Of a stretch of DNA of 64,000 nucleotides, positions 1-64,000 are shown piece after piece. Source of the DNA: a virus. The first letter of the stretch is position 1, and every line of letters starts with the position of its first letter. Where the stretch lies: IMG/VR virus record IMGVR_UViG_3300033181_000231; one strand, written 5' to 3'. The translations under genes were made by a program, and so were the position numbers. The notes under the pieces were generated by a model. That model worked only from the letters and a program-made list of their open reading frames with translations, was not told the DNA's origin and made no database searches.

Positions 1-1194
1 CTCGACGGTGGCCGCACGGCGGCGCAACTGGACGGTCCCGGCAATTCGCCCACGACCGACGCGGCGGGCCGTTTCACATGGACGGGCAATGTGCCGCCGA
101 ATAGCAACAGCGACCCCGGCACGCGCACCGTCTCGGCGCACGAACAACAGGGCATCCTGGGCAGCGCCGAGGGGCCGACGCTTGCCAGCCACACCCTGAC
201 CATTGAAGCGGCTCCGGCCGCCGTCTGCAAGCCCGGACAGATCGACTTCCTGGGCGGCTGTCACGATACCTCCGGCTGGTGGGCGGGCCTCGTGGCCGGA
301 TTGGGCCAGTGGTGGAGCGGTCTCTTCTCGGACGGCCGCGACGGCCTCGTGACGCGCGTGCTCAATGTCGTGCTCTATGTGGACGATCCAACCACGCACG
401 ACACGCCGGTCATCGTCGGCCTGCTGGCGACGTTCAAGGCCATCGGCACGGGCGCGATCGGCATCCTCATCGCGGCGCGCGCCTTCACGATCGTCCTCGG
501 TTTATTCACGCGGGCGGCGGGGGCGGGGCCGTGGCTCACGTTGGTCTTGGAGATGGTGGGCGTCTTTGTCGCGGTGGCGGCGCTGACGCCCGTTGAGCAC
601 GCCGTGTGGGGCTGGGTTGGGCGTTTCATCGCCGGGAGCGACGCGCACGCGCTCACGCCGCTCCTTGACGCCGTGAAACGGCTGACGTTGGTAGGAGCCC
701 CCGACTCCAAGAGTCTCGGCGTGACGCTGGAGGGGATCGCGGGGCTCGTGCTGCTGATCGCGCTCGTGCCGGTGTTCGTGCTGATTGAACTGACGCGCCT
801 GGGCGGCTATATTCTGCTTGAGGCGCTGTACGTCCTGGGCCCGCTGGTCGTGCCGCTCCTCTTGCTGCGGGAGACGCGCGGCGTGACGCTGTGGTGGTTG
901 CGCTCGACGCTGGCGATCACGGCGTGGCCCATCCTGTACCTGTTGCTGATCGAGGGCGGCGTGGCGCTTGTCACGTCGTTCAGCGGCGACGCGAGCGTGT
1001 TCGGGGACACCGTTGTGCGTGTGGGGTTGGGCGTGGCCCTGGTGGCGGCGCTCCTGAGCGTGCCGGAACTGGCAGGGCAGGCGACGGCGCGGGTCGTGGC
1101 GGGCGCGGGCGGGATCGTCGACGCGGGGCGGTCGGCGCCATTGGCTCCGGCGCGGCGGGCCCAGGCGTGGCTGCGCGAGAAGCTGCCGGGGTAA
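1..1194 (+). CDS. VirB6/TrbL-like polytopic membrane protein of a conjugation (T4SS) system, 5'-truncated by the window
   Basis: Frame is open from base 1 (LDGGRTAAQLDG...). About 6 hydrophobic segments in the C-terminal 250 aa, including 'ELTRLGGYILLEALYVLGPLVVPLLLLRETR...WW', typical of Gram-positive VirB6-like proteins. Confidence 0.6.
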   Translation, partial: LDGGRTAAQLDGPGNSPTTDAAGRFTWTGNVPPNSNSDPGTRTVSAHEQQGILGSAEGPTLASHTLTIEAAPAAVCKPGQIDFLGGCHDTSGWWAGLVAGLGQWWSGLFSDGRDGLVTRVLNVVLYVDDPTTHDTPVIVGLLATFKAIGTGAIGILIAARAFTIVLGLFTRAAGAGPWLTLVLEMVGVFVAVAALTPVEHAVWGWVGRFIAGSDAHALTPLLDAVKRLTLVGAPDSKSLGVTLEGIAGLVLLIALVPVFVLIELTRLGGYILLEALYVLGPLVVPLLLLRETRGVTLWWLRSTLAITAWPILYLLLIEGGVALVTSFSGDASVFGDTVVRVGLGVALVAALLSVPELAGQATARVVAGAGGIVDAGRSAPLAPARRAQAWLREKLPG

Positions 1195-1272
1195 GGGAGG
1201 GCAATCGCCGTGTGTTATAGGCGCGTTCCGTGTCGGTGTCCCGTGGAGGTAGGTCCATGTACGCATGACTGG

Positions 1273-1533
1273 ATGGTGGTTACCAACGACTTTCGGCGCG
1301 TTCTCTTATTGCCTGAAATCGAGAAAGCGCAGGCTATACCACGCCACGCTGAGTTGGCCGCCTACGATGACATTCTTCCTGGCACGTCGGAGCGATTCCG
1401 TGAGGCGGCATGGGCCGAGATGCGTCACCGCGTCAGCATGGGAGATCGCGTCGATGGGCGACAGATAGAGCATAAGCGGGCGTGGTGGCATCGGCTTTTA
1501 CGGCAACAAGAGGGGATGGGACATGGAGACTGA
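1273..1533 (+). CDS. Small protein with a DUF2335-like motif
   Basis: 'ELAAYDDILPGTSERFREAAWAEMRHR' resembles the DUF2335 core (L..YE.ILPG.AERI...AE.E..HR). Start codon uncertain. Confidence 0.4.
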   Translation: MVVTNDFRRVLLLPEIEKAQAIPRHAELAAYDDILPGTSERFREAAWAEMRHRVSMGDRVDGRQIEHKRAWWHRLLRQQEGMGHGD

Positions 1534-1897
1534 GATACAGACGACGCGACACAGATACCTGCGCTGGTTCTTGCCGCTGGCCTTATTTAGGGCAGTGGGC
1601 GATGGTTGGCGGTCCGTGCGCGAGGCCCTGGAGCGGGTGGGCCTGGACCGTCAGGGGCGGGCCGCGCTGCTGTGCGCGCTGGTGGCCTGCGTCCTGGGCG
1701 CGACCCTGCTGCGCGCCACGGCGCTCTATGGCCCCGCCGTCGTCATAGGGGCGCTGGTGGTGGGTATGATGCTGGCATGGCGCATGGTGCGGCGTGACCT
1801 CGCCGAGATGGCGACCCCCGTACGCGAAGAGAGAGAGGCGGTGCGGGGGGCCGAGGCGCTGCTGCGGCGGGCACGGGAGGAGACGCGGCGGGGATAA
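1523..1897 (+). CDS. Hypothetical membrane protein (2 TM)
   Basis: ATG overlaps the upstream gene and is preceded by GAGGGG. Two hydrophobic helices. Confidence 0.6.
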   Translation: METEIQTTRHRYLRWFLPLALFRAVGDGWRSVREALERVGLDRQGRAALLCALVACVLGATLLRATALYGPAVVIGALVVGMMLAWRMVRRDLAEMATPVREEREAVRGAEALLRRAREETRRG

Positions 1898-1898
1898 T

Positions 1899-1928
1899 TT
1901 GACGCATGCCGCATGGATCTGCTATAGT
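1899..1928 (+). promoter_or_regulatory. Sigma70-type promoter TTGACG-18-TATAGT
   Basis: Near-consensus hexamers at 1899-1904 and 1923-1928. Confidence 0.5.
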
Positions 1929-1978
1929 CGCAGTGGATTACCGCGTCTCATCCCAGCGACACCCCGGCTACCGACGAC

Positions 1979-2015
1979 AACCCCGCTCTCCCGTCAGGGA
2001 TGGAGCGGGGTTTTT
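1979..2015 (+). terminator. Intrinsic terminator
   Basis: AACCCCGCTC...GAGCGGGGTT stem followed by a T-run. Confidence 0.65.
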
Positions 2016-2117
2016 GCGTGCGCGGGATGACGCGCCCGTCTCCCTCTGTTTCCCTCCTTCCCTGACACTTCGCTGTGTCCCTCCCACGGCGGGGTGTCGT
2101 CGTCTCTATGTGGCTAT

Positions 2118-2636
2118 CTATGAACTAGGCCGGCCGCGCTCGATCGTGGCGAGGGCGAGTCCGAGCATGACCGGGTTGCCGATGGGCCGGTCGCCGCGCT
2201 CCCACACGGCGATGGTGTTCGCTTCGACGCCGAGGACGCGCGCCAGGGCGCCTTGCGACAGCCCGAGTGCGTCGCGCCGTCGGCGCAGCGCCGCGCCGTC
2301 GAGGTAGGCTTCGTCGGGCCGGCCCGCGTCGCCTGGAATCGGGTGGGCCGGCGCGCCGCGTTCACGGAGCGTGCGGGCGCTGTACCGGGGGCCGCCGCGA
2401 TAGGGGGCGCGCGTCGGGTGGCCATCGTGGGGCAGGTCGCACAGGCGCCAGCTTGTTCTGTCGGGGTCGCGCCGTCCGGGCGCCGCGTTCGGACGTTCCG
2501 CGCCGATTACTTCCAGGCTGAACAGCGGCGCGGCGATGCCGCGCGGGGTGACCTTTCCCACGACGTAATGGCCCTTGCGCTCACGGTCGTACACCACATC
2601 GCCCGGCTGGATACGGGACGCCTCGTCTTCGGTCAT
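2118..2636 (-). CDS. Protein with C-terminal XRE/Cro-type HTH
   Basis: 'LRRRRDALGLSQGALARVLGVEANTIAVWERG' is a classic HTH_3 motif. Confidence 0.8.
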   Translation of the reverse strand: MTEDEASRIQPGDVVYDRERKGHYVVGKVTPRGIAAPLFSLEVIGAERPNAAPGRRDPDRTSWRLCDLPHDGHPTRAPYRGGPRYSARTLRERGAPAHPIPGDAGRPDEAYLDGAALRRRRDALGLSQGALARVLGVEANTIAVWERGDRPIGNPVMLGLALATIERGRPSS

Positions 2637-2673
2637 CGGTCATTCCCCCTTTGCCCTATTCTTGTCGCGCCGT

Positions 2674-3105
2674 CTAGTTATTGGCGTCGTCGTAGCAGTC
2701 GCCGCACACCGCGCCGCGCGCGGAGGTCATGAGCAACGCGGGGCGCGTCGCCGCGCCGCACACGGCGCACGGGCGTGTCGCAAGCGGGGCCGTGGCCTCG
2801 CGCTCCGTGAGAGCACGGTACGCTGCGGCCCGCTCGGCCATGACCGCAGCGCCTCGTCGTCCGGCCAGCGTCATGGCGACCCACCAGGGTGTGTCGTCGT
2901 CATACGTGGCGGGGCTGGTTGCCATCTGGTGGCAGAATGCGTCGGGGTAGGACGCTACCCCAAGCGCGTCGGCGACACGTGTATACGTGTCTCGCGTCGG
3001 GGCGTCGCCCACGATGAGCGTGACTGCCGCCGCCGCGGCGCGCGCATGACCCGCCATGTTCACACCGCTTGTGTCGATCGTCTCGTTCGTTCCGTCCATG
3101 TCCAT
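2674..3105 (-). CDS. Hypothetical phage protein with C-terminal CxxC...CxxC zinc finger
   Basis: RBS AGGGGAAGGA before ATG 3105. CAVC...CGDC motif. Confidence 0.6.
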   Translation of the reverse strand: MDMDGTNETIDTSGVNMAGHARAAAAAVTLIVGDAPTRDTYTRVADALGVASYPDAFCHQMATSPATYDDDTPWWVAMTLAGRRGAAVMAERAAAYRALTEREATAPLATRPCAVCGAATRPALLMTSARGAVCGDCYDDANN

Positions 3106-3137
3106 TGTCCTTCCCCTTCCTATGCGCCGAGGGCGCA

Positions 3138-3497
3138 TTACCGGATTTTTCGTCCACTCTTTTCGTACACCAGATCTGCCGCAAACCCATGCCCGTATTT
3201 GGCTTCCAGCGCCTTGACGCCACGCCGGCCGTTGGCTGACCGCGCCTTGCTGAGGGCCCGCGCCTGGAGGTCCTCGCCCCACAGGGCGGCGGGGTCCATC
3301 GTGACACGGTAGCGGGCCGCGAGATCCTCGCACAGCGCCACGTGTGCCGTGACCTCCTCCAGCGTGGCGGCGCACTGGCTGGCTTGGAGGCCCCGCAGCG
3401 TCATGCCCATCTTGGCCCACTTCGCGCCCGTCTCCTGCCATCCGTCGAACAACCGGCGCGCCGTCGCCGCCGTCCGTGCGTTCGTCGTGCTTTCCAT
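3138..3497 (-). CDS. Hypothetical phage protein
   Basis: GGGAGGA RBS before ATG 3497. Same orientation as the operon. Confidence 0.55.
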   Translation of the reverse strand: MESTTNARTAATARRLFDGWQETGAKWAKMGMTLRGLQASQCAATLEEVTAHVALCEDLAARYRVTMDPAALWGEDLQARALSKARSANGRRGVKALEAKYGHGFAADLVYEKSGRKIR

Positions 3498-3595
3498 CGT
3501 CGCGTCCTCCCAACTCGTCGCCATCTCTATATCATTAATATAGCACATGTGCGTGCGGAAATCAAGGGCAAAACAAGGTTTACGGGGGTAGGACG

Positions 3596-3967
3596 CTAGA
3601 TGGCATGCGCGCGGTCGTTGATGCGCCCGTGCGCGTAGCTAGGCGCGATCGGCGCGTTGGTGAGGGTGTGGCTGTCCACGCGGTATGCGCGGATGTAGCC
3701 CCGCTCGGCGTCGTCCGCGACGCCCGCCGGCACGATGTCGATGAGGCGAATGGACGGCTCGTATCCTGCGACCACTAGGTCGCGCATCCATCTGCTGTAA
3801 ACCGATGGGCCGCCACGTATCCCCGCGCGAACCGCAGAGCGAGCGGCAGATAGATGGTTCGCCAGACGTGTCCGGAGGGTGCAGCCCGTCTGTCCGATGT
3901 AGCGCACCGCACCTGTCCGTGGATCAACTAACGCGTAGATATGCACGAGCGTGGAGGGATCACGCAT
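3596..3967 (-). CDS. GIY-YIG nuclease-family protein
   Basis: 'HIYALVDPRTGAVRYIGQT...RLANHL' and 'AERGYIRAY...LTN'. Start overlaps the upstream stop (ATGCGTGA). Confidence 0.8.
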   Translation of the reverse strand: MRDPSTLVHIYALVDPRTGAVRYIGQTGCTLRTRLANHLSAARSAVRAGIRGGPSVYSRWMRDLVVAGYEPSIRLIDIVPAGVADDAERGYIRAYRVDSHTLTNAPIAPSYAHGRINDRAHAI

Positions 3968-4205
3968 GGCCGTTTTCCCCTGGGGCGTGGCCCGCGTCCC
4001 GACGCGGTTTCGGCCCCCGCTTCCGGCGTGTGAAGCGCTCAACGTCCTCGACGGGGACGAACAAATCGCGCCCGCGCTTCACACAACGCAGGCGACCTTC
4101 CGCGATAAGATGCCGTACGCGCGCCGCGTTCGCGTACCCCAGGCGCTCGGCCACCTCGGCCGTGGTTAGCAAATCGTCCTCTATCGTCCCGTTCGTCGCA
4201 TCCAT
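3960..4205 (-). CDS. Excisionase-like (HTH_17) DNA-binding protein
   Basis: 'LLTTAEVAERLG...VRHLIAEGRLRCVKRGRDLFVPVEDVERF'. Confidence 0.8.
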   Translation of the reverse strand: MDATNGTIEDDLLTTAEVAERLGYANAARVRHLIAEGRLRCVKRGRDLFVPVEDVERFTRRKRGPKPRRDAGHAPGENGHA

Positions 4206-4251
4206 CCATTTGTTCCTCCGTCCTTATTATAGCACCTTAGCGTGCTGAATT

Positions 4252-4280
4252 ATCATATATCAATGATATATAGATGTCAA
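4252..4280 (-). promoter_or_regulatory. Leftward promoter TTGACA-17-TATGAT with an operator-like palindrome (ATATCA-A-TGATAT) in the spacer
   Basis: AT-rich island. -35 at 4280-4275, -10 at 4257-4252. Confidence 0.75.
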
Positions 4281-4552
4281 GGGGTTTTGGATTTTGCTCC
4301 GGCTATGTGTGGACGAGGATACGCTCGGCTGCCGTGGTGACGGTGGCCTCACCACGCGCACCGGCCGCCACGCCAGGACGGCGCGGCGATCGGTCGGCGT
4401 CGGGACCTGCCGCGCGAACGCCCGCCACATGCATGGCCGGGCCGCCCCGCTGTCCCGCGCCGCGTTGGGACAAGCGCTCCGTTCGATCAGCGAACATTTT
4501 GTATACTCAGTAGCATATGCACACGTAGCCCGTGGCGAGGAGCGCGTTGTCT

Positions 4553-5197
4553 ATGCCTGACCACCCCACCCCGGAGGCTGTCACTCCCTCCGATGATACG
4601 CCGCTGACCGAGCAAGAACAGCGCGACGCCACTGGACTTCCTGGCACGTTTGTCCAACGTGACAGCACCGATCTCTACATTGATAAAGGGCCGAAGGGCG
4701 GCGACGTGCTCGTGCCTCCGCGCCAGAACGCGCCCCTCTTGTACGACACGACGGGGCGGCCGGAGTTGTCGAACGGCATGAAACGTCTCTTACGCGCCCT
4801 GCTGCCCCCCGAGGTGCAGGCGGAGTTGGCCGCGCTCACGGGCGTCAACGTGACGATCCCCCGTGAGACCGCCATCGTGCGCGCCGTGAAGCGGGCCATT
4901 GAACGGTACAAGGACCGTGATAAACAGGCGTGGGATATCACCTGCGCGCGCGTGTTGGACGGGCGATCATGGGCACAGGTATCGACAGAGTTTAAGGTCA
5001 GCATCGTGGTGGCGCGTCAAGCGGTCGAACGCTGTGCCGCCTACCTATCGGGTGCGGTGGAGCATGCCGTTGATGATGTAGCGGCTGACGCGGTAGAGGT
5101 ACGCGTGTTGGATCGCATCGTGCCCGACACGCGGGACGATGAAGAAGTGGATATGCATCGTTTGGCTATGCTGGATGCGATTTTCCCACGACCGTAA
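4553..5197 (+). CDS. Putative late transcription regulator (C-terminal sigma70 region 4-like HTH)
   Basis: 'AWDITCARVLDGRSWAQVSTEFKVSIVVARQAVERC' resembles an ArpU/RinA/sigma-r4 HTH. Lies upstream of the terminase genes. Confidence 0.5.
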   Translation: MPDHPTPEAVTPSDDTPLTEQEQRDATGLPGTFVQRDSTDLYIDKGPKGGDVLVPPRQNAPLLYDTTGRPELSNGMKRLLRALLPPEVQAELAALTGVNVTIPRETAIVRAVKRAIERYKDRDKQAWDITCARVLDGRSWAQVSTEFKVSIVVARQAVERCAAYLSGAVEHAVDDVAADAVEVRVLDRIVPDTRDDEEVDMHRLAMLDAIFPRP

Positions 5198-5268
5198 ATA
5201 GTGCTTGACATGCCCCCTGCGGCAGGGGAGACTAGAACTATAGAGGTGCGCCTATCATGGGGCGCGAC

Positions 5269-5307
5269 GCGGCCGGTGACGCCAGATGGCGCCCCGGCCG
5301 CTTTTTT
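5269..5307 (+). terminator. Intrinsic terminator shortly after a putative late promoter
   Basis: GCGGCCGG...CCGGCCGC stem plus TTTTTT. Confidence 0.6.
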
Positions 5308-5339
5308 GTGTGCGTTGCTCCCCACGGAGGCCGGACGCC

Positions 5340-5630
5340 ATGAAGCGGATGCCCCAGGACGCCTACGCCGACCTCATGGAAAGCGTTATTGCTCAGGCCG
5401 CGCAAGATCTCAGCGTCGGGTGTACGTGTCGCCCTCCGGGGCAACGTATGGGCCATCGCCCCTGCGTGCGCCATCGTGCCGCCCGCGAGGTGTTGGACGG
5501 CGGCGTCGGTCCCTGGATCACGCTCTTATGCGGGGACGCCGACTTGAGCGCGACGTGGGAACGGCGGCTACGGAGTATGGCCGTGGGCGCGACCGTCTCG
5601 GATGGCGCGGGGATGGCGGTAGCGTCATGA
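5340..5630 (+). CDS. Hypothetical phage protein
   Basis: GGAGG upstream. ATGA overlap with the next gene. Confidence 0.5.
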   Translation: MKRMPQDAYADLMESVIAQAAQDLSVGCTCRPPGQRMGHRPCVRHRAAREVLDGGVGPWITLLCGDADLSATWERRLRSMAVGATVSDGAGMAVAS

Positions 5631-5920
5631 CGCTGAAGGCGGCGGCGGTGCGCCATCCGTACTACCATGACAAACCGCCAGCCTACTGGGGTGACCCCGC
5701 GGACCTCGACCTCATGGCGGGTGTGTCTATCGCGGGGTACGACCGCACTGCGGCGCATCGGGCGACGGTGCGCGCGGCCAACCAACAGCGGCAGGAGCGC
5801 GAGCGGCGCCAGCGGGCGGCCGTGGTGGCGCTGGTGGACGCGGCTGTCGTCGTGGGTGATATGGACACGGGTGGCGACGTGGATCTAGACGGAGGCGTGT
5901 CGGGTCATGACGCGCGCTGA
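5627..5920 (+). CDS. Hypothetical phage protein
   Basis: Translationally coupled (ATGA) to the upstream ORF. Confidence 0.45.
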   Translation: MTLKAAAVRHPYYHDKPPAYWGDPADLDLMAGVSIAGYDRTAAHRATVRAANQQRQERERRQRAAVVALVDAAVVVGDMDTGGDVDLDGGVSGHDAR

Positions 5921-6167
5921 ACGACGCCACCACGCCGAACGCGTCAAGCGTCGGGTGCGCGGCTACTTTGTGTGCGAGACAAACGGAGATGGCCCGGATG
6001 GCCGGAAGCGTCCCACGACCGACCGTGCGTGGATTGGGCGGAGGGCGCGCACCCCGCATCCGTGTTCGTGCGCGGGCTGCGCGAATCCACGCCGGTCGCG
6101 CTTAGGCAAGCTGAAGGATCGGCTCACGATTCAGGAGCGGCGCGCCGCGTTGCCCGAGGGTGAGTGA
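5907..6167 (+). CDS. Small basic Cys-containing phage protein
   Basis: GGAGG RBS. 'RRARTPHPCSCAGCANPRR' motif. Confidence 0.6.
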   Translation: MTRAERRHHAERVKRRVRGYFVCETNGDGPDGRKRPTTDRAWIGRRARTPHPCSCAGCANPRRSRLGKLKDRLTIQERRAALPEGE

Positions 6168-6302
6168 CGAAGGTGGTTGGTGGTCGGGCGGGAACACCCT
6201 TGTGACGGGGGCTGCGATGCCCACCACCCGACCTAGAACGAACGCGCGGTAGAGGGCGAACGCTATAGAGCGAACGCGTCTGGTGGATGCGGGGGCGAAC
6301 CG

Positions 6303-6815
6303 ATGGCGAGAGCACGTGCAACGCAAGCGCCAGGAGTGCTTGAAGCCGCGGTTGAGCTAGAGCAGAAGGTATGGGAACTGCGTTTAAGCGGCATGAGCCT
6401 GCACACGATCGCGGCCCACCTCAAGATCAGTTCATCAACCGCGCACAAGCATTGGCATCGCCGTTTAAACGCCGCACGTAAAGCGGGCGAGGGCAAGGCT
6501 ATTGACCACGTCACGCTTGAGAATGAGCGATATGACGATTGGCTCAACGCCCTGACGCCGTTCCTTATGGCGGGTAGCCCCGCGCATATGGCGGTTGCGG
6601 TTGCCATCTCGAAAGAGCGACGCAAGCTCAATGGATGGGATGCCCCGTCGCGTATTCAGCACGAAGGCAAGGACGGCGGCCCCATCGTCGTCCAGCAAAA
6701 GCGGGACCTGTCGGCGCTGACCAGTGAGGACTTAGACGACCTTGAGCGCATCCACACACGCCTTGCTGGACGTGCCGAGCCCGGAGGAAATTCGGGCGGA
6801 GAGGGCGCGTCGTAG
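6303..6815 (+). CDS. terS: Terminase small subunit (HTH type)
   Basis: N-terminal HTH (VWELRLSGMSLHTIAAHLKISSSTA), 'ERRKLNGWDAP..IQHEGKDGGPI', directly before TerL. Confidence 0.7.
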   Translation: MARARATQAPGVLEAAVELEQKVWELRLSGMSLHTIAAHLKISSSTAHKHWHRRLNAARKAGEGKAIDHVTLENERYDDWLNALTPFLMAGSPAHMAVAVAISKERRKLNGWDAPSRIQHEGKDGGPIVVQQKRDLSALTSEDLDDLERIHTRLAGRAEPGGNSGGEGAS

Positions 6816-8232
6816 TCTCTACGCGTTCATGCGGCAGGCGTGGCACGTCGTTGAACCCGTGCGCCCGTTCGTGGACGCGTGGCACCTACAGGCCATCGCG
6901 GAGCACCTGGAAGCGGTCACGCGCGGCGAGATCCGTAACCTCGTCATCAACATCGCGCCGGGCATGGCGAAGTCGCTGACCGTCTCGGTCTTCTGGCCGG
7001 TATGGGAGTGGATCGCGCACCCTGAGCGGCGCTGGCTCTACAGTTCCTACGCCCTGTCCCTCTCCATGCGCGACAGCCTCAAGTGCCGGCGCATCATTGA
7101 GTCGCCGTGGTATCGGGAGCGGTGGGGTGACGTTTTCCAGTTGCGGGATGACCAGAACGCCAAACTGAAGTTCGAGAATGACCGCACGGGCTATCGTCTG
7201 GCGACATCGGTGGGGGGAACCGTCACCGGAGAAAGGGCCGATCGTGTTGTTGTTGATGACCCACACAACCTCCTAGAAGCGGCCAGCGATGTCAAGCGCA
7301 TGGAGGCGATCACATGGTGGGACGAGGCGATGTCCACGCGCCTTAACGACTTCAAGACCGGGGCGCGCGTCATTGTCATGCAGCGCCTGCACGAAGAGGA
7401 CCTGTCGGGGCACGTCCTGGCGCGCGGCGGCTATGACCATCTGTGCTTGCCCACGGAGTACGACCCGTCACGCAACGTGACGACCTCCATCGGCTTCCGT
7501 GACCCGCGCACGGTCGAGGGTGAACTTCTGGCTCCAGCGCTGTTTGGCCCTGAGCAGAACGAACAGCAAAAGAAAGACCTGGGGCCATACGGCTACGCGG
7601 GCCAGCACGGGCAGACCCCGGCGCCGCGCACGGGTGGCATGTTTCAGATGCAGTGGTTCCGGGCCGAACAGGCCGCGCCCGCGTCGTTCGTGGCCGTCGT
7701 GCGCTATTGGGACAAAGCGGGTGCCGCGCCCGGCAAAGGCGACTGGACCGTGGGTGTCCTGATGGGGCGCACCTGGGACGGCTACTACTGGATTTTGGAT
7801 GTTGTCCGGGGGCAGTGGCCCAGCAATGAGCGGAACAGCGTCATCCTCGAGACGGCAAAGGTGGACGCAACGCGCTATCCCGGCATGAAGACGTGGGTGG
7901 AGCAGCCGCCTGGCCTCGGTAAGGAGAGCACCGACGCCGTGGTCCGCCTGCTGGCGGGTTACAACGTGCAGGCTGATCCCGCCCACGGCACAAAAGAGGA
8001 TCGCGCCGAGCCCGTGTCGAGCCAACTGCGCGCGGGCAACGTCCGTATGATTGAAGCGGACTGGAACGGCCCGTACCTCGCGGTCATGTGTCCGTTTCCG
8101 GCTGGGCGCCACGATGACGATGTGGACGCCACGAGCGGCGCGTTTAACAAGCTCGCCGTTGAATCCTACGACCCCAACGCGTTCGGCACGGCGGGCGGCC
8201 GCGCTGAGGTGGACGCCTATCGGGTGTATTAG
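6742..8232 (+). CDS. terL: Terminase large subunit
   Basis: Walker A-like 'NIAPGMAKS', Walker B 'VVVDDPH', 'IVMQRLHEEDL', nuclease 'RYWDKA...DWTVG' and 'HDDDVDA'. Exact start uncertain. Confidence 0.95.
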   Translation: MSASTHALLDVPSPEEIRAERARRSLYAFMRQAWHVVEPVRPFVDAWHLQAIAEHLEAVTRGEIRNLVINIAPGMAKSLTVSVFWPVWEWIAHPERRWLYSSYALSLSMRDSLKCRRIIESPWYRERWGDVFQLRDDQNAKLKFENDRTGYRLATSVGGTVTGERADRVVVDDPHNLLEAASDVKRMEAITWWDEAMSTRLNDFKTGARVIVMQRLHEEDLSGHVLARGGYDHLCLPTEYDPSRNVTTSIGFRDPRTVEGELLAPALFGPEQNEQQKKDLGPYGYAGQHGQTPAPRTGGMFQMQWFRAEQAAPASFVAVVRYWDKAGAAPGKGDWTVGVLMGRTWDGYYWILDVVRGQWPSNERNSVILETAKVDATRYPGMKTWVEQPPGLGKESTDAVVRLLAGYNVQADPAHGTKEDRAEPVSSQLRAGNVRMIEADWNGPYLAVMCPFPAGRHDDDVDATSGAFNKLAVESYDPNAFGTAGGRAEVDAYRVY

Positions 8233-8258
8233 AGCGCGTCGGCGGGATGGAGTGCTGT

Positions 8259-9881
8259 ATGGCAACGGTGAAGGCTATCCAGGACTCCGTTGCCATCGGC
8301 GGTACACCGGGCGGCGTCACGGGCAGTCCCGCCGCAACCCCCGCGCAGGAGATCGAGTTGCGCGCGAATCCCTACGACGAATATGTGTCAGCCGGATATC
8401 TCGCGTGGTACGCGAACATCCCGCGGGTTCTTGGCTGGGCCATCGACGACCTTGAGGAGACGCTGGCCGATCCCGTTTATTCGGCCATGATGAACGACGC
8501 GCAGGTGTTCGCGTGCGTGGCGATCCTGAAAGCGAGCATCCTGGAGGATGGCGTCACGTTCACCGCGGCCGAGACGGATGAGGCGGCCGACGGCTACGCG
8601 TTGGCGGCCGACCTCCGCGACTTCTGTGAGCGCGTTATCGCGGATCTCGCGACGCCGATCGACAACGTCTTGTGGAACATGCTGGACGCGCTGGCCTTCG
8701 GCAACAAGGTGGCCGAGCAAGTCTATGCGGTGGAGGCGTCCCCGAGCGGGGCGCGGCAGGTTGTCCTGCGCGCGCTCAAGGTCAAGCCGCGCCGCTCCAC
8801 CTCGTTCGTGGTCGATGCGTTCAACAACACTATCGGCCTGCTGGGCCTGATCCCCGGCGTCGGCTTTCCGGTGCAGGTGGGGACGTACCTGACCAGTCCG
8901 CAGAGTCAGGCCAACCTCCTGCCGCGCGACAAGTTCGCCGTCCTGACCTTCCGCCCCAAAGATTCCGACCCGCGCGGCACATCGCTATTGCGCGCCGCCT
9001 ATGATCCCTTCAATGCAAAAACGCGCCTCAAGCCCGACTACCTGAAGTACTTGAGTCAGTTCGCCTCGCCCTCGCTGATGGGCGTTCTGCCGCAGAACGC
9101 GCAGCCCGGAGAGGCTATGGACGCGGCGGGGGCGACCCTCTATCTGCCGAACGGGCAACCGAAGAGGATTCTACCGCGCGACGCCCTCCAGTCGGCCCTA
9201 GTCAACTTCAGGAGCAGCACGGCGCTCGTCGTCCCGTTTGGGACCGAGGTGACGCCGATCGAGATGGCGGGGAACGGGCAAGCCTTCCTGGACGCGTTCA
9301 ATTGGTATGACCGCCAGATCACGACCGCCATCTTGCACCAGACGCTCGCTACGATGGAGGGGGAGCACCAGGCGCGGGCGGCGGCCTCGGTTCACCAGGA
9401 CGTGCTGGCGACGATCGTGCGTCAGGCCAAGGCCGCCGTCGAGACGATGCTGCGGCGCGACGTGCTGACGCCGCTGGTGCGTTACAACTACGGCGACAAA
9501 GCCCTGCGCCTCGTGCCTTACGTCACCCTGGGCCAGGTGGAGCAGCAGGACGTGGCGGGCCTGTGGGGGGCGGCGGCGCAACTCAAGAGTTCCGGCTATT
9601 TGAGCGACGACCAGTTGCCGGCGGTGGACGAGCTCATCAACATCCCCGTGCGCGAAGCGGCGCCCGCGCCGAACCCCGCTACGACCGACGCCGCCAGCGC
9701 GACCGACACAAGCGGAACACCGGATCACGGGCAGGGGAACGACTCCGCCGCCAACGCTGATACGGCCGACAACGCTAGGGCGGCGGCGATAGGCGATGGA
9801 GACAAGGGCGCGGCCGATGATGTATCGGCCGCGCCCACGGGGACACCCAAGCGTCTAGCCATCGTCGCGTCACAATCGTAG
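8259..9881 (+). CDS. Portal protein (DUF935/Mu gp29-like)
   Basis: Follows TerL. 'MLDALAFGNKVAEQVY', 'PRGTSLLRAAY', 'YDRQITTAILHQTL'. Confidence 0.85.
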   Translation: MATVKAIQDSVAIGGTPGGVTGSPAATPAQEIELRANPYDEYVSAGYLAWYANIPRVLGWAIDDLEETLADPVYSAMMNDAQVFACVAILKASILEDGVTFTAAETDEAADGYALAADLRDFCERVIADLATPIDNVLWNMLDALAFGNKVAEQVYAVEASPSGARQVVLRALKVKPRRSTSFVVDAFNNTIGLLGLIPGVGFPVQVGTYLTSPQSQANLLPRDKFAVLTFRPKDSDPRGTSLLRAAYDPFNAKTRLKPDYLKYLSQFASPSLMGVLPQNAQPGEAMDAAGATLYLPNGQPKRILPRDALQSALVNFRSSTALVVPFGTEVTPIEMAGNGQAFLDAFNWYDRQITTAILHQTLATMEGEHQARAAASVHQDVLATIVRQAKAAVETMLRRDVLTPLVRYNYGDKALRLVPYVTLGQVEQQDVAGLWGAAAQLKSSGYLSDDQLPAVDELINIPVREAAPAPNPATTDAASATDTSGTPDHGQGNDSAANADTADNARAAAIGDGDKGAADDVSAAPTGTPKRLAIVASQS

Positions 9882-9911
9882 GCCGCGTCGTGGCCTGAAA
9901 GAGGACTACCC

Positions 9912-10151
9912 ATGCCGAACAGGGCACAATCGGCCGCGACGCTGCACGCCGAGATCGGTGCGGCGACCTACAGCGCGCCGCCGTCGGCGACGCACGCCCA
10001 AATCCTGGCCGCCCTGCGTGCTGAGGGCGTCCTGGACGCGACGGGAGCCTACAGGACGGGCAAGGGGATGGCCGACGTGGTGCGCGCCGTCACGGTCCCC
10101 TCGGTGACGCAAGAAACGTTAGAACGCCTGCTGAAAGCGCGGGGGATTTAA
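9912..10151 (+). CDS. Hypothetical protein
   Basis: GAGGA RBS. Compact ORF in operon direction. Confidence 0.6.
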   Translation: MPNRAQSAATLHAEIGAATYSAPPSATHAQILAALRAEGVLDATGAYRTGKGMADVVRAVTVPSVTQETLERLLKARGI

Positions 10152-10153
10152 CC

Positions 10154-10423
10154 ATGACTGACGCCGCTGATCGATTGTACGACGCGTTGGTCGGCATCCA
10201 GCAGGCGCGCGGGCGCGCGGTGTTGGGGGAGATCGATGTGCTGGACGCGGCGCATAACGCGGGCTTGCCGCGATTGATCAATCGCGACGACGCCGCCGAT
10301 GTCAACCGCGCGTTCTGGGAATTGGACGCGCGGGGAGCCATTGTCTTGATGGCCAGGGGTACAGTCCCCATCACGTTTACCCTCGTGCCCCGGCTAGATC
10401 CGGCGCACTCCGCTGTTCGGTGA
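10154..10423 (+). CDS. Hypothetical protein (possible winged helix)
   Basis: Coupled to the upstream ORF. 'RAFWELDARGAIVL' is wHTH-like. Confidence 0.5.
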   Translation: MTDAADRLYDALVGIQQARGRAVLGEIDVLDAAHNAGLPRLINRDDAADVNRAFWELDARGAIVLMARGTVPITFTLVPRLDPAHSAVR

Positions 10424-10458
10424 CTACTCCCACGGGTAAACCCCGTGGGAGTAGTCAC
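10420..10458. repeat. Perfect 17-bp inverted repeat resembling IS200/IS605 right-end motifs; also a likely bidirectional terminator
   Basis: GTGACTACTCCCACGGG-TAAAC-CCCGTGGGAGTAGTCAC between convergent genes. Confidence 0.75.
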
Positions 10459-10473
10459 AGGTCAGTTGCGCCA

Positions 10474-10980
10474 TTAGGACACCACCATCTTGGCGATATG
10501 TGTGAACGTCTTGTCAATCATCAGCGCGACACCGTCGGGGATAAACAGGTCGAGCGACCGTTGCCCTGACAGCGAGAGGTACGCGCGGTCGTAGACGGCC
10601 AATTGGGGCAGCGCCATCGCGCGCAGGATGTGGTTAGCGGCGTCCTCATCCTCCATCGCGGAACCAGAGACGCGCTTGCCATACACGTCGGCGCGATTGG
10701 TAGTGCGTAGCAGATGATTGAGAGTGCCGCGATTGAGGTAGACCAGCGCGAAGCGATCAAATGGCGACGGTTCCCGTTGATCGCGCGGATACGAAGCGGT
10801 AACGGTCGCGATGTCGTGCAGCGGCGTGGCTGCGGCACTGTTTGTCCAGGGGACGACCGCCTGGTACCTCCACGCGACACGGCCCGTGATGACGGCGCTC
10901 GTACAGGCAAGGATTAATCCGTTTTCCAGACGCTCCGCTTCCAGCGCCCTATAATAACTTTCCCGCTGCTCCGTCGCCAT
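10474..10980 (-). CDS. Truncated paralog of the major capsid protein (A-domain region), antisense to the head operon
   Basis: AAGGAG RBS. Colinear motifs shared with the 14984-16012 MCP: VPW..A.ATPL.D, FD..A..Y.N..T.N..L..TN.AD.YG.RV.G, LP....YD..YL, LFIPD. Confidence 0.85.
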   Translation of the reverse strand: MATEQRESYYRALEAERLENGLILACTSAVITGRVAWRYQAVVPWTNSAAATPLHDIATVTASYPRDQREPSPFDRFALVYLNRGTLNHLLRTTNRADVYGKRVSGSAMEDEDAANHILRAMALPQLAVYDRAYLSLSGQRSLDLFIPDGVALMIDKTFTHIAKMVVS

Positions 10981-11076
10981 AGATGCTCCTTGGAGAAACA
11001 GACAACTCTACCCGCAGTATAAGCGCGTGTACGCACGCGCGATGCGCGTTATGCAACACCTCGTTAAGGGGGCGCC

Positions 11077-13896
11077 ATGCCTGACAAGGACGCCTCTTAA
11101 CGCTGGATCACCTGTCATCCGCATGGCGATGACGGTCCCGGCCGACCTGTCCTGCTTAACAGCGACGGCACGATCGCGGGCGGCATGGGCGGCAAGTTCA
11201 ACGGCCAGAAGATCGGTGAGATCTACAAAGGCGGCGACGCCAGGACGCCCACGGCGTCGGGCGGCGCGGCGGGCGTGCCCAACACGCTGGCGCATCCGTC
11301 ACACAACGCGCACGCGGCCGATTACGCCGACCTGGGGCCGGAGATGGCCCCCACGGTCTACGGCACACCGACGCACGCGGACGGCGCGTGGCGTCTGCAC
11401 CTGCGTAACCAACACCTCGTGGACGCCGCAATGGAGGGCGACCGTCAAACCCTCTCCGGCCACCACTTCGACCTGCATCCCGACGGTGGCGTGATCTACT
11501 ACGTCCCCGGCGAAAGTGGCCCCGAGGGCTACACCGACTCCGCGCACGCCATGGCCATCGACGTGGGCGCGAAAGTGGCCGACCGCATGGCCATCGCCCA
11601 CGAGCGCACCATGCAGGCCGCCCAAAAAAAGGGCTACGTCCCGGACGAGCCTGACTTCGGTGATTTTGAGTGGCACGGCGAGGACCATCCGGGCGATGAC
11701 GACGCGGCTATGCGGGACTACGCCGCCGAGACAACCGCCGAACTGGCGCGTCACCGCGCATCCTCGCTCAAGGACGTGCGCGACTTCATCCGGCATGAGG
11801 GCGGCATCGCACCCCACACCCGGAAAGCGGGCGACAAGACGGACCCGCGCCGGAGCGACGAATATTTGAAACTTCCGTCGCACTTAAAAAATGAGCGCGG
11901 CCTGACGCTGGATCAGATGGCCGGCATGATCGCCGAGAAGTACCCCGGCCTGGGGATCGAAACGGAGAACGACTTGCACGACTACCTCACGTCTACCGAA
12001 CGCGAACGTAAGGGCGGCTACACCAAAGCGCGCATGAGTCGTCCCCGCCTTGCGCCCGGCTCCTACGTTCAGTGGGCCGACTCATCAGGCGCCGGTAAGG
12101 GCCGTATCGCCAGCGTCCACCGCGATGAGGTCGTGCCCAACGTGTTCGACGGGCGCGTGCGCGGATCGGCCGACGACCCCGCCGCGCGCATCCGCGTCCA
12201 TGAGAAGCACGGCGACGGGTGGCGACCGACCGACCGCTACGTCGGCCGCCTCTTTAGCGGCGTCTACGGCATCGGGGCCTTGTCGCGCCCCTCAACCGAC
12301 CCCGACCACGACGGCGACGATGACACGCCCGGCGCGGGCGGCGACACCGACCACGACGCGGGCGCGTCCCCCGCGTCGCTGTCAGCCACGCCGGCGGCGG
12401 CCCTATCGACCGACCTGACGATAGACACGACCCATCCAACGCACCCAGGAGGCATGATGCGCGCCGAGTTCAGCGCCGACCCCGTGGGGGTGACGGCCGA
12501 CGGCATGGTCGTCTTGCGCGGCAAGGCGTTCGCGGCCGGAGCCTACCCCGACAAAAACCTGACGGTAACGCCCGAGCAGTTATGGGACATCATCGCGCGC
12601 TTCGATGCGCCCGTCCCCATGAACCTCGCCCACCGCCATTCCGACGCCCTAGCGGGCCACCTGGGTGGCCTGGTGGACATGTGGGCGGACGACGACGGCG
12701 CGAGCCTGATGGTCACGTCCCATAAACCCGCATGGCTGCACGCGCTGATGCCTGAGTCGCGCGTCTCGGTGGAGATCCCCCTCGACACCGACGAGCCGCG
12801 CATCACGGGCTGCGCCTGGACCTCGACCCCGCGCGTCCCCGACGCCCAGTTGGTCGCGGCTTTCTCGTCGTTTGAGCGGCGCGTGGAGGGCCAGGGCGGC
12901 GCGGAGGGCGCGGGTGGGGCACGGACCCCGCGCCCTCCTCAAAAGCCGCGTGGCGGGCTGCTGGGCGCGTTTGCGGGCGCACGGCACGACACGCGGTCGG
13001 GCCGGATGCGCCTTCAGGAGATGCACGACATGGCGGTGTCGGCGGGCGCGGTCTGCCGCGCCCCCGGCACGGCCAGCATGTCCAGCGCCCACGAGGCCAA
13101 GGGCATCCAGGCCATCCACGACGTATCGGTCGCGCACGGCGCGACCTGCGACGCGCAAGCGATCACGCCGGCCGACGCGTCGCGGCCACTGTACGGCATG
13201 TTCGACCAGCGACCGACCAGCGGCGGGGTGTCCGGCCGCGCGACGACGAACGGCGGGAGCCGTAGGGAGACACGCGGGACCATGAATCTACTCGACTGGA
13301 TCAAGGGCAAGGCGGCGGAAGACGGTCTGGACGTACAGGACGAGGACATCCGCGCGCAGTTCAGCGCCGGCCCCGATCCCAAGGTGGCCGCGCTTGATAC
13401 GGCGCACAAGGAGCAGGCGGCGCTCTTCGCGGCGTCCGAGCAGGAGCGCGCGGCGCAGGCGGCCGAGATCGCGACATTGAAAGAGGACCGTGCGAAAGAG
13501 AAGCGGGCGCGCATCGAGGCCGAGGCCGCGCACTTCGCGGACACGCAGATCGACGCCAAGCGCGCCCTGCCGGCCGAGCGCGAGGCGGCCATCGCCCTCT
13601 ACGTGCAGGCGGCGCTCGATGATGCGGAGACCCAGGGCAAGACGGCGGCGTTCAGCGACGGCGCGAGCCGCGTCTCGGCGCTGGTGGGGGCCTACGCGGC
13701 GCGCGTCCCGCACCAGTTGACGCAGGAGATGCTCAAAGACGTGGACCTCCAGGCGCTGTTTAGCCAGCAGCAGCAAGCCGGGGTGGACGATAAGGCCAAA
13801 GTCAAGCCCGAGACGCGGCGCGACCTTCTGTCGCGCACGGCCGAGGGCCGCGCCATCCTCGACCAGGAAGAGAAGGCCACCCGCGCCGGGAAGTAG
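11077..13896 (+). pseudogene. Large head protein (N-terminal accessory domains + Mu-I-like prohead protease + scaffold) with in-frame TAA at codon 8
   Basis: RBS AAGGGGG, then ATG 11077 MPDKDAS*RWITCHPHGDDGPGRPVLLNSDGTIAGGMGGKFNG, continuing in frame with the 903-aa ORF. Internal RBS+ATG at 12454 and 13282. Confidence 0.6.
12454..13896 (+). CDS. Prohead protease/scaffold (Mu I/Z-like), probably translated from an internal start; nested scaffold start at 13282
   Basis: GGAGG 3-4 nt before ATGATG. 'AFAAGAYPDK...PMNLAHRHS...RVSVEI...ITGCAWTSTPRV'. C-terminal charged helical scaffold. Confidence 0.7.
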   Translation: MMRAEFSADPVGVTADGMVVLRGKAFAAGAYPDKNLTVTPEQLWDIIARFDAPVPMNLAHRHSDALAGHLGGLVDMWADDDGASLMVTSHKPAWLHALMPESRVSVEIPLDTDEPRITGCAWTSTPRVPDAQLVAAFSSFERRVEGQGGAEGAGGARTPRPPQKPRGGLLGAFAGARHDTRSGRMRLQEMHDMAVSAGAVCRAPGTASMSSAHEAKGIQAIHDVSVAHGATCDAQAITPADASRPLYGMFDQRPTSGGVSGRATTNGGSRRETRGTMNLLDWIKGKAAEDGLDVQDEDIRAQFSAGPDPKVAALDTAHKEQAALFAASEQERAAQAAEIATLKEDRAKEKRARIEAEAAHFADTQIDAKRALPAEREAAIALYVQAALDDAETQGKTAAFSDGASRVSALVGAYAARVPHQLTQEMLKDVDLQALFSQQQQAGVDDKAKVKPETRRDLLSRTAEGRAILDQEEKATRAGK

Positions 13897-13997
13897 TACC
13901 TGTCGCGCCCCTCGCATCCAGAGCGTGACACGTATCGACGTAGCCATTCCGCTTGACCCCTCACTGACCGCGCGCCCGCCGTGGCGTGCCCCGACCC

Positions 13998-14028
13998 AAC
14001 CCGTTGCCACAGAGGCAGCGGGTTTTTT
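13998..14028 (+). terminator. Intrinsic terminator within the head operon
   Basis: AACCCGTTGCC-acaga-GGCAGCGGGTT-TTTT. Confidence 0.6.
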
Positions 14029-14058
14029 GTTGCGCGCCACGGCGCGTGGAGACACACC

Positions 14059-14847
14059 ATGCCGACCACTCCCATTCTCCAGTTCCGCGCGGATCGCGTC
14101 GACCCCATCCAGGACGAAGACCTGGTCAAGGCCGAGTCCGTCAACCTCTCCCCCGGCGTGTACCTCAAGGGCACGCTCCTGGGGCAGGTGACGACGCCCA
14201 ACAACCCGGCTGTCCCCGCCGCCCCCGCGCCGACAACCGCCACGACGGGCGGCACGGTCGCGGCCAGCGCCTACGGTATCGAGGTGACCTACGTCAACAG
14301 CCTCGGCGAGACGACCGCGTCGGCCGCCGGGACCGTGACGACGACGGGCGCCACGTCCACCATCACCGTGCCGTCGCCGCCCGCGTCGGGCAACGCGGCG
14401 GGCTACTACGTCTACGCGACGGGGCCGGGCGGCGCGACCTACGCGCGCCAGCAACCGGCCGGTCTGCCGACCGCGCTCGGGACCGCGTTCACATTGACCG
14501 CGCCGCCGACGGCCACGGGCGCGACGCCCCCGGCCAGCAACACGGCCAACGCCGTCGTCGGGGCCTACGTGCCCTACGCAGCGGCGAACACGGACGGGTC
14601 GGGCACGGCGCGCGGCATCCTCGTCTACTCCTGCACGGCGACGGCTCCCGTCGCGGGCGACACGACGGGCATCGCGGACGTGGGTTATGGCTCGGAGTAC
14701 GGGCGCTCGTACAAGACGACGCCGATGTACTATCGCGGCACGTTCGCGACCGCCGACCTTGTGGGCCTCGACCAGGTGGCCGTGACCGCCATGGGCGCCT
14801 TGCTGTTCAAGGGCTCGCTCGCCAACGGGAAGATCGTGATTGGCTGA
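14059..14847 (+). CDS. Head decoration protein (lambda gpD-like) with an inserted beta-rich domain
   Basis: Between scaffold and MCP. 'YLKGTLLGQVT...YVPYAAANTDGSGTARGIL...YYRGTF'. Confidence 0.75.
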   Translation: MPTTPILQFRADRVDPIQDEDLVKAESVNLSPGVYLKGTLLGQVTTPNNPAVPAAPAPTTATTGGTVAASAYGIEVTYVNSLGETTASAAGTVTTTGATSTITVPSPPASGNAAGYYVYATGPGGATYARQQPAGLPTALGTAFTLTAPPTATGATPPASNTANAVVGAYVPYAAANTDGSGTARGILVYSCTATAPVAGDTTGIADVGYGSEYGRSYKTTPMYYRGTFATADLVGLDQVAVTAMGALLFKGSLANGKIVIG

Positions 14848-14983
14848 CAGGTTAGCCCGTCGCCTTCCCTGTCGTATCGTGCGCGCCCCGGCGCGCGTGG
14901 GCCACACATCAGGCCCCCAAAGCCGTGTATCACAATCAGCTTTGCGCCCCGGGGCGCGTGGGCCGTGGCCCAGGAGATAAAAA

Positions 14984-16012
14984 GTGGCATATATCCTCCC
15001 GACCTCCGTTGAACTGATGGAGATTGCACAGGATCTCATCCCCCGCTTGCAGCAAGACCGCGCGATCTTCGACCTCATGCCGATGCGCGACAGCGACCGC
15101 GCGTTCGTCGAGTGGGACCAACGTGACAGCTTCACCGGCCTCCAGCAGATCCGCGGCTTGGGCGGCGAGCCCGTGCGCGTACAGAAGTTGGGCGCCAAAC
15201 GCTACCGCATGCAGCCCGGCATCTACGGGGAGTTCGAGCGGTTCGACGAGACCGAATTGACCGAGTACCGTGTCCCCGGCTCGTTCGATCGCCCCATCGA
15301 CCTGCGCGACATGGTGATGGGGTCGCAGATGCGTTTGCTGGAGCGCCGCCTCGACCGCATCGAGCAGGTCGGGTGGGCCAGCCTTCAGGGGCAGATCGCC
15401 GTGGCGCAGATGCTCCCCGGCGGCGCCAGCACCATCATGTACGCCGACACGTTCAGTGTGCAGGCGTTCACGGCGACGGTTCCGTGGGGCACGTTCGCCA
15501 GCGCCACGCCGCTGGCCGACTTTCGTAACACGAAGCTGCTGGCCCGTGGACACTCGGTCGTGTTCGACGACACGGCTAGGGCGTACACGAATCAGAGCAC
15601 CATCAACAAGATGCTGTCCAACACGAACAACGCCGACCTCTACGGTCGCCGCGTGACGGGCCTCGCCACGGCCAACAGCCTAGAAGGCGTCAACTCGCTC
15701 TTTCTAGCCGATGGCCTGCCGCGGATTATCGCCTACGATCAGACGTATCTCGACGACACCGGCGCGTACCAGTTGTTCATCCCAGACAACACGGTCATCA
15801 TCGTCGGACGGCGTCCCGGCAACGTCCCCGTCGCGGAGTACCTCTTCACACGCAACGTCAACAACCCCGGCTTCGCCCCCGGTCCGTACATGGACGTGGT
15901 CGACCGCCTGACCCAGGGTGGACAGTACCCGCGTACCATCGATATCCATGACGGGCATAATGGAGGAATTGCCCTCCTCTATCCATCGGCCGTGGTGGTA
16001 ATGCACGTCTAA
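14984..16012 (+). CDS. Major capsid protein (phage capsid E/HK97 fold)
   Basis: CAGGAG RBS, 342 aa, follows the decoration gene. 'RIEQVGWASLQG', 'LFIPDNTVIIVG', C-terminal 'GIALLYPSAVVVMHV'. Confidence 0.9.
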   Translation: MAYILPTSVELMEIAQDLIPRLQQDRAIFDLMPMRDSDRAFVEWDQRDSFTGLQQIRGLGGEPVRVQKLGAKRYRMQPGIYGEFERFDETELTEYRVPGSFDRPIDLRDMVMGSQMRLLERRLDRIEQVGWASLQGQIAVAQMLPGGASTIMYADTFSVQAFTATVPWGTFASATPLADFRNTKLLARGHSVVFDDTARAYTNQSTINKMLSNTNNADLYGRRVTGLATANSLEGVNSLFLADGLPRIIAYDQTYLDDTGAYQLFIPDNTVIIVGRRPGNVPVAEYLFTRNVNNPGFAPGPYMDVVDRLTQGGQYPRTIDIHDGHNGGIALLYPSAVVVMHV

Positions 16013-16272
16013 TCTGGCATATATTGACAATAAAGAGGGGTAGATAGTGGTATAATGAAAGGGTAACGTTCACGAGAATGCCCCCGCGCTGTTCGTAGCA
16101 GCCGAGGGCGTGACCAGAACTGGAGGTTCTGATATGGACAGTATACCCTCTTCGTTTTCCCAGATACCCCTCTTCGGTGACAAACCCTGCTCGACGTGTG
16201 GCGCGACTAAACCGCGCACCTCTGAGTACTACTACGTGAGAGATAAGCGCACAGGCGCTCTTTCGACGTGGT

Positions 16273-16836
16273 TTGACACTCCCACGGCTACAGCGCGTGG
16301 GATTCTCGCGTGTAGCTCCCACCCCGACAGGGTGGGTATTCACGAAGCTTCTGGTGCGGCGTTTCTGTCGCATCAGCCGTCCCTTTGACCAGGACGAGCG
16401 GAGTGCCATGCACCGCTCCCCGCCGAACGAACACCGCCATGACGACGATGCTCCTCTTAAGCACGGCGGGGAAGGACCGTTGCCGGTCTCCAGATAGCGG
16501 ATCACCTCATACCACTATCCATGCCAGGAATCCCGGAACATCCGGGTTGAGGGCGACCCGGAACATCCGGCGCTATCCTCCTAAGTCTACTATACTACGG
16601 GCATGAGCGCCATCAAAAAGACATCACGAGAGCACAACATACCGCTGCGGTTGAACGATGAGGAGCGGGCGACATTAGAGGCGATAGCAGCTATGTGGGG
16701 GCTGTCGCTGTCGGCGGCGATGCGGCGTCTCATCCGAGAGAAACGGGTTGGTGGCGAACGCGAGGCTAAAGCCGCTACAGCGGATGAAGCCCTCATATCC
16801 CAGGGCTAAAGCTCCTGGGCTTTACGGGCTACCCCT
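16273..16836 (-). mobile_element. Non-autonomous IS200/IS605-family element (564 bp, no tnpA/tnpB)
   Basis: Minus strand: TTAC|AGGGG...GCCCAGGAGCTTTAGCCCTGGG (left-end hairpin) through GAATCCCACGCGCTGTAGCCGTGGGAGTGTCAA| (right end). IS608-type TTAC/TCAA junctions, no target duplication. Confidence 0.8.
16603..16809 (+). CDS. Ribbon-helix-helix (CopG/MobC-like) protein carried by the IS derivative
   Basis: 'IPLRLNDEERATLEAIAAMWGLSLSAAMRRLI'. Stop lies within the left-end hairpin. Confidence 0.75.
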   Translation: MSAIKKTSREHNIPLRLNDEERATLEAIAAMWGLSLSAAMRRLIREKRVGGEREAKAATADEALISQG

Positions 16837-16973
16837 GTAACGCGCAATGCCTCTGCCGCTCGTGCAATTCGAAAAAGCATCGCAAGACGCTAAACCTCTT
16901 GCCGTCGCGTCTGCGCTGGTGGCCGCTGCTCTAACGGTCTGTCACGGCAATCGCGCGACACACTTTTCGCCCC

Positions 16974-17003
16974 AAGGCCCGCTCACCTGAGCGGGCCTTT
17001 TTC
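16974..17003 (+). terminator. Intrinsic terminator
   Basis: AAGGCCCGCTC-ACCT-GAGCGGGCCTT-TTTT. Confidence 0.7.
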
Positions 17004-17016
17004 TATGGAGGAATCG

Positions 17017-17439
17017 ATGATGACGGATCGCAAGTTCGCGGTCAAGCACGAAGGGGTGGGCAATCGCCGTCTAGGTGAGAAGGTCACGTTCCCACAGGGC
17101 GTGGATACCGACCGTCTGATCGGGTTGGGCGCGATTGAGGAGTTGTACGGCCCCGACGCCGAGGGCGACGCGGTGTACGACGACTCCCTGTCCTCGCAAC
17201 TGGTGACACGGGCGGCGGCGGGCGACAACGCGCACGATGGCGCGGAGATCGAACGGCGCAAGCGCGAGGCGCAAGAGCAACTCGACCAGATTCTTCAGCA
17301 GAAGGCCCAGGCCGAGGCCGACCGTGCGGCGGCCGAGGCGGCGACCGCTCAGGCCCAACGGGACAAGGCTGAGGCCGAGGCGGCGGCGGCGTCCGCGAAA
17401 GCCGCCAAAACGAACGGCACGGGCACAACGGCGTCGTAA
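17017..17439 (+). CDS. Hypothetical head-associated protein
   Basis: GGAGG RBS. Position after MCP. Ala/Glu-rich tail. Confidence 0.65.
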   Translation: MMTDRKFAVKHEGVGNRRLGEKVTFPQGVDTDRLIGLGAIEELYGPDAEGDAVYDDSLSSQLVTRAAAGDNAHDGAEIERRKREAQEQLDQILQQKAQAEADRAAAEAATAQAQRDKAEAEAAAASAKAAKTNGTGTTAS

Positions 17440-17506
17440 CAGGCGAACGGTCACCTTGTCGGGACGATGACGGACGACAGGGCAGACGGCAGAGGGGGAT
17501 AGGGTC

Positions 17507-18004
17507 ATGACGATGAATCCCGACGATGAAACGTACACCTATGCCCCCCTCTCGTCGTCGCGCGTGCTGCGCCCCATCTACGACCTGCGGCGGCGTCTGC
17601 CCGATGTGGACACGGCCCGCGCGGAGGCTGGCGCGGGCCGCAAAGCCTGCTTCTTCAGCGACCAGGAGTACGCCGCCTTCCTCCAGGACGCGGGCGGCAG
17701 CGTCCTGTACGCGCAGGCGGCGGCGCTCTACGCCATCGCGGGCAACTACGGTTTCGCCGCGCGCTACGTGCAACTCAACGGCGGCGGCGCGGTCGATGGA
17801 CGGACGGCGGCGAGCCTCGTGCGCCAGCAGGCGGCGGATATTCGGGCGCAGGCGGAAGCCACCGTCAACACCCCGACGATAGCTCAGATCTACGATGCCA
17901 GCCAGGACGTGACCCCCGCCATCGCGCCGTGGAGCGTGGACGCGGGAACAGTGATTGAGGACGACTTCGGCCGCGTGGTCGGCCCCACGCGCTATTATCC
18001 GTGA
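17507..18004 (+). CDS. Putative head-tail adaptor
   Basis: Synteny. 'LRRRLPD...FFSDQEYAAFLQDAGGSVLYAQAAAL' is adaptor-like. Confidence 0.6.
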   Translation: MTMNPDDETYTYAPLSSSRVLRPIYDLRRRLPDVDTARAEAGAGRKACFFSDQEYAAFLQDAGGSVLYAQAAALYAIAGNYGFAARYVQLNGGGAVDGRTAASLVRQQAADIRAQAEATVNTPTIAQIYDASQDVTPAIAPWSVDAGTVIEDDFGRVVGPTRYYP

Positions 18005-18060
18005 CTCTCGCGTGTCTATGTTTGTCTACGCGGTATGAGCGCATGGGATGGAGTTAGGCA

Positions 18061-18297
18061 ATGACGAGATCGCGCCGCAAGACGCCGATCGCGGGCGTGA
18101 CGGTTGCCGCGTCCGAGAAGAGAGACAAGCAGGACTACAACCGTCGGTATCGCCGCATCGTTAAGCAGGCCGTCACGGCGGGCGATCAGGATACGCCGCT
18201 GCCGCACCTGCGTGAGCATAGCGACCCATCGCGTATGGACAAGGACGGCAAACGACTGTTAGGCGGTGAGGATCTTCCGGCTATGCTACGCAAATAG
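18061..18297 (+). CDS. Small basic protein (MxRSRRKTPI...SEKxDK family)
   Basis: GGAG RBS. Arg/Lys-rich N-terminus. Confidence 0.65.
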   Translation: MTRSRRKTPIAGVTVAASEKRDKQDYNRRYRRIVKQAVTAGDQDTPLPHLREHSDPSRMDKDGKRLLGGEDLPAMLRK

Positions 18298-18338
18298 GCA
18301 GCGCGACGCGCGGCGATGATGAGTCAGAGGCAAGAACT

Positions 18339-18578
18339 ATGAGAGAGAGAATGTTCATGGAACTGGCCGACCTCATCCTTGAGCCGTACGCGGGCGCGCA
18401 CATCGGGGCGGCGTACGCGGACGCGCGCCGTCTCGTCGCGCTGACCGGCCATCCCATCATCGTACGTGGCAACAACACGGACGTGACCGTCACGGCCACC
18501 ATGGATGAGGCCGCGTGTCGCACCGCCTATGAGGCCGCGCTTGTGCGCTCAGGGCAGCGCCGGAGCGTGACGCCATGA
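18339..18578 (+). CDS. Hypothetical protein
   Basis: GAGG RBS. ATGA coupling to the next gene. Confidence 0.55.
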   Translation: MRERMFMELADLILEPYAGAHIGAAYADARRLVALTGHPIIVRGNNTDVTVTATMDEAACRTAYEAALVRSGQRRSVTP

Positions 18579-19198
18579 TGCCAACGGGGGGCATGCAGTC
18601 CTACGACGTGGGCACGATGGTCTACGACACCATGGCGCGGCAGACCGACACCCTGGACGGGCCGCAGCGCCTCTTGCTGGCCGCGCGGCTGACGGCGACG
18701 AGCGTGGACCCGCTGACGGGGATAAGGGCCGTGGCGTGCCCGGCGTGTTACGAACCTGATCGGGGGCAGGCGACCAATCCGCGTGACCCGACGTGTCTGG
18801 GGACGGGCTTCGTCATCCCCAACAGCGCGGGCGCGACCGACGCGAACGCCAGTGGGGTCCAGCATGGCTACCTGACGCCGCGGCCGTTTGAGGGCCTGCT
18901 CATCAAAGGTGGCACGACCGCAACAGAGGACGAGCAGGGCATCATCGAGGCGACCGAGGACATCCTGTCGTGGCCGGCGCAACGCCTGTCCCCCAAGAAG
19001 CTGGACATCGTGATCCGCACGGATTACCCCGACCTCGTGAGTGAACGCTTCCTGATCCGTGACGCGCTGGAGGCCGACGCGCTGGGCAGCAGGGTCATCG
19101 CCTACAAGGCGACGATCGCGCTGTTGGACCGCGGCGACATGGCCTACAGCATCCCGACGCCTGACCTTGGCCCCGGCGCGGCTGGGACGTGGGACTGA
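18575..19198 (+). CDS. Putative head closure/neck protein
   Basis: Synteny. 'CPAC...PTCLGTGF' Zn-like motif. Confidence 0.55.
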   Translation: MMPTGGMQSYDVGTMVYDTMARQTDTLDGPQRLLLAARLTATSVDPLTGIRAVACPACYEPDRGQATNPRDPTCLGTGFVIPNSAGATDANASGVQHGYLTPRPFEGLLIKGGTTATEDEQGIIEATEDILSWPAQRLSPKKLDIVIRTDYPDLVSERFLIRDALEADALGSRVIAYKATIALLDRGDMAYSIPTPDLGPGAAGTWD

Positions 19199-19251
19199 CC
19201 CAATTCAACGAGAGAGACGCGCGCCGGACGGCGCCCGAGAGGAGCCTGACG

Positions 19252-19761
19252 ATGGCGACGGTAACGATGTGGTTTCCCCGCATGAAGGTCGACGCGCGCG
19301 TGTCGGACGGCCATTACTATGAGCGCACCCCCGACCACGAGGACGGCGCGGTCGAGGTGGAGGAGCGCCATGTGCGCGACCTGCGCGGCCAGGGCCTCAC
19401 CCTGACGAGCCCCTTCGCGCCACAGGACGTTCCCCAAGAGGCCCCGCTGCTCGCGACGCCCGTTCCTGCCCCTGATGCCGAGGCGCCTCCTCAGACAACC
19501 CCCGCGTCTACTCAGGCCGCGCCCCCTGTCCAAGCCCCCGATGAAAAAGCGGCGGCGATTGACGCGCTCACGTCCGTCCCTGCCGGTGCGCCAACTTTGA
19601 CGCCAAGCGGGACGGCCGAGACGGTTGAACCTGTTCAGGTCGCGCCTCTCACGGGGTCTGACCCTATGGCCGTCCCCACTCCTGAGCAGCAAGCGGCGCC
19701 GGCGCCCGTGACGCCTATGTCCGGCGTGGGCGCGACCGGCGCGCCCACGCCGGAGGGGTAG
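19252..19761 (+). CDS. Hypothetical virion protein with Pro/Ala-rich tail
   Basis: GAGGAG RBS before ATG 19252. Confidence 0.55.
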   Translation: MATVTMWFPRMKVDARVSDGHYYERTPDHEDGAVEVEERHVRDLRGQGLTLTSPFAPQDVPQEAPLLATPVPAPDAEAPPQTTPASTQAAPPVQAPDEKAAAIDALTSVPAGAPTLTPSGTAETVEPVQVAPLTGSDPMAVPTPEQQAAPAPVTPMSGVGATGAPTPEG

Positions 19762-19765
19762 GGCA

Positions 19766-20143
19766 ATGGACTTCGCGGATAGCATCGCGGCGCGCCTCGA
19801 CGCCGGGGTCGGCCGCGCTTTGACCGAGATTGGCGAGGCGTGGGCGGAGGCGGCGGCTGATGACGCCCCGGCCGTCACCGGCACGCTCTCCGCGTCCGTC
19901 CACTATGAGCAGACTGGCCCCACGACCGGCCACTTGGTGATGCGTGGCTACGGGCGGTCGGTCGCGACGGCGCCCGCGCCGACGGGGGGATCACCCCGAC
20001 AGATCGCGTCTCGCGCCCGCTACGCGCGGAAGATCGGCCGCGCGGTCGACCATCCCAACGACTTCCCGGCCCGCGCCTGGGACGACGCGCGCGTGCGCGC
20101 CCTGCGTGACGCCTACCCCGGCCTCGTGATGCGCGAGGAGTAG
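19766..20143 (+). CDS. Tail completion protein (HK97 gp10-like)
   Basis: 'APAVTGTLSASVHY' motif and synteny. Confidence 0.65.
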   Translation: MDFADSIAARLDAGVGRALTEIGEAWAEAAADDAPAVTGTLSASVHYEQTGPTTGHLVMRGYGRSVATAPAPTGGSPRQIASRARYARKIGRAVDHPNDFPARAWDDARVRALRDAYPGLVMREE

Positions 20144-20183
20144 GACGCTGTCCGGCGGCGACAAGCAATAAGGAGGCGCGCCC

Positions 20184-20903
20184 ATGCCCGCGTCTCCCAC
20201 CCCCGCGCTGCGCTCGTCCGTGGCCAACCGCGTGAAGCGCGTCGTGCAAACGGTGTTCGCAGGGCTCGCGAACGAGGACGGCTCGCTGCTGGGCCTGTAC
20301 GACGCTGCAACGAACCCCGGCGGCGTGCAGGTGCGCCACGCCTATGCCACGCTCGAGCCGAATTATCCCGAGGTCGTCGTGTCCGTCCTCTTCGGAGACA
20401 TCCCCATCACGCCCGGCGACGGCTGGCTGGACGAGGACACCGACCCCGTGATCGGGAACGCCTCGGGCGGCGTCGGCGGTATCCAGGGCTTCATGTCCGA
20501 GGGGTCGGTCATCACGCTGGGCATTCGCACCCAACTGGAGGCCATGCGCGACTACCTGGCCGACGAGATTGTGCGTGCCATCGGCTTCCGCTACTGGACC
20601 AACCCCGTGACGGGCGTGACCTACGAGCGGTACGTCATCCAGGCGCTGGCCGAGGCGGGTATCGAACTCTCTATGATCGGGACGATGACCGTTCCGCGGC
20701 CCAAGACGACCGACCCGCGCTCGCGCGAGCAGATCTGGGACGTGGACATCCCGCTCCGCTGCGCCATCACGGTTTACGACGTGGTCACGCCGGGGGCGCC
20801 GCTCGGCCCCACGACGATCACGTCCGGCGCGGCCGGTGAGTCCGGCCCCACCGACAGCCTCACCATCCAGACGATCGACACCCTCGTCGTTCCCGGTTTC
20901 TAA
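20184..20903 (+). CDS. Putative tail terminator/neck protein
   Basis: AGGAGG RBS. Immediately before the sheath gene. Confidence 0.55.
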   Translation: MPASPTPALRSSVANRVKRVVQTVFAGLANEDGSLLGLYDAATNPGGVQVRHAYATLEPNYPEVVVSVLFGDIPITPGDGWLDEDTDPVIGNASGGVGGIQGFMSEGSVITLGIRTQLEAMRDYLADEIVRAIGFRYWTNPVTGVTYERYVIQALAEAGIELSMIGTMTVPRPKTTDPRSREQIWDVDIPLRCAITVYDVVTPGAPLGPTTITSGAAGESGPTDSLTIQTIDTLVVPGF

Positions 20904-20954
20904 CGGCTACCGCCGACCCCGTGGGCCGCGACGCCCCACACGCGTGCAGAGGAG

Positions 20955-22481
20955 ATGGCCCACATGGCGACAACCCCGTTCCAACCCATCGCGATCAATG
21001 TCAACTTCGCGGGGTCGCAGGCCACGGTGTCGGCCCCCACGGGCACGCGCGTCGTGGGCCTCCTCGGCCGCGCCATCAAAGGCCCCAACGTGCCCTTCAT
21101 CGGCACGGCGGCGCAGGTGTACGCCGCCTTTGGGTCGCCCTCCGACCCCCTGACCAACGGGACGGACATCCCCTTCCAGACGTACCTCGCCGCCAGCCAG
21201 AGCACGGGCGGGGACGCCGCCGCCCAATTCCTCATCATGCGCGCGGGCGTCGCGCCCGGCACGCTCAAGGTCTACGATGTGACGGGCCAGACCGCCGCCG
21301 CCGTCTGTTTCACGCTGACCGCCATCGGCCCCTACGCCGGCAGCGCCGCCGCGAACCTCGACGTTATCCTGACGATCTCCGGCGTCACCACCAAGGTATC
21401 GTCGCTGACCTTCGTGGACGCGATCAGCGGCCTGCCCGTGCTGACCCTCGTGGACGGCAACAACGGCGGTCTGTGGGACCTCTCCAGCAACGCCCGCATC
21501 GTGGCCGCGATTCAGGCCGCCTCGCCCGCTGCGAACCCCGCCAGCGTCGTCACGGCGACGCTTGGCCCCTCGACCAACGTCCCCGTCGCCATCCCCACCC
21601 CTGTCCCCTTCGCGGCCGGGGCGGACGGCCTGGGGGCCACGGCGGCCGACCCGACCATCGGCGGCGCGGGCGGCACGGTCGGCCTGCTGGATCAGAGCAT
21701 GGCCTACCCGCTCAACTACCTGGCGACGGGCTTCGACGCGGCGGCGATCGCGCCCACCATCCTCTCGCACCTCGCGGCGGCGCAGAGTGTCGGCGCCTTC
21801 CGCAAAGCCTATCTAGGCGCGGCGGCGGGCACGACGTTCAACACCATGACCACGACCTATCTCGGCGCGGGCCTCAAGAACCGGCGCGTCTCGGTGGTGG
21901 GCCACGACTCTCTGCTGGCCTATAACCCGGCGCGGCAGATCAACGATATTGTCGCGGGCTACCACGGCGGCGCGGCCTACGCGGGCCTGAAGGCGTCGGC
22001 GCCGATCGCGGAGGCGGGGATCGGGCAGGAGGTCGCGGGCATCTCCGACATCGTGGCGCCGCCCGACAAGAGCGCCATCCAGGTCTCCGACACGAACCTG
22101 CTGGCCGGGTCGCGCCTGCTGACCTTCGAGAAGGTTGGCTACGCGGGGGCGGTGCGGGTGCGCGACGCGCAGACGACCGTGCCGCAATACAACGCCAACA
22201 ACCAGTTCAACAACGATTCGGTGACGAACATCCCCGACCAGGACGACGCGTTCGCGGCGGGCATCCTCCAGGCGGTCCAGGCGGTCAAGGGACGGTCCGG
22301 CTCGTCGGCCACGACGATCATGCTCCTCAATCAGTACATCCACAAGTTCACGGCGGGCTACCCCATTACGGCGCTTGCCGTGTCGCCCAACAGCCAGGGC
22401 GGCTATGACATTACCGCCAGCTACGGCGCGGGCACGATCGCGCGCGGCTTTAATATCACCGTCGCCAACGCCAACGCGTAG
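20955..22481 (+). CDS. Contractile tail sheath protein
   Basis: 508 aa. 'VVGLLGRAIKGPNVP..I...AQVYAAFG', 'LLAGSRLLTFE...VRVRDAQTT'. Followed by the tube gene. Confidence 0.8.
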   Translation: MAHMATTPFQPIAINVNFAGSQATVSAPTGTRVVGLLGRAIKGPNVPFIGTAAQVYAAFGSPSDPLTNGTDIPFQTYLAASQSTGGDAAAQFLIMRAGVAPGTLKVYDVTGQTAAAVCFTLTAIGPYAGSAAANLDVILTISGVTTKVSSLTFVDAISGLPVLTLVDGNNGGLWDLSSNARIVAAIQAASPAANPASVVTATLGPSTNVPVAIPTPVPFAAGADGLGATAADPTIGGAGGTVGLLDQSMAYPLNYLATGFDAAAIAPTILSHLAAAQSVGAFRKAYLGAAAGTTFNTMTTTYLGAGLKNRRVSVVGHDSLLAYNPARQINDIVAGYHGGAAYAGLKASAPIAEAGIGQEVAGISDIVAPPDKSAIQVSDTNLLAGSRLLTFEKVGYAGAVRVRDAQTTVPQYNANNQFNNDSVTNIPDQDDAFAAGILQAVQAVKGRSGSSATTIMLLNQYIHKFTAGYPITALAVSPNSQGGYDITASYGAGTIARGFNITVANANA

Positions 22482-22525
22482 ACCCAGCCGCCCGCGATTG
22501 GACACGCTAGAGGAGGACACCGGCC

Positions 22526-23134
22526 ATGCAAATTATCGGGCGCTACCTGCGCGACTCCGAGATCGAGCCTGTCGGGCACGGCATGAGCGACAACAACCGC
22601 ACCCTGTACGAGGCGTCGCTCTACACGCGCATCTTTGTCGGCGACCAGTTCATGGGCGCGTGGGAGACATATTCCGTCGACCAGAACACCGGCTCCGACC
22701 ACGAGGGACAGGGCGGCAACGATTGGCAGGAAGCCAAGCCCGGCGATCGCTTCTGGACGTGGTCGTACACGCGGCGCCGCATCCGCGGCAAGACGCTGGA
22801 AGACAAGGTCTACGAGTTGTACAAGGGCGGCAAACTGGCCGACATCGACTTCCGCGTCCTGCCCTTCGACCTGACGTTTCATCAATTTTATCAAAGTCCG
22901 TCCGGCAACACGACCTATCAGGACGAGGCCGAGACGATCTTCGACTGCCACGTCCAGCAGTACATCGTCTCGCCCACGGACAAGAAGGGGTGGCGCGAGG
23001 AGCGCGTGTCCGGCTGGGCGCGTGGCCACCGCCGCTTCGGCCAGAACGTCACCGAGTTCCTGACCAACCCTGGCCTGCACACGACGCGGGCGACGGACGC
23101 CAACATCAAGCTTGTCAAACTGGGGGGCCAGTAG
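22526..23134 (+). CDS. Tail tube protein
   Basis: GAGGAG RBS. Beta-rich, located between sheath and chaperone. Confidence 0.7.
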   Translation: MQIIGRYLRDSEIEPVGHGMSDNNRTLYEASLYTRIFVGDQFMGAWETYSVDQNTGSDHEGQGGNDWQEAKPGDRFWTWSYTRRRIRGKTLEDKVYELYKGGKLADIDFRVLPFDLTFHQFYQSPSGNTTYQDEAETIFDCHVQQYIVSPTDKKGWREERVSGWARGHRRFGQNVTEFLTNPGLHTTRATDANIKLVKLGGQ

Positions 23135-23137
23135 CCG

Positions 23138-23677
23138 ATGACGATGGACGACGACGACAGGAATGAGACAGGGGACGACACGGGGGGGGACGGCGCAGCC
23201 AACCCCACGCCGTCCCCGGACGCGCTCGTGCCCGCGGCGACGTGGTTCGCGCGCACGCTGGCGCCCATCACACGGCCGGTGTCGTGGAACGGCCACACCA
23301 ATGTCGTCACCTTCAAGATTCTGACGGGCGGCGAGGAGCGCGAGGTGACGCGCTACGCCCGACGCGACGCCGGTGGCGTCGAGACCTCACAGCAGTACAT
23401 CGTATCCGCCACGCTGGCGCGTCTGGCCTATGCGCTGGTAGCGGTCGATGGCGACAACGTCGACGATTCCTGCAAGGATATTGATCAGCGCCTTGAAATG
23501 GTGGAGAACCTGTCCTCGCCCTGCATCGACGCGCTCATCGAGGCGTACAGTGATGCGCGCGGTGAACCGCTCGTCTACCTTGATGAGATGGAACGGGACG
23601 CCGCGTCTTTCGGGCACGCACGCGCGGAGAATGGTCCGTCATCCGCGCGTGCGGCCTCTGGCACGGACGCGGACTAA
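23138..23677 (+). CDS. Tail assembly chaperone (G-like)
   Basis: 'VTFKILTGGEEREV...LARLAYALVAVDG...RLEMVENLSSPCIDAL'. Position before the TMP. Confidence 0.75.
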   Translation: MTMDDDDRNETGDDTGGDGAANPTPSPDALVPAATWFARTLAPITRPVSWNGHTNVVTFKILTGGEEREVTRYARRDAGGVETSQQYIVSATLARLAYALVAVDGDNVDDSCKDIDQRLEMVENLSSPCIDALIEAYSDARGEPLVYLDEMERDAASFGHARAENGPSSARAASGTDAD

Positions 23678-24027
23678 CGCCCGAGGAGGCGGCCTTCGCG
23701 CGCTTCCACACCGCACAGGACGCCCTGGACCGTGAGGACCGTGATCGCGCCACCCAGCGCCACCTCGTGGCGGCGCTCTCCGTCGCGCTGCACAACCCTC
23801 AGAAGATCGGTGACCTGATGCGCCTGGATGAGCCTGTTGAACGGGACGTGGCTCCCGTGGAGCGCCGGGACGACCCGGCGCGGACGGCGCGCATCGCGGC
23901 GCAAGGAACGACGATCGGCGGCTTCTTCCGCGACCGGGGCATGGACGCCTTGATCGCGACGGGTTACGCCGACGCGCGGCGCGCCTTCGAGGCGGAGCAC
24001 GGGAGCGCGGGAGGCGACGATGAGTAA
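23587..24027 (+). CDS. -1 frame extension of the tail chaperone (GT-like)
   Basis: The -1 frame is open 23587-24027 (EWSVIRACGLWHGRGLTPEEAAFARF...) and lacks its own RBS/ATG near the start. Confidence 0.55.
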   Translation, partial: DGTGRRVFRARTRGEWSVIRACGLWHGRGLTPEEAAFARFHTAQDALDREDRDRATQRHLVAALSVALHNPQKIGDLMRLDEPVERDVAPVERRDDPARTARIAAQGTTIGGFFRDRGMDALIATGYADARRAFEAEHGSAGGDDE

Positions 24028-24044
24028 CGGGGGCGAGGGCGACG

Positions 24045-25943
24045 ATGAGCGGCAATGATGGTGACGAGTACGTCCTCAAACTGCGCGCCGACGTGTCTGG
24101 GGCCAAGAGCGACCTGCGCGCGATCAATGCCGACATCGAGGCGCTGCGGACGAACTTCCAGAAGGCGTTCAACGCGCAGGTCGCGTCCCCCACGGCGCAA
24201 GCAAAGACGCCACAGGAGGCGCTGGAGCGCGCTAGTAATGACTTTAAGCCGGCCGACCTGCGCCAGGCGTCGCCCCAGGCGGCGACGATGCTCACGGAGA
24301 TGCAGCGTCTCCAGCGGCAGGCCGAACGCCTGACCGTGCGGGCGGGGCTCCCCTCGGCGGCGGCCGGTGGCGGGGTCGGCGCGGGGACGCCGGGCAAGCC
24401 GGCCGAGATCACGGCCAACGATTCGTTCTTCGACCGGCTGGCGCGGTCCAACGTCAAGGCGGGCCTGAACCAACTGGTGATGCGGGCGGCGGGCGGGCGT
24501 GTCGACTCCGTGTCCAGTGTCCTGGGGCTCGTTAAGGGCGCGCTGGGCGAGATGGGGCCGCTGGGCCTCGCGGCCGGCGCGGCCGGCGGGGTAGCGCTTG
24601 CCGCCAGCGATCAACAGGCGACCATCCAGCGACAAATGGCGCTCCTGGCGTCCAGCCTCACGGGCGGCCCTAGTATGGGCAACCCGCTGGGGTTGGCATC
24701 AGATATTCGCCACCAGGGGCAGGCGTTTAACTATGGCCCCGATCAAGCGATGCGGATTGCGTCCGACCTTGCGCTGGCGGGCGTCGGCCGCGCCAATCTC
24801 GTGGGGTCGGTCGGCGCGACCGCGATGCTGGCGCGAAACGCGGGCGTTGATCCCAGCCAGATCACGCCGCTGACCAGCGCGCTGGCGGTACAAGGCGGCA
24901 TGGGGCACGAGCAGATCAACAGCCTCTATCAGGATCTATCGAACCTCTCGGACGCGGCGGGCGGCAGCGGGCCGTCGCTTCTTCGGTTAGTCGACGGCCT
25001 CAAGACCTTGCAACAGCAGACGGGTGGGGCCGCGGTCAACGTGGCGGGCTTGGCGGCGGTCAGCAAGATGCTGGGGCCGGGCTACAACGCGGGGTCGGTC
25101 CTTTCGGGCGCGGTCGGCGCGTCGGGCACGAACCAGTTGCAGCAGGCGGCCGTGCTGGGCATGAGTCCCGACGCCTACGCCCGCGTGCAGAGCAAACCGG
25201 CCGAACTCAGCGACACTATTGGGCGTTTCGTGCGGCAGATCGCACCCAAAGGCGGCGTGGCGCAGGACGACATCGCCATTACGGCGCTGCGTACCCTGGG
25301 CCTCGTCGACTTCGATGGGCTGAATCCCGCTCAGCAGCGTGCCCTCGTTGACAAACAGCGCCAGGGGGGCGCCGTTGCGCAGGAACGCCGCTTGGCCGAT
25401 CAGGCGCGCGGGCGGCATCGTACGGAGCAAGTGGCGTTGGCGGCGGCGGCAAAGGCAACCGAGCCGCAAACGAGTCCTCGCAACCGCGCTGGCGTTCTCC
25501 TTCAGAATGTCAGCGCCGACCTGACCAGCGGGCAGGCGAGCATCGACGTAGCGGCGGGTCTCGCGCCAGGCGCCGACCCCGTCACACGCATGCGCCTGAT
25601 GGCCTTGCGCGTTGCGAAGCAGTACAGCATCCCCGGTGCGAGCTTTCAGGGGCAGGCCCTCCAGCAAGGCATCGGTCCGAACCCCGACGCCCTGCTGGCC
25701 CTGGCGCGTCAGGACAAGGCGCGCTATGGCAATGGACGCGGCGACTCATGGAACGGTATCATGGGCGGCGCGGGCTTCAACGGAGGCGATACGACGGGGT
25801 GGGCGGGCGCCAACACGCAGCCGCGCGACCTGCGTATCACGGTCGTCGTGCAAGACGCGAACGGGCGCGCGATGGGCAGCGCGCGCACAACAACAACCCT
25901 GACCCCGGAGCCGCGTCGCCTCAAGGGCTATCAAGGCCGCTAG
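24045..25943 (+). CDS. Tape measure protein
   Basis: 'DEYVLKLRADVSGAKSDL' N-terminus. Ala/Gly-rich helical, 632 aa. Follows the chaperones. Confidence 0.85.
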   Translation: MSGNDGDEYVLKLRADVSGAKSDLRAINADIEALRTNFQKAFNAQVASPTAQAKTPQEALERASNDFKPADLRQASPQAATMLTEMQRLQRQAERLTVRAGLPSAAAGGGVGAGTPGKPAEITANDSFFDRLARSNVKAGLNQLVMRAAGGRVDSVSSVLGLVKGALGEMGPLGLAAGAAGGVALAASDQQATIQRQMALLASSLTGGPSMGNPLGLASDIRHQGQAFNYGPDQAMRIASDLALAGVGRANLVGSVGATAMLARNAGVDPSQITPLTSALAVQGGMGHEQINSLYQDLSNLSDAAGGSGPSLLRLVDGLKTLQQQTGGAAVNVAGLAAVSKMLGPGYNAGSVLSGAVGASGTNQLQQAAVLGMSPDAYARVQSKPAELSDTIGRFVRQIAPKGGVAQDDIAITALRTLGLVDFDGLNPAQQRALVDKQRQGGAVAQERRLADQARGRHRTEQVALAAAAKATEPQTSPRNRAGVLLQNVSADLTSGQASIDVAAGLAPGADPVTRMRLMALRVAKQYSIPGASFQGQALQQGIGPNPDALLALARQDKARYGNGRGDSWNGIMGGAGFNGGDTTGWAGANTQPRDLRITVVVQDANGRAMGSARTTTTLTPEPRRLKGYQGR

Positions 25944-25951
25944 CATCGCTA

Positions 25952-26302
25952 TCAATGGAACAGACGCCGCCGCTCTTCATCGCTGATCGGAGTCGGAACC
26001 ATCGGGCGCACTCTCTGCGATCCTGCGTTGATGGGTTGTACATCGCGCTGGCAATAGCGACACACAGACGCGGCCTCGGGGATGCGGCTTAGGCAATGGG
26101 GACATGACCGCGTCCACGCATCAGCCTGCCGGATCGTTTCGACATCGTCCAGTGGACGCAAGAGCGCCACGACAATAAACGCGAATATGCCGAATAGGAT
26201 GCCGAGCACGAGCCACCCGCCAACGTCGCGATGCTTGTTCGACGCCACGATCGGCGCCCCCACGATCCCCAAGAACCACGCGATAGCGATGAACAGTGTC
26301 AT
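25952..26302 (-). CDS. Membrane protein with C-terminal zinc ribbon (moron)
   Basis: GAGGGGG RBS. Two TMs, then 'SCPHCLSRIPEAASVCRYCQRD'. Confidence 0.75.
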   Translation of the reverse strand: MTLFIAIAWFLGIVGAPIVASNKHRDVGGWLVLGILFGIFAFIVVALLRPLDDVETIRQADAWTRSCPHCLSRIPEAASVCRYCQRDVQPINAGSQRVRPMVPTPISDEERRRLFH

Positions 26303-26365
26303 GGCGCGCGTCCCCCTCTCTCGCGCACAAGCGTACCGAAAAAAGGGGAGCATGTCAACAAGCAC

Positions 26366-26508
26366 AGAGGGGGCGCGTTTCTGGAACGCGCCCCCTCTCC
26401 TCACCAAACGGAGCCTCTCCCCGCCGTGCCGTGCCGCGCCGGACCTGGCCTGACCATGCCTGACCACGCCAGACCCTACCCCAACGCTAGCCCACCCAAC
26501 CACCCACA
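26366..26508 (-). ncRNA. Putative guide RNA B: 19-nt leader + GGY-NN pentamer array + 3' 14-bp hairpin
   Basis: 12 consecutive perfect GGY-NN units (26480-26421) then 5 degenerate ones. Hairpin AGAGGGGGCGCGTT/AACGCGCCCCCTCT (26366-26398). Confidence 0.75.
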
Positions 26509-26511
26509 ATG

Positions 26512-27126
26512 CTAGCGCAGGGCAATACGCGTCAACCGGAACGCGCCGTGCCACCCGCCCGTCGAGGGGCGGTAGTCACCGACGCCGTGCATCTTGCCGG
26601 CCGTCTGGATGACCTTCTCAATGCTTGCCATATCGGTTAGCGACAGGTCCAAGACGTAGCGGCAGGTCATGAACCACGGCGGGTTGATCTCCGGCCGGCC
26701 GCGCTCGACGCCTGCCGTTCCCACGACGACGCGCTCCACGTTCACGCCGTAGTCGTCGATGGGCGTCCCGTTCTCATCGTGGAGAACAAACATGGTATGC
26801 ATGGCGTCGAATTGCATCGCGCCTTTGAGAATGTAGCTGTAGCGATAGCGTTGCCCCGGCGCCGGGAAGCGCGCCGCCGCGTCGATCATGCTCTTGCGCA
26901 TATGCGTTGCCGGTAGCGCAAGGTGGCCGTCCGCGTCACGGTAGACGTACTTGGGCGCCTCCTGCTCCGGCGTTGGCCGCTCCTTCTTCTTAACGATGCC
27001 CGTTTCCTGGCGCAAGTTGCCACGCCAATTGTGCATGAGAACCGACGATATGCCCTCGACCGTGAACTCCAGATCGCGCCACGCCTCGAACTCAACCTGT
27101 GGCTTCTCTACCAATGCCGTCACCAT
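26512..27126 (-). CDS. Solo Cas7/RAMP-fold protein (Vipr-like putative RNA-guided effector)
   Basis: AAGGAG RBS. 'LEFTVEGISSVLMHN', 'YRDADGHLALPATHMRKSMIDAA', 'RGRPEINPPW', C-terminal Gly-rich loop 'AGKMHGVGDYRPSTGGWHGAF'. Confidence 0.8.
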   Translation of the reverse strand: MVTALVEKPQVEFEAWRDLEFTVEGISSVLMHNWRGNLRQETGIVKKKERPTPEQEAPKYVYRDADGHLALPATHMRKSMIDAAARFPAPGQRYRYSYILKGAMQFDAMHTMFVLHDENGTPIDDYGVNVERVVVGTAGVERGRPEINPPWFMTCRYVLDLSLTDMASIEKVIQTAGKMHGVGDYRPSTGGWHGAFRLTRIALR

Positions 27127-27158
27127 CGTGCGTTACTCCTTCTTAGAAATCCCCTAGC

Positions 27159-27252
27159 AAGCCAGACCTTACCCCACCTCACCCGACCATACCTAGCCTT
27201 CTACCTGACCATGCCTCGCCTGACCGAGTCCGTGCCCGCCCAACCACCCACA
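27159..27252 (-). ncRNA. Putative guide RNA A: 19-nt leader + GGY-NN pentamer array
   Basis: 13 perfect GGY-NN units (5 + AA insertion + 8) in the intergenic region upstream of the RAMP gene. Confidence 0.7.
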
Positions 27253-27259
27253 TGCACGG

Positions 27260-27841
27260 TTACAGCACGCTATTTTTCTCCGCGATGGCGACGACCTCCT
27301 CTTCGTTAAACACTTGACCAACCGTGCTGTCCGCCGCCCCAGCGGCCATGCGGCCGGCGAGGCAATCGAAGAACCGCGCGTAGGCCGCGTTGGACCGCGT
27401 GCGATCGTAATAGGCGGTGCGTTGATAGAGAACCATGTCCCCTGTCATGTCACCCAGCGGGACCATGCCGACGCCGGGGATCATGAACCGCCAATCGCTC
27501 AGGAGGCACTGCGCCTTGCCCTGCGCGACCGACCGCACCTTCGTCTCGATGGCGATGGGGGCGTCAGGGTTCACCAGGACGGGCGCGCTGCCGGTCACAA
27601 CGGACCTGCTCTGGCGCGTCTGATGCGCGACCTTGCGCCCCAGATAGATGAAGCCTTGCAGGGTGACCGTCCCGGCGATATCGGGCAGGATGCCCCGGTC
27701 CTGGCATGCCGCCAGCGTCCGGTCGGCCGCCTCCCGGTAGCCGATCTGGCCGCTCGCAAGGAGATCGCGCAAGTGGCGCATGGCCCACGCGGTCGCCGCT
27801 GATTGGGCGTCCGCGTCGTCCGGCGGAAGGGGGTTCAACAT
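27260..27841 (-). CDS. Hypothetical protein upstream of the RAMP gene (possible accessory factor)
   Basis: AAAGGA RBS. 'VPLGDMTGDM...Y...N...ARFF..LA' C-terminal helical domain. Confidence 0.65.
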   Translation of the reverse strand: MLNPLPPDDADAQSAATAWAMRHLRDLLASGQIGYREAADRTLAACQDRGILPDIAGTVTLQGFIYLGRKVAHQTRQSRSVVTGSAPVLVNPDAPIAIETKVRSVAQGKAQCLLSDWRFMIPGVGMVPLGDMTGDMVLYQRTAYYDRTRSNAAYARFFDCLAGRMAAGAADSTVGQVFNEEEVVAIAEKNSVL

Positions 27842-27865
27842 GTGGCCTGATCCTTTCTGATTCAC

Positions 27866-28072
27866 TTACTGGGGCGTTGAGATGAACGTGAGTTGCGTCA
27901 GCGTGGTCGTGGCGCCGCCGACCGTGACGTTGTTCACGACGAACGCCTCGCTGCCGAAATAGCCGGTCTCATCGCGCCACCAGTACGGCTCGGCGTCCAC
28001 CCGCTCCCCCGAATGAATCCAATCAAGCGGGTAACTCGTGGGGCGTGGCGTCTCCATTGTTGGCGTCATCAT
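27866..28072 (-). CDS. Hypothetical protein
   Basis: GAAGGAGG RBS. Coupled to the upstream ORF. Confidence 0.6.
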   Translation of the reverse strand: MMTPTMETPRPTSYPLDWIHSGERVDAEPYWWRDETGYFGSEAFVVNNVTVGGATTTLTQLTFISTPQ

Positions 28073-28278
28073 GATCCTCCTTCATGCATGGGCAGGGCAT
28101 CGACCGTGACCCACACGAGCAGACTAACGGGGATGGTCGAGAAGGTGCGGGGCGTCATCACGGCGAACCCCCCATCTTGCCAGGGGCGGCCGTCAAGCGA
28201 CGGCGGGAGGGGATCACTAAAATGGCAACTGAGGTCCTGCTGCGTGAAGTCGTGCGCGACCGGGGGTGTCCTAGGCAT
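28069..28278 (-). CDS. Hypothetical protein
   Basis: AGGAG RBS before ATG 28278. Confidence 0.55.
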   Translation of the reverse strand: MPRTPPVAHDFTQQDLSCHFSDPLPPSLDGRPWQDGGFAVMTPRTFSTIPVSLLVWVTVDALPMHEGGS

Positions 28279-28291
28279 GCGTTCTCTCCTT

Positions 28292-28621
28292 TCAGGCGAT
28301 ACCGGGGGCGAGCGTGAGATGGCGTCGGGCATGAGGTGAGCGGCGGCGGGGCCGTGCGGTCGTGCGCCTGCCGCGCAGCAGGCGCAGCCGCGTCCTGTCC
28401 GCGTGATAGGCGCGACTCTCATGCGCCGCGTCCGTACACGCGCGCTGGAGCACGTCCTCGTGCGCGCTAACGATAAACGCGAGGAGCACGGCCGCTCCGG
28501 GCGAGTCGGGCGAGCCCGCGAGCGCCTCCGTCACGATCCGCGCGATGCTACCCTCTCTCCCGTTGACTTGGACGAACCGCCGCGCCTGATCCGCGGTAAA
28601 GAGCGGAGCGTGCTCGTTCAT
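28292..28621 (-). CDS. Hypothetical protein
   Basis: GGAGG RBS. Part of the leftward operon. Confidence 0.55.
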   Translation of the reverse strand: MNEHAPLFTADQARRFVQVNGREGSIARIVTEALAGSPDSPGAAVLLAFIVSAHEDVLQRACTDAAHESRAYHADRTRLRLLRGRRTTARPRRRSPHARRHLTLAPGIA

Positions 28622-28623
28622 CG

Positions 28624-28896
28624 CTACACCTCCAACGTCGCGGCGAACTCGTAGTCGGACGCGTAGGCGGCGAGATGGTCCACGAAGCGCCGCAGGGCGG
28701 CGACGTATTCAACGTGGTCAATCGGCGTCGGGTCGTAGACGCCGCGCGCTAGGTGGACCGTGACCTGGCCCATGGGCGCGTCGTCGGCCGCCACGAGCGT
28801 CAGGGCGATGTCGTGGACGGGATCGACGCGATCGACATAGACGGGGTGCAGACGCGATAGATGCGTTGGACGAACACGGTGCAATTGTGCTACCAT
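28624..28896 (-). CDS. Hypothetical protein, first gene of the leftward island operon
   Basis: AAGGAG RBS before ATG 28896. Confidence 0.6.
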   Translation of the reverse strand: MVAQLHRVRPTHLSRLHPVYVDRVDPVHDIALTLVAADDAPMGQVTVHLARGVYDPTPIDHVEYVAALRRFVDHLAAYASDYEFAATLEV

Positions 28897-28998
28897 TGGG
28901 CGTACTCCTTAACCGGAGCCTGTCCGCCTCATCACTACTTTCCACGGGAGAGATGGGGTGGACATTTTACTAGGAAGGCTCACCGCCCACCTGATATG

Positions 28999-29027
28999 AT
29001 TATAGTGCAATCGCACTAAGTTTGCAA
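28999..29027 (-). promoter_or_regulatory. Leftward promoter TTGCAA-17-TATAAT with a palindromic operator TAGTGC-AATC-GCACTA (29003-29018)
   Basis: Near-perfect sigma70 hexamers with 17-nt spacing. The palindrome overlaps the spacer and -10. Confidence 0.8.
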
Positions 29028-29068
29028 GGGGGATGGTTGTGTCGCTGATCGTGCTTGATTGGGTGAGG

Positions 29069-29293
29069 GTGGACGGAAAACCCGAATTCATAACGCTCCG
29101 CGAGGCTGCCGAGCGTGCGGGGTATGCCTCCAAGAGCACGCTTCAGACAGCGGCACGTTATGGTGAATTGGAAACTCATAGGGTCGGCAATCAATACCTG
29201 ACGACTCCAGAGTGGCTTGACTCCTACTTGCGAAAGGTGCGACGGGGTTCGTATCGTCGCGGACAAACGCGATCCGAAGGCGAGTCAGCGTAG
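29069..29293 (+). CDS. HTH_17/MerR-like DNA-binding protein
   Basis: 'FITLREAAERAGYASKSTLQTAARYGELETHRVGNQYLTT'. Confidence 0.75.
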   Translation: MDGKPEFITLREAAERAGYASKSTLQTAARYGELETHRVGNQYLTTPEWLDSYLRKVRRGSYRRGQTRSEGESA

Positions 29294-29547
29294 TGACAAC
29301 TGCCGTGCAAGACAAAACCGAATACATCACGCTAGCGCAAGCCGCTAAAGAGGCTGGCTATTCTAGCCCAAGCACGCTGTACGCTGCTGCTCGCACGAGT
29401 CCGCCTCGACTAAAGACACGACCCTTTGGTCCGCGCGCCACCATGACAACGCGCGCGTGGCTCCAAGAATACCTTACGGGACTCAAAGAGAGCATGTCGC
29501 ACCGTGGTGAGCGTCGTCCTGACGACGACGACGCGGACGACGCGTAG
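29293..29547 (+). CDS. HTH_17/MerR-like DNA-binding protein, tandem paralog of the previous gene
   Basis: 'YITLAQAAKEAGYSSPSTLYAAAR...TT..WL..YL'. Confidence 0.75.
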   Translation: MTTAVQDKTEYITLAQAAKEAGYSSPSTLYAAARTSPPRLKTRPFGPRATMTTRAWLQEYLTGLKESMSHRGERRPDDDDADDA

Positions 29548-29663
29548 AGACCGCTCCCCCACCTGCCTTATTGCTCTCCGTGTTCCTTCTGGTCTACACT
29601 GTGAAGACGGGACGCCTTGCAGCCCACCCGCGTCACCCGCGCGTCCCCCGGAAGGAGACGACC

Positions 29664-29921
29664 ATGTTGGAGCACGAACGCGCCTATTTCGATGCGCATT
29701 TATCGGAGTGGTTACAGCACTATCCCCAACGCTTTGTTCTCGTCAAGGGCGAGGAGTTAATCGGGACGTTCGACACGCAGGACGACGCCCTACGTGAGGG
29801 CGCCCGCCGCTTTGGCCTCGCGCCCTTCCTTATTCGCCGCGTGGAAATGCAGCGGCCGGTGGCCGAGATACCCGCGCTCACTCTGGGGCTACTCCGTGCC
29901 GATTCTGCACGTTCGGCCTGA
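29664..29921 (+). CDS. DUF5678-like small protein
   Basis: AAGGAG RBS. 'YF..HL.EWL..YP.RFVLVKGEELIGTFDT..DAL..G...FG..PFLIRRV'. Confidence 0.7.
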   Translation: MLEHERAYFDAHLSEWLQHYPQRFVLVKGEELIGTFDTQDDALREGARRFGLAPFLIRRVEMQRPVAEIPALTLGLLRADSARSA

Positions 29922-30381
29922 CACCAGCGGGCAGATGCCCGATGGGACGCCCGTGCAGCTACCGCCGCCTGTCGCGTTCCAGATGCGCGGGCCGTGCCTC
30001 CAGGTGACGATCAATCTGAGCGCGAGCGTTGCGGCCCAATTGGTGCAGCAGGGCGTGGCTGTCCCCGCGCCCATGTCGGGGACGGCGCTGATCGACACAG
30101 GGGCGTCGTTAACCTGTATTGATGACGTGGCGGCGCAACGTCTGGGGTTGTCGGTGATCGATGTCGTCAGCATCGCGTCCGCGTCGCACGCGTCCACGCA
30201 GCAGAACGTCTATGCGACGCTCATCGAGATCACGGGGACGGCCATCAGCATCAACGCCGACCGCGCGATCGGGGCCGCGCTACATGCCCAAGGACTCATC
30301 GCCCTAATCGGCCGTGATGTCCTGATGATGACGACGATCTTCTATAACGGGGTTACCGGCGAGTTTACCTTATCCGTCTAG
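29896..30381 (+). CDS. Retropepsin-like (clan AA) aspartyl protease
   Basis: 'ALIDTGASLTCID' and 'ALIGRDVL' signature motifs. Confidence 0.85.
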   Translation: MPILHVRPDTSGQMPDGTPVQLPPPVAFQMRGPCLQVTINLSASVAAQLVQQGVAVPAPMSGTALIDTGASLTCIDDVAAQRLGLSVIDVVSIASASHASTQQNVYATLIEITGTAISINADRAIGAALHAQGLIALIGRDVLMMTTIFYNGVTGEFTLSV

Positions 30382-30428
30382 GGAGGGGGTCATCATGCGC
30401 GTGTCCTGTTCTACGAAGGCGCTGTGAC

Positions 30429-30968
30429 ATGGCTGTGAAAGAGCAAGCGCGGCGCGCGGCCCTGGAAGAGATCAAGGGCCTCGCGCGGGAGTTACAGACA
30501 GCGACATCGGCCCGCCAACGGTACGAGATTAGCCAAAAGATGAACAATCTCTCCAAGCATGCGCAGGCGGATATCGTCAGGCTTGAAGAGGTGCGTCCAT
30601 GGCGCGATGAGCAACGCTGGCGATTATCGAACTTCTATGGGACCTATGATCATCGGATGGACATCTTTTATCTCTACGCCCCGCCGCTGGACCCAGCGAC
30701 ATGCATATACGCGCGATTGGGGGATTGCCTCGCTCTCATATCTAGCGATACGCATGAACTTGTTGGCTATCAGATAGACAACTTTCGTTCGGTCTGGCTC
30801 ACGGCGCATCCAGAAGTACAAGCGCAAGCCCAAACGGCCGCGCGCCCTCTGGCGCATCCATCGTTGCGGGGTTTTGGTGGCGCGTGGGCGGATCTCATAC
30901 GGACGGTCATGAATAGCCTCATCCGTGAATCACAGGGTATATCCCCACCCATGCAACTATCACGGTAG
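30429..30968 (+). CDS. Protein with a DUF2283-like domain
   Basis: 'YDHRMDIFYLY...D...THELVGYQIDNF'. Confidence 0.5.
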   Translation: MAVKEQARRAALEEIKGLARELQTATSARQRYEISQKMNNLSKHAQADIVRLEEVRPWRDEQRWRLSNFYGTYDHRMDIFYLYAPPLDPATCIYARLGDCLALISSDTHELVGYQIDNFRSVWLTAHPEVQAQAQTAARPLAHPSLRGFGGAWADLIRTVMNSLIRESQGISPPMQLSR

Positions 30969-30989
30969 CCCGCGCCCCTGCCGACGTTC

Positions 30990-31019
30990 AGGCCCATTTA
31001 GCGCGCTAGATGGGCCTTT
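30990..31019 (+). terminator. Intrinsic terminator closing the accessory island
   Basis: AGGCCCATTTAGC/GCTAGATGGGCCT stem plus TTTG. Confidence 0.55.
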
Positions 31020-31116
31020 GCCTATCCTTCGGGCCTTCTTTCATCCCCTCTCTGACCCGCTACGCCATCCGGCGCGGCGGGTTTTGTGTTGCCCGCCGTG
31101 TCGTGTGAGGTGGAAT

Positions 31117-31647
31117 ATGGTGACACATCCGACCTATCACCCCAGCCATCACGCGCATCAACCGACGCCCCAGGATATCATCGACGAGGTGAAGGCGCAC
31201 GGCTACCAACGCCTGACGCTGGACGGCCTAGAGTTCTGGATGAACCCCGAGTCGTTCAGCGACACGCAGGAGCAGCTGCGCGTCGTGGCCCAAACGGCGG
31301 CGGGCTACGGCGACTACGACTACGGCGCCAAGCCGGCCGAGATCGTCATCTCCGGCACGACCGGCAACGCGGGCGTCGAGGGGCCGGGCGGCATCCGGCA
31401 GATGGAGCGGTTCCGGCCGCGCATCGGCCGCGTCTCGCGCATCTTGCAGCTGCGCTACCCTATCGAGGGGAATGGCACGCGCTACCTCAAAGTTGATTTG
31501 TTCCGGCGGTCGCGCGAGGTGTCAGGCAACAACAAGTTGTGGGTGCGCTACGAGATCCGGGCGCGTGAGTTCCCGCTGCACGAGTACGCCGTGGCGCACA
31601 ACGTGACCGGGCGCGTTGGATCAACCCCGTTTCCGATCGGGGGTTGA
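31117..31647 (+). CDS. Tail tube initiator/baseplate protein
   Basis: 'FWMNPESFSDT...G....G.KPAEIVISGTTG'. Position after the TMP and island. Confidence 0.65.
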   Translation: MVTHPTYHPSHHAHQPTPQDIIDEVKAHGYQRLTLDGLEFWMNPESFSDTQEQLRVVAQTAAGYGDYDYGAKPAEIVISGTTGNAGVEGPGGIRQMERFRPRIGRVSRILQLRYPIEGNGTRYLKVDLFRRSREVSGNNKLWVRYEIRAREFPLHEYAVAHNVTGRVGSTPFPIGG

Positions 31648-31674
31648 CCCGCGTAGCCCGCTAAAGGGGATGGT

Positions 31675-31920
31675 ATGGCGACGACGACGCAACTGTATAC
31701 GTGGCAGGCGGGCGACCAAATATGGACGGTCGCAGCGCGCTTCCTAGCGGCCAGCGGCTACCCCGATGTCTCGACCTTCGTGGGCGACAGCGAGAACCCG
31801 GTGGACGGTATCCGCTACTACAATCAGGCGCTGACGCTGCCCGACGGCACGACGACGAACGTGGTCGATTGGCTACGTATCCCGGCCGGGACGCGCATCG
31901 TCATTCCCTCCATCACCTAA
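31675..31920 (+). CDS. LysM-like baseplate protein (P2 gpX-like)
   Basis: 'YTWQAGDQIWTVAARF...I..YN.....IPAGTRIVIP'. Confidence 0.7.
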   Translation: MATTTQLYTWQAGDQIWTVAARFLAASGYPDVSTFVGDSENPVDGIRYYNQALTLPDGTTTNVVDWLRIPAGTRIVIPSIT

Positions 31921-31947
31921 CGGACGGTTAACGCAAGGGGTGGCGTC

Positions 31948-34422
31948 GTGGGGATTTGGTCGCACACTCCGCAGTACCGTTTGATTGTCCGGCAAAAAGG
32001 CGCTGAGTGGTCATTGCAGAGCGCGCAGGCCACGGTCGTCACGGCCCCCGATCAGGTCGGGACGGCCACGTTCGTCGTGGCCGATTACACCGGCTTCATT
32101 CGCGAGACGATCAAGCCGCGCGCCCGTAACCTCGTGGAGTTGTGGTCCAACAATCGCTTCGGGCAAACGGGGCGCTGCTGGACGGGCTACATCAACGAGC
32201 GCGGGGTATCGCTCGATCCACAGAGCGGCGACAATGTGACACTGCGCTGCACATCGCCCGTGGCGCTGTTCGAGCAGACGCACCAGACGCCCGGACTGGC
32301 GGCGACGGTCGCGTTGCAATACGCCGCAAACGTGACGGGCTCACAAATCCTCCGGCTCGCGGCCAAGGCCAGCGGGTATCCGTCCAGCATGATCCACGTT
32401 CACCCGTTGGCCGACAGCGGCTCGGGCTACCAAAATATCAACGGTGCGGTGTTCACCTCGCCTGACCTTCAGCCGTGGGCGGCGGTTGTTTCGGCGATTC
32501 AACGTAATTCCGGGATCGAGTGGTTTTTTGATGAGGCGGGCGCGTGCATCTGGCGGCAGGTCAACTTCGTCGAGCCGTGGTTTCCCGTCGGCCGCAATGA
32601 GCCGCGCACGATCAGCGCGGACGACATTCTGGGCGCGGACTTCATGGAGGGCGATGAGGGTGTCGTCACGCGCGTCGAGGTGCGCTACTTCGCCAACGCG
32701 GGGCTGACGGGCGACACGGCGGGCCATTGGACTGGCCCCGCCTCGATGGAGAAGCAACTCGGTGTGCGTCAGTTTGTTGTTTATGAACCGTATATCCTCT
32801 CCAAGGCGCAGGCGGCGTATGTTGCGGAGGTGTTAGGGCTTCAATATGGCGCGGGAGCCGCGACCGCGAGCGTGCTCATCCCGGCCGACCCGCTGATAAC
32901 AGTCGGCAGCCTCGTCCAGTTGCCCCTTATCGGTACGCATGACCAGGCGGTGTACTACGTCAGCAGCGTCCATTACATGCTGGAGTGGGGCGGCGGCTGG
33001 AACATGCTCTTGACCCTCGCGTATGGTCGCTCCCCAACCGAGTCATTCCCCTACATCGGCAGCGCGCCATTTCCCGTGCTCGGCCGCTTGAACGCGCCGA
33101 CAACACTACAGGGGAAGGTTTTTGAGGGGGCGTTCGATGTCACGGCACGGACAATTATTGTCGATCGCACACTGGACCCCAACACCGCTATCACGACCCT
33201 GTACCCGCCAAACTCAACCATTCAGGTCTATGTGGCGGGCCGGGGCGGCGGCGCGCTCATCGGCGCATCGACCAGTGGCGAGTTTACAACGTCCTTCGGG
33301 ACCAAGGGGTTCGACGACATCACGATCACCCTCTCGTCGAATTCCATCGGCGGCGGGCAGAGTGCGACAAAGGGGTATGTGACCCTGCTTGCCGTGGGAC
33401 AGGCAAAACCCGCGTACTCAGCCGACACGACCGCCCCCGCCACCACGACCTCCCCTATCGTCGATACGGCCCCGTCCGGCCAGGCCACCGACCTCCAGTT
33501 GGCGCGCTGGGCCAAAGCGGCGGGCATCCCGCCCGACCAACAAGCCATCTCCGTCGCCATCGCCATCGCAGAGTCGGGAAAAGTGATCGCCGCCCGGAAC
33601 GCCACGTCGGGCGCGGCGGGTCTGTGGCAAATCCTGCCCAGCGCCCACCCAACCTACGACGTGGCGCGCCTGTTGAGCGACGGGCCGTACAACGCGCAAG
33701 CCATGGCGGCTATCTACAAGGACACGCTGACCAGGAACGGTACGCAGTGGACCGACTGGGTCACGTACACGTCGGGGGCCTATCTGGGGTACATGGCCGA
33801 GGCGAAGGCGGCGGTGGCGCAGGCCACCGGCAACGCCACGACGGGAGCGGGACCGACCCCGCCAGACAGCACGGGCGGTTCGCCCACGGGCGGGACGCCG
33901 CCCGTCTCGTCCGGCAAGCCTGGCTCCTTCGCGGAGATGGCGCTGGAGACGGCCTTTACGCTGCACAAGATGCCCTATAGCAGCGGCGACGCGGGTCCGG
34001 ATCGCGCCGATTGCTCGGGCCTCGTGGCGTTTGCGTTCTATTCGTTGGGGATGGGACATCTCATCGCGGGAACGTGGGCGACCGGCCAGCACTCTGACGT
34101 GGGGCCGGAAGGGGTGTACGACTTCTTCCTCGCGCACGGCGCCACGAAATGCCACCCGTCCGAGGCGGTGCGCGGCGACCTCTTATTTATCGCCGACGTA
34201 CCGACGCAACCGGCCGGGTCCGGGTTGGTGTTTGCCAACAGTCAGCGCGGTTTCATTCATGTCGGGTGGTGCTGGGGACCGAACCAGAACTATGGCGCCG
34301 ATGGGCCAACGGGAGCGTTTCCCTACGTCGCCGCCACCGACACGTTTCATAACGGCCCCTATGGGTTCAGTCGCGCCCTCCGCATGGGCGCCGTCACACT
34401 AACGGGGTGCATGACGGGGTGA
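31948..34422 (+). CDS. Baseplate hub fused to SLT/lysozyme-like and NlpC/P60 domains
   Basis: N-terminal hub. 'AIAIAESG...NATSGAAGLWQI' (lytic transglycosylase). 'PYSSGDAGPDRADCSGLV...HVG' (NlpC/P60). Confidence 0.8.
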   Translation: MGIWSHTPQYRLIVRQKGAEWSLQSAQATVVTAPDQVGTATFVVADYTGFIRETIKPRARNLVELWSNNRFGQTGRCWTGYINERGVSLDPQSGDNVTLRCTSPVALFEQTHQTPGLAATVALQYAANVTGSQILRLAAKASGYPSSMIHVHPLADSGSGYQNINGAVFTSPDLQPWAAVVSAIQRNSGIEWFFDEAGACIWRQVNFVEPWFPVGRNEPRTISADDILGADFMEGDEGVVTRVEVRYFANAGLTGDTAGHWTGPASMEKQLGVRQFVVYEPYILSKAQAAYVAEVLGLQYGAGAATASVLIPADPLITVGSLVQLPLIGTHDQAVYYVSSVHYMLEWGGGWNMLLTLAYGRSPTESFPYIGSAPFPVLGRLNAPTTLQGKVFEGAFDVTARTIIVDRTLDPNTAITTLYPPNSTIQVYVAGRGGGALIGASTSGEFTTSFGTKGFDDITITLSSNSIGGGQSATKGYVTLLAVGQAKPAYSADTTAPATTTSPIVDTAPSGQATDLQLARWAKAAGIPPDQQAISVAIAIAESGKVIAARNATSGAAGLWQILPSAHPTYDVARLLSDGPYNAQAMAAIYKDTLTRNGTQWTDWVTYTSGAYLGYMAEAKAAVAQATGNATTGAGPTPPDSTGGSPTGGTPPVSSGKPGSFAEMALETAFTLHKMPYSSGDAGPDRADCSGLVAFAFYSLGMGHLIAGTWATGQHSDVGPEGVYDFFLAHGATKCHPSEAVRGDLLFIADVPTQPAGSGLVFANSQRGFIHVGWCWGPNQNYGADGPTGAFPYVAATDTFHNGPYGFSRALRMGAVTLTGCMTG

Positions 34423-34454
34423 CGCAGCGGTGTCAGGAAAGGGAGGAGCGGCGT

Positions 34455-34934
34455 ATGCGTCCGATGCAGCAGCAGCCGCTCCCCGCCCCTCGGCGGGCGC
34501 AGGTCCTTGGCGTCGGGAACGATGGGTCGCTCATCGTGCGCTACGGCGACAGTTTCCAGGGCGGCGCGCCGTTCCCCGCGCCACGCATGGGCAGCACGCA
34601 ATCCGGCTTCCAAACCGTTCCGGTCAAGGACGCTAACATGCTCGTGCTGGCCGAAGGGTACGGCCATGGCCTCCCGGTCGGCGGTATCTCGGTCGGCGAC
34701 GCGCTGCCGTTCCTTGAGGGGAAGCATCCCCACCTCAAACCGGGGGAAAGTTGCATCTTTGGCCCCGACGGGTCGATCCTCTCGTACCTTAGAGCATCGG
34801 GGCCAATTGTCCTCTATCAGAACCATGATGGATCGGTGGCGCTTACGATTGACCCCGTGACGGGCGTCGTGGCGCTGACCCACCCCGCAGGCGGGGGCTT
34901 CAAGGACAACGGGACCACGATCGCGGCGCCCTAA
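34455..34934 (+). CDS. Baseplate spike/assembly protein (gpV/Mu gp45-like)
   Basis: 'HLKPGESCIFGPDGS'. Synteny. Confidence 0.6.
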   Translation: MRPMQQQPLPAPRRAQVLGVGNDGSLIVRYGDSFQGGAPFPAPRMGSTQSGFQTVPVKDANMLVLAEGYGHGLPVGGISVGDALPFLEGKHPHLKPGESCIFGPDGSILSYLRASGPIVLYQNHDGSVALTIDPVTGVVALTHPAGGGFKDNGTTIAAP

Positions 34935-34952
34935 AGAGCGTGAGGAGCAGGC

Positions 34953-35462
34953 ATGGCGACGATGGTTCCTCCGACGCCCACGAACGACATCGCGCTGGCC
35001 TACGGACCGCCCCCGGCGGGCAGCGGCGTCGTGGGGACGGTCGGGTTCGCGCTCGACCACGGCGGGCAGGCGCGCACGGTGGCCGACGCCGACCGCGCTA
35101 TCCAGGACGCCCGCCTGTTTCTGACCCTGCCGCAAGGGGCGTGGTTCGCGGACCCGGCCGACGGCAACGCGCTGTACGGCGCCGTGGGCCTGCCCTCCAC
35201 GCCGGGGACGCCGCTGGCGACACACGCGGGCGACATGCTGCAACAGGCCGAGGCGGCGTTCCTGCAACGCCAGATCGGGGAGGTGGCGTCGGGCTACCTC
35301 GGTCTCGGCGCACAGGTTCAGAGCCTCACGCTCAACAGCGCCGCGTTGACGCCAGCGGGGATTATCGACCTAGGCGTCACGGCCACGACGGCGACCGGCG
35401 CCACGGCCGGGGCGGACGCGCTCTTTAGCGGTGGCGGGAACGGCGGGAATGGGGGCGGCTAA
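34953..35462 (+). CDS. Baseplate wedge protein (gp25/Mu gp46-like)
   Basis: 'IQDARLFLTLPQGAWFADPADG'. Synteny. Confidence 0.65.
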   Translation: MATMVPPTPTNDIALAYGPPPAGSGVVGTVGFALDHGGQARTVADADRAIQDARLFLTLPQGAWFADPADGNALYGAVGLPSTPGTPLATHAGDMLQQAEAAFLQRQIGEVASGYLGLGAQVQSLTLNSAALTPAGIIDLGVTATTATGATAGADALFSGGGNGGNGGG

Positions 35463-36578
35463 TTGAGTCTCAACGACGCCTACGCGCGCTTCACGGGACG
35501 GCTTGGCCCCAACGCGCCGACCATGGCCTTGAACCCCGAAGCGGTGCTCATGCGCGTCGCCAAGGCGCTCCTAGCCGAGGCCGAGGATGTGCGCGCCAAG
35601 GCGGCGGCGATCACGCCCGCGCTCCATGTCGATACGGCGCAGGGCAACGACCTCATCCAACTGGCGGCCGATAAGGGCGTCCCCGTCGGGACGGGCCACG
35701 CTGCGTCCGCGACCGGCGTCTTTACGGTCCAGACGGCGGCGGCCACGGCGCAACTCATCCAGGCGGGCACGGTCATCTTTATCCCGGCCACCAGTACGGG
35801 CGTCGCCCCAGTCCTCTATCAGAGCCTCACCGACGTGGTGCTGTCGGCCGGCGCCACGTCGTCGCCCGCCGTGACCGTGACCTGCACCCAACTGGGCACG
35901 ATCGGCAACGCCGCCGCGCCCGCGATCACGCAGACGCGCGACCTGCCGGGCGTCGGGTTCACGCAGCAGACCGACGCCGTGGGGGGTATCAACCCCGACA
36001 CAGACGACCAGATTCGCGCCGCCATCCGGGCGGCGCTGGCGATCCACGGCGGCACGGCGGCGGTCGAGACGGCCATCCTGGCCGTTTCCGGCGTCTACGA
36101 CGCGCAGGCGTTCGATCCGCAGGACGGTACGGGCAAGGTCAATTATCTATGGTCCGACGCCTTGGGCTTACAAGCGCAAATAGGCCTGGCGGCGGCGGTG
36201 CAGGCAGCGGCGCTGGGCGCGGTCGATCTGACGACGATCCTCCAGAGCGGGACGTTCACCGTCGTCGCGCTGACCGACGTGGAGGTGAGCTACCGCGCGC
36301 CGGCCGCCGTCGTCTCGGCGTCCATCGAACCAACGATTATCGCCGCCGTCGCGGCCTACGTGCAGGGCGACGGCGTGACGCCACGCTCCGGCCTGATCCA
36401 CGGGCAACCCGTTGATTCGTCGGGCGCGTTTATGGAGGCGCAGGAGGCGACCGGCTACGTCGTCACGTCGCTCACGATCACGGCCACGACGCCCGCCGCG
36501 ACCGCACCCACGCCGACGACGCTGTACCGCCTGACGGGCAACCCGTCGTCGGTGATCCACCTGACGCGCCTCCCGTAG
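35463..36578 (+). CDS. Baseplate J-like protein
   Basis: 'VDTAQGNDL..LA', 'VTCTQLGTIGN', 'GGINPDTDDQIR', 'GGTAAVETAILAVSGV'. Confidence 0.85.
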   Translation: MSLNDAYARFTGRLGPNAPTMALNPEAVLMRVAKALLAEAEDVRAKAAAITPALHVDTAQGNDLIQLAADKGVPVGTGHAASATGVFTVQTAAATAQLIQAGTVIFIPATSTGVAPVLYQSLTDVVLSAGATSSPAVTVTCTQLGTIGNAAAPAITQTRDLPGVGFTQQTDAVGGINPDTDDQIRAAIRAALAIHGGTAAVETAILAVSGVYDAQAFDPQDGTGKVNYLWSDALGLQAQIGLAAAVQAAALGAVDLTTILQSGTFTVVALTDVEVSYRAPAAVVSASIEPTIIAAVAAYVQGDGVTPRSGLIHGQPVDSSGAFMEAQEATGYVVTSLTITATTPAATAPTPTTLYRLTGNPSSVIHLTRLP

Positions 36579-36635
36579 GCTACTGGCCGCGCCTGCCCTA
36601 TCTATGGTCGTCGTGTCTCGTGAGAGGTGGTCTCA

Positions 36636-38408
36636 ATGCTACGGTTCGCTTCGCTCTTTGGCGCGGACTACAATGCGGCCGGTTTGACGCACAGCTACCT
36701 CGACTACGCCGTGACCGTCTCACCGGACGGCCACCCGCGCATCGTGCCCGCCCGGACCATCACGACGACCGTGACCGAGACGGGCGCGCAAGCCGTCGGG
36801 GGCACACCCCCGGCCGGGACACCCGCGATCACGCGCGGCAACAGCTACGGGGTTGGGGCGAACGCATGGGCCGCTTACGCGGGCCTCTACGCGCTGACCG
36901 GACAGGCGGGCGACACGCTCACCTTCACCACGACCGCGCTGCAAATTATCGTCACCTTCGCCGGGATGATGACGATGGGCGCGGGACTCGGGATGGGCGC
37001 GGGCGCCACGCTCGGCGGCATCAAGAACGGCGCGAAGGCCACCATCAGCGTCGATGGGGCGGTTCTCTACGCGGTTGACACCTACAACACAATCGCGTCC
37101 GAGGCCGTTTTTCTGGACGGCCTGTCGCACACGGTGACGATCACGCACACGGGCAACTATAACAGCGCCGTGTCGCCCATCGGTCCTATCACGCCCGTCG
37201 GCGGGACGGCCAACACGGTCAGTCAGGCGCTTGTCCTGACGGCCGTGGCGCGGCCGACGTTCGCGGCGGCGCGCTGGCGCTTTCAGGCGACCGACGCGAC
37301 GCATTACACCGTCACGCGCATCGACGGGAGCGGGACACCCTATGGGACGCTGACGGCACTCACGACGGGCACGCATTATAGCGGGATCGTCCCAGGCGTC
37401 GATGTGTTCCTGCCCGTCACGATCATCCTCGCGGCGGGTGACACGGCCACGGCGACAACCGACCCCGCCGTCATCGCTATCGAGAGCATCGCGTTTGGAA
37501 GCGGGTCGGGCGCGGGCCAGAGCGGGTACACATCGGCCGTCTACGACCTGGGCACGAGCGCCATGCGCCCATACCTCCTGGAGTGGCGGCAGGACGCGCT
37601 CGGCGCGGTCACGGGCGTCACGGTGGACGTGGGGCCGACGCCCACGCCAGACGCCGCGTGGACCTACGGCCTCGCTCCGGCGCTGGGGGGCTACACGACC
37701 GCCGATGGGGCGTCCTACGGCACGGCGGGCCTCTACGCCGCCGTCACGCGCCCGTGGCGCTACCTGCGCTACACCTTCGCCTTCGGCGGCGTGACGACGA
37801 TGCAGCCGTGGATCGGCGATGTTCTGCTGTACGCGTGGGACCCTATCCGTGACCGCATCCCCGCGCGTCTGGCTCTGGGGCAGGGCTATGTCTTGGACGA
37901 TCCGACAGCGGCGTACCTAGCGGCGTTCGCAGCCGAATACGCCGACCTTGACGCCCTTCTCGATGGGGCGCGGGCGGGGGCCAGCATCAGTGGGGCAACC
38001 GACGCGGCGCTGGCGGGGCACCTGGCCGACCTGGGCCTGGCGCGCGTCACGGGCGAGCAACCCGTGACGGCGCGGGCGCGGGCGCGGGCCGTGACCAGTA
38101 ATTCCGTGGGCGCGCTTTCGCTGCCCACGGTCACGGAAGAGATCGCTCTGCTGGTTATGGGACAACCGGCCCCCGTCACGATCATGGGCGCGCCGGGGAG
38201 CATGCAAGCGACGTGCGGCGGGGTCGTCGTGACGCAGAATGGGGCCTACCGCTACACCGTGACGATCCCCGGCGCGCCCTATGCGGGCCTGCCCGGCATC
38301 CCCGTCGGGTTACCCACGACCCCCGGCAGCGCGCAATACCTCATCGCGCAACATGTGACGACGACCCTGCGCCCGGTCGGATCAGTCCCGACGATCACCT
38401 TCCTGTAG
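36636..38408 (+). CDS. Tail/baseplate protein with C-terminal gpI-like wedge segment
   Basis: Follows J. Beta-rich N-terminus. C-terminal 'ISGATDAAL..HLADLGLARVTGE....RAR'. Confidence 0.6.
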   Translation: MLRFASLFGADYNAAGLTHSYLDYAVTVSPDGHPRIVPARTITTTVTETGAQAVGGTPPAGTPAITRGNSYGVGANAWAAYAGLYALTGQAGDTLTFTTTALQIIVTFAGMMTMGAGLGMGAGATLGGIKNGAKATISVDGAVLYAVDTYNTIASEAVFLDGLSHTVTITHTGNYNSAVSPIGPITPVGGTANTVSQALVLTAVARPTFAAARWRFQATDATHYTVTRIDGSGTPYGTLTALTTGTHYSGIVPGVDVFLPVTIILAAGDTATATTDPAVIAIESIAFGSGSGAGQSGYTSAVYDLGTSAMRPYLLEWRQDALGAVTGVTVDVGPTPTPDAAWTYGLAPALGGYTTADGASYGTAGLYAAVTRPWRYLRYTFAFGGVTTMQPWIGDVLLYAWDPIRDRIPARLALGQGYVLDDPTAAYLAAFAAEYADLDALLDGARAGASISGATDAALAGHLADLGLARVTGEQPVTARARARAVTSNSVGALSLPTVTEEIALLVMGQPAPVTIMGAPGSMQATCGGVVVTQNGAYRYTVTIPGAPYAGLPGIPVGLPTTPGSAQYLIAQHVTTTLRPVGSVPTITFL

Positions 38409-38447
38409 TCCGTTCCCTCGCTTGCCCGTAGCCAAAGGACACACGCT

Positions 38448-39290
38448 ATGACCCAGTTCGCCGATCAGGGGTCGGGGGGATCGCCCGCGGGCACGCCCGT
38501 CGATGCCGCGCACTTCAACGCGCTCGTCGTGGCGGCGGGGCACATCCAGGCCGGGACGATCCCCACCTCGTACTCCGGCACGAGCCTGACGATCACGGTT
38601 CCGGCGCTCACCGCCATCGTACCGACGGGGACCGAGGCCGCGCTCTCGGTCGCGATGGCCGCGACGACACTGACCGTGGCGGCCAGCATGGACACCTACG
38701 TCGATCTTGCGGCGGGGGGCGCGTACACCCAAACGGTGGTGGCGACGGGGACGACGCCGCCGGCCGTCGCCGCCACCAGCACGCGCCTATATAAGGTCAT
38801 GGCGAACGCGACCGGCGTGACGGCCATCGTCGGCGGCACGCCCCCCTTTGCCACCGCGGCCCCCGTCTCCGGCGCGATGGTGCAAACAGGGACGGCGAAC
38901 GGCGTGGCGGGCCTGGACAGCGGGGCGCGTTTGCCCGTGGGGCAGTTGCCGACGAACATCACGGTCGGCGGCAAACTCACGCTTCCCACGACCAACTACA
39001 GCAACGTGGCCGGTGGTGGCGGTGTGGTCGCTGTCGGCGCGGCCCTGTCGGGCAACGTGCCGGTTAATAACGGCATCGCCAACGGCACGACGTGGCAGAT
39101 CAACACGACGGCCGCGACAGCGGGATCAACCGTCGTTGTGACGCCCGCCTGCGGCGCCATCACCAATATGGCTTTCGTCGTCCAGTCCAACCCCGGCGGC
39201 GGCAGTTTCAACGTCATGCTCAACACGACGAACGGCGCGGCGTTGAACGCGGCCGGCGCGTTCTATTGGGCCATCGTCAGCTCTCTCTAG
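38448..39290 (+). CDS. Tail fiber protein
   Basis: 'GTANGVAGLDSGARLPVGQLP' fiber motif. Thr/Gly-rich. Confidence 0.65.
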   Translation: MTQFADQGSGGSPAGTPVDAAHFNALVVAAGHIQAGTIPTSYSGTSLTITVPALTAIVPTGTEAALSVAMAATTLTVAASMDTYVDLAAGGAYTQTVVATGTTPPAVAATSTRLYKVMANATGVTAIVGGTPPFATAAPVSGAMVQTGTANGVAGLDSGARLPVGQLPTNITVGGKLTLPTTNYSNVAGGGGVVAVGAALSGNVPVNNGIANGTTWQINTTAATAGSTVVVTPACGAITNMAFVVQSNPGGGSFNVMLNTTNGAALNAAGAFYWAIVSSL

Positions 39291-39326
39291 CTTGTCTACC
39301 CGCCCGTCGTCCGAAGGAGCATCCCT

Positions 39327-39707
39327 ATGTCCACCACCCCAACCCCAACCCCACCGTCCCCGCCGCCGTTCGGTCCCGGCGACGACACGCGCGGCGAACG
39401 CGAGCCGGGCACCAACGACCTGCTCGTCTCGGCCACGATGCGCTACGGTGGCCTGGCCCCCGACGCGCCCCTCATCAAGCATCGTGTCCCCGCGTTCCAT
39501 GCGCTTCTCTACCACAAAGCGTGTGCTGTCCTTAAGGTAGAGGATCTCGTTGACTACAACGCCGCGACCAATCCCAACCCCGTTCCAACCGACGCCGACG
39601 TGGCGCGCCTCGTGGGCCTCATCCAGACAATCGAGACGTGTATCACACCAGATAAGCCACCGACGCCGCCCACGGTCGTGACGGCTCCCGCGTTCAATCT
39701 ATCCTGA
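39327..39707 (+). CDS. Hypothetical protein
   Basis: AAGGAG RBS. Confidence 0.6.
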   Translation: MSTTPTPTPPSPPPFGPGDDTRGEREPGTNDLLVSATMRYGGLAPDAPLIKHRVPAFHALLYHKACAVLKVEDLVDYNAATNPNPVPTDADVARLVGLIQTIETCITPDKPPTPPTVVTAPAFNLS

Positions 39708-39721
39708 GAGGAGGCCAGCCC

Positions 39722-39847
39722 ATGACCCTCTACGCCGCCTCTCAGTTCGGCATATCCGTCGTGGACGACGCGATACGCAAGATACAGAGCACGACCAGTC
39801 AGGGCACTGGCATCGCCGACCTGCCGAGATCGCAGGTTGCGTTTTAG
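39722..39847 (+). pseudogene. Truncated diverged copy of the 5' end of the 40750 gene
   Basis: MTLYAASQFGISVVDDAIR... versus MVLYAASQYGTSFVDDGIR...; own GGAGG RBS; stops after 41 aa. Confidence 0.7.
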
Positions 39848-39855
39848 GAGAGCCT

Positions 39856-40308
39856 ATGTCTGTCATACCGAACGACCCCATCGTTGACCAAAAGGCCGCA
39901 ATGCCCCAGAACGACAACGCTGCCGACGACGCCGAGGATACGCAAGAGCGCGACCGTGACCGTGACCGTGTCCCCTACGTGGGTGCTGATGTGCTGTACC
40001 ACCTCCCACCGCGCTGTCGTCATGAGGGCGATCTCCGGCCAGCCAAAGTCGTGCGCGTTTGGTCCGCAGGCATAGTGCAACTTGTCGTGTTTACAGATGG
40101 CCTGAACGACGGACTTGATCTAGTCCACTCGGCGTCATCAGTCACCAAAGGTAGATGGGCGGGGCAGTGGGAATGGCCGCTGTGTAACGAGGTGATTCCA
40201 AAGCAATCTGGCCTCACGGCGATCGTGGCGGCAAGGACACGACCTGAGAGCAAACGTTCTGCCGCCTCGTGTCGCCCTGGGCATAGGCGCGTAGCGCCCG
40301 CACGCTGA
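39856..40308 (+). CDS. Conserved-looking phage hypothetical protein
   Basis: 'PYVGADVLY...RPAKVVRVWS...QLVVFTDG.ND...G.WEWP'. Confidence 0.6.
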   Translation: MSVIPNDPIVDQKAAMPQNDNAADDAEDTQERDRDRDRVPYVGADVLYHLPPRCRHEGDLRPAKVVRVWSAGIVQLVVFTDGLNDGLDLVHSASSVTKGRWAGQWEWPLCNEVIPKQSGLTAIVAARTRPESKRSAASCRPGHRRVAPAR

Positions 40309-40321
40309 TCGCTTAGCGTCC

Positions 40322-40570
40322 ATGGGAGATTCTATGTCTACACAACCACAACCACAACAACCGTCGTATCGAGACCCAAGCGTGCAGGAAACAGATAGTC
40401 ACTTCGACACGGTCTACGACCTTGTACAACAAGCGTGCGTGGACTATGCCAAAGCTGAGAGCATGGCTGACCCCATGGATAAGGGGAACATGCAGGAGGG
40501 CATCGTCGCGACGGGGGCTGTCGCTATCGTGGCGTACTACGAAAAGCATCTCACGGACCCTAGCGGTTAG
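40322..40570 (+). CDS. Hypothetical protein
   Basis: Compact acidic helical ORF. Confidence 0.5.
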   Translation: MGDSMSTQPQPQQPSYRDPSVQETDSHFDTVYDLVQQACVDYAKAESMADPMDKGNMQEGIVATGAVAIVAYYEKHLTDPSG

Positions 40571-40749
40571 CCGCTAGGGTAAAGGGGCGTCTGCGCTAGA
40601 TCATCGGCGGCATGACTTTGTCGTTCACTTTCTCAGCCTTGATCATCGGCAAATAGCCGACGCCCCTCCCGATACCGCCGCTGCCGTTCGGCCCTGGCGT
40701 CACGACAATCACAACAGATCCAAGCCTTTTGTTTTAGGGAGGGGCGCGC

Positions 40750-41328
40750 ATGGTCCTCTACGCCGCATCCCAATATGGCACGTCGTTCGTGGACGACGGT
40801 ATCCGCGCCTCACAGCGCATGACGGGCCAGAGTTCGGGCCTGGTCGGCCTCACGCCTGCCGAGGAGCCAACCCACAGCTACGACATCCGTGTCTGGCCCG
40901 ACGGCCACGCGCGCGCCATCGAGGCCAAGCCGTTCTTTGTACGCCAGTTCGACCCCATCACAGCTAGTCCGCGCGTGCGCCTGCGCCGCGTCCCCTGCTC
41001 TGAGGCGCAAGAGGAGGCGGTGTGGAACGAGTTGCTCAGACATGTGGGCCAGTTGTACGACTTTGCGGGCGTGGCGCTCCTGGGCGCTGACCTCGTGCTG
41101 CGGCATCCCTGGAGCATCAACAAGACGACGCACCGCGTGTTCTGCTCGGCGATCTGCATGATGGCTTGGCGCGCGGCGGGCGTGCCCATTCTGGGCACGA
41201 CGCCGCCGGACATGGTGTGCCCCGCGCTGCACGAGTTCGGGCAGGACGCGGAGGGCTGGCCGGTCGAGGCGCGGTCCATCCCGCGCCTGCTGGCTGACGC
41301 CGCGCGGGGTGTGGCCGTCCCGGTGTAG
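40750..41328 (+). CDS. Permuted papain-like (YiiX/YaeF-type NlpC/P60) amidase
   Basis: His ('THS') precedes Cys ('YDF...VFCSAIC'), the permuted order. Confidence 0.7.
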   Translation: MVLYAASQYGTSFVDDGIRASQRMTGQSSGLVGLTPAEEPTHSYDIRVWPDGHARAIEAKPFFVRQFDPITASPRVRLRRVPCSEAQEEAVWNELLRHVGQLYDFAGVALLGADLVLRHPWSINKTTHRVFCSAICMMAWRAAGVPILGTTPPDMVCPALHEFGQDAEGWPVEARSIPRLLADAARGVAVPV

Positions 41329-41408
41329 GCCTGCCCACGCCCACTCCATGTCCCTTACGCCGTCCCCATCGAGCCGTCCTAACGCCCACGTAGAGAGGAC
41401 GATAGGCC

Positions 41409-42128
41409 ATGATAAACGAGCCCGTTCAAGGACAACAGACGGCGCCCGTCCCCGAGGAAGTGGGCGTCAAACTGCGGCTGACCGACTTGATCGCCAACTT
41501 TCGCGCCTTCGTGGCGGAGGCGCGACGGGAATATGAGCGCATCGAGGAGAAAGCGGCCGCCGCGCTCGTGGCGCACTGTCTCGAAGTCGCGCAATGGCGC
41601 GACGGGCACGTCAAAACTCACGAGGACATCCAGAAGACCTTTGTCTATCTACACGGCCTGTCCAAGGAGGAGCAAGCGCGGGTCGAAACGTCGCTGACGG
41701 GTATCCGGCAGGCGGATAAGGCCGACCTCCGGGAGGCGATGGAGACCCACCAGCGTGAACACGCCCGCCAGCGCGAGGCGGACATGCTGGCAGACGGAAA
41801 GATGGATACGCGCCTGGAGAGCATGAACGGCTACAGCCGCACCTTCCGCGAGATGCAGCAGTTGAGCGTGACGCGCGACCAACTCGACGATAAGGTTAAC
41901 AGCGTCATGACGAAGGTGGACACCGCGAACAGCGCGAACGGGCAGGGTGTCACGCGCGTGGAAGCCGCGCTCAACGCGCAGGTGCAACGCCTGGAGGCGG
42001 CGCTGGTCGATCTCCAGACGAGCCGCGCGCAACAGATCGGACGCAGCACCGCGCTCTCCGGCATGATCGGCGTCGCGACCTTCGTGATTAGCCTCCTGGT
42101 TGGGATCGGGCTCCATTTTATCAAGTAA
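41409..42128 (+). CDS. Coiled-coil protein with C-terminal TM (holin/XhlA-like candidate)
   Basis: Long heptad region. Final 'MIGVATFVISLLVGIGLHFIK'. Confidence 0.55.
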   Translation: MINEPVQGQQTAPVPEEVGVKLRLTDLIANFRAFVAEARREYERIEEKAAAALVAHCLEVAQWRDGHVKTHEDIQKTFVYLHGLSKEEQARVETSLTGIRQADKADLREAMETHQREHARQREADMLADGKMDTRLESMNGYSRTFREMQQLSVTRDQLDDKVNSVMTKVDTANSANGQGVTRVEAALNAQVQRLEAALVDLQTSRAQQIGRSTALSGMIGVATFVISLLVGIGLHFIK

Positions 42129-42134
42129 GCAGTG

Positions 42135-42656
42135 CTATTGATTAGCACTGCGCCTTATGAGGTGGTAGCAGCTATAACAGTAACCTTTCGCCTCATGATG
42201 GTGTTCCGTGCGGCCACAAGAGACGCAGGCATCGTACCGGCGTGACCATGGGCGCGGCTGGGCCATCATCTCGTGGACGTGCAGGCGCTTATGTTGACTG
42301 GCGGAAAGGACCACAAGGTTGGAGGGGTCATTATTCGTAACGTTACGATCTTTGTGGTGGACGTGCTCGGTGGGCAAAAGTGGTCGGCCCAACACCTGTT
42401 CCATCACGAGGCGATGCTCACCGACGCGCTTTCCGGGTGACACATACACACCAATATAACCCTCTGTTTCGACAACCGTACCGCCCTTCCATGTGGGGCT
42501 GTCAGGGCCGAGAAGGGTACGACGGCACAGACCCCGACAAGCCACGGAGCAGAAGCGTCCGCGCCCCTGCTTGAGGCTACTGGGATAGACAAAAAACGCG
42601 GTTCCACATATCTCGCACGTGGCATTGGGGGTGTGCTTGGTATCATTGAGGCGCAT
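42135..42656 (-). CDS. HNH homing endonuclease (HNH_3)
   Basis: 'EHRLVMEQVLGRPL...VHHKD.N..NN...NLVVL....H...H'. N-terminal Zn motif. Confidence 0.9.
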   Translation of the reverse strand: MRLNDTKHTPNATCEICGTAFFVYPSSLKQGRGRFCSVACRGLCRRTLLGPDSPTWKGGTVVETEGYIGVYVSPGKRVGEHRLVMEQVLGRPLLPTEHVHHKDRNVTNNDPSNLVVLSASQHKRLHVHEMMAQPRPWSRRYDACVSCGRTEHHHEAKGYCYSCYHLIRRSANQ

Positions 42657-42739
42657 TGGTGACTCCTATCACTGTGCCATTGGAGCGGGCCGTTAGAGCG
42701 GTCGCGCTCCTTTTATTTTACCACGGAGGTTTACCCTTC

Positions 42740-43134
42740 AGGGGCGGGAGCCCAGGCGCTGTAGCCCTGGGAGGAAGCCCTCTACTTTAGCGGCTTTAGC
42801 CCACATAAACTGTGAGCACGGGACGCTTGAATGTGGTAAAATGAAGGTGCGCGTCAAGGCACACCTTCGGGTGAAACGGTTTAAGCGCACGGGCGAGAGG
42901 AGACCTCCTCACAGCCTTTTTGTTGGGGTAACTCCCAACGGGCCGGTCCAGAGCAGCGTCCCCTGCCCGCACACGCGGGGCAAGGACGGAAGTCTCCGCA
43001 AGGGGGCGACTGGACATCAGATCACCCGGCCCCGTCGCCCTGCGCGACGCACGTTGGTTCGCCAGCGTGGAAGCCCTGCCCGTCTCCTTGATGGGTGAGG
43101 GCAAGCCCATCCGCTTTAGCGGTGGGTAGGTGAC
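42740..43134. mobile_element. Non-autonomous IS200/IS605-family element (~395 bp)
   Basis: Left end AGGGG..AGCCCAGGCGCTGTAGCCCTGGGAGGAAGCCC (same core as the 16.8-kb left end). Right end CAAGCCCATCCGCTTTAGCGGTGGGTAGGTGAC. No transposase. Confidence 0.7.
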
Positions 43135-43252
43135 TTTCCCCCTACGTCCACTTCATTCACTAATCCTCTACCCGGCCACCGCTGACCCCACGCCCCGACC
43201 GCTAGCATGCGCCCCGCCGCGCATCTCACCGCTCCACCAGAGGAGGTCCGCC

Positions 43253-46200
43253 ATGCCGCGCGCGTCCGTTCGTCGCCTCTCGCTCGCCGCCCTCTGGCGC
43301 GTCCTCCTCGTGCTGGCGCTCATCGCCGCGTCGTTCGCGGCCGGACGCGTCAGCGCGCCCACCGGCCCCTCGGCTCCCGTCACAACGGCTCCCACGACCT
43401 TTCCCGCGCCGCTGCTCACCCCGGCGTTCGGTCCCGCGTTCACGGGACACTACCCCGACCTCATGGGCGGCGGCGCGTACACGCCGGACATCGCGCCGGT
43501 GGCGGTGACGACGACGCAAAGCCTGGGGACGGTTCCCCCCAGTCTGCTGGGCGTCAATGTCGTGCCGCAGTACGACCCCAATATCCTGGATAGCGCGACG
43601 ACCTCCGCGATGAGCCAGGCGGGCATCAAGGTTTTCCGCTGGCCGGGCGGCTTCCCCGGCTTGATCTACCACTGGCAGGCGAACTGCTGGACGAACAAAG
43701 ACAACACTCCGACGCGCTGCGCCGACACGGGCATGCCCAATGAGTATGGCGCCGATAACCCACAGAACACGCTCGACGCCCAACCGTTTTCGTCGTTTAT
43801 GAGCATGGTCAAAGCAGCCGGGGGTAAGGCTGTTATTGAAGTCAATACCCTGAATAACTACACGGGCCAGTCGTCGATGCTCAACACCGCCACGCCTCAC
43901 ACGGGCCTGTGGGACGCCCAACTTCTCAACGATGGCGCGGCCGTGTGGCAACCCGCGACCGGGGTCGTCAGCGGCACGACATACGTCACGTCTGTCTGGG
44001 CCAGGGGGACAACAGGGGGGACGGCTCGCCTACGTCTCTACGAAAACGATACCAATAACGCTATCCTTGGAGATCAGACGTTTACCCTCACCTCGTCCTG
44101 GCAGCAATACAGCATAACGGCGCTTGCTGGAGCCAACGGTTTGCGTCCGAATATCGCGGCCATCGGAAATGGAGGTGTCTTTATTGACGACGCCGCCGTC
44201 ACCGCCCAGGGGTCCTCGTCAAACCTTCTGACCAACCCTGGCTTTGACGCCACGTCCAGTCGGACGGGCAAGGTCGGAACGTTCGACGGGTGGAACCAGT
44301 TCGGCGGCAACTCCAACGCCGATCCCCAGGAAACCGCCGGGTGGGTCACGCACGAGATCCAGAACGGCGACGCGCCCTACATCCTGAACTTTGGCCTTGG
44401 CAACGAGGACTACAACCAGAGCGGCAGCCATAGCGCCGCGTACCCGTCCATCGCCCACACCCTCGCCCAGGCCATGCAGGCGGCCGCGACGGCCCAGAAC
44501 ACGACCATCCACATCGCAGTGGACGCGTGGGACGCCGTGAACTACTTCGAGGGCGGCGCGGGCGACACGTACACGGTCAACGCCCTGAGCGCGACGTGCG
44601 GCGATGCCATGGTCGATACGATGGACAACCACTTTTACACGGGCGCGAGCCTGGACAGCAACCTGCTGCGCACCAATCCGACCGAGGAGGTCTGGCGCGC
44701 GTCCGTGTACGACATGCCGGGGCGCGTCGCCAAACTCAAGGCCAATATCACATCCGCGTGTCCCGCCAAGTCCGCGACCATGGGCATCGTCTCGGGTGAG
44801 TTCAACTCCGATGGCAGCCACGGCGAGGCGCCGCAAAACAGCAGTCTCGTCAACGCACTGTTCACGGCCGACAATATTAGCTCGCTAGCGACGCACGGCG
44901 TCAGCAGCGTCATGTTTTTCGACCAGCACGACGGCACGCGCTACAATCAGCCGACCACCGGCAACTTTGGCAACGGTCTCTACGGCGCGGGCACAACCAC
45001 GGGGTCGTGGGGAATGCTCTCGCTCACGCCCGGCTACAATGGCGAGGGCTTTGGCGCGACGGGACCGACTATTCCCGGTGCAAACTATGCCTATCCCGCC
45101 TACCACGCCTACAGCCTGCTTAACAATGTGTACGGCGCGGGCGGCACGATGGTCGCGGCCTCCAACCCGGCCTCCGCGCTCTCGTCCTATGCCACGACGG
45201 CGGCCGACGGCTCCGTCCGCGCGCTCCTGGTCAACCGCTCGTCGTCCGTGACATTCACCGTGCCCCTCGCGGTCGCGGGCGCCAATGGGACGCCGTTCAC
45301 GGGCAACGGATACATGCAAACGCGCGTGTACGGGCCCGCGCAATCGGCGGCGGGACCGGCGCCGGTCGGGACAAGCGCCGCCGCGCCCGTCTCCACGACC
45401 ACCCCCTACAGCGGTCAGCCCGTCGTCACGCTCCCGGCCTACACGATAGCGGCGGTGACACTGTACCCGGCAAGCGCCGCCGTCCCCGCCACCAGCACGC
45501 CCGTCGTGCCCACCGCAACCCCGATCCAATCCAGTACGCCCACGCCCGGCCCCACCGTCGGGAACGCGGCGACCGCGCCCCAGGCCCCGCTCAGTGGCCT
45601 CTACAACGCGGTTGGCATCGTTGCGGACGGAACGACCTTCACGGGCGCGTCGGCCGTGGACGGCTGCTGCGCCAACTACAGCAGCAACGCGCTGACGGCG
45701 GCGGGCTTCACCCTCGGCGGCACGTTTAGCTATGGCGGCGCGACCTTCACGACCCCACCCACGACGGGCAACAACGCGCTGACCTTTGCAGGCCAGACGG
45801 TCTCCTTCGGCGGCTATGTCGCCGGCGCGCGTCTCTCGCTGCTGGGGTTCGCCACGGGCGGCGATAAAACAGACACGGTGACGCTCCACTACGCGGACGG
45901 CACGAGCGCCCCCGCAACGCTGACGATCCCCGACTGGACCTCGACCACGGCCCCGCCCACGGGCGTCTCCGTGGCGGTCCAGACAACGTACCGCGTCTCC
46001 ACGAACGGGACACAGGACACGGGCAGCAAACCCCGCGTGTACAACATCGATTTGCCGATCGCCAAATCCCTCGCGTCCTTCACGCTGCCCACGAACAGCG
46101 GACTGCACCTGCTGGCCGCGACGGTCAACACCACGGCCTACCCGGCGACCGCGACCCCCACCGCGATAAACACGCCAACGGGCACGCCCGTCCCGACCAA

Positions 46201-46987
46201 TACCCCCGATGCCAACGGGTTTACGAACGCGCTCCAGAACAACGGCTTCGAGTTTGGTTCGTTCGCGGGGTGGGATACCGTCACGAACGCGACAGTCACC
46301 ACGACCGCGCCCCACGCCGGAACGTATGCCGCGTCGTTTCCCGCGACCGGTGGTTCTGTCGCCCAAAACGCGGGGAGCCTCACGTCGGGGCTTGCCTACA
46401 ACGCCGGGGCGTGGGTCAAGGTGGCGACGGCGGGCGATTGTGTCACGCTCATCGTGACGGGCTTCAACGGCCACCTGGGGCAGGCAGGGAGCTGCTTCTA
46501 CCCCCTCGTCAACACCTGGACCTATATCGCCGTGCCGTTCGTCACGGGCGGGACGGATACCAACGCCCTCGTGACCATCAGCGCGCCCGCGACGAACGGT
46601 GGCGCGACCTATGTCGACGACACGGCGGTGTTGCCCGCGACCGCGCCGCAAGCCGCCACGCCGTACCCGAGCATGGCGCCACTGACCGTCCTCATCAACA
46701 CGACCACGCGCGCGCCCGTCGTGGTCATGACGGGGCAAACCGAGACGATCACGGTCACGCTCGCGACGACGACGGGCGCGCAGGTGACGGGGGCCACGCT
46801 CTCCTGTGCCATCACGGGGCCAGCGGGGCAGGCGGTCACGACCGTGACCACGCCCAACTTGACCATCCCCGCGGGCGCGCCGACGACGTTCACCGCGACG
46901 TGGGTCGTCCCCGCCGGGTCGCCGCTCGGCGTGTACACGGTCCAACCCAGCGTCCTCTCGGCGGCGGGCGCCCGCATCAGTAATTAG
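43253..46987 (+). CDS. Secreted multidomain glycoside hydrolase (clan GH-A, GH44/51/79-like) with CBM4/9-like and Ig-like domains
   Basis: AGGAGG RBS. Signal/anchor 'LWRVLLVLALIAASFAAG'. 'VFRWPGG', 'FGLGNEDY', 'SGEFN'. 'NxLxNxGFE' CBM motifs. Confidence 0.8.
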   Translation: MPRASVRRLSLAALWRVLLVLALIAASFAAGRVSAPTGPSAPVTTAPTTFPAPLLTPAFGPAFTGHYPDLMGGGAYTPDIAPVAVTTTQSLGTVPPSLLGVNVVPQYDPNILDSATTSAMSQAGIKVFRWPGGFPGLIYHWQANCWTNKDNTPTRCADTGMPNEYGADNPQNTLDAQPFSSFMSMVKAAGGKAVIEVNTLNNYTGQSSMLNTATPHTGLWDAQLLNDGAAVWQPATGVVSGTTYVTSVWARGTTGGTARLRLYENDTNNAILGDQTFTLTSSWQQYSITALAGANGLRPNIAAIGNGGVFIDDAAVTAQGSSSNLLTNPGFDATSSRTGKVGTFDGWNQFGGNSNADPQETAGWVTHEIQNGDAPYILNFGLGNEDYNQSGSHSAAYPSIAHTLAQAMQAAATAQNTTIHIAVDAWDAVNYFEGGAGDTYTVNALSATCGDAMVDTMDNHFYTGASLDSNLLRTNPTEEVWRASVYDMPGRVAKLKANITSACPAKSATMGIVSGEFNSDGSHGEAPQNSSLVNALFTADNISSLATHGVSSVMFFDQHDGTRYNQPTTGNFGNGLYGAGTTTGSWGMLSLTPGYNGEGFGATGPTIPGANYAYPAYHAYSLLNNVYGAGGTMVAASNPASALSSYATTAADGSVRALLVNRSSSVTFTVPLAVAGANGTPFTGNGYMQTRVYGPAQSAAGPAPVGTSAAAPVSTTTPYSGQPVVTLPAYTIAAVTLYPASAAVPATSTPVVPTATPIQSSTPTPGPTVGNAATAPQAPLSGLYNAVGIVADGTTFTGASAVDGCCANYSSNALTAAGFTLGGTFSYGGATFTTPPTTGNNALTFAGQTVSFGGYVAGARLSLLGFATGGDKTDTVTLHYADGTSAPATLTIPDWTSTTAPPTGVSVAVQTTYRVSTNGTQDTGSKPRVYNIDLPIAKSLASFTLPTNSGLHLLAATVNTTAYPATATPTAINTPTGTPVPTNTPDANGFTNALQNNGFEFGSFAGWDTVTNATVTTTAPHAGTYAASFPATGGSVAQNAGSLTSGLAYNAGAWVKVATAGDCVTLIVTGFNGHLGQAGSCFYPLVNTWTYIAVPFVTGGTDTNALVTISAPATNGGATYVDDTAVLPATAPQAATPYPSMAPLTVLINTTTRAPVVVMTGQTETITVTLATTTGAQVTGATLSCAITGPAGQAVTTVTTPNLTIPAGAPTTFTATWVVPAGSPLGVYTVQPSVLSAAGARISN

Positions 46988-47012
46988 CCGAGACAGGGAG
47001 AGGAGAAGCCTA

Positions 47013-50000
47013 ATGGTAGCGCCCGCCGTGGCGACCGACGCGCTTCAGGCGCGCAACGCGGCCGAACTAACGGCCTGGAGCCGGAACTGGCTCCAGAAGT
47101 ACGGCGTCGCGGGCTACGTGGGCGAGTTCGGCGTGCCCAACGCCGCCTACGGCGTCGCGGCCGACGCGCCGTTGTGGGCGGCGGACGTGGACGTGTATCT
47201 GAAGCAGGCCGAATACCTGGGTGTCCACACGACGTAGTGGGCCTCGGGCGACAACTGGCCCTCCTACAATCTGGGCGTCTACACCGAGGGCGCGGCCGCG
47301 TCCGGCACGAACATCACGACGGCACAATCCATTGCCGCTACGGCCGAGGCGCACCCCGACACCGCGACGCTCTTCCACGGTCAAAACGTCAGTGGGTGGG
47401 AGGGGCCGGGCGGCGGCTATACCAACAGCCGCACGTCGACGCTCTACACCACGTCGGCCGCCTCCTTCTCCTACCTGGCCTCGCGCGGCGTTAAGACGGT
47501 GCGCCTGCCCATGATGTGGGAGGCGTTACAGCCCACGCTCAACGCGCCGCTCGACACGACGAAGTTGGGCGACCTCAATACAATGATTCAGGGCGCGTCA
47601 GCAGCAGGCATACGATTGTCTTTGGACCTCCATAATTATGCGCGGTACACGGATTCAAACAACATTCCACAGACTTTAACGCGTGTTGGAAGCCCACTCA
47701 ATGCGTCCCATTTGGAAGACTTCTGGGTGCGCCTCTCGACGTGGGTACGCGCCGACCCGACGCGCAACAGTACGGTGTTCGCGTACGACCTCATGAATGA
47801 GCCGCACGACTTGACCGGCGAGACCGGAGCCTATGTCGTCGGCACGAACATCTACGACTTCGAGACACAGGCGCAGGTGACGACCCCGACATGGGGGGAT
47901 ACACCTGTTTGGGATACTTCGGCCGCGTATACGGGCTCACACTCTCTTGGTGTAACACCCGGCTCGGGCGGCGGCAACGTGCTCGACGGCACGGCGCACT
48001 CTTACGCCTCGGGGTCAAACCTGCGCTGCTACTGCTATATCCCGGCGGGCGCGACCGGCACGCTCACCGCGCGCATCGTCATTCAGGCAAGCGCGACGGG
48101 CAGCGGCTACAGCAATTACACGCAGTACAGCAACAACCAAAACACGACCCTGACCCCCGGCCAGTGGACGCTGGTGGAGTGGGCCAACTGCCCCGCGTTC
48201 CTCCTCGCCAATATCGGGCAGATGGGCGTCTACTTCGGTGGCGCGGGCTTTACCGGCTCCGTCAAAGCCAACATCGACGACCTCTCAGTGGGGGCCGTGA
48301 CGGGCGCGTACAACCCGAATCAGGTGTGGGAGTACATCAGCCAGCGGGCAGTCTCCGGGCTGCGCTACGGGCTGGTGGGGGCCACATCAGGCCCCATCGT
48401 GGACACGCATACCATCATGGTCTCCGGCAACAACTACAGTTCGCTCGTCAACTGGATCGGCGCGCACCCCCAACCGTGGATCACCGACCCGGTTGTGGGT
48501 GGGACGATTTACGAAAGTCATCACTATTGGGACTCGCAAAGTGGCTATCAGCGCAGCGGCACCTACTCGCTGAACAACGCCAACCTGCCGTATAGCACGG
48601 AGTTGGCGAACGCCCAGAGCCAGGGCTACACCGCCACGCCCACGGTCACAACGCTCTCGCCCACGTCCGCCTCCGTCGGGGCCACCGTGACGGTCACGGG
48701 GACAAACTTCACGAACGTCAGCGGCGTGACCGTTGGCGGTGTTGCCGCCACGACCTACAGCGTGGCCTCGGCCACCAGCCTGACCGTCACCGTCCCCACG
48801 GGGGTTGCGACGGGACAGAGCGTGCAGGTCGCCGTTACGACGCAGAGCGGGACAACACCGGCTGGAGCCGCGTCTACCCTCGCGGTGGTCGCGCCCTCGC
48901 CCACGATCACGGGCTTCTCGCCCAACCCCGCGCCGGTCGGGAACACCGTCACCGTGACGGGCGCGGCGCTCACGGGGGCCACGGCGGTCACGGTCAACGG
49001 CACGGCGGGCACAGGCATTGTCGTCGCCTCCGGGGGCGCATCCTTGACGTTTATTGTTGGCGCGGGTTCGACCTCGGGGCCGATCGTGGTCACGACGCCG
49101 GCCGGAACCGCTACCTCGTCCACCAGCTTGACCATCGGGGCGCTGGTGGCGGGCGTGCGGCCCTTCTACTGGAGCGGCCTGCCAGGTGGGACAATCCCCA
49201 CGGCCGCCAACTTCACCTCCGAAAAAAGCGCGGGGGTCAAGGCCCACGTCGTCACCGCCAGGTGGGCCAACTACTACACATCCCTCTATGCGTCTGGCGT
49301 GTACACCCCCGTCAAGAACACGTCGTACATCAACGGCATTAAGACGGAGATCGCCAACGCGCAGGCGGCGGGCCTGGACGTGATGATCAACTGGCACACC
49401 GGCGCGGCGCACCCGGACCTTTTTGCCAACGAGTCAAACGCGCGCTTCGTCGATCAAAACGGCCTGGCCTACACGCAGGGCCAGAACGGGGCCGACAGCG
49501 GCGACGCGGGCGACGCCAACCTCGTGTTCAACAGCACGCTCCGCACGCGGGCGCAGGCGTTCCTCTCTGACCTCATGAGCGACCTTGTGACACCCTACGG
49601 CATCACCTGTATCCGCGCCGCCAACGGCCACTTCGGGGAGTGGGGCTATCCGCCTTTCCACATCGGCGCGTCCGGTAATTCGACCGTCAACTACTGGGGT
49701 TTTGACGCACTGGCCCAGGCCGACCGCCAGAGCTACGCCACCGCGAACAGTAAAACCATCGCGGGGACATGGCGACCGGGGAACGCGTCGCCCAATGGCG
49801 AGGCGCGCACATTCATCCAGTGGTACTACCAACGCCAGGTGGACTACGGCAACTGGAGCATCCAGGCATGCCGCAACGTCGGCTTCAGTGGGCCGGTGAT
49901 GCTCCTCATGCCGGGCTTCGGTGTTCGGCATGGTTCGGCGGCGAACCTGCTGGCCGGGTCAAACCCCGATGTGGACGCCGCCGTCACGGCCAACCTCAAC

Positions 50001-50762
50001 GGCACGTCCACGTTTGAGCCGTCGGGCGAGATCAGCACGGGGCACTGGTTCCAGGGCATGATCGCGCAGATGACGGACACAAAGGCGATTCCCGAATGTA
50101 CCTGGATCGACTGCGGCTACCCCGCCGTCACGCTGGGCGGCGTCTCGTATCCGAACAATGGCCTGGGCATCACGCTGACCTACAGCGGCGCTGATCCCTC
50201 GCAGGGGTACTGGGGGCCGTACCGCCGCATCGCCTACTACGCGTCCCTCAAAACGCCGCAACTGCGGACCTTTGGCGAGATGACATCCACCAATCACCTG
50301 GGCGCGCTCGACTGGGCGGTCAAGGAGATGCTGGCAGGTAAGGGCGTTGGGCTAGCTTATTTTCAGGAGGCCGATCTGTTCAACGGATCCGCCTCCACCG
50401 TCCAGTTGGCGGGCTACGGGTCGTACATTACGGCCAACCCCGACAGCGCGTACAGCGGGCCAAGCAGCGCCGCGGCGCGGATCGTGTCCGCCGCGGCCAC
50501 CCCCACCGTCCCCGTGGCGGGGGGCGTTGTCACCCTCGCGCTCACCGTCCAGGCGTTCAGCGCCATCGCCGCCACCGTCACCTGGACGATCCAGGACGCG
50601 GGCGGCGCGACCGTCACGACCGTGACCGCGCCGCTCTCGCTGGCGGCTGGAGCGACCGGGACCGCCTCGGGGACGTGGACCGTGCCCGTGGGCGCGGCGG
50701 GCGGGGCCGCTTACGCGATCTACGCCGCCGTCACGGACAGCGGGGGCGCGTCACTCATCTAA
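47013..50762 (+). pseudogene. Circularly permuted GH5 + CBM insert + 2 IPT/TIG + second GH (GH42/GH14-like) + Ig; in-frame TAG at 47235-47237
   Basis: 47013 and 47499 ORFs are in one frame. 'GYVGEFG', 'HTT*WASG' precede 'VKTVRLPMMWE', 'DLHNY', 'YDLMNEPH'. Confidence 0.75.
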
Positions 50763-50844
50763 GCGACGCGCGAATCCCTGAACATGTACCCCCGCGCGGG
50801 CATGGCATGCCCGCACACACGCTAGACGAATGAGAGGACGACGT

Positions 50845-53286
50845 ATGCGCGGATTCCTGCCCTGGCTGATTGTCGTCCTCTGCGTCCTCTGCCTCGCCGT
50901 CGGCGTCGTCGTGCCCGCCAACCCCCTCGGGGGGCGCGCGGTTCGCGCGGCGGCGCGCCCCCTCCTGGGGGCGGTCGTCGGCACGCCCGTCGCCACGGTG
51001 GTCGTGGCGACCTCCACCCCGACCGCGACGCCGCCCGCCGCGAACGGGTCCGCGACCGTGACGGCGGTTGCGCCCGCGCCCACCACCGCGTTCACCGTGG
51101 CCGCGCCGCTCTCCCCCGCGTCGCCCGTCTGCGACACGTTCGGGGACGGCACACTCGGCGCGTGGGTGACGGACTACGGCGCCTCGGCCGCGTGGGGCGC
51201 GACCCCGGCCCACAACACGCTCTCGTGCGCGGGGGCCGCTGCGCAAACCAACCCCGGGGCCATGCAACTCACCGGCAACGGGTCGTCGGGGGTCCAACTG
51301 CACCGCGCGATGACCGGACTTACAGCGCAGACACCCTATACCCTGACCATGTGGGTCTACGACCCCACGACGAACGGCACGAACATTCACCTCTACGTCA
51401 CGGGCTACGCCGGGGCCACGTCCTCAACCGGCCCCACGGGCGGTTACCCGCAGGGCTGGACGCAAGTCAATATCCCGTTCAGTACGGGCAATAGCAACAC
51501 AAGCGCGCAGGCGAACATCTATCTCTACAGCGGGACGCTGGCGCTCGACGACATCTATCTTCAGCAGGGGGCGACGGGGGCGGCCCCCGCGACCGCGGTC
51601 CCCTCGTTCACGCCGGTGCCGGCGGGCGGCATCAACGACCCCGGCTTCGAGAACAACGGCAGTTTTACCCCCTACTGGCAAACGCAGGCCAACACCACGC
51701 TCGCGGTCGGCGGGCAAGCCCACACCGGCACCGGGTCGGCGTTCTTTACGGCGGCGGGCGATCAGGTGTTTCAGACGGTGTCGGGCCTGAGCGCGGGACA
51801 CACCTACGCCGTCATATCCTATCTCAAAGCCAACACGGCGGGCCAGCACGTCTGTGTCGGAGCGCACGACTACGCGCCCTACGGCGGGATCGTCTCGACG
51901 TGTACCACCGGCACGACTTACGCCCCGATCACGGCTACGTTTAGCCTCGTCGGGTCGCAGACCTCAGCGGTTGTCTTCGCGGGCATGACCACGAACAACG
52001 AGTACGGCGGCGGTTACGCCGACGACTTTAGTTTGACCGACCTGGGGGTCGCCGCGACACCAACGCCGCACCCGCCCATTGCGATCCCCTCGCCCGCGCC
52101 CACGGTCCTGCCCGGCACGGCTCCCTACGGCCTGCACGCCTCGGGGAAGGCGGTCGTGGACCACGGCGGGACGGCTATCGTGCTGCGCGGGGCCGACAAG
52201 TCGAGCCTAGAGTACGCCTGCACCTTCGGCCAGTACGACACGGGCGGGACCGACAACGCCAGCATCGAGCAGATGCGGCTCTGGCACATCAACATCGTGC
52301 GCGTGCCCCTCAACGAGGGCTGCTGGCTCGGCGTGGGCGGTCTGCCCGCGGGGAGCCTCACGACCACGACCTACCGCCAGTCCGTCCGCGATTATGTGAC
52401 GCGGCTCAACAACCACGGCATGGCGGTGGTCCTGGACCTGCACTGGAGCGCGCCCTCGGTCGTCACGACCACGGCGGGGATCACCGAGACCCCACAGGCC
52501 AATATGCAGCAAGTCATGGCCGATAGGGATAACTCCCCGGCCTTCTGGTCGTCGGTCGCGGCCACGTTCGCCAGCAATACGTCCGTGCTGTTCGACCTCT
52601 ACAACGAGCCGCAGGGGCCGTCGGGGACGTGGAATTGGGCCTGCTGGCGCGACGGGGGCTGCGCGGTGCGGTCCTATCGCGGGAACGGCGGGTCGAACAC
52701 GAGCTCCTACACGGGCGACTACACCGTGGCCGGGATGCAAGAACTCCTGACCGCCGTGCGCCAGGCGGGGGCCACCAACCTTGTCCTGATGGGCGGCTTG
52801 CAGTACGCCTCTGACTTGTACCAATGGCAGACCTACGTGCCCTACGATCCCCTTCCGACGCCCAATGTCGCCGCGAGTCTCCACTTCTATAAAAATGGTT
52901 ATTCGCCGGAAGGGGCGGGCTGCGTCGGCGGCACGACCACCGCGGCGCAGGACATGGCCTGTCTCACGACCCAGCTAAAAGCGGTGGACTACGCCTACCC
53001 TGTCATCGCGACGGAGTACGGCGAGGGCGACTGCCTCTCGACCTGGGATAACCAATTCCTGCCGACGATGGACGGGCGGGGCGCGGCGGGCTACATCGCC
53101 TGGGCCTGGAACACGGACCAGGGCTGCGGCGGGCCGGGTATCGTGTCCTCGTACACGACCGGCGCGCCGACGGGCGGCGGCCAGGGCATCCACGACTATT
53201 ACGTGACGAACGCGGCGCTCCCATCGTTCTACGCGCCGACCCACCGCGACCATTCGCGGCCCATCCCCCCGCGCAGGAGGAGGTAG
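50845..53286 (+). CDS. Secreted GH5 glycoside hydrolase with two N-terminal CBM-like domains
   Basis: Signal 'FLPWLIVVLCVLCLAVGVVVPA'. 'NIVRVPLN', 'VLDLHWS', 'FDLYNEP', 'VIATEYG', 'YIAWAWN'. Confidence 0.9.
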   Translation: MRGFLPWLIVVLCVLCLAVGVVVPANPLGGRAVRAAARPLLGAVVGTPVATVVVATSTPTATPPAANGSATVTAVAPAPTTAFTVAAPLSPASPVCDTFGDGTLGAWVTDYGASAAWGATPAHNTLSCAGAAAQTNPGAMQLTGNGSSGVQLHRAMTGLTAQTPYTLTMWVYDPTTNGTNIHLYVTGYAGATSSTGPTGGYPQGWTQVNIPFSTGNSNTSAQANIYLYSGTLALDDIYLQQGATGAAPATAVPSFTPVPAGGINDPGFENNGSFTPYWQTQANTTLAVGGQAHTGTGSAFFTAAGDQVFQTVSGLSAGHTYAVISYLKANTAGQHVCVGAHDYAPYGGIVSTCTTGTTYAPITATFSLVGSQTSAVVFAGMTTNNEYGGGYADDFSLTDLGVAATPTPHPPIAIPSPAPTVLPGTAPYGLHASGKAVVDHGGTAIVLRGADKSSLEYACTFGQYDTGGTDNASIEQMRLWHINIVRVPLNEGCWLGVGGLPAGSLTTTTYRQSVRDYVTRLNNHGMAVVLDLHWSAPSVVTTTAGITETPQANMQQVMADRDNSPAFWSSVAATFASNTSVLFDLYNEPQGPSGTWNWACWRDGGCAVRSYRGNGGSNTSSYTGDYTVAGMQELLTAVRQAGATNLVLMGGLQYASDLYQWQTYVPYDPLPTPNVAASLHFYKNGYSPEGAGCVGGTTTAAQDMACLTTQLKAVDYAYPVIATEYGEGDCLSTWDNQFLPTMDGRGAAGYIAWAWNTDQGCGGPGIVSSYTTGAPTGGGQGIHDYYVTNAALPSFYAPTHRDHSRPIPPRRRR

Positions 53287-53289
53287 CCC

Positions 53290-53904
53290 GTGCTCATCAC
53301 GCAGACCATCACCGTGCGCAACAGCGCGCAGGGAGGCACGCGCCTGACCGGACTCGCGCCCACGTGGGTGCAATTCGTGTCTCTGGCGACAGGCGCGGCG
53401 CTCACCGCCCCGGCCGCGCCCGTCGAGGTCGGCCGGGGCGTCTATCGCGTCAGTTACGACGCCGAGGCCAACGGAGAAGCGGCGGGGCAGATCGATGTCA
53501 CGCCCACCGGCGCGACGCCGGGCGGCGCGACGCTCGTGGAGGCCGACCGCTACGTCGATGTCCTATTCACGCGCGACAGTTCGCGCCTGCAAACGGCGTT
53601 GCCCGTCCCCGCGCCCGGTCAGACGGGGGGGCTACCGACCGTCAACGCCGCCAATCAGGTCCAGACCGACCCCTCTTTCGTGGTGGACAGCGCGGGCGGG
53701 ACGACCGTGACCTTCGCCAAGTGGCTGCAGATCGTTCTGTCGCTCCTGACACAGAAGTACGTGGTGCAGCTGAACTACCCCGCGGCGGGCCAGCAGACGG
53801 CGACCTACTATCGCCTGGACGGCGTCACCTCGACCATCAGCACGACCGTCACATTCGACGGCCAGGGTCGCCCGCTCGGTCGCGGGGTCCCCACGATCAC
53901 GTAG
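53290..53904 (+). CDS. Hypothetical virion/structural protein
   Basis: AGGAGG RBS. Beta-rich 'EVGRGVYRVSYD'. Confidence 0.6.
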   Translation: MLITQTITVRNSAQGGTRLTGLAPTWVQFVSLATGAALTAPAAPVEVGRGVYRVSYDAEANGEAAGQIDVTPTGATPGGATLVEADRYVDVLFTRDSSRLQTALPVPAPGQTGGLPTVNAANQVQTDPSFVVDSAGGTTVTFAKWLQIVLSLLTQKYVVQLNYPAAGQQTATYYRLDGVTSTISTTVTFDGQGRPLGRGVPTIT

Positions 53905-54015
53905 ACCCACTGTCCCATTCCCTGTTTCCGCTGTCTCGCCCACTGTCCCGCCCGCGCCTGTGACGCGGCGGTCCACCTGAGAGGCGCGCCGGTCGCGCGC
54001 GAGGAGAATTGACCC

Positions 54016-54450
54016 ATGGCCGCAAGTCTGTCCGCCACGCTTGAAGTCGTGATCCACGACTATATCACCGGCGGCCCCGCGCCGACCGCGACCTACGCGA
54101 CACAGTACCTCGCCGTCTTTGTCGGCGCGCTGCCGACGCCGACCGGGGGGACTGAGTGTACGGACGGCAACTATCAACGCCACCAGATCACCTGGGGCGC
54201 GGGGTCGGGCATGGCCCCGCGCACCAAGGCGTTGACCAACGGCTTCCAGGCGTTCGATAAGGGCGGGGCGACCGGCGCCGCCGCCGCTCAGCAGGTCTAT
54301 GGCCTGGGCATCTACGACGCCCCGACCGGCGGCAACCTGCTTCAGGTCGATCCCTTCGTCGACGCCAACAACATCCCCCAACCTGTCAGTGTCGCGGCAG
54401 GCGCGCCCTATAATTTCGCGGCGGCTGCTTTGGTGTCACGCATCATCTAG
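54016..54450 (+). CDS. Phage tail fiber-associated protein
   Basis: 'YLAVF...P...GGTE...GNYQR..ITW...GIYDAPTGGNLL'. Confidence 0.75.
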   Translation: MAASLSATLEVVIHDYITGGPAPTATYATQYLAVFVGALPTPTGGTECTDGNYQRHQITWGAGSGMAPRTKALTNGFQAFDKGGATGAAAAQQVYGLGIYDAPTGGNLLQVDPFVDANNIPQPVSVAAGAPYNFAAAALVSRII

Positions 54451-54546
54451 ACAGACAACAACGCCTTCACGCAACGCGCGCGGGCGTCGGCCGGCCGATG
54501 CCCTCCCCCCCCTCTTTTTGATCCGCGCTAGCAGCGGGAGGTCGTC

Positions 54547-55851
54547 GTGCCTGTCCTTCTCGATGGCGCGCGCCCGAGCGCCGCGCTGGGCGAATCGCCC
54601 GATAGCGCCAACCTGTCGGCGTTTGCCGCGCCCGCGCCCGCCGCCGGGACATTCACCGCGACGGGCGGTTTCGCGGGCGCGGGCGTCGTCTCCGTCGCCG
54701 CTGTCACGGGCGCGGCCCTGTTCGCCGCCGGGACCTTCCTCGCGGCGGCCGGGACCGTGGGCGCTCCGAGCGTGCCGGGGGCCGGGATGTTCGGCGGCGC
54801 GTGTACGCTCGGAGCGTCGCCCGTCGTCGGCGCCTCCCCCGTCACGGGTGGCGGCGCGTTCAGCGGGTCCGCGGTCGTCGCGGGCGGCGGCGCGTCGGGC
54901 GTCGCCCCGGTCGCGGGACAGGGTGTGTTCGTCGGGGCGACCACACTCAACGCCACCACCGCGTCGGGCGTCGCCACGGTCGCGGGCGCGGGCGCGTTCG
55001 TCGGGGCGACCACTCTCGCGCAGGGGGCGATCACGGGCATCCCCCCGGTCGCGGGCGCGGGCGCGTTTGCCGCCGCCGTGCCGTTTGTCGGCCCTGGGAC
55101 GGCGGGCGCGGTTGGGGTGTCGGCGGGCGGCCTCTTCGCGCTCACGACGGGACTTGCGGGCGCGGGCGTCGTTGCCGCGGCTCCGTCAACCAGCGGGGCC
55201 GCCACGGGAGCGGGGGCGTTCAGCGCGCTCGCCGCGCTCAGTGGGACGGGGCAAGTGGGCGTCGGCACCGTCACGGGCGGGGCGTCCTTCCTTGTCTACA
55301 CGGCAACGGTTGGGGCCGGGACCATTGGCCCAACGGGCGCGCTGGCCGGCCCCTCCTCGGTCGGCGCGTTCGACACCCTGATCCAGTTCGGTGGCACGGG
55401 CGTCGTGGGCGCGCCGCCCATCCTGACCGAGATCGTAGCCGCCTACGCCCTCACCCTCTCGCCGGAGGTCGGCCCCGCCGTGGCGCTGGCCCCGCCCGCC
55501 ATCGCCCCCGACGCCGCGGGCGTGGGCCTCTCGCTGCGCCTGGACGCCCTTCCGGTGGGCGCCACGGTCGTCCCCCTCGCCGCCAGCGCTGTCGTCCTGA
55601 CGCTGGACGCCGCATCACTCGCGCCGGTCCCCGCGCCGGGCTTCATCGTCACACCGGTCCCCGTGCTCGTCACGGACAGCGGAGGGACGCTGGGGACGCG
55701 CCTCGTCGTCACGCTCGGCAACGGGGCGCAATCGGACGGCGCGGCGTACCTCGTCCACCTCACGTTCAGCGTCGGCGGTTCAACGTTGGGCGTCACGCTG
55801 GGCGTCCCCTGCACGACCGAGGCCGGCGACGGCCCCGCCTACTATGCCTAA
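54547..55851 (+). CDS. Gly/Ala-rich repetitive virion protein
   Basis: Repeats of 'VAG.GAF.GATTL'. Follows the tail-fiber-type gene. Confidence 0.6.
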   Translation: MPVLLDGARPSAALGESPDSANLSAFAAPAPAAGTFTATGGFAGAGVVSVAAVTGAALFAAGTFLAAAGTVGAPSVPGAGMFGGACTLGASPVVGASPVTGGGAFSGSAVVAGGGASGVAPVAGQGVFVGATTLNATTASGVATVAGAGAFVGATTLAQGAITGIPPVAGAGAFAAAVPFVGPGTAGAVGVSAGGLFALTTGLAGAGVVAAAPSTSGAATGAGAFSALAALSGTGQVGVGTVTGGASFLVYTATVGAGTIGPTGALAGPSSVGAFDTLIQFGGTGVVGAPPILTEIVAAYALTLSPEVGPAVALAPPAIAPDAAGVGLSLRLDALPVGATVVPLAASAVVLTLDAASLAPVPAPGFIVTPVPVLVTDSGGTLGTRLVVTLGNGAQSDGAAYLVHLTFSVGGSTLGVTLGVPCTTEAGDGPAYYA

Positions 55852-55909
55852 CCCTATCGACCGACTATCGACTCAAACGGACACCGATTCACCACGCAAG
55901 GAGCACACC

Positions 55910-56236
55910 ATGGACGCGCTCGTCTACAAAGCCGCCGACCTCGACAACGCCACTCTCGCCCGCCTCGGCTCCGAGGGCTACGCCATCTTCGACCCCGCAA
56001 CGAAGGGCGACCTGCTGCTCTTCGTGAAGGACACTCCGACAGCGCCGCCACCGCCGACCGTTCCGACCGCTGGGGACGCCGCGCCCCTCCCGTCCGATGT
56101 CCCCGCGTCCGTGGAGCCTGTCGCCGCGCCGACCGAGGCCATGCCCACCGAGGCCATGCCCACCGACGCGGGCGGTGTCACGGTCGCGTTCCCGACCGAC
56201 GCCTACGCGCCCCCGGCCGACCAGCCGGCCGTTTAA
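55910..56236 (+). CDS. Hypothetical protein
   Basis: AAGGAG RBS. Pro/Ala-rich tail with a 15-bp tandem duplication (TEAMP x2). Confidence 0.55.
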   Translation: MDALVYKAADLDNATLARLGSEGYAIFDPATKGDLLLFVKDTPTAPPPPTVPTAGDAAPLPSDVPASVEPVAAPTEAMPTEAMPTDAGGVTVAFPTDAYAPPADQPAV

Positions 56237-56288
56237 CCCGACGCGCTCCACGCGCGCCCTACGCTGTCCCATTGAGGAGGAGACACCT

Positions 56289-56957
56289 ATGACCCCCGCG
56301 ACCTTCGCATCCCTGAGCGGCTTCGTGTCGCTCGCCATCCCCTACGTCGTGCTCGCCATCCTCGTGGCGGGCGTCGCGCTCGGCGCGACGCCCGCCTACT
56401 GGGCGGCGAAGGCCACCACGGCCGTCGTCAAGAACTGGGGCGCGCGGCACGTCATCGAAACGGGCGTTGAGTACGCCCAACAGTGGCTCGATAAGGCGCA
56501 GCGGTACGATGGCGCGGTCAACGTCGCCACCGCCGCCGCGCCCTGGCTCAAAAAGAGCCCCATTCTGAAGCCACTCGTCGAGGCGGCCGTCCTGCGTGTC
56601 CACACCAACCTCGGCATCTACGACGCGGAGTTGAAAGCGGCCGACGCCGGTGTCGCGCCGCATAGCGTCGCTCCGGCTGACCTTGAGGCCATCAGGACCG
56701 AGGCGCGCGCCATCGCCGCGCAGGTGGCCCAGGACACGCTGCGGGGCGTCCTGACGACCGCGCTGGGGGGCCAGGGCGTCCAGGCGACGCACGAAGCCGC
56801 CGTCACGACGCTGACCCCCGCGCCCGCGCCGGTCACGCCTACACCGACGGCCGCCCCCTTCAAGATCGTGGACGCCACCACCAATGAGGCCATCGCGGAC
56901 GTGAGGCTGCCTGCCGCTCAGACCATGCCGCTGACCGGGGGAGCGCCAACGCCATGA
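56289..56957 (+). CDS. Putative holin (LL-H-like)
   Basis: GAGGAG RBS. N-terminal TM. 'VIETGVEYAQQ...K...LVEAAV'. Confidence 0.55.
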   Translation: MTPATFASLSGFVSLAIPYVVLAILVAGVALGATPAYWAAKATTAVVKNWGARHVIETGVEYAQQWLDKAQRYDGAVNVATAAAPWLKKSPILKPLVEAAVLRVHTNLGIYDAELKAADAGVAPHSVAPADLEAIRTEARAIAAQVAQDTLRGVLTTALGGQGVQATHEAAVTTLTPAPAPVTPTPTAAPFKIVDATTNEAIADVRLPAAQTMPLTGGAPTP

Positions 56958-57550
56958 AAGCGCGCCTGATTCAGCCAATAGGCACGCGCACCTATCTGTG
57001 CCGGTATGTCGGCGCCTCCGATGGCTCCAAGATCTGCCCGCTCCCTGAGTGGGATTACCACAACGCGGAGGCGGTGGGTGGGGAGTCAAGCGAACCCGCT
57101 GAGACGTTCTGGCAAGATGACCCACGGCGTCTAGCCATGCCGTCGCATGACGACGCACGCTGGCCGTCACGGTGCGCGTGCGGCTACGTCTTCACCGAGG
57201 ACGACTCGTGGCAACTCACCTACAAACGCTGGTGGAACACCGACAGCGGCTATCCCGAACCGGGCGACCTGTTCTGGCGTCCTGACGGGGGCCTGTCACG
57301 CGACCGCCAAAAGGGGGACGAGACGCCGCACCTCTACGCGATCTGCCCCGATGGGCGCGCGTGGGACATCGACGGTGGCAGCAGCAACGGGAATGGGTGG
57401 ACGCGCACGGGCGAGCCACCCACCATCACCTGTAGCCCGTCGATCTGGACGAATATGCCACACGGCTACCACGGATTCCTCCAAAACGGAGAATGGACCG
57501 CGGATCTGAGCGGGCAGACCTTCGACGCCAAACCGTACATCTTCGCGTAA
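56954..57550 (+). CDS. Cys/His/Trp-rich protein with a DUF6527-like C-terminus
   Basis: 'W.R.GEPPTITCSPSI...GYHGFLQNGEW'. Confidence 0.6.
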   Translation: MKARLIQPIGTRTYLCRYVGASDGSKICPLPEWDYHNAEAVGGESSEPAETFWQDDPRRLAMPSHDDARWPSRCACGYVFTEDDSWQLTYKRWWNTDSGYPEPGDLFWRPDGGLSRDRQKGDETPHLYAICPDGRAWDIDGGSSNGNGWTRTGEPPTITCSPSIWTNMPHGYHGFLQNGEWTADLSGQTFDAKPYIFA

Positions 57551-57562
57551 AGGACTGACCAC

Positions 57563-58780
57563 ATGATCCGGCTCGTCAAACGGCTGCACATTCCCCTGCT
57601 GTGGATCATCGTCCTGGCGCTGCTGTTGGGAAACCTCAATGGCGCGCTTGGCACGCTGCTGGCCCAGCGCGTGATCCACGGCCTGGGGGCGCGGCGGGAC
57701 AGCGTGGCCACGATCCACGCCCACGCCCTCACCATCGACCCGCGCCTCGCGCGCACGATCGGTGGCGGGGCGACGGTGGACCTCTCCAACCTGTTCCCGC
57801 CGGTCCAAAACCAACTGAATACGAACGCGTGCTCCTCGTTCTCGCTCACCGCCATCCTCTACGCGCTGCGCATTGAGCGCGGAGAGACGCCCGCGACGTA
57901 CTTCTCGCCGTGGTATCACCGCTGGAATCTCGTTGGGAACAGCGACACGTACACGACAATGGATGGAGCCATCCGCGCTGTGTACGCGCCCAGCGGGGGC
58001 ATGGTCTACCATTGGCGGCAGGAGGGGCCGGGTCGTCCCTCGGCCACCGAGTACGCCGCCGCGACCGCGAAGAGCGCGTACTATCAGGTGTTCTCTGGCG
58101 GCGGGACGGGGACGTTTGACCAGATCGCCTACGAGGTGCGGACAGGCCACCCCGTGTGGCTCCTCTCCGACGTGCGCGACGGCATGTGGTACCTCTCCCC
58201 TGGCAACCCCTATACCGACAACCAAGGTCCACATGTGATCGGCCAACATTTTGAGGTCGTGACGGGCGTATACGGCGACTATCTCAAGGTCCGCAACTCG
58301 TGGGGCGCGGGCTACGGGCAGGGCGGCTACTGGTATCTTTCGCGCTACGGGGCCGACACGACGACGCGTGAGGCCGCCATCGTCACGCTCGGCCCCGCCG
58401 TCGTGTGGCCCGCCCCCGCGCCGCTTGCCCCGCTACCGACCGCCGTACCCACGCTGACTCCGCGCCCCGTCGCGCGTCCGACAGCGCACCCCACACCGCG
58501 CCCTAAGGCGACGCCGACGCCCCGACCAGCCCCTAGGCCGACACCCCGGCCCATCGTCCACTACCGTCAGCAGGCGGTCTACCGGACAACCCACGCGACG
58601 TTGTTGCGTCCCCGGCCCCAGGACGCCCCTAAGGGACGCACAGGGGTCCGGGCGGGGAGCATGGTGTTTGATGTGAGAGGGAGTAATAAGACGTGGTTGC
58701 ACGTCAGCACCGGCGCGCACCAGGGCTTTATCTATCGCCCCTTCGCGCGCTTCCTGCGCTTTCAACGCCAGCGTGTCTAA
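57563..58780 (+). CDS. Papain-like C1 peptidase with N-terminal TM, Pro/Thr linker and SH3b-like C-terminus (endolysin candidate)
   Basis: 'VDLS...PVQNQLNTNACSSF', 'QHFEVVTG...KVRNSWGAGYGQGGY'. C-terminal 'WLHVSTGAHQGFI'. Confidence 0.8.
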   Translation: MIRLVKRLHIPLLWIIVLALLLGNLNGALGTLLAQRVIHGLGARRDSVATIHAHALTIDPRLARTIGGGATVDLSNLFPPVQNQLNTNACSSFSLTAILYALRIERGETPATYFSPWYHRWNLVGNSDTYTTMDGAIRAVYAPSGGMVYHWRQEGPGRPSATEYAAATAKSAYYQVFSGGGTGTFDQIAYEVRTGHPVWLLSDVRDGMWYLSPGNPYTDNQGPHVIGQHFEVVTGVYGDYLKVRNSWGAGYGQGGYWYLSRYGADTTTREAAIVTLGPAVVWPAPAPLAPLPTAVPTLTPRPVARPTAHPTPRPKATPTPRPAPRPTPRPIVHYRQQAVYRTTHATLLRPRPQDAPKGRTGVRAGSMVFDVRGSNKTWLHVSTGAHQGFIYRPFARFLRFQRQRV

Positions 58781-58867
58781 CGCGACACACATAGACGGCG
58801 AAAGTTGACAAAATATATTCCTAGAATTATTCCATGAACGCGGACACAGAGAGGAGGCGGGAGTCTT

Positions 58868-59062
58868 ATGTTTGATGTAAGCCCGCACGTCGACATTGCA
58901 CAGTCACACGAACAGGCGCCGTATGGCGCTATCGGGCTGCGAGAGCTAACACTCACGGCCGAGCAAGCACAGGCTGTCACCGACATCATTGAGAATCGTA
59001 CAGCTCAATGTACGCGGCCGCACCGTCACTTTCCACCAGGGGATGAATCGCTGCTTCGATGA
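58868..59062 (+). CDS. Small hypothetical protein
   Basis: GGAGG/GGGAG RBS. AT-rich upstream region with TTGACA. Confidence 0.4.
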   Translation: MFDVSPHVDIAQSHEQAPYGAIGLRELTLTAEQAQAVTDIIENRTAQCTRPHRHFPPGDESLLR

Positions 59063-59119
59063 TCACCGGACAAGCTAGTACATCGTTCTCACCGTTGCCC
59101 GTATTACTCGCAATAGACT

Positions 59120-59156
59120 GAACCCCCGACCTCGCAGTGAGGTCGGGGGTTCTTTT
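59120..59156. terminator. Strong (probably bidirectional) terminator ending the late region
   Basis: Perfect 14-bp stem GAACCCCCGACCTC/GAGGTCGGGGGTTC plus TTTT, between convergent operons. Confidence 0.8.
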
Positions 59157-59176
59157 GTCGTCTGTGGGGGATCGGC

Positions 59177-59686
59177 CTAACGCCACCCGGCCGTAAGCCG
59201 CGCGTAGTCCGTCCACCCGTCCGCGATCTTGCGCGCCAGGTCGGCCGCCTCGCACGCCGCGTCGGTCGTCAGCAGCGCGTGGGAGCCCCAGTACGCCGCC
59301 CGCTCCCTGGCCCGTACCTCACATGCCGCCGCCAGCGCCGCGCGCCGCAGCGGCCCCCACGTCGCGTGGTCGACCTCGAGCTCTGCGTGGGCGTGGCACT
59401 GCGCCACCAATTCGTCCAGCGCGTCCAGCCGCCCTTCCTCACTCATCGTACGTCCCCCGCCGGTCCCGCTGTCCAGCCACACGGTCGGCGCGGAGGTGGG
59501 CGCGGCCGGGTTGTACGTCAGGTGCGCCTCACAGGCCCGCCCCGCCACGCGGAGGAACAGCAGCGGGCTATGGCTCGTGGGCCCGGAGACGCGCCATAGA
59601 ACGCGACAGAGCGCCGTGGCGCGCGTGACGCGGGGGTGAGCGCGCCGGTCGGGGATGGGGATTGTCATCGGTCGTTCTTCAATCAT
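59177..59686 (-). CDS. Hypothetical protein
   Basis: Last gene of the leftward operon. Start uncertain. Confidence 0.45.
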   Translation of the reverse strand: MIEERPMTIPIPDRRAHPRVTRATALCRVLWRVSGPTSHSPLLFLRVAGRACEAHLTYNPAAPTSAPTVWLDSGTGGGRTMSEEGRLDALDELVAQCHAHAELEVDHATWGPLRRAALAAACEVRARERAAYWGSHALLTTDAACEAADLARKIADGWTDYARLTAGWR

Positions 59687-59690
59687 TGGT

Positions 59691-59912
59691 CTAACCCTCT
59701 TTCTCTACATGGTTGGGGCACACCCACCCGACCGCGCGCCCATCAGCATGCGCGGCACGCACGAAGCGCCACCCAATCCGATTCATATGGCGCCTAACAC
59801 CTTGATTAGGCGTAAAAAACTCCGTAGTCATACAGCCCTCGATGCCGCACTCGACGGATACCTCGTAGTGCGCGCGCCCTTTCCATGTGTAGCGTTGGGG
59901 TGATTGGCTCAC
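59691..59912 (-). CDS. Small Cys-containing hypothetical protein
   Basis: GAGGTG RBS. 'CGIEGC...CPNH'. Confidence 0.6.
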   Translation of the reverse strand: MSQSPQRYTWKGRAHYEVSVECGIEGCMTTEFFTPNQGVRRHMNRIGWRFVRAAHADGRAVGWVCPNHVEKEG

Positions 59913-60133
59913 GCTGTCACCTCTTGCGCGCTGTACTGGATCGTCTTGTGCTCAGGGTCAAGCATCCACGCCCGCACGTCGTCGGTGATCTGATGTGCGC
60001 CCCGAGCTAGGTGCGCGTTCTCGATGACGATGTACTCGCTACGCACATGGTAGACGCGGCCCGTATTGCTGTCATAGCGCGTCAACTCGAACTCCTCGCC
60101 ATCGATGGTGAAGTACTCGCACCGAAAACCCAT
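59909..60133 (-). CDS. Hypothetical protein
   Basis: Coupled stop/start with the next gene. Confidence 0.6.
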   Translation of the reverse strand: MGFRCEYFTIDGEEFELTRYDSNTGRVYHVRSEYIVIENAHLARGAHQITDDVRAWMLDPEHKTIQYSAQEVTA

Positions 60134-60183
60134 CCTGCTTTGCTCCTGTCATGCGTTACAATGCGTGCCAACTAACTAGCAGT

Positions 60184-60248
60184 ATCTTACCACCATATAA
60201 CACCATTGTCAACACCATTTAGCACGACATACCACCATCATGTATAAT
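60184..60248. promoter_or_regulatory. Divergent promoters: leftward TTGACA-17-TAAGAT and rightward -10 TATAAT, with phased CACCAT direct repeats
   Basis: -35 at 60212-60207, -10 at 60189-60184, TATAAT at 60243-60248. CACCAT at 60191, 60201, 60213, 60233. Confidence 0.75.
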
Positions 60249-60269
60249 AAGAGTGGGAGGTCGTCGTGT

Positions 60270-60440
60270 ATGGCAGAAGAATGGAAATACCGAACAGTGC
60301 GACTCAGGCGGTGGGCGTGGGAGGCGTTGGCGCAACTAGCGCAGCGTGAGAACAGAACGCAACTGGAGCAAGCGCGACACCTTATAGAGGATGGGCTACG
60401 GCGCCAGGGTTTTGAGGAGAAGAAAGAGACCGACAAGTGA
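60270..60440 (+). CDS. Arc/CopG-like ribbon-helix-helix repressor
   Basis: 'YRTVRLRRWAWEALAQLAQRENRT..EQARHLIEDGL'. Confidence 0.75.
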   Translation: MAEEWKYRTVRLRRWAWEALAQLAQRENRTQLEQARHLIEDGLRRQGFEEKKETDK

Positions 60441-60901
60441 CGAACATTGCCGATATCAATCCGCTAGACTTGCCGAGCATGACGCTTGAGAATCGTGGTC
60501 GCCTTCCCAATTGCGCAGCAGTGTATTTTGTAATAGATAACAGCAACACTGTTTTGTATATCGGCCAGACCATCTCGCTTGTGCGCCGATGGATGGCGCA
60601 CCATCGCGCAAAGGAGCTGCTTGGATTTGAGTCCGCACGCATTGCTTGGCTTGAAGTGAGTGACACCAGCCTTCTTGCTGGTATTGAGCGGGCTTGCATT
60701 GACCATTTCGCGCCATATCTAAACCAACCTAACGGGGATCTAGACAAGCCCCTAACGGTACGCCTATCCTATCGACTGCATGAGCTTGTTAAGGAACGTG
60801 CCCGGGCAGCGCGACGTAAGCCAGCCGATTGGATACGCTATGCCATTGAGGAGCAAGCCGAGCGCGAACGCCTGGACGAAGATAAAAGGTCAAAGCCGTG
60901 A
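60437..60901 (+). CDS. GIY-YIG nuclease fused to a C-terminal RHH
   Basis: 'AVYFVID...VLYIGQT..L.RRW..HHR', 'IERACIDHF.PYLN', then 'LTVRLSYRLHELVKERA...PADWIRYAI'. Confidence 0.8.
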   Translation: MTNIADINPLDLPSMTLENRGRLPNCAAVYFVIDNSNTVLYIGQTISLVRRWMAHHRAKELLGFESARIAWLEVSDTSLLAGIERACIDHFAPYLNQPNGDLDKPLTVRLSYRLHELVKERARAARRKPADWIRYAIEEQAERERLDEDKRSKP

Positions 60902-61356
60902 ACAAAGATGAAGCCATGGCGCGCATTAGTCAACTGACCAAGGCGGCCAACCTGACCATGGAGGCGCTGAAGTTCGTCGACACGATGCTCACCCAGTGGC
61001 CGGCCGACGATGCCGCGCCTCACGCCATCGACCGCGCCGCTGTCTCCCTGCTGGCCAAAGAGATGCGCAACACGGCCGAGCACGTCGTGGCGACGCGCAA
61101 TGCGCTGACCCAGGAGATGTACAAGGGACGGTACGACTCCGCTGAAACCGCCCCTATGTACAGGTTGCCCGCCAACCTGTATGGCGCGCAACAGGCCTTT
61201 TCCTGTGTTGAGTGTGGCGGATCCGGGATAGATCGGAGCGACGGTGTACGCTGCTCCGTGTGTGGCGGCTCAGGGGCCGTGTTCGGCTACAAGGCGGCGC
61301 GCGGCGCCCTCTCCCGCTCCGCCGACGCATCCGATGCCGAGGAGACGACGCTATGA
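60898..61356 (+). CDS. Protein with a DnaJ-type CxxCxGxG zinc finger
   Basis: 'CVECGGSG...CSVCGGSG'. Confidence 0.65.
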   Translation: MNKDEAMARISQLTKAANLTMEALKFVDTMLTQWPADDAAPHAIDRAAVSLLAKEMRNTAEHVVATRNALTQEMYKGRYDSAETAPMYRLPANLYGAQQAFSCVECGGSGIDRSDGVRCSVCGGSGAVFGYKAARGALSRSADASDAEETTL

Positions 61357-61574
61357 CCGAGCCCGTCCTCTACGACGCGATCATCTGGGATTACGGCACG
61401 TCGGTCCATATCTCCGCTCAGTGCAACGTCGATCGGCCACGCGGCCATGCTTGGGGTGACGCATCGGCCAGCGCGTGCCTACGCTACATGGACGAACACA
61501 TCATCCCAAGCTACTACGGGCGACCGGGACAGGCGCGTCGCGTCAGTTATCGACGGCAGGGACAGGTGCTATGA
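61353..61574 (+). CDS. Hypothetical protein
   Basis: ATGA coupling. Confidence 0.5.
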   Translation: MTEPVLYDAIIWDYGTSVHISAQCNVDRPRGHAWGDASASACLRYMDEHIIPSYYGRPGQARRVSYRRQGQVL

Positions 61575-61747
61575 GCACACACGTCCTCTGCGAGTCCTGC
61601 GCGGCCCGCGTCCCCCTCGACGCCGTGACGTGGGACCAGGGCCACGGCTTTTGCCGCATATGCTGGAAGACGGGCGCGCACAAACGCGCGCGGTACGCGC
61701 CCGCCCAGGATGCCAGGGAGGACAAGGAGCGGCGTAAGGCGGGGTAG
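61571..61747 (+). CDS. Small CxxC-CxxC protein
   Basis: 'CESC...CRIC'. ATGA coupling. Confidence 0.5.
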   Translation: MSTHVLCESCAARVPLDAVTWDQGHGFCRICWKTGAHKRARYAPAQDAREDKERRKAG

Positions 61748-61767
61748 CGTGGAGAGGAGATAGGGCA

Positions 61768-61968
61768 ATGGACGGGCACGCGCGCATGGACTGGGTCTGC
61801 ACGATTCTGGAGTATGTGTCCCGACAGCAGCAATGGGGCATGAAGGATGTCGACATGCTCCGCAAACTTCTGACGAATACGGGCCTCGATTCGCAGGTGA
61901 ACGAAGAGATCTGGTTGCGGCGGTGGTATGGGGAACCGCTGCACGTCGATGAGGACATCATTAGGTAG
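61768..61968 (+). CDS. Hypothetical protein
   Basis: GAGGAG RBS. Confidence 0.5.
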   Translation: MDGHARMDWVCTILEYVSRQQQWGMKDVDMLRKLLTNTGLDSQVNEEIWLRRWYGEPLHVDEDIIR

Positions 61969-62006
61969 CGTGGAGTCGGGACGGGAAATAGCGTGGAGGG
62001 TTACAG

Positions 62007-62237
62007 ATGTACGTTCGTGTTTACTGCCTGTACTGCGGGAACGTCGCGCTACCTGAGCGTATGGCTGGCGACAATACCCTCTACGAGTTGGCCTGCTCGG
62101 CATGCGATGAGCCTCTCGTGTCTCTACGCATTGACAGCATCGCGCCCACGCGCGAGCGATTATCTGATCACGTGCCCGCGGGGACGGCGTACATGCTCTA
62201 TGCCGACCCCGAGACGGGCGAGGTCTCTATTGAATAG
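62007..62237 (+). CDS. Small zinc-ribbon protein
   Basis: GGAGG RBS. 'CLYCG...CSAC'. Confidence 0.55.
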   Translation: MYVRVYCLYCGNVALPERMAGDNTLYELACSACDEPLVSLRIDSIAPTRERLSDHVPAGTAYMLYADPETGEVSIE

Positions 62238-62293
62238 ACGAGGCAACATCATGCTCAGCGAATCTAACAAATAGCCGGGAGGGGGAGCGGATT

Positions 62294-62599
62294 ATGAGTG
62301 ACCAGTCGGCGATACCGCGCTACCAGCATACGTCCTACGCGTGGGAACGCGGGTACGCCGTGGAAACCGTCTCGGACGGGCGGGTTTTAGTGTATCGGTG
62401 CCCGCGCACGCACATTTACCGTATCCCGGTGCGCGGCCCGTTTCCCGAGGTCGTGTGGGCGTGGTACTACGGGGAGTCGGTGACAATCGGCGGATTGGAC
62501 GAAGCGCACTATTGGGCACTCGCGCAAGTAGAGAGGGGACTGCTGCCCAGAGGCGATGCCGCCCGCCCGCTCGCCCCGGCGTGCCTCGCGCATCCGTGA
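62294..62599 (+). CDS. Hypothetical protein
   Basis: GGAG RBS. Confidence 0.5.
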   Translation: MSDQSAIPRYQHTSYAWERGYAVETVSDGRVLVYRCPRTHIYRIPVRGPFPEVVWAWYYGESVTIGGLDEAHYWALAQVERGLLPRGDAARPLAPACLAHP

Positions 62600-62683
62600 G
62601 AAAATGAGTTTGCCGCGCATGCGTTTTCGTGTGTTTACGGTCGAAAAACAGGGTTAACATCAGTGGTGAAGGGGGTCATCACC

Positions 62684-62905
62684 ATGACTGATCGCGTACA
62701 ACACAACGCCGATGGATCGCTGGATGAAGTTGTCGTAAGCGCCTGCGATGTTCACCTCGAGCACATGAATGACGGCGCGTGGTGGATAGGGATAACGCGC
62801 GACGGGAAAACGATGCATCTCTGGCTCGTCAACGACAAGCGCGGCCGGCCAACTGTCACGGTGACGGACGATGAAATCGGCATCCCCGTCACGCACGAGG
62901 GCTAG
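62684..62905 (+). CDS. Hypothetical protein
   Basis: 'VHLEHMNDGAWWIGI' globular-looking ORF. Confidence 0.55.
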   Translation: MTDRVQHNADGSLDEVVVSACDVHLEHMNDGAWWIGITRDGKTMHLWLVNDKRGRPTVTVTDDEIGIPVTHEG

Positions 62906-62974
62906 TGCGCAGCCAGCCGGATGAATCAGCGCACCGATTGACGCGCCCCGCTCCTGTTTGCTACCCTACTCATC

Positions 62975-63376
62975 ATGCCTACCCTGCCGCTCCCACCGAC
63001 GCCCCCTGATCCCTTCGCCGCCGCCGCGCGTCTGCTGGCCGCGCACACCGACCGCATCACGGCGCTGGAAGAGCGTGTCAGGGCGCTAGAAGCCGAGCGC
63101 GGTCCCACCCTCGACGACTTCCGACCCATGACGACGCGCGAGGCGGCCGACCTACTGCGCGTCTCCCCCACCTTCGTCCTTACCCTCATCGAGCGCGGCG
63201 TCCTCGCGCGCGTTCCTTTTATGGGGTCACGCGTCCTGATCCCCCGCCAGAGCGTCGTGCGCCTCGTCACGGAGCAATCCACCCCTGACGACCTCGCCGC
63301 TGTAGACAGCCGCTCAGACGCTCCCAACGACGCCGTAGACGCCGTAGACGCCGATCTAGAGAGCGATGGCGGGTAG
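62975..63376 (+). CDS. Excisionase (HTH_17)
   Basis: 'MTTREAADLLRVSPTFVLTLIERGVL...RVLIPRQSV'. Directly upstream of the integrase. Confidence 0.8.
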   Translation: MPTLPLPPTPPDPFAAAARLLAAHTDRITALEERVRALEAERGPTLDDFRPMTTREAADLLRVSPTFVLTLIERGVLARVPFMGSRVLIPRQSVVRLVTEQSTPDDLAAVDSRSDAPNDAVDAVDADLESDGG

Positions 63377-63378
63377 GG

Positions 63379-64000
63379 ATGGCGACAGGTTCTATTCGGC
63401 GCAAGGTGGTCGACACGACGAAGGCAGTGCGCTACGAGGTCGTCGTTGACCTTGGCCCCGACCCCGCGACGGGCAAGCGCCGGCAACGCTCGCGCACGTT
63501 TCCGACCAAGAAGGAAGCGCAGCGCGGCCTGGCGGCGTGGCTGGTAGAGCACCACGTCCGGCCGCAGTCCCACACCACCTACGCGCGCCACGTCCGCCTG
63601 CACATCGTGCCCCGCCTAGGGGCACTGCCCGTCCACAAGTTGACGGCGCCCATCCTCCAGGCCACGTACTCGGCCATGCTCACCGACGGCATGCGCCCGG
63701 TCATGGTGCGCATCTGCCACCGTCAGATCAAGGCGGCGCTGGCGCGCGCGGTGCGCCTGGGTCTCCTGCCGCGCAACGCGGCCGATGCCGTGCGCCCCCC
63801 GCGCGTCCTCCGGTCGCGTATGGTCGCGTGGAGCGCCGACGAGGCCCGGCGCTTCCTGCTCTCGGCGGAGGTGGCGGCCGAACCCGACTACCCGCTCTAC
63901 GCGCTGGCGCTGGGGACCGGCCTGCGGCGCGGCGAACTGCTTGGCCTGATGTGGTCGGACATCGACTGGGGCGATGCCGTGGACCGCGCGGGCGTGCGTA
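63379..64000 (+). CDS. int: Tyrosine recombinase/integrase, 3'-truncated by the window (not in the ORF track)
   Basis: MATGSIRRK...GPDPATGKRRQRSRTFPTKKEAQ (arm-binding), 'HIVPRLG', 'LYALALGTGLRRGELLGL.WSDID'. Confidence 0.95.
   Translation, partial: MATGSIRRKVVDTTKAVRYEVVVDLGPDPATGKRRQRSRTFPTKKEAQRGLAAWLVEHHVRPQSHTTYARHVRLHIVPRLGALPVHKLTAPILQATYSAMLTDGMRPVMVRICHRQIKAALARAVRLGLLPRNAADAVRPPRVLRSRMVAWSADEARRFLLSAEVAAEPDYPLYALALGTGLRRGELLGLMWSDIDWGDAVDRAGVR

Follow-up and report, generated by a model that had tools for sequence, protein, structure and literature searches.

Why should a temperate phage carry, within its head module but on the opposite strand, a free-standing piece of a capsid protein? 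The question is raised by a stretch of 64,000 nucleotides (hereafter the window), an IMG/VR provirus (record IMGVR_UViG_3300033181_000231) from a rock microbial community, whose host is uncultured. Since the record is classed as a provirus and the phage encodes a tyrosine integrase together with a CI-like HTH gene, we take the phage to be temperate. A preliminary description of the window had proposed that one of its antisense open reading frames encodes a fragment of the phage's own major capsid protein (MCP). The features needed for the comparison are the following:

10474 to 10980 (stop codon included), minus strand: 168-aa open reading frame, a free-standing HK97-fold A-domain gene
10986 to 10991, minus strand: Shine-Dalgarno sequence AAGGAG, 5 nt before the ATG, as read from the sequence
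14984 to 16012, plus strand: full-length MCP (lambda gpE type), the paralogue with which the short protein is compared

The short frame begins with ATG and is intact, and its GC content of 0.63, 0.46 and 0.73 at the three codon positions is a coding signature. A reading of the sequence bears out what had been said of it at the outset, namely that the frame is intact, lies on the opposite strand and has its own AAGGAG ribosome-binding site. The product of the longer gene matches Pfam PF03864 (Phage_cap_E, E 4e-12) and PHROG 29 (major head protein). Aligned to this MCP by BLASTP, the 168-aa protein gives an E-value of 5e-20, with 37% identity over 120 colinear residues, such that residues 39-157 of the fragment correspond to residues 162-276 of the MCP. 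A profile of 13 short proteins, compared by hhalign with a profile of 40 full-length MCPs, yields a probability of 99.9% and an E-value of 3.5e-35. The colinear alignment claimed in the preliminary description is thus confirmed by both methods, and the homology of the 168-aa protein to the Phage_cap_E capsid proteins is significant.

The protein itself falls below the PF03864 threshold, and a Pfam HMM search returns no match for it at E 0.01. Neither Pfam nor PHROG holds a family that matches the short protein or the cassette genes of its relatives (described below). The PADLOC-DB 2.0 defence models give no match at E 0.01 among the fragment, four of its homologues and five cassette proteins, and the Protein Atlas offers no usable match for the 168-aa protein and only a poor single-sequence model.

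Which elements of the capsid protein are kept, and which are lost? In a joint MAFFT alignment, the N-terminal 35 residues of the fragment fall on MCP residues ~113-158, which comprise the end of the spine helix and the part that follows it; the core of the fragment falls on MCP residues 159-279; and its C-terminus (the last 8 residues, THIAKMVVS) falls on the final MCP strand, SAVVVMHV. Missing altogether are MCP residues 1-112, which form the N-arm, the E-loop and the first strands of the P-domain, and residues ~280-333, which contain the P-domain strands E284-331. The AlphaFold2 model of the MCP (pLDDT 92) shows the complete HK97 fold. The model of the 168-aa protein (pLDDT 89.2, pTM 0.83) consists of a long N-terminal helix at residues 2-32, with pLDDT 74-83, followed by helices and strands that correspond one for one to elements H176-187 through E270-274 and E337-341 of the MCP model. 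The fold comparison therefore yields a spine helix plus an A-domain, and the 168-aa protein does not possess the full set of shell- and capsomer-forming elements that make up the complete HK97 fold.

The fragment had at first been described as lacking the N-terminal third and the C-terminal strands of the MCP. This is right as regards the ~112 N-terminal residues and the strands of the P-domain, but not as regards the final C-terminal strand, which is retained both in the alignment and in the model. Because that strand is aligned and modelled, the fragment is an internally deleted spine-helix-plus-A-domain rather than a simple middle piece of the capsid protein. As predicted by the model, the 168-aa product is a cleanly excised unit of half the spine helix and the A-domain.

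Structural searches agree with this assignment. The best Foldseek matches of the fragment model in both the PDB and the AFDB are HK97-fold capsid proteins. By VIA-align, the model attains a Z-score of 11.3 against BB3626 (3bjq, residues 101-311), 7.8-8.3 against lambda gpE (8k39 and 7sj5; residues 107-341 of 8k39), and, for residues 47-168 of the fragment, 6.3 against PF0899 (2pk8), with 86 of 94 residues aligned. Within the common region the fragment keeps 14 of the 18 invariant or nearly invariant MCP columns, including W45, P53, N83, N95, D98, G101, P125 and D131. The invariant 'RG.S' loop of the MCPs is exactly the part that has turned variable in the short proteins. A complex prediction for the phage's own MCP with the fragment scored 0.00, which weighs neither for nor against binding.

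We assembled homologues from a search of 5.8 billion proteins and from an exhaustive search of representatives. The former returned four proteins of 169-170 aa, with 52-54% identity to the 168-aa protein. The latter added P0006 (53%), P0007 (46%), P0009 (30%) and P0014 (32%), along with ~110 full-length MCPs, all of which were matched at residues ~160-280. A profile search of the 5.8-billion set found no new family members, the genome contig set held no relatives, and in the viral contig set only two contigs showed the fragment pattern. In total, intact homologues of 168-183 aa occur in at least eight distinct phage lineages, at identities down to 27%. Two repeat proteins of 549-605 aa (P0040 and P0127) also appeared among the matches and were rejected as spurious. 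Among the papers that we searched, none describes a family of free-standing A-domains in tailed phages.

A maximum-likelihood tree built on the shared region groups ten short proteins in a single clade (SH-aLRT 93); every MCP, also that of a phage with a short gene, falls outside it. The fragment lies at about the same distance from its own MCP as from those of three related phages (28-41% identity). Its identity to the MCP of its own phage is 37-39%, and to the nearest other known MCP lineage at most 43%; in three of four phages the fragment is marginally closest to the MCP of the same phage, by a margin of only 2-4 residues. The separate clade and the similar distances to the MCPs of four phages rule out the earlier claim that the fragment derives from the phage's own MCP, and we likewise reject a recent copy of that gene. 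As judged from the tree, the short proteins are an old, separate clade of MCP paralogues. The gene product, a soluble and free-standing A-domain, descends from a lambda-E-type MCP by loss of the N-arm, the E-loop and the P-domain sheet.

Two further short lineages stand apart from this clade in the same tree. One of these comprises P0120 (L017:3290-3799) and its relative P0122, which are 169-174 aa long and branch among the full-length MCPs; the P0120 gene lies in a row of small genes on the same strand. The other is P0115 (L018:8001-8411, also found in L019), an independent 136-aa gene resembling the MCP A-domain, on the same strand as its neighbours. These neighbours encode Astacin and subtilisin (S8) peptidases and a protein with a Clp_N domain, and the locus may be a protease-centred accessory island.

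Has the gene been maintained by selection? By the Nei-Gojobori method, dN/dS between the window gene and its relatives is 0.15-0.33, values for which dS is saturated; over these long distances the gene is under purifying selection. Within a given pair of phages, the short proteins share 38-53% identity, and the corresponding part of the true MCPs shares 42-54%. Between the closest alleles (78-86% identity), dN/dS rises to 0.40-0.72, as compared with 0.20-0.28 for portal and protease on those contigs; since such close pairs contain few substitutions, this excess is only suggestive.

Across 14 alleles, most of the variation falls within the N-terminal helix and a single loop (residues ~59-75 of the 170-aa alleles, 57-73 of the window protein), which occurs in two alternative versions among alleles that are more than 80% identical. 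The last 60 residues, by comparison, are almost invariant. The new junction and last strand, LFIPDGVALMIDKTFTHI(V/A)KMVV, form a C-terminal block of 23 residues with one variable position in the five proteins of alignment A1, and among the 170-aa alleles this block is invariant but for single substitutions in three. Alignment A1, whose sequences are ~50% identical to the window protein, contains 72 invariant residues. We conclude that the A-domain gene is real and selectively maintained; it also evolves somewhat fast, with traits that are suggestive of an arms race.

The genomic position of the gene is constant. In every member of the main clade with a readable contig, the gene lies between a Portal_Mu gene and an S49 protease/scaffold gene. 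It is always on the opposite strand within the head module, where it is the first gene of an antisense cassette, and the starts of the A-domain gene and its divergent neighbour are 38-204 bp apart across the relatives. The genes behind it in the cassette differ from phage to phage, and in the window it has no cassette partner at all, standing alone between a putative promoter and a hairpin.

The contents of the cassettes are varied. Small genes usually follow the A-domain gene in the relatives, often including one with an 'LDQRR...TRWWFE' domain. In L009, and also in L010, two A-domain genes with 31% mutual identity stand in tandem within one antisense cassette (L009:414-926 and L009:1114-1635), and in L009 they are separated by a 63-aa 'TRWWFE' gene. 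P0006 (L020:8001-8711) has a Zn-ribbon-like N-domain (W.CD..GDWCP.H) fused to its A-domain; at L046:7832-8245 (minus strand) and L012:7476-7886, this N-domain (60% identity, E 1e-23) is joined to an 'LDQRR...TRWWFE' domain, and the latter domain stands alone behind the A-domain gene in L007 and L009. On sequence grounds we read these arrangements as domain shuffling between cassette genes. In one subgroup, a 70-aa CxxC...CxxC gene is directly divergent from the A-domain gene, with 38-51 bp between the start codons:

L001:1134-1406, minus strand: 70-aa CxxC...CxxC gene
L004:2833-3045, minus strand: 70-aa CxxC...CxxC gene
L007:2052-2264, minus strand: 70-aa CxxC...CxxC gene
L009:163-375, minus strand: 70-aa CxxC...CxxC gene

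This gene is lost together with the A-domain gene in L044 and L046, and kept in L031.

Some close relatives do without the A-domain gene. L044, L046 and L031 share 88-96% DNA identity with L004 and L007 in the protease and portal genes, and none of the three carries it. The 755 bp that carry the A-domain gene and its 70-aa Zn-ribbon neighbour in L007 give way to ~50 bp in L044; in L046, another gene occupies the position; and in L031, a degenerate sequence at 7519-7584 on the minus strand, ITPDGTVRVCDRTLTRLVT*, resembles the last ~20 codons of the A-domain gene and is probably a 3' remnant of it. Since this remnant lies where close relatives have the intact gene, it points to loss by deletion. 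The partner genes of the cassette are retained in relatives that have no A-domain gene. An alignment of portal proteins, used as a query, retrieved 27 further phage contigs, among them L044, L046 and L031; scanned with HMMs, 14 of them contained gpE-type MCPs and none the antisense short gene.

Given its absence from phages whose flanking genes are 88-96% identical, the A-domain gene is accessory (moron-like) and is not needed for building the head. We therefore reject an essential role in head assembly. MCP genes are essential and co-oriented with the late head operon, whereas this gene is antisense and missing from close relatives. The term moron denotes an additional phage gene equipped with expression signals of its own (Juhala et al. 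2000). The A-domain gene resembles morons in being present or absent among close phages between conserved genes (L007 and L004 versus L044, L046 and L031), and in having a composition unlike that of its neighbours: its GC content is 0.61, and its GC3 is 0.73, as against 0.81-0.91 in the terminase, portal, protease, decoration and MCP genes.

The candidate expression signals of the gene are as follows:

11015 to 11029, minus strand: conserved 15-mer CACGCGCTTATACTG with the -10-like TATACT (11021-11016), a probable promoter
11023 to 11040, no strand assigned: GC-rich dyad GCGCGTG-N4-CACGCGC over the -35 position, a possible operator
10413 to 10465, no strand assigned: strong hairpin between the convergent 89-aa plus-strand gene and the A-domain gene on the minus strand, probably a bidirectional terminator or an RNA-stabilising stem

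The homologue in L012-L014, with a protein only 44% identical, is preceded by an identical copy of the 15-mer CACGCGCTTATACTG at an equal distance, and the conservation around the 15-mer extends over about 45 nt. A similar dyad is present in L012. A near-copy of the dyad at 28426-28443 was considered as a shared operator and rejected, for it lies inside an open reading frame and is within chance expectation. The hairpin has a perfect stem of 17 bp (-42.3 kcal/mol, z -6.9) and no U-tract; it begins 8 nt past the stop codon of the A-domain gene, and it contains the stop codon of the plus-strand gene 10154-10423. The gene is flanked by putative signals, a -10-like 15-mer and dyad upstream and a hairpin of -42 kcal/mol downstream, although consensus scans at the locus call neither a full sigma-70 promoter nor a T-tail terminator. 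Since the sigma-70 scan calls no full promoter, we infer the one at CACGCGCTTATACTG; and since the sequencing runs that contain the stretch consist only of DNA from rock metagenomes, we infer the expression of the gene as well.

What, then, might a dispensable yet conserved A-domain be for? Most likely, the protein is a capsid mimic that serves against other phages or against the immunity of the host. In a fuller form of this idea, on which we are evenly divided, temperate phages keep a domesticated free A-domain as a weapon in conflicts over capsids. It would either poison the capsomers of superinfecting phages in a dominant-negative way or, by mimicry, blind receptors of the Avs7/8/10 type, for which the capsomer-forming face of this domain is the feature read; being antisense, the gene would be switched off during the phage's own assembly.

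Our best guess as to mechanism, a tentative one, is that the lysogen expresses this MCP mimic and thereby poisons the capsomer assembly of competing phages. The gene would be transcribed from its own putative promoter, against the late head genes. With such a promoter opposing the late genes, the protein would be made in the lysogen, while the late operon is silent, and opposing late transcription would shut the gene off when the prophage is induced. The invariant motifs that the protein keeps would line the capsomer-forming face, by which it could join or cap the capsomers that a superinfecting phage with a related MCP is forming. As a subunit with no elements that link capsomer to capsomer, it would have a dominant-negative effect and spoil the growing procapsid, and the superinfecting phage would be excluded at the assembly step.

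The accessory behaviour of the gene fits a role in conflict. The close-pair dN/dS, the two versions of the loop and the tandem paralogues of L009 are suggestive of an arms race. The temperate phage, the putative expression signals and the constant antisense position in the head module may also be counted in its favour. Against it, there is no obvious means by which the phage would escape poisoning its own capsids, late co-expression would account just as well for the close divergent pairing with the protease operon, and no PADLOC defence model was matched. Nor is a specific foreign target evident, since the fragment shows no greater likeness to any known MCP lineage than to the MCP of its own phage.

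The main rival to capsomer poisoning is a decoy for immune sensors: the free A-domain, showing the capsomer-forming face, would soak up or block MCP-sensing receptors and leave the real MCP unnoticed. A recent preprint reports that Avs7/8/10 bind the capsomer-forming face of the A-domain, and also quantifies Avs activation by truncated targets (bioRxiv 10.64898/2026.01.04.697583). A decoy would fit the accessory and polymorphic presence of the gene, its variable surface loop, tandem paralogues and raised dN/dS, as well as the independent short MCP-like genes found in non-structural contexts (P0115 and P0120). It would be needed during lytic growth, however, and the gene is head-on to the late operon, whose transcription should interfere; on general grounds, too, a free A-domain might trigger an Avs-type sensor rather than blunt it. 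We consider a decoy rather unlikely. Nor does the phage's own head offer an easy account, although the gene might be a non-essential helper of head assembly, expressed from a divergent late promoter in common with the protease/scaffold operon, its product serving to tune capsomer formation or, as a chaperone or shield, to cover transiently the A-domain face of MCP that is still unassembled. The strictly conserved position in the head module, divergent from the protease/scaffold gene at 38-204 bp, fits such a helper, and the long-term divergence of the short protein tracks that of the MCP, to which the fragment of the same phage is marginally closest in three of four cases. Yet near-identical phages do without the gene, its GC3 is below that of the head genes, it heads a cassette of variable and unrelated small genes, and the preference for the own MCP amounts to only 2-4 residues. 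We therefore regard a helper as unlikely.

The cassettes suggest another role, in which the A-domain protein is the bait or sensor subunit of a prophage abortive-infection module: it would co-assemble with the MCP of an invader and signal through partners encoded by the cassette or the host. The small genes that usually follow the A-domain gene in the relatives, often with the 'LDQRR...TRWWFE' domain, are consistent with such partners, and the Zn-ribbon-like N-domain, fused in P0006 to the A-domain and in L046 and L012 to the 'TRWWFE' domain, links the two. But the window gene stands without partners between its putative promoter and hairpin, relatives that have no A-domain gene still possess the partner genes, and no cassette gene that we examined has an effector-type domain; a bait subunit is in our view quite doubtful. 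Least probable by far is a functionless remnant of duplication or recombination of a capsid gene, open by chance. One might cite for it that the short protein has no match to a Pfam, PHROG or PADLOC family, that the dN/dS of the closest pairs is fairly high (0.4-0.7), and that some relatives have lost the gene. A remnant would hardly keep an intact frame and a conserved length in every lineage, even at 27% identity, or show 72 residues invariant in the five A1 sequences, a nearly identical C-terminal block of 23 residues, a long-range dN/dS of 0.15-0.33 and a confidently predicted fold, nor three deletions that take out exactly the elements outside the A-domain. A decaying duplicate, already largely refuted by the intact conserved frames and purifying selection, is rejected.

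With the lambda gpE-type MCPs (PF03864; 7sj5 and 8k39; BB3626, 3bjq) the A-domain protein shares clear homology, the same fold of spine helix and A-domain, and the same invariant A-domain motifs. Unlike them, it is half-size, antisense and dispensable, and forms a separate clade; and since it has no N-arm, E-loop or P-domain sheet, it cannot tile a shell. SaPIbov5 is a satellite whose Ccm, a full-length homologue of HK97-fold capsid proteins, redirects capsid assembly of the helper phage and is thought to help build small capsids. Ccm offers an analogy to the mechanism that we favour, in that a capsid homologue of a mobile element would interfere with the assembly of another phage. Whereas Ccm is full-length and encoded by a satellite, here the A-domain alone is encoded by a complete temperate phage, and the interference is putative.

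Fv1 and similar mammalian restriction factors derived from gag are domesticated capsid-derived proteins that act against related viruses. The likeness is one of concept, a capsid-derived protein possibly turned on related viruses; Fv1 is eukaryotic, binds incoming assembled cores (a step that is absent in tailed phages) and is unrelated in sequence and fold. PF0899/DUF1884 of Pyrococcus furiosus (2pk8) is likewise a free-standing fold that resembles the core of the HK97 A-domain, but it is an archaeal cellular protein with no detectable sequence similarity, and it does not evidently derive from a contemporary MCP.

Capsid proteins are major triggers of bacterial immunity, and highly multimeric shells are by their nature open to disruption by dominant-negative subunits. 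A gene that is dispensable, though conserved, and that specifies exactly the capsomer-forming domain, stripped of all the elements that link up a shell, is a ready-made probe of both ideas, and its product could be combined with capsid proteins and MCP-sensing receptors by co-expression.

The genes that flank the A-domain gene in the window also deserve mention. In place of the S49 protease/scaffold of the relatives, positions 11185-13896 on the plus strand encode a protein of 903 aa with no Pfam match, whose only match is a weak one to the PHROG 'head maturation protease' at residues 717-835. Its counterpart in L008 has 1199 aa and a weak match to 2',5' RNA ligase, and among these phages the protease/scaffold gene varies to an unusual degree. 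On the other side, two small plus-strand genes lie behind the portal gene, at 9912-10151 and 10154-10423, the first of which is conserved in L008 (48% identity).

What the first reader, a model, noticed from the sequence alone, without database searches (positions are those of the whole stretch)
26366..27252. Candidate RNA-guided system with a gapped code: solo Cas7/RAMP gene flanked by two GGY-NN pentamer arrays (VIPR-like)
Seen: the 204-aa minus-strand protein has RAMP/Cas7 hallmarks (first beta strand 'FTVEGISSVLMH', 'LPATHMRKSM' at the Cas7 IPGSSxKG position, C-terminal 'GVGDYRP..GGWHGAF' Gly-loop). No cas1/2/3/5/6 and no CRISPR array are in the window. Both intergenic flanks are strict 5-nt-period arrays with invariant GGY and variable NN: 13 units upstream, 12 perfect plus 5 degenerate downstream. 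They share a 19-nt leader, and the downstream one ends in a 14-bp hairpin. Knowledge: Cas7-like proteins polymerise along guide RNAs with fixed periodicity. The layout matches what I recall being reported recently as phage VIPR systems (Vipr protein + GGY/NN RNAs; NN pairs with target, every third target base skipped); verify that report. Inference: the protein coats the RNA, binds each GGY and displays NN to recognise a competing phage's DNA.
Basis: partly seen in the sequence, partly recalled or inferred. Interest (0 to 1): 0.95.

Follow-up and report, generated by a model that had tools for sequence, protein, structure and literature searches.

The report
Prophage VIPR RNA-guided silencing system
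This is a real member of the VIPR family, the phage RNA-guided DNA-silencing systems first reported in 2026 preprints: one Cas7-like protein gene flanked by two guide RNAs made of GGY-NN pentamers, so the kind is already known, but this clade has a guide-RNA 5' cap and an accessory gene that the text I could read does not describe.

Summary
The only GGY-NN runs of 4 or more units in the 64 kb, on either strand, are the three blocks flanking the 204-aa gene. All lie on its strand: 5+8 units upstream, split by a 2-nt AA insertion, and 12 perfect plus about 5 degenerate units downstream.

The protein folds confidently (pLDDT 94) as a minimal RAMP. Its best AlphaFold-cluster matches are the UniProt entries that the VIPR discovery preprint names as its seeds. 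A profile of its family hits the experimentally characterised SUSP1 Vipr at 1e-22 in the phage record and 5e-20 in PDB. The SUSP1 residues that hold the GGY bases are conserved here (H32, R144, D184, Y185, R186).

Ten of the eleven relatives' loci examined carry same-strand GGY-NN arrays with different NN, and the eleventh carries GGA-NN. In addition, 91 of 119 viral loci fetched by an array pattern alone encode this protein family.

The kind is therefore known; this is a new member in a rock-metagenome prophage. Two features are clade-specific. Each array begins with a covarying stem closing an invariant G-rich loop, a possible G-quadruplex. A fold-unknown 201-aa gene is conserved directly upstream. 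No natural target and no expression data were found.

The parts
26512..27126 (-). vipr gene: 204-aa minimal RAMP (Vipr) protein. Predicted GGY-binding residues are H32, R144 (thumb) and D184-Y185-R186 (G-loop, GVGDYRP).
   Evidence: AF2 pLDDT 94.3. Top AFDB-cluster hits are X1U2U4, A0A0F9A1L0, A0A661D0E2 and A0A1F4YLN4, which are VIPR seeds named in the discovery paper. PDB fold hits are Csm3/Cas7. The family profile hits SUSP1 Vipr at 1.3e-22 and PDB '36pp_D, SUSP1 Vipr protein' at 5e-20. It matches phrog_4652 at 1.6e-14.
27230..27259 (-). 5' stem-loop of the upstream vrRNA. The stem is CCGTGC/GCACGG and it closes the loop ATGT-GGGTGGTTGGGCGGG, a G-rich motif and possible G-quadruplex.
   Evidence: The motif is invariant in 7 instances from 3 loci, while the stem sequences differ but stay complementary.
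27159..27225 (-). Upstream vrRNA repeat tract. Five GGY-NN units (NN = CA GA AT CA AG), then AA, then eight units (NN = TA AT CG GA GG AA CT TT).
26484..26518 (-). 5' stem-loop of the downstream vrRNA. The stem is GCGCTAGC/GCTAGCGT and includes the vipr stop codon. It closes the loop ATTGT-GGGTGGTTGGGTGGG.
26396..26480 (-). Downstream vrRNA repeat tract. Twelve perfect GGY-NN units (NN = AG CT GT CA AT CA CA CC GC AC AC GG) are followed by five degenerate units.
26366..26398 (-). 14-bp GC-rich hairpin at the end of the downstream vrRNA. It is a probable transcription terminator and/or 3' cap.
27260..27865 (-). Candidate accessory (vap-like) gene of 201 aa, conserved directly upstream of the arrays and vipr. 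Its fold and function are unknown.
   Evidence: It is syntenic in L004 (about 61% identity), L005 (about 32%) and L112 (22%, E 0.002). It has no Pfam, PHROG or PADLOC match. AF2 gives pLDDT 66 and there are no fold hits. It is unrelated to SUSP1 vap1.

Best explanation
The locus is a VIPR (Viral Interference Programmable Repeat) system carried by an integrated temperate phage.

The two G-rich intergenic tracts would be transcribed with the vipr operon as vrRNAs. Vipr protomers would polymerise along each vrRNA, one per pentamer. Each protomer would hold the two guanines and the pyrimidine of a GGY in protein pockets: H32 and D184 for G1, R144 and Y185 for G2, R186 for Y3. The variable NN dinucleotides would be left exposed. 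The NN string would then pair with double-stranded DNA that reads NNxNNxNN, skipping one target base per unit, and the bound filament would block transcription of the target.

By analogy with characterised systems, the target is probably a gene of a competing mobile element: another phage, a prophage or a satellite.

Shown here: the arrays, the fold, the homology, the conserved contact residues and the array-protein association. Inferred from the homologues: RNA production, filament assembly, the 1-nt-skip rule and silencing.

My own inference for this clade: a covarying stem closing an invariant G-rich loop marks or caps the 5' end of each vrRNA, and the conserved upstream 201-aa gene is the accessory factor.
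For: Arrays: they are unique in the window and far beyond chance.

Fold: a confident RAMP model. Its nearest structures are the published VIPR seed proteins, with TM 0.76/0.86 to X1U2U4, ahead of Csm3/Cas7.

Homology: profile matches to the experimentally characterised and structurally solved SUSP1 Vipr, a pairwise G-loop match GVGDYRP vs GVGDWRP, and SUSP1 H17/R138/D177/W178/R179 aligning to H32/R144/D184/Y185/R186, positions conserved across 82 family members.

Relatives: the related loci L003-L006, L017-L019, L110, L111 and L113 have same-strand GGY-NN arrays with different NN next to the gene, and L112 has GGA-NN arrays.

Independent association test: 91 of 119 viral loci fetched only by a GGY-NN pattern encode a family member. 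The nearest array is on the gene's strand in 92 of 93 cases, at a median gap of 16 nt. None of 48 control loci has one.

Context: phage or provirus, with terminase, portal, capsid, integrase and excisionase genes.

No self-target: the best own-genome match is 17/24, at the shuffled-guide level, as the paper reports for natural systems.
Against: No natural target was found. Full-length exact searches of viral and metagenome collections gave nothing. Tiled searches gave at best 21-22 of 24 NN positions, which is about what chance predicts for databases of that size.

There is no RNA evidence: only DNA runs from rock metagenomes hold the locus.

The upstream array has a 2-nt insertion whose effect on filament register is unknown.

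The layout differs from the characterised type II loci. The conserved element is 5' of the tract rather than a 3' pseudoknot tail, and the accessory gene is upstream and unrelated to vap1.
Confidence: 0.88

Rival explanations
1. It is a VIPR-derived locus that no longer guides anything: a decaying or re-purposed copy whose protein or arrays are inactive, or that serves only the prophage's own regulation.
For: The upstream array is interrupted by a 2-nt insertion and the downstream array ends in degenerate units. The closest relative, L004, has strongly degenerate arrays. No target was found.
Against: All GGY-contact residues and the invariant family positions are intact. The 12-unit downstream array is perfect. 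The paper reports internal degeneracy as common in functional vrRNAs. No self or host-flank match exceeds shuffled guides, which argues against self-regulation.
Confidence: 0.07
2. It is an orphan CRISPR-type Cas7/Csm3 gene, and the G-rich pentamer tracts are unrelated DNA-level repeats, for example protein-binding or G-quadruplex-forming regulatory DNA.
For: PDB fold hits are Csm3/Cas7 of type III and VII complexes. The leader is predicted to form a G-quadruplex.
Against: The VIPR seed proteins match much better than any Cas7 (8e-14 against about 5e-6). There is no Pfam RAMP, Cas1 or CRISPR repeat in the record. Arrays track this protein family across unrelated phages, always on the gene's strand.
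Confidence: 0.03

Closest known systems
VIPR systems, type II, of Escherichia phage SUSP1 and the Pseudomonas fulva prophage (bioRxiv 10.64898/2026.04.26.720920, 10.64898/2026.04.26.720927, 10.64898/2026.10.15.759431)
   Same: It shares a single minimal RAMP protein of about 200 aa with the same G-loop (GVGD[W/Y]RP) and thumb arginine. GGY-NN vrRNA arrays of 12-13 units lie on both sides of vipr on the same strand. NN is hypervariable, the carrier is a phage, and there is no self-targeting.
   Different: Protein identity is only about 17% in the alignment used (35 identical positions). The conserved RNA element is a 5' stem with a G-rich loop, not the 3' pseudoknot tail. There is no vap1 downstream; instead an unrelated 201-aa gene lies upstream. 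One array carries a 2-nt insertion. The host is a high-GC bacterium from rock, and the targets are unknown.
Cas7-family RAMPs of class 1 CRISPR effectors (Csm3/Cmr4, type VII Cas7)
   Same: It has the RRM core, glycine-rich loop and thumb hairpin, and it polymerises along a guide RNA with a fixed period and flipped bases (fold hits; mechanism from the cited papers).
   Different: There is no CRISPR array, no other cas genes and no adaptation module. The period is 5 nt with three sequestered bases rather than 6 nt with one. The Pfam RAMP model does not match.
Uncharacterised Vipr homologues in actinobacteriophages (Mycobacterium phage Saal gp51 and relatives, Gordonia phage Trine gp41) and Phage DSL-LC04
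   Same: They belong to the same protein family (tblastn 25-30% identity) and have adjacent same-strand GGC-NN or GGY-NN arrays.
   Different: They are annotated as hypothetical proteins, or as an HTH regulator in DSL-LC04. Their array flanks are different, and they lack both the G-rich leader and the upstream 201-aa gene.

Membership tests
VIPR system | The Vipr protein has a minimal RAMP fold: RRM core, glycine-rich loop and thumb. | tested here: met
   The AF2 model has pLDDT 94.3, a beta-hairpin at 127-147 and a G-loop at 181-194. Foldseek places it nearest X1U2U4 (8e-14, TM 0.76/0.86) and three more of the five published seeds, with the fifth at rank 8. PDB hits are Csm3/Cas7.
VIPR system | The protein is homologous in sequence to an experimentally characterised Vipr. 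| tested here: met
   The family profile A1 hits the SUSP1 vipr gene at 1.3e-22 and the PDB chain '36pp_D, SUSP1 Vipr protein' at 5e-20. Pairwise BLASTP gives 6e-6 over the thumb and G-loop.
VIPR system | The residues that bind the GGY bases in the SUSP1 cryo-EM structure (H17, R138, D177, W178, R179) are present. | tested here: met
   They align to H32, R144, D184, Y185 and R186. Family conservation is R 82/82, D 72/82, aromatic 82/82 and R 79/82.
VIPR system | Tandem YNNGG/GGYNN repeats of at least 4 units lie next to vipr on its strand. | tested here: met
   There are blocks of 5+8 and 12 units, the only such runs in the window. The null maximum is 5 units.
VIPR system | GGY is conserved while NN is hypervariable among relatives. 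| tested here: met
   L004 (84% identical protein) keeps the leader but has different tracts. Nine further loci have different NN strings.
VIPR system | The locus is minimal and non-CRISPR, and it sits in a virus or provirus. | tested here: met
   The record is an IMG/VR provirus with terminase, portal, capsid and integrase genes. It has no Cas1, Pfam RAMP or CRISPR repeats.
VIPR system | An accessory vap gene lies in the operon. | tested here: inconclusive
   A 201-aa gene is conserved directly upstream in four loci. It is unrelated to SUSP1 vap1 and no fold could be assigned. The sequences of vap2-6 were not available to me.
VIPR system | vrRNAs are expressed and co-purify with Vipr. | not testable with these tools
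   Only DNA runs from rock metagenomes hold this sequence.
VIPR system | Natural targets match under the 1-nt-skip rule at 80% or more of NN positions, with no self-target. | tested here: inconclusive
   No self-target was found: 17/24, equal to shuffled guides. External matches reach 21-22/24, but in numbers expected by chance.
VIPR type II (SUSP1 / P. fulva clades) | vap1 lies downstream of vipr, and an invariable structured 3' tail (a pseudoknot in SUSP1) follows the repeat tract. | tested here: not met
   No gene lies between vipr and the downstream array. The conserved element is 5' of each tract. The type cannot be assigned, because the paper's type tables and figures are not held.
Class 1 CRISPR-Cas Cas7 | The gene is associated with a CRISPR array and other cas genes, and it matches curated RAMP models. 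| tested here: not met

The most novel reading that the evidence does not exclude
This sub-clade (the window, L004, L112 and more loosely L005) may be a VIPR architecture not yet described. Each vrRNA would be capped at its 5' end by a covarying stem closing an invariant G-rich loop, GGGYGGWTGGGNGGG, possibly an RNA G-quadruplex. This cap would take the place of the 3' pseudoknot tail of type II as the nucleation or end-defining element. A new, fold-unknown upstream protein would serve as the accessory factor. The 2-nt insertion in one guide would then show how much register slippage a Vipr filament tolerates.
Probability: 0.3. Interest if true: 0.6.

Novelty: new member of a known kind. Interest (0 to 1): 0.45.

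Why it matters
VIPR is a months-old discovery, a gapped RNA-guided DNA-recognition code proposed to predate CRISPR, and only E. coli and Pseudomonas type II systems have been studied at the bench.

This locus adds a compact, high-GC, prophage-borne example about 17% identical to SUSP1 Vipr that still keeps every GGY-contact residue. That supports the generality of the recognition mechanism.

Three features are testable handles on open questions. The 5' G-rich stem-loop bears on how vrRNA ends are defined and how filament assembly starts. The conserved accessory gene of unknown fold bears on what accessory proteins add. The interrupted guide bears on how strictly the 5-nt register is needed.

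It also shows that phrog_4652 and many 'hypothetical' actinobacteriophage genes are Vipr proteins.

Tried and rejected
Target searches under the 1-nt-skip rule
- Own provirus, 8.8 kb of host flank and a related element: best 17/24, 14/24 and 16/24, no better than shuffled guides.
- Relatives' VIPR loci: at null level.
- Viral contigs: the full 12-unit guide gave 0 hits. The 8-unit upstream guide gave 10 exact hits, all in low-GC contigs, with no match for the preceding five units. Two 8-unit tiles of the downstream guide gave a best of 21/24, where about one such hit is expected by chance.
- Metagenome contigs: the full guide gave 0 hits. A 9-unit tile gave a best of 22/24, in a SPOR-domain gene.
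- Genome contigs: a 9-unit tile found a recurrent perfect match to units 2-11 in an FtsK/EccC-like gene of Actinomycetota MAGs. The skipped base falls on codon position 1, and the number of such hits is what chance predicts.

Accessory gene
- No Pfam, PHROG or PADLOC match. The AF2 model is poor (pLDDT 66). There are no Foldseek hits in PDB or BFVD and no usable Atlas hit. A DEP-domain match at E 0.24 was dismissed as insignificant.

RNA elements
- No Rfam family and no hammerhead ribozyme in the intergenic regions. One STnc250 match fell below its threshold and was dismissed.
- No sigma-70-type promoter was predicted.

Wider search for the leader
- The leader-plus-array pattern gave 0 hits in IMG/VR. 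A looser pattern fetched ordinary VIPR arrays without the leader.

Locus fetching and host
- The search for related loci failed with diverse alignments. With the close alignment it found one viral locus and no genomic locus.
- The host phylum could not be settled from a flanking amylase gene.

Not run
- Complex prediction, because I make no claim that two particular proteins bind.

Full report
**Observation.**
Read on the minus strand, the 204-aa ORF (26512-27126, AAGGAG ribosome-binding site at 27141-27136) is flanked by two G-rich intergenic regions built of GGY-NN pentamers.
- Upstream there are five units (27225-27201), an extra AA, then eight units (27198-27159).
- Downstream there are twelve perfect units (26480-26421), then about five degenerate units that run into a 14-bp GC-rich hairpin (26366-26398).
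- A scan of both strands of the whole window for runs of four or more GGYNN units returns only these three blocks.
- In 200 first-order Markov simulations the longest run averaged 2.6 units and never exceeded 5.
- A looser caller applied to the whole 64.6-kb record finds nothing comparable elsewhere.

The one correction is that the upstream array is interrupted by 2 nt.

**What is known.**
- The discovery preprint (10.64898/2026.04.26.720920) defines VIPR as a minimal RAMP protein (Vipr) plus vrRNAs of 9-16 YNNGG repeats. The NN dinucleotides pair with DNA while one target base per unit is skipped. The loci are mostly in phages and prophages, there are seven types, and there are accessory vap genes.
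- The structural preprint (10.64898/2026.04.26.720927) shows one protomer per repeat and names the SUSP1 residues that hold G1 (H17, D177), G2 (R138, W178) and Y3 (R179).
- A third preprint (10.64898/2026.10.15.759431) shows that SUSP1 uses VIPR to silence a satellite's recombinase.
- A fourth (10.64898/2026.10.21.760802) recovers VIPR arrays by their 5-nt periodicity and reports non-canonical repeat units.

**The protein.**
- It has no Pfam or PADLOC match, but it matches phrog_4652, a family of unknown function, at 1.6e-14.
- An exhaustive HMMER search finds 879 representative clusters at E of 0.001 or better.
- With an 82-sequence alignment (A1), AlphaFold2 gives a confident model (pLDDT 94.3, pTM 0.87). 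It has a beta-alpha-beta core, a long beta-hairpin at 127-147 and a C-terminal glycine-rich loop.
- Against AlphaFold-DB clusters the four best hits are X1U2U4 (8e-14, TM 0.76/0.86), A0A0F9A1L0, A0A661D0E2 and A0A1F4YLN4, and A0A2D6XG06 ranks eighth. These are the five entries that the discovery paper lists as its VIPR seeds.
- Against PDB the best hits are Csm3/Cas7 subunits of type III and type VII complexes, at about 1e-5 to 1e-6.
- The A1 profile finds exactly one gene in the SUSP1 genome (1.3e-22). It is the annotated 195-aa protein whose numbering fits the published H17 and D177-W178-R179.
- The same profile finds one PDB sequence, '36pp_D, SUSP1 Vipr protein' (5e-20).
- In an alignment with SUSP1, the GGY-contact residues map to H32, R144, D184, Y185 and R186 and are conserved across the family.

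Membership of the Vipr family is therefore established by fold, by profile homology and by functional residues.

**The arrays in relatives.**
- Eleven related loci were examined.
- Ten carry same-strand GGY-NN arrays next to the gene, with different NN strings:
  - L004, 84% identical protein
  - L005, 47%
  - L110, 39%
  - L111, 38%
  - L113, 36%
  - L006, an IMG/VR contig at 26%
  - Phage DSL-LC04
  - Mycobacterium phage Saal
  - Gordonia phage Trine
  - SUSP1
- The eleventh, L112 (33%), has the same layout but with GGA-NN units.
- As a test independent of the papers, I fetched 119 viral loci using only a DNA pattern of a short G-motif followed by five GGY-NN units.
- Of these, 91 encode a protein matching profile A1 at 1e-5 or better. 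The nearest array lies on the gene's strand in 92 of 93 cases, at a median distance of 16 nt. None of 48 viral loci fetched with unrelated patterns has such a protein.

**Context.**
- The window is almost the whole of a 64,596-bp IMG/VR provirus record, with CheckV completeness 72%.
- It encodes a large terminase, a portal and a major capsid protein.
- An HTH_17 excisionase-like gene and a tyrosine integrase lie at the right end, followed by host genes on a 77-kb contig.
- The DNA is held by rock-metagenome runs only, and no RNA run holds it.
- The VIPR operon lies on the strand opposite the structural genes, between two blocks of them.

**Clade-specific features.**

*The 5' leader.*
- The shared leader is not just a shared string. 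In the two arrays here, the two in L004 and the three in L112, an invariant motif GGG[C/T]GG[A/T]TGGGNGGG is enclosed by a 5-9 bp stem.
- The stem sequence differs between instances but stays complementary. The seven stems are CCGTGC/GCACGG, GCGCTAGC/GCTAGCGT, GTCCGTGC/GCATGGAT, TAACCTAGC/GCTAGGTTA, CTCAT/GTGAG, ATCTCTCT/GGAGAGAT and TTCTGGC/GCCAGGA.
- Each stem beats most shuffles of its own flank (per-instance fractions 0.012-0.14). The instances are not all independent, because the window and L004 are orthologous.
- With G-quadruplex folding enabled, ViennaRNA places a quadruplex in the loop of all seven. This is a prediction only.
- The element always sits 5' of a tract, and the first one directly follows the stop codon of the upstream gene. 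In SUSP1 the conserved structure is instead a 3' tail.
- The pattern is absent from IMG/VR, so this sub-clade is rare in that collection.

*The upstream gene.*
- A 201-aa gene (27260-27865) lies directly upstream of the arrays and vipr, here and in L004, L005 and more weakly L112.
- It has no family or fold assignment and is unrelated to SUSP1 vap1.
- I read it as the accessory gene of this clade, at about even odds.

**Targets.**
Using the published rule (NN joined by one wildcard, both strands), I found no self-target and no convincing external target.
- Self: the best own-genome match equals shuffled guides. This agrees with the paper's finding that natural systems do not self-target.
- External: the best hits are 22/24 in a SPOR-domain gene, 21/24 in two viral contigs, and a perfect match to units 2-11 in an EccC-like gene of Actinomycetota MAGs. 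Their numbers are what database size predicts.
- The collection scans accept exact patterns only, so a true target with scattered mismatches could have been missed.

**Mechanism and confidence.**
That the locus is a VIPR system: 0.88. The steps from RNA production to silencing are inferred from the SUSP1 and P. fulva work, not shown here. The rivals, a decayed or self-regulatory copy and an orphan Cas7 with unrelated repeats, are unlikely for the reasons given in their entries.

**Novelty and score.**
The kind is already described, so this is a new member of a known kind, in a divergent sub-clade. I cannot assign its type (I-VII), because the type tables and figures are not held. For the same reason I cannot exclude that the 5' element or the upstream gene is already covered by one of the published types. 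Interest is 0.45: it is a clean, well-supported example of a very recent discovery with a few new testable details, but not a new principle.

Noticed in passing
L112:2596-3000 (Logan contig, Vipr homologue P0007, 33% identical): Three tandem arrays lie upstream of vipr. Their units are GGA-NN, with a purine at position 3 instead of the canonical pyrimidine. Each array is preceded by the same G-rich stem-loop leader, and two of them end in GGAGCGGTGCACTTAT. This suggests a Vipr whose third-base pocket accepts A.
   Followed up: partly
L019:3131-3190 (Gordonia phage Trine), L018:2101-2347 (Mycobacterium phage Saal), L017:2146-2383 (Phage DSL-LC04): Isolated phages carry Vipr homologues annotated as hypothetical proteins, or as an 'HTH transcriptional regulator' in DSL-LC04, with unannotated GGC-NN or GGY-NN arrays beside them. 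In Trine the 12-unit array lies inside annotated CDS gp40. In Saal the array overlaps the annotated start of gp51. Both are probable mis-annotations.
   Followed up: partly
window 26512-27126; PHROGs: phrog_4652, labelled 'unknown function', matches over its full length (1.6e-14). It therefore appears to be a Vipr family and could be renamed.
   Followed up: no
window 62975-64000 and L234:10001-20402: The right end of the provirus has an HTH_17 excisionase-like gene and a tyrosine integrase that is cut by the window end. Host genes follow: alpha-amylase, a methyltransferase, a formate/nitrite transporter and an SDR. The phage is temperate and integrated. The host phylum is unresolved, with Actinomycetota the commonest among look-alikes.
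   Followed up: partly
L236:1-8100 (JGI contig): A contig shares this prophage's left arm: the identical 124-aa protein, the regulators and the terminase. There the arm lies next to type IV secretion coupling and TraG-like genes, so it is a relative with a different neighbourhood.
   Followed up: no
window 25952-26302 (-): A small protein with an N-terminal membrane segment and a C-terminal zinc ribbon (UPF0547/DZR, below threshold) lies just downstream of the VIPR terminator. It has its own TTGACA-type promoter-like sequence.
   Followed up: no
window 29794-30381 (+): A 195-aa ORF with a retropepsin-like aspartyl protease domain (Asp_protease_2, 3.5e-5) lies in the same accessory island, next to two small HTH-like ORFs.
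   Followed up: no
window about 54977-55068 (+): A 22-nt GC-rich direct repeat (CGGTCGCGGGCGCGGGCGCGTT) occurs twice, 69 nt apart.
   Followed up: no
L092:3192-3217, L101, L069-L073: Units 2-11 of the downstream guide match perfectly (20 of 20 NN bases) to a conserved site in an FtsK/EccC-like ATPase gene of Actinomycetota bog MAGs. I judged it chance: the expected number of such hits is about 1-3, and the skipped base falls on codon position 1. It is recorded in case the host proves to be an actinobacterium.
   Followed up: partly

What the first reader, a model, noticed from the sequence alone, without database searches (positions are those of the whole stretch)
26396..26480. Decoded guide B and its degenerate 3' end
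Seen: the NN string is AG CT GT CA AT CA CA CC GC AC AC GG, then degenerate units GGA-GA, GGC-TC, CGT-TT, GGT-GA running into the hairpin. It differs from guide A apart from a shared GGCAT-GGTCA block, suggesting a second independent target. Inference: as NNx codons it gives (S/R)LV(H/Q)(I/M)(H/Q)(H/Q)PATTG(D/E)S, with no stop on this strand. Degeneration towards the 3' hairpin hints at polarity (5' units under selection or newly added).
Basis: partly seen in the sequence, partly recalled or inferred. Interest (0 to 1): 0.65.

Follow-up and report, generated by a model that had tools for sequence, protein, structure and literature searches.

The report
Phage VIPR guide RNA, target unknown
The five-base repeat tract is the second guide RNA of a VIPR system, a CRISPR-related DNA-silencing device of phages first described in 2026, so it is a real new example of a known kind, and its target could not be found.

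Summary
Five imperfect units follow and run into a 14-bp terminator-like hairpin.

It is a vrRNA of a VIPR system (bioRxiv 10.64898/2026.04.26.720920 and .720927). The adjacent 204-aa gene is a Vipr homologue: its family profile hits PDB 36pp, SUSP1 Vipr, at E 1.5e-19, the guanine-binding residues are conserved, and the fold is Cas7/Csm3-like. In IMG/VR, 82 of 120 array-bearing loci carry a Vipr-profile ORF on the array's strand.

The NNx reading matches the published 1-nt-skip rule. No target was found. Exact sub-pattern scans of IMG/VR, JGI metagenomes and GTDB genomes gave only chance-level hits, the best being 22 of 24 positions. There is no self-target.

Relatives keep the 5' leader, a 6-bp covarying stem around a G-rich loop, but carry different guides. 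The polarity idea is not supported. The "degenerate" units lie in predicted hairpins and line up with the 3' ends of sister vrRNAs.

This scan has already reported VIPR loci in at least 65 other genomes.

The parts
26486..26516 (-). 5' leader stem-loop of vrRNA B. It has a 6-bp stem (GCUAGC/GCUAGC), whose 5' arm contains the vipr stop codon TAG, around a 19-nt G-rich loop.
   Evidence: The 18-nt core is identical but for one base to the one before array A. In four copies (window A and B, L136 A and B) all 24 stem cells pair and 3 of 6 pairs change on both sides.
26421..26480 (-). Guide tract of vrRNA B: 12 perfect GGY-NN units with NN = AG CT GT CA AT CA CA CC GC AC AC GG.
   Evidence: The unit count lies within the published range of 9-16.
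26396..26420 (-). Imperfect units GGA-GA, GGC-TC, CGT-TT, GGT-GA and GGA-GA. They are a probable 3' tail rather than decayed guide units, although units 13-14 may still be read as guide.
   Evidence: A predicted 6-bp hairpin at 26424-26408 spans units 12-14. The units align in register with the 3' ends of window A, L136 A and L136 B.
26366..26398 (-). Terminator-like hairpin that ends the operon: 14 bp, 10 of them G-C, a 5-nt loop, then a T-rich run GTGCTTGTTG.
   Evidence: z-score -3.6 for the 71-nt 3' region.
26512..27126 (-). vipr gene, encoding a 204-aa RAMP/Cas7-like protein.
   Evidence: The profile of 82 homologues hits PDB 36pp, SUSP1 Vipr, at E 1.5e-19 over the full length. The G-loop GVGDYRP and thumb R144 align with SUSP1 D177/W178/R179 and R138. 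The AF2 model has pLDDT 94 and its top Foldseek hits are Csm3/Cas7. It also matches phrog_4652.
27149..27225 (-). vrRNA A: 5 plus 8 GGY-NN units with a 2-nt insertion, and a short tail, in the leader of vipr.
27230..27259 (-). 5' leader stem-loop of vrRNA A (CCGUGC/GCACGG around the same G-rich loop).
27260..27865 (-). Conserved accessory gene directly upstream (candidate vap), of no known family.
   Evidence: The same synteny is seen in L136 (59% identity) and in L138 (31% identity, E 7e-24). It has no Pfam or PHROG hit.

Best explanation
The tract is vrRNA B of a phage-borne VIPR system. It is transcribed on the minus strand as the last element of the operon accessory gene - vrRNA A - vipr - vrRNA B, which ends at the hairpin 26398-26366. 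By analogy with SUSP1, one Vipr protomer binds each GGY, which gives a helical filament of about 12-14 protomers. The filament displays the NN dinucleotides, which pair with double-stranded DNA of the form AGxCTxGTxCAxATxCAxCAxCCxGCxACxACxGG, skipping every third base. Bound DNA is transcriptionally silenced, and the likely target is a competing phage, prophage or satellite. Shown here: the repeat anatomy, the identity of the protein, the association of such arrays with Vipr genes, guide turnover among relatives, and the absence of a self-target. Inferred from the papers: filament formation, the skip rule and silencing. Unknown: the target, and the processed 5' and 3' ends.
For: There are 12 perfect units on the gene's strand, 31 nt after its stop codon. 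The neighbouring protein is a Vipr by profile-sequence match, conserved residues and fold. In IMG/VR, 82 of 120 array-bearing loci carry a Vipr-profile ORF, always on the array's strand and at a median gap of 40 nt, against 0 of 42 control loci. The relative L136 (Vipr 84% identical) has the same gene order and the same leaders but unrelated repeat tracts. A third relative in a 2022 rock metagenome diverges right after unit 1. The best self-match is 17 of 24, below the published 80% threshold, as the papers report for their systems. Architecture and rule are described in bioRxiv 10.64898/2026.04.26.720920 and .720927.
Against: No target was found beyond chance. The two vrRNAs of this locus do not share a 3' tail (p 0.66), whereas the SUSP1 clade has an invariant 40-60-nt pseudoknot tail. 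The constant part here is a 5' stem-loop.
Confidence: 0.85

Rival explanations
1. The tract is a real vrRNA by descent but no longer guides anything. It could be a decaying copy, or a decoy or sponge that merely titrates Vipr.
For: No target was found. Imperfect units lie at the 3' end. The arrays of the relative L136 are much more degenerate in GGY. Guides A and B share a gapped three-unit match that could be a relic of duplication (P about 0.01, post hoc).
Against: Twelve consecutive perfect GGY units are not what decay leaves behind. The collection scans were exact-match only and the host is unknown, so a missing target is weak evidence. The published work also tolerates internal degeneracy of vrRNAs.
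Confidence: 0.07
2. The tract is a cis-acting attenuator. Vipr (or another oligomeric RNA binder) coats the repeat tract of the nascent transcript, as TRAP does on its triplet repeats. Because units 12-17 overlap the small hairpin and the 5' arm of the terminator, binding would change termination before the downstream 116-aa membrane/Zn-ribbon gene.
For: Triplets with 2-nt spacers in about 12 copies resemble a TRAP site (established knowledge of Bacillus TRAP). The last unit lies within the terminator stem. Array A lies in the vipr leader just before its ribosome-binding site.
Against: The NN positions differ completely between relatives, as in guides and not as in a fixed operator. The downstream gene has a weak promoter-like site of its own, TTGACA-17-TACGCT (read). 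No such role is described in the VIPR papers.
Confidence: 0.05
3. The tract is a protein-independent structure (a two-tier G-quadruplex run) or a chance low-complexity repeat.
For: GG recurs every five bases, and the leader loop has four G-tracts.
Against: Shuffles never reach the observed count. The third base is constrained to a pyrimidine. The arrays are tightly linked, on the same strand, to a specific protein family across phages of 37-70% GC.
Confidence: 0.02

Closest known systems
Type II VIPR system of Escherichia phage SUSP1 (Vipr + vap1 + vrRNAs; PDB 36pp; bioRxiv 10.64898/2026.04.26.720920, .720927, 10.64898/2026.10.15.759431)
   Same: A small lone RAMP protein with conserved GG-binding residues. 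GGY-NN tracts of 9-16 units on the gene's strand. One vrRNA upstream and one or more downstream of vipr. An accessory gene alongside. No self-target.
   Different: The proteins are only distantly related (single-sequence E 0.15; the match is clear only with a profile). No shared 3' pseudoknot tail was found; instead both vrRNAs carry a conserved 5' stem-loop with a G-rich loop. The accessory gene has no recognisable family. The host is unknown and the source is a rock metagenome.
VIPR system of the Pseudomonas fulva prophage (same preprints)
   Same: It is carried by a temperate phage, and its guides are thought to be aimed at resident prophages' regulators.
   Different: No target class could be assigned here.
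Cas7/Csm3 backbone filaments of class 1 CRISPR effectors
   Same: The fold is the same (Foldseek E 1e-6, TM about 0.5), with one protomer per RNA repeat segment and thumb-induced base flipping.
   Different: The guide period is 5 nt with 3 bases hidden, not 6 nt with 1 flipped. There are no cas genes, no CRISPR array and no spacer acquisition genes in the window.
TRAP and its (G/U)AG triplet repeats in Bacillus trp leaders
   Same: An oligomeric protein reads about 11 triplets separated by 2-nt spacers.
   Different: TRAP is an unrelated protein. Its spacers carry no information and it acts on its own mRNA. Here the spacers are the hypervariable, informative part.

Membership tests
VIPR system (Vipr + vrRNA) | A Vipr protein: a minimal RAMP with an RRM core, G-loop and thumb | tested here: met
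   The profile hits SUSP1 Vipr (PDB 36pp) at E 1.5e-19 over the full length. H32, R144, D184, Y185 and R186 align with SUSP1 H17, R138, D177, W178 and R179. The AF2 model has pLDDT 94 and its top hits are Csm3/Cas7.
VIPR system (Vipr + vrRNA) | Tandem GGY-NN (YNNGG) units, 9-16 per vrRNA, next to vipr and on its strand | tested here: met
   There are 12 perfect units (14 if one GGA is allowed) starting 31 nt after the vipr stop. Array A has 13 units before the vipr start.
VIPR system (Vipr + vrRNA) | GGY conserved and NN hypervariable among close relatives | tested here: met
   In L136 (Vipr 84% identical) and in the X3 relative the leader is kept and the NN strings are unrelated. GGY itself is looser in L136.
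VIPR system (Vipr + vrRNA) | An invariant structured 3' tail (a pseudoknot in the SUSP1 clade) | tested here: inconclusive
   The 3' flanks of A and B are not alike (p 0.66). The window A tail resembles the L136 B tail (p 0.0045). The four 3' ends align in register with a weak shared motif. B ends in two predicted hairpins. No pseudoknot could be shown.
VIPR system (Vipr + vrRNA) | An accessory vap gene in the locus | tested here: inconclusive
   A 201-aa gene directly upstream is conserved in three loci. It has no family hit, and its model is too poor to search (pLDDT 61).
VIPR system (Vipr + vrRNA) | A natural target matching at least 80% of NN under the 1-nt-skip rule | tested here: inconclusive
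   The best hits reach 22 of 24 (L144 and L167). The number of hits and how far they extend both fit chance. Only exact sub-patterns of 9-10 units could be scanned.
VIPR system (Vipr + vrRNA) | No self-targeting | tested here: met
   The best match on the phage's own 64.6-kb contig is 17 of 24 (71%).
VIPR system (Vipr + vrRNA) | The vrRNA is expressed and bound by Vipr | not testable with these tools
   This needs small-RNA sequencing and pull-down.
CRISPR-Cas | A repeat-spacer array and adaptation or effector cas genes | tested here: not met
   No CRISPR-like repeats were found around the locus, Rfam gave no hit, and the neighbouring ORFs matched no Pfam family, Cas or other.

The most novel reading that the evidence does not exclude
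In this clade the constant handle of the vrRNA is a 5' stem-loop, a covarying 6-bp stem that presents a G-quadruplex-capable loop and begins at or just after the stop codon of the preceding gene. It would replace the 3' pseudoknot tail. vrRNAs would then be cut out of the operon mRNA at this element, and the Vipr filament would be capped or nucleated from the 5' side, the opposite polarity to SUSP1.
Probability: 0.2. Interest if true: 0.5.

Novelty: new member of a known kind. Interest (0 to 1): 0.3.

Why it matters
It adds a divergent VIPR locus from a temperate phage of a rock community, with a high-GC genome, to a family so far studied experimentally only in enterobacterial and Pseudomonas phages. 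It shows that guides are replaced between close relatives while a 5' leader is kept. It also flags an architecture (5' stem-loop, no recognisable pseudoknot tail) that could inform how vrRNAs are processed and how filaments are capped. Because the class is already published and this scan has met it in dozens of genomes, the value is incremental.

Tried and rejected
1. My first idea was a TRAP-like attenuator or a G-quadruplex run. I dropped it once the arrays proved to be linked to Vipr genes and the VIPR papers were read.

2. A header search in IMG/VR gave 15 chance hits with no arrays behind them.

3. The search for related loci with the Vipr protein or small alignments found no relative in IMG/VR or GTDB genomes. 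megablast against INPHARED phages also found none.

4. Target scans for guide B were all at the frequency expected by chance.
- IMG/VR: units 1-10 gave none, units 4-12 gave 2 hits, units 6-14 gave none and units 1-9 gave 1 hit.
- JGI metagenomes: units 3-12 gave 2 hits.
- GTDB genomes: units 4-12 gave 23 hits in unrelated taxa and frames.
- L144 (22/24) lies just upstream of, or in the N-terminus of, a SPOR-domain gene next to accA-tilS on a bacterial chromosome. About one such hit is expected by chance, and extension to 4 of the 6 extra positions is expected about twice among the 27 hits.

5. Neither guide matches the relatives' VIPR loci, and L136's guides do not match this phage.

6. The host could not be inferred: the genome search draws no relatives for a virus record, and the protein atlas search gave viral taxa only.

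7. No RNA holder is listed among public runs, so nothing can be said about expression.

8. One contig of about 2 kb carries 18-nt exact matches to both 26425-26442 and 27072-27089, in three of the four runs laid. I judged these to be seed-length chance matches in GC-rich DNA.

9. The model of the accessory protein was too weak (pLDDT 61) for a fold search.

10. Rfam gave only a sub-threshold STnc250 match (26.8 bits against a gathering score of 42).

Full report
**What is there**

The window is almost the whole of a 64.6-kb phage-like contig with about 66% GC. Public runs labelled rock metagenome hold it.

Read on the minus strand, the flagged stretch is a strict 5-nt repeat.
- Five further units follow: GGA-GA, GGC-TC, CGT-TT, GGT-GA and GGA-GA.
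- The last of these lies inside the 5' arm of a 14-bp hairpin (26398-26366, 10 G-C pairs) that is followed by a T-rich run and is terminator-like.

A five-unit GGYNN pattern occurs 19 times in the window against 1.3 expected. All but one of these matches fall in this array or in a second one at 27156-27230.

The two arrays flank a 204-aa minus-strand gene (26512-27126). Each begins a few bases after the stop codon of the preceding gene with the same 18-nt G-rich core.

**What it is**

In those examined, GC ran from 37 to 70%, there were often several arrays per contig, and all arrays of a contig lay on one strand.

I then found and read the three 2026 preprints. They describe the system as follows.
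- Phages encode a minimal RAMP protein, Vipr, and vrRNAs of 9-16 GGY-NN repeats.
- One protomer binds each GGY.
- The NN dinucleotides pair with double-stranded DNA while every third target base is skipped.
- Binding silences transcription.

I tested membership directly.
- The 204-aa protein has 879 representative relatives at E up to 0.001.
- A profile of 82 of them hits PDB 36pp, "SUSP1 Vipr protein", at E 1.5e-19 over its whole length.
- The single sequence aligns its GVGDYRP loop and thumb arginine with SUSP1 D177/W178/R179 and R138, the residues that hold the two guanines and the pyrimidine.
- The AlphaFold model is confident (pLDDT 94), and its best solved neighbours are Csm3/Cas7 subunits.
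- A Vipr-profile ORF lies in 82 of the 120 array-bearing IMG/VR loci, always on the array's strand and at a median gap of 40 nt. None lies in 42 control loci.

The flagged tract is therefore vrRNA B of a VIPR locus. The order on the minus strand is accessory gene (27260-27865), vrRNA A, vipr, vrRNA B, terminator.

Reading the NN pairs as NNx codons is the published 1-nt-skip rule, in which the skipped base usually falls on the wobble position. The resulting string, (S/R)LV(H/Q)(I/M)(H/Q)(H/Q)PATTG, is a legitimate way to write the target.

The GGCAT-GGTCA block shared with guide A is not beyond chance (P about 0.2). With a one-unit gap there is a three-unit match (P about 0.01). That test was chosen after seeing the data, so it is at most a hint of common origin.

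**Targets**

The phage does not target itself: the best match is 17 of 24, as the papers report for their own systems.

Collections can only be scanned for exact patterns, so I used overlapping sub-patterns of 9-10 units.
- IMG/VR gave 0, 2, 0 and 1 hits.
- JGI metagenomes gave 2 hits.
- GTDB genomes gave 23 hits.

These numbers are what base composition predicts. The hits are scattered over unrelated taxa, frames and strands, and their extension into the remaining units fits chance.

The two best hits reach 22 of 24.
- L144 is a bacterial chromosomal region, accA-tilS-SPOR gene. The site lies just upstream of, or in the N-terminus of, the SPOR-domain gene.
- L167 is an Arthrobacter MAG.

Neither is significant. 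The guides also do not match the relatives' VIPR loci. The target is unknown. A target with scattered mismatches, or one from the unsampled host community, would have been missed.

**Turnover among relatives**
- L137 is an identical copy of the window and tells nothing.
- L136 is a 1.5-kb contig with a Vipr 84% identical. It has the same gene order and the same two leaders, but repeat tracts with unrelated NN strings and a looser GGY.
- A 2022 rock-metagenome run holds a third relative (88-92% identical). Its contig follows the window through the leader and unit 1 and then diverges.
- More distant loci (L138, L139) also have arrays next to vipr.

Guides are therefore replaced while the leader is kept. 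The data are too few to show gain or loss of units at one end.

**The 3' end and the polarity idea**

Four observations speak against reading the imperfect units as decay of unselected 3' units.
- They are structured. Units 12-14 form a predicted 6-bp hairpin (26424-26408), and the last unit is part of the terminator stem. The 71-nt 3' region folds better than all 200 shuffles (z = -3.6).
- Aligned with the 3' ends of window A, L136 A and L136 B, they stay in register. The "NN" of the third-last unit is TT in three of the four and TA in the fourth, which is not what a variable guide position looks like. The window A and L136 B tails share CTGGCTTGCT-AGGG (p 0.0045). For B itself the similarity is weak, so this point is only suggestive.
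- In SUSP1, cryo-EM shows that the units next to the 3' cap are engaged first and the R-loop grows from 3' to 5'.
- In 302 arrays from other phages the 5' and 3' flanks lose the GGY register alike.

The guide may be read as 12, 14 or 16 units, and only an experiment can tell which.

**What differs from the published type**

The two vrRNAs of this locus share no 3' tail (p 0.66), but they share a 5' element (p < 0.0005). This element is a 6-bp stem around a 19-nt (B) or 18-nt (A) loop that carries the G-rich core.

The stem is CCGUGC/GCACGG in A and GCUAGC/GCUAGC in B. In L136 it is CCGUGC/GCAUGG and CCUAGC/GCUAGG. All 24 cells pair, and three pairs change on both sides. Versions of the structure slid by one to three columns pair in only 17-33% of cells.

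This rests on four sequences, so it is modest evidence. Earlier notes of this scan mention leaders before vrRNAs in other phages. I did not check those notes, and I do not claim the leader as new.

The accessory gene is conserved in three loci. It has no family hit, and its model is too poor to classify.

**Verdict**

This is a new, divergent member of VIPR with an unidentified target. This scan has already reported VIPR loci in at least 65 other genomes. Interest is moderate to low.

Noticed in passing
window 27230-27259 and 26486-26516, minus strand: Both vrRNAs start with a 6-bp stem around the same G-rich loop (core GUGGGUGGUUGGGYGG). The stem sequence differs between A and B and covaries in the relative L136. 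In B the 5' arm contains the vipr stop codon. The loop has four G-tracts and could form a G-quadruplex.
   Followed up: partly
window 25952-26302, minus strand: Downstream of the terminator lies a 116-aa gene with two N-terminal hydrophobic helices and a C-terminal CxxC...CxxC Zn-ribbon. It is preceded by a weak promoter-like TTGACA-17-TACGCT (26358-26330) and a GAGAGGGGGA ribosome-binding site. My first frame for it (26121-26303) was off by one.
   Followed up: partly
window 27260-27865, minus strand; L136:37-633; L138:123-686: A gene of about 190-200 aa with no known family always sits directly upstream of vipr in this clade. It is a candidate new vap family. The AlphaFold model is mostly helical but of low confidence.
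   Followed up: partly
L138:1520-1775: In a relative with a Vipr 47% identical, five short arrays of 6-10 units follow the gene. Several of them are separated by spacers of about 13 nt that begin with GG, a different array architecture from the window's.
   Followed up: no
L016-L135 (IMG/VR loci): 38 of the 120 array-bearing loci show no Vipr-profile ORF in the DNA fetched. They may be solo vrRNA arrays, divergent Vipr types, or loci cut off before the gene. Arrays of up to 50 perfect units occur.
   Followed up: no
window 26425-26442 and 27072-27089: One contig of about 2 kb, present in three of the four rock-metagenome runs laid, carries exact 18-nt matches to both places, in the same order and orientation but 404 nt apart instead of 647. 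They are probably seed-length chance matches in GC-rich DNA.
   Followed up: no
L144:2984-3012: This is the best skip-rule match of guide B (units 2-12 exact). It lies between a promoter-like AT-rich stretch and the GGGGGA ribosome-binding site of a SPOR-domain gene next to accA and tilS on a 67% GC bacterial contig. It is statistically a chance-level hit, but it is the only candidate worth a second look.
   Followed up: partly

What the first reader, a model, noticed from the sequence alone, without database searches (positions are those of the whole stretch)
26490..27252. Both pentamer arrays start with the same 19-nt leader right after a stop codon
Seen: TGTGGGTGGTTGGGYGGGC occurs at 27252-27234 and 26508-26490 (one mismatch), 7 and 3 nt after the stop of the preceding gene. 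Inference: a 5' handle, processing or nucleation signal releasing guides from the polycistronic mRNA, analogous to a CRISPR repeat handle. The G-tracts could alternatively form a G-quadruplex. Guide A lacks a strong 3' hairpin and sits in the 5' UTR of the RAMP gene, so protein binding there could also autoregulate translation.
Basis: partly seen in the sequence, partly recalled or inferred. Interest (0 to 1): 0.6.

Follow-up and report, generated by a model that had tools for sequence, protein, structure and literature searches.

The report
Stem-quadruplex cap on VIPR guide RNAs
Both guide RNAs of this phage's CRISPR-like VIPR system begin with a small conserved RNA fold, a base-paired stem closing a G-rich loop that probably forms a G-quadruplex; no such cap has been described for VIPR guides, and it most likely sets and shields the guide's front end.

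Summary
The 19-nt motif is real, at the stated places, and occurs only twice in the window. The locus is a phage VIPR system (family profile hits SUSP1 Vipr, E=1e-20; GGY/NN guides). Seventeen bases are the loop of a 6-9 bp stem, whose 5' arm lies between the stop codon and the motif (copy B includes the stop). A homologous locus (84% protein identity, 55-60% of fourfold sites changed, guides different) keeps both caps. Four of eight stem pairs change compensatorily; in the loop only three non-G positions vary. With quadruplexes allowed, ViennaRNA folds all four copies as a stem-enclosed two-tier G-quadruplex. A more distant relative has a 15-bp GAAA hairpin at the same spot; about 25 other VIPR loci have no such cap. 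Published vrRNAs carry a conserved 3' tail, and those papers never mention quadruplexes. Best reading: a 5' structural cap that defines and protects guides cut from a polycistronic mRNA (about 0.5). Stem well supported, quadruplex likely (about 0.7), function inferred. Only four copies in two loci. The scan found VIPR arrays in other genomes before, but no stem-enclosed quadruplex cap.

The parts
27254..27259 (-). Cap A, 5' stem arm (CCGTGC), starting at the first base after the stop codon of the upstream gene
27236..27253 (-). Cap A, loop: 1-nt linker, UGU, then G tracts of 3, 2, 3 and 2 with loops of 1, 2 and 1 nt; predicted two-tier G-quadruplex
27230..27235 (-). Cap A, 3' stem arm (GCACGG)
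27154..27225 (-). vrRNA guide A: 13 GGY/NN units with a 2-nt register shift after the fifth; lies in the 5' UTR of vipr; no strong 3' hairpin
27136..27141 (-). Shine-Dalgarno-like AAGGAG of vipr, 17 nt after the last canonical guide unit
26512..27126 (-). vipr gene, 204 aa RAMP protein
   Evidence: profile hit to SUSP1 Vipr 36pp E=1.4e-20; AlphaFold model pLDDT 94.6 matches Csm3/Cas7 folds
26511..26518 (-). Cap B, 5' stem arm; includes the last codon and the TAG stop of vipr
26492..26510 (-). Cap B, loop: 2-nt linker, UGU, G tracts of 3, 2, 3 and 2; predicted two-tier G-quadruplex
26484..26491 (-). Cap B, 3' stem arm
26396..26480 (-). vrRNA guide B: about 16-17 GGY/NN units, degenerate towards the 3' end
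26366..26398 (-). 14-bp terminator-like hairpin closing guide B and the operon
27260..27841 (-). Candidate accessory (vap-like) gene, 193 aa, upstream of vipr in all three loci of the clade; no family or fold identified
28999..29027 (-). Only sigma-70-like promoter found in 25.9-29.3 kb (TTGCAA-17-TATAAT); would drive one transcript through both guides
   Evidence: consensus match only

Best explanation
Each guide RNA of this VIPR locus starts with a compact duplex-quadruplex cap. A 6-9 bp stem closes an 18-19 nt loop whose four G tracts stack into a two-tier G-quadruplex, probably extended by the spare G's and the invariant UG. The guides are embedded in a polycistronic mRNA directly behind stop codons. 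After the mRNA is cut and degraded, the cap most likely stops 5'-to-3' decay (RNase J type) or removes the single-stranded 5' end that end-dependent nucleases need. This fixes the guide's 5' end, insulates the G-rich tract from upstream mRNA, and bounds the Vipr filament. Shown by sequence comparison: the stem, its compensatory changes, conservation of the loop G's, position at both guides, VIPR membership. Predicted: the quadruplex (about 0.7). Inferred: RNA processing and end protection.
For: Stem: 93.8% of cells paired, 4 of 8 pairs with compensatory changes, slid controls 16-34% paired; 4 of 4 VIPR copies have stems of 6 bp or more against 3 of 58 chance motif matches (none of the 58 with 6 Watson-Crick pairs; Fisher p=6e-5, copies not independent). 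Selection: 55-60% of fourfold sites differ between window and L001, yet 14 of 17 loop positions are invariant in all four copies and the three variable ones are all non-G. Quadruplex: MFE in all four copies, alone and in the whole guide region, 6-9 kcal/mol better than without. Function tied to position, not loop sequence: L036, same two genes at 47% and 33% identity, has a 15-bp GAAA hairpin (z -6.6) between stop and array. One promoter-like site, upstream of the operon, so the guides need processing. Folded RNAs can block RNase J1, and G-rich inserts block Xrn1 in yeast (bioRxiv 10.1101/262683). Other VIPR types release guides with hammerheads or staggered processing, so end formation is a variable module.
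Against: Only four copies from two loci, descending from one ancestor; shuffle controls overstate significance for related sequences. Three of 17 columns varying only at non-G positions has p of about 0.03 (my calculation). Without the quadruplex term the folds are no better than shuffles (z -0.7 to -1.7). Energies of two-tier quadruplexes are poorly parameterised, and the guide tracts reach similar G4Hunter peaks in the window. No RNA-end data. Host unknown, so RNase J is not established. G-rich tracts do not stall decay in mammalian cells. RNA quadruplexes are reported depleted in bacteria (PMC8191793). A plain hairpin suffices in L036, so end protection alone does not explain why the loop sequence is so tightly kept.
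Confidence: 0.5

Rival explanations
1. The stem-loop is a protein-binding handle: the accessory protein, a terminal Vipr subunit or a host nuclease recognises the conserved loop (folded as a quadruplex or not) to cut out, load or cap the guide, as Cas6 and Cas5 do with a crRNA repeat.
For: Sequence-level conservation of non-G bases (UG, UU) and of the two closing pairs in all four copies suggests recognition or a tertiary junction. A dedicated accessory gene of unknown fold is present in all three loci. Duplex-quadruplex junctions can be protein sites (FMRP-sc1, cited in PMC8191793).
Against: L036 has the same accessory gene family but an unrelated loop. No nuclease fold was found in the accessory protein (low-confidence model). 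In SUSP1 structures ordered subunits begin at the 3' pseudoknot. Not exclusive with the best explanation.
Confidence: 0.22
2. The loop is a ligand-responsive quadruplex. If the terminal C-G pair opens, the tracts read 3, 2, 3, 3: a three-tier quadruplex with one G vacancy that GTP, ppGpp or a cyclic dinucleotide (or the invariant upstream G) could fill, switching guide stability or loading.
For: Tract pattern seen directly in all four copies. Vacancy-bearing quadruplexes that bind guanine derivatives are known (papers listed). Synthetic duplex-flanked two-tier quadruplexes such as Chili bind small ligands (PMC8192780).
Against: No alternative conformation or expression platform is conserved: no shared long-range partner for the loop. 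The terminal C-G pair is invariant. Known vacancy quadruplexes are mostly DNA. No natural precedent.
Confidence: 0.07
3. The element controls translation (autoregulation of vipr) rather than guide maturation.
For: Guide A lies wholly in the 5' UTR of vipr, its last canonical unit 17 nt before the Shine-Dalgarno sequence; the same layout holds in L001. A Vipr filament there could hinder ribosome loading (inference).
Against: Cap B is equally conserved but is followed by a terminator-like hairpin, not a start codon. Cap A is about 90 nt from the ribosome-binding site. In L036 no array lies before vipr.
Confidence: 0.08
4. The motif is only the first few, duplicated guide units (a shared seed or a relic of array duplication).
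For: It is built of GG and pyrimidines and resembles YNNGG units; both arrays derive from one ancestor.
Against: GG spacing in the loop is 3-5 nt, not 5. Both L001 copies have A where a unit needs a pyrimidine, and the Vipr pocket excludes purines there. The true guide units have diverged while the loop has not. The loop is closed by a compensated stem.
Confidence: 0.05
5. The cap is a small self-cleaving ribozyme of a new class that frees the guides, as hammerheads do in type I and V VIPR arrays.
For: Hammerhead-interspersed VIPR arrays exist; position directly 5' of each guide; invariant junction bases.
Against: No Rfam match. About 30 nt with one helix is smaller and simpler than known nucleolytic ribozymes, none of which has a quadruplex core (own knowledge). 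L036 has a simple hairpin instead.
Confidence: 0.05

Closest known systems
VIPR systems (Vipr + vrRNA; SUSP1 and P. fulva type II; bioRxiv 10.64898/2026.04.26.720920, .720927, 10.64898/2026.10.15.759431; PDB 36pp)
   Same: Phage-borne solo RAMP gene with one accessory gene, flanked by GGY/NN arrays of typical length; thumb and G-loop residues conserved.
   Different: Described vrRNAs have an invariant 3' tail (pseudoknot in SUSP1), or hammerhead or staggered processing. Here the conserved structured part is at the 5' end, guide A has no strong 3' structure, and the accessory gene matches no known family. 'Quadruplex' occurs in none of the four papers searched.
Synthetic duplex-quadruplex RNAs (Chili, PMC8192780; Mango, Spinach, Corn; FMRP-binding sc1)
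   Same: A canonical stem leading into a two-tier G-quadruplex through a few conserved junction bases.
   Different: Those were selected in vitro and solved structurally; this is a natural phage RNA with a predicted fold and no known ligand. Chili's quartets use non-consecutive G's and a second stem.
Exoribonuclease-resistant RNAs (xrRNA; bioRxiv 10.1101/262683) and poly(G) blocks
   Same: Proposed working principle: a compact fold stops 5'-to-3' decay and so makes a non-coding RNA from the 3' part of an mRNA; xrRNAs block RNase J1 in vitro.
   Different: xrRNAs are pseudoknotted rings in eukaryotic RNA viruses; no such topology is evident here and resistance is untested.
Class 1 CRISPR crRNA 5' handle and 3' hairpin
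   Same: Constant element capping a variable guide bound by RAMP subunits.
   Different: The crRNA 5' handle is an 8-nt single strand left by Cas6 cleavage of a repeat (own knowledge). Here there is no repeat-spacer array, no Cas6 or Cas5, and the constant part is a closed stem-loop.

Membership tests
VIPR system | Vipr protein: RAMP fold with thumb and G-loop, homologous to characterised Vipr | tested here: met
   Profile of 115 relatives hits SUSP1 Vipr at E=1.4e-20 over the full length; R144 and D184-Y185-R186 align with SUSP1 R138 and D177-W178-R179; fold matches Csm3/Cas7.
VIPR system | Intergenic arrays of about 9-16 GGY/NN pentamers next to vipr | tested here: met
   13 units before and about 16-17 after the gene; NN differ in L001.
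VIPR system | Minimal locus without cas genes or CRISPR array, mostly in phages | tested here: met
   Two-gene unit in an island of a 64.6-kb virus record with terminase, portal and capsid genes.
VIPR system | Guides match targets by the 1-nt skip rule | tested here: inconclusive
   No exact match of ten decoded units of guide A in IMG/VR; best self matches 17/26 and 19/32, below the 80% threshold.
VIPR system | vrRNA is expressed, binds Vipr and silences DNA | not testable with these tools
   Needs sRNA-seq, pull-down and reporter assays.
Type II (SUSP1-like) vrRNA | Invariant structured 3' tail shared by all guides | tested here: not met
   The 3' ends of guides A and B differ; A folds weakly, B ends in a terminator-like hairpin; the shared element is 5'.
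RNA G-quadruplex (duplex-quadruplex) | Four tracts of at least two G's with short loops, conserved G's and variable loop bases | tested here: met
   Tracts 3/2/3/2, loops 1/2/1; all variation at non-G positions; G4Hunter about 2.0; MFE with quadruplex option.
RNA G-quadruplex (duplex-quadruplex) | K+-dependent Hoogsteen quartets form in vitro and in cells | not testable with these tools
   Needs CD, NMR, DMS or RT-stop data.
Hammerhead or other Rfam ribozyme | Match to a curated covariance model | tested here: not met
CRISPR repeat handle | Repeat-spacer array processed by Cas6 or Cas5d | tested here: not met
   Two isolated copies, no array; neighbour gene has no RAMP or nuclease match.
xrRNA | Protein-independent block of 5'-to-3' exoribonucleases | not testable with these tools
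   Needs an RNase J1 or Xrn1 resistance assay.

The most novel reading that the evidence does not exclude
The cap is a naturally evolved duplex-quadruplex RNA module, architecturally like the synthetic Mango, Chili and sc1 aptamers, that folds in a bacterial host and makes VIPR guides by blocking 5'-to-3' decay, possibly with a G vacancy that binds a guanine nucleotide. To my knowledge it would be the first phage non-coding RNA quadruplex backed by covariation of its closing stem, and a new route of guide-RNA maturation.
Probability: 0.35. Interest if true: 0.75.

Novelty: new variant of a known kind. Interest (0 to 1): 0.56.

Why it matters
How vrRNAs are cut from their transcripts and protected is open for most VIPR types. 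This clade suggests a solution at the opposite end from the described 3' tail and offers a 30-nt module that is cheap to test and could stabilise engineered guides. RNA quadruplexes are thought to be selected against in bacteria, and natural examples with evolutionary support are few; a conserved, stem-enclosed one in a phage RNA would be a clean test case. The limit is breadth: four copies in two loci, no experimental data, unknown host.

Tried and rejected
Searches for more copies: exact or degenerate motif scans of IMG/VR (0 and 6 hits), JGI metagenomes (33) and GTDB genomes (27) gave only chance matches with no Vipr gene in the fetched DNA; these served as controls. Protein searches found just three clade members for both genes; scans of viral and genome contigs added none. 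Whole-genome samples of Chloroflexia, Chloroflexota and Actinomycetota gave only distant Viprs. The covariance model found no cap in 26 other VIPR loci. Host assignment through the terminase failed. A long-range or pseudoknot partner for the loop is not conserved. A CUUG-tetraloop hairpin at the 3' end of guide A was not supported by folding. An internal promoter before either guide was not found (weak evidence in a GC-rich host); a TTGACG hexamer near the end of vipr is not kept in L001. A Shine-Dalgarno-type ribosome roadblock was considered because L001 has GGGAGG in the loop, but the window copies have C or U there. The accessory protein gave no family or fold. No target for guide A. Two literature searches for precedent returned no papers.

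Full report
Observation. They are the only matches in the window at up to 3 mismatches; shuffles give 0.11. A covariance model built later finds no third copy.

Context. The gene between the arrays (27126-26512) is a Vipr. A profile of 115 relatives hits SUSP1 Vipr, PDB 36pp, at E=1.4e-20, and the thumb arginine and G-loop D-aromatic-R motif that read GGY in SUSP1 are conserved. The AlphaFold model (pLDDT 94.6) matches Csm3/Cas7 chains. The arrays are GGY/NN tracts of 13 and about 16-17 units, as in VIPR systems (bioRxiv 10.64898/2026.04.26.720920). The upstream 193-aa gene is a candidate accessory gene with no identified family or fold. The unit lies in an island of a 64.6-kb phage record. 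The only sigma-70-like promoter is at 29027-28999 and a terminator-like hairpin follows guide B, so both guides probably sit in one transcript of about 2.6 kb (inference).

The element is a stem-loop. In copy A the six bases after the stop codon (CCGTGC) pair with the six after the G-rich stretch (GCACGG). In copy B an 8-bp stem does the same and includes the last codon and stop of vipr. The closest homolog, L001 (Vipr 84%, accessory protein 61%), has the motif before both of its arrays, with stems of 8 and 9 bp of partly different sequence. Over the four copies 93.8% of cells pair, four of eight pairs show changes on both sides, and sliding the 3' arm drops pairing to 16-34%. Among 58 distinct unrelated matches to the same loop pattern from public collections, 3 have a stem of 6 bp or more in register and none has 6 Watson-Crick pairs. 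The four copies share ancestry, so these numbers overstate independence, but compensatory changes occur both between paralogs and between the orthologous B copies.

The loop is under selection and looks like a quadruplex. Window and L001 differ at 55-60% of fourfold-degenerate sites and their guide units differ, yet 14 of 17 loop positions are invariant. The three that vary are the base before the first G tract and the two single-base loops between tracts. The tracts are 3, 2, 3 and 2 G's with loops of 1, 2 and 1. With quadruplexes allowed, ViennaRNA gives a stem-enclosed two-tier quadruplex as the minimum-energy fold for all four copies, alone and within the whole guide region, 6-9 kcal/mol below the fold without it. 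Without that option the region folds no better than shuffles. The loop is unlikely to be guide units: its spacing is irregular and both L001 copies carry A where the Vipr pocket needs a pyrimidine. The quadruplex is a prediction; two-tier energies are rough and the guide tracts are G-rich too.

Distribution. The third clade member, L036 (Vipr 47%, same accessory family), has a 15-bp hairpin with a GAAA loop between the vipr stop and its array. About 50 arrays in 25 more distant VIPR loci show no stem-enclosed quadruplex before the guide; several Chloroflexia guides have 3' hairpins instead. So a 5' stem marks this small clade and the quadruplex loop marks its nearer branch. No further members were found.

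Mechanism. Shown: stem, conservation, position, VIPR membership. Predicted: quadruplex (about 0.7). Inferred: function. Because the cap stands at the start of both guides, directly behind stop codons in a long transcript, and a different stable hairpin holds the same place in L036, the simplest role is to set and protect the 5' end when the guide is released by mRNA decay. Folded RNAs can block RNase J1, and G-rich inserts block Xrn1 in yeast though not in mammalian cells (bioRxiv 10.1101/262683). The host is unknown, so the nuclease is unknown. I put this at 0.5. The main rival, a protein-recognised handle (0.22), better explains the invariant non-G bases and may act together with it. Ligand sensing through a G vacancy (0.07), translational control (0.08), leftover guide units (0.05) and a new ribozyme (0.05; no Rfam match) are weaker.

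Comparison with what is known. Described vrRNAs have an invariant 3' tail, a pseudoknot in SUSP1, next to which filament subunits order first; other types use hammerheads or staggered processing. None of four papers on VIPR mentions a quadruplex. Their figures were not visible to me, so a 5' stem drawn for some VIPR type cannot be excluded. The architecture recalls synthetic aptamers such as Chili, a stem leading into a two-tier quadruplex (PMC8192780). RNA quadruplexes are reported depleted in bacteria and natural examples are few (PMC8191793). Earlier notes of this scan describe many SUSP1-type arrays and call this locus VIPR-like, but none describes a stem-enclosed quadruplex.

Verdict. The system is a new member of a known kind; the 5' cap is an undescribed variant of its guide architecture, well supported as a stem, likely as a quadruplex, and untested in function. 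Interest 0.56.

Noticed in passing
window 27225-27159 (-): Guide A, decoded by the 1-nt skip rule with the 2-nt insertion looped out, reads like I-Q-R-Y-I-R-E-G-K-L, typical of excisionase-type HTH_17 proteins; no exact target in IMG/VR and none in the phage itself.
   Followed up: partly
window 27164-27154 (-) and L001:1470-1480: Window guide A and L001 guide B share about 10 bases near their 3' ends although the rest differs; a CUUG hairpin there was not supported by folding.
   Followed up: partly
window 26518-26511 (-) versus L001:1356-1368: In the window the vipr stop codon is inside the stem of cap B; in L001 the stop is TAA and overlaps only the outer end of the stem, so terminating ribosomes would open the cap on the intact mRNA.
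   Followed up: no
L001:670-745 and 1395-1487: L001 guides are much more degenerate (many TGT or TGC in place of GGY) than the window's, yet their caps are intact.
   Followed up: no
L086, L087, L089, L091, L096 (Chloroflexia genomes), just after the vipr stop: These single guides start with a shared short motif (ACATGGC) and end in a strong GC-rich 3' hairpin; some genomes hold up to four vipr copies.
   Followed up: no
L040:3668-5660: A VIPR locus with about 11 guides that end in runs of GGTAG units; ViennaRNA folds some of these 3' ends as three-tier quadruplexes without a closing stem.
   Followed up: no
L079 (Mycobacterium phage Saal, gene 51): Mycobacterium and Gordonia phages carry Vipr homologs annotated as hypothetical proteins; Saal has a tract of about 45 units upstream. 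L078 has one of about 56 units.
   Followed up: no
L099:1410-2045: An Actinomycetota genome has a Vipr homolog (E=3.6e-30) with no evident GGY/NN array within about 400 nt on either side.
   Followed up: no
window 25952-31000: The VIPR unit sits in an accessory island between the tape-measure-like gene and later tail genes, with a divergent unit of two HTH genes and an aspartyl-protease-like gene.
   Followed up: no
L020:817-856: A metagenomic match to the loop has a 6-bp stem in the same register followed by 11-nt repeats, but no Vipr gene in the 11.6-kb contig; probably chance.
   Followed up: partly
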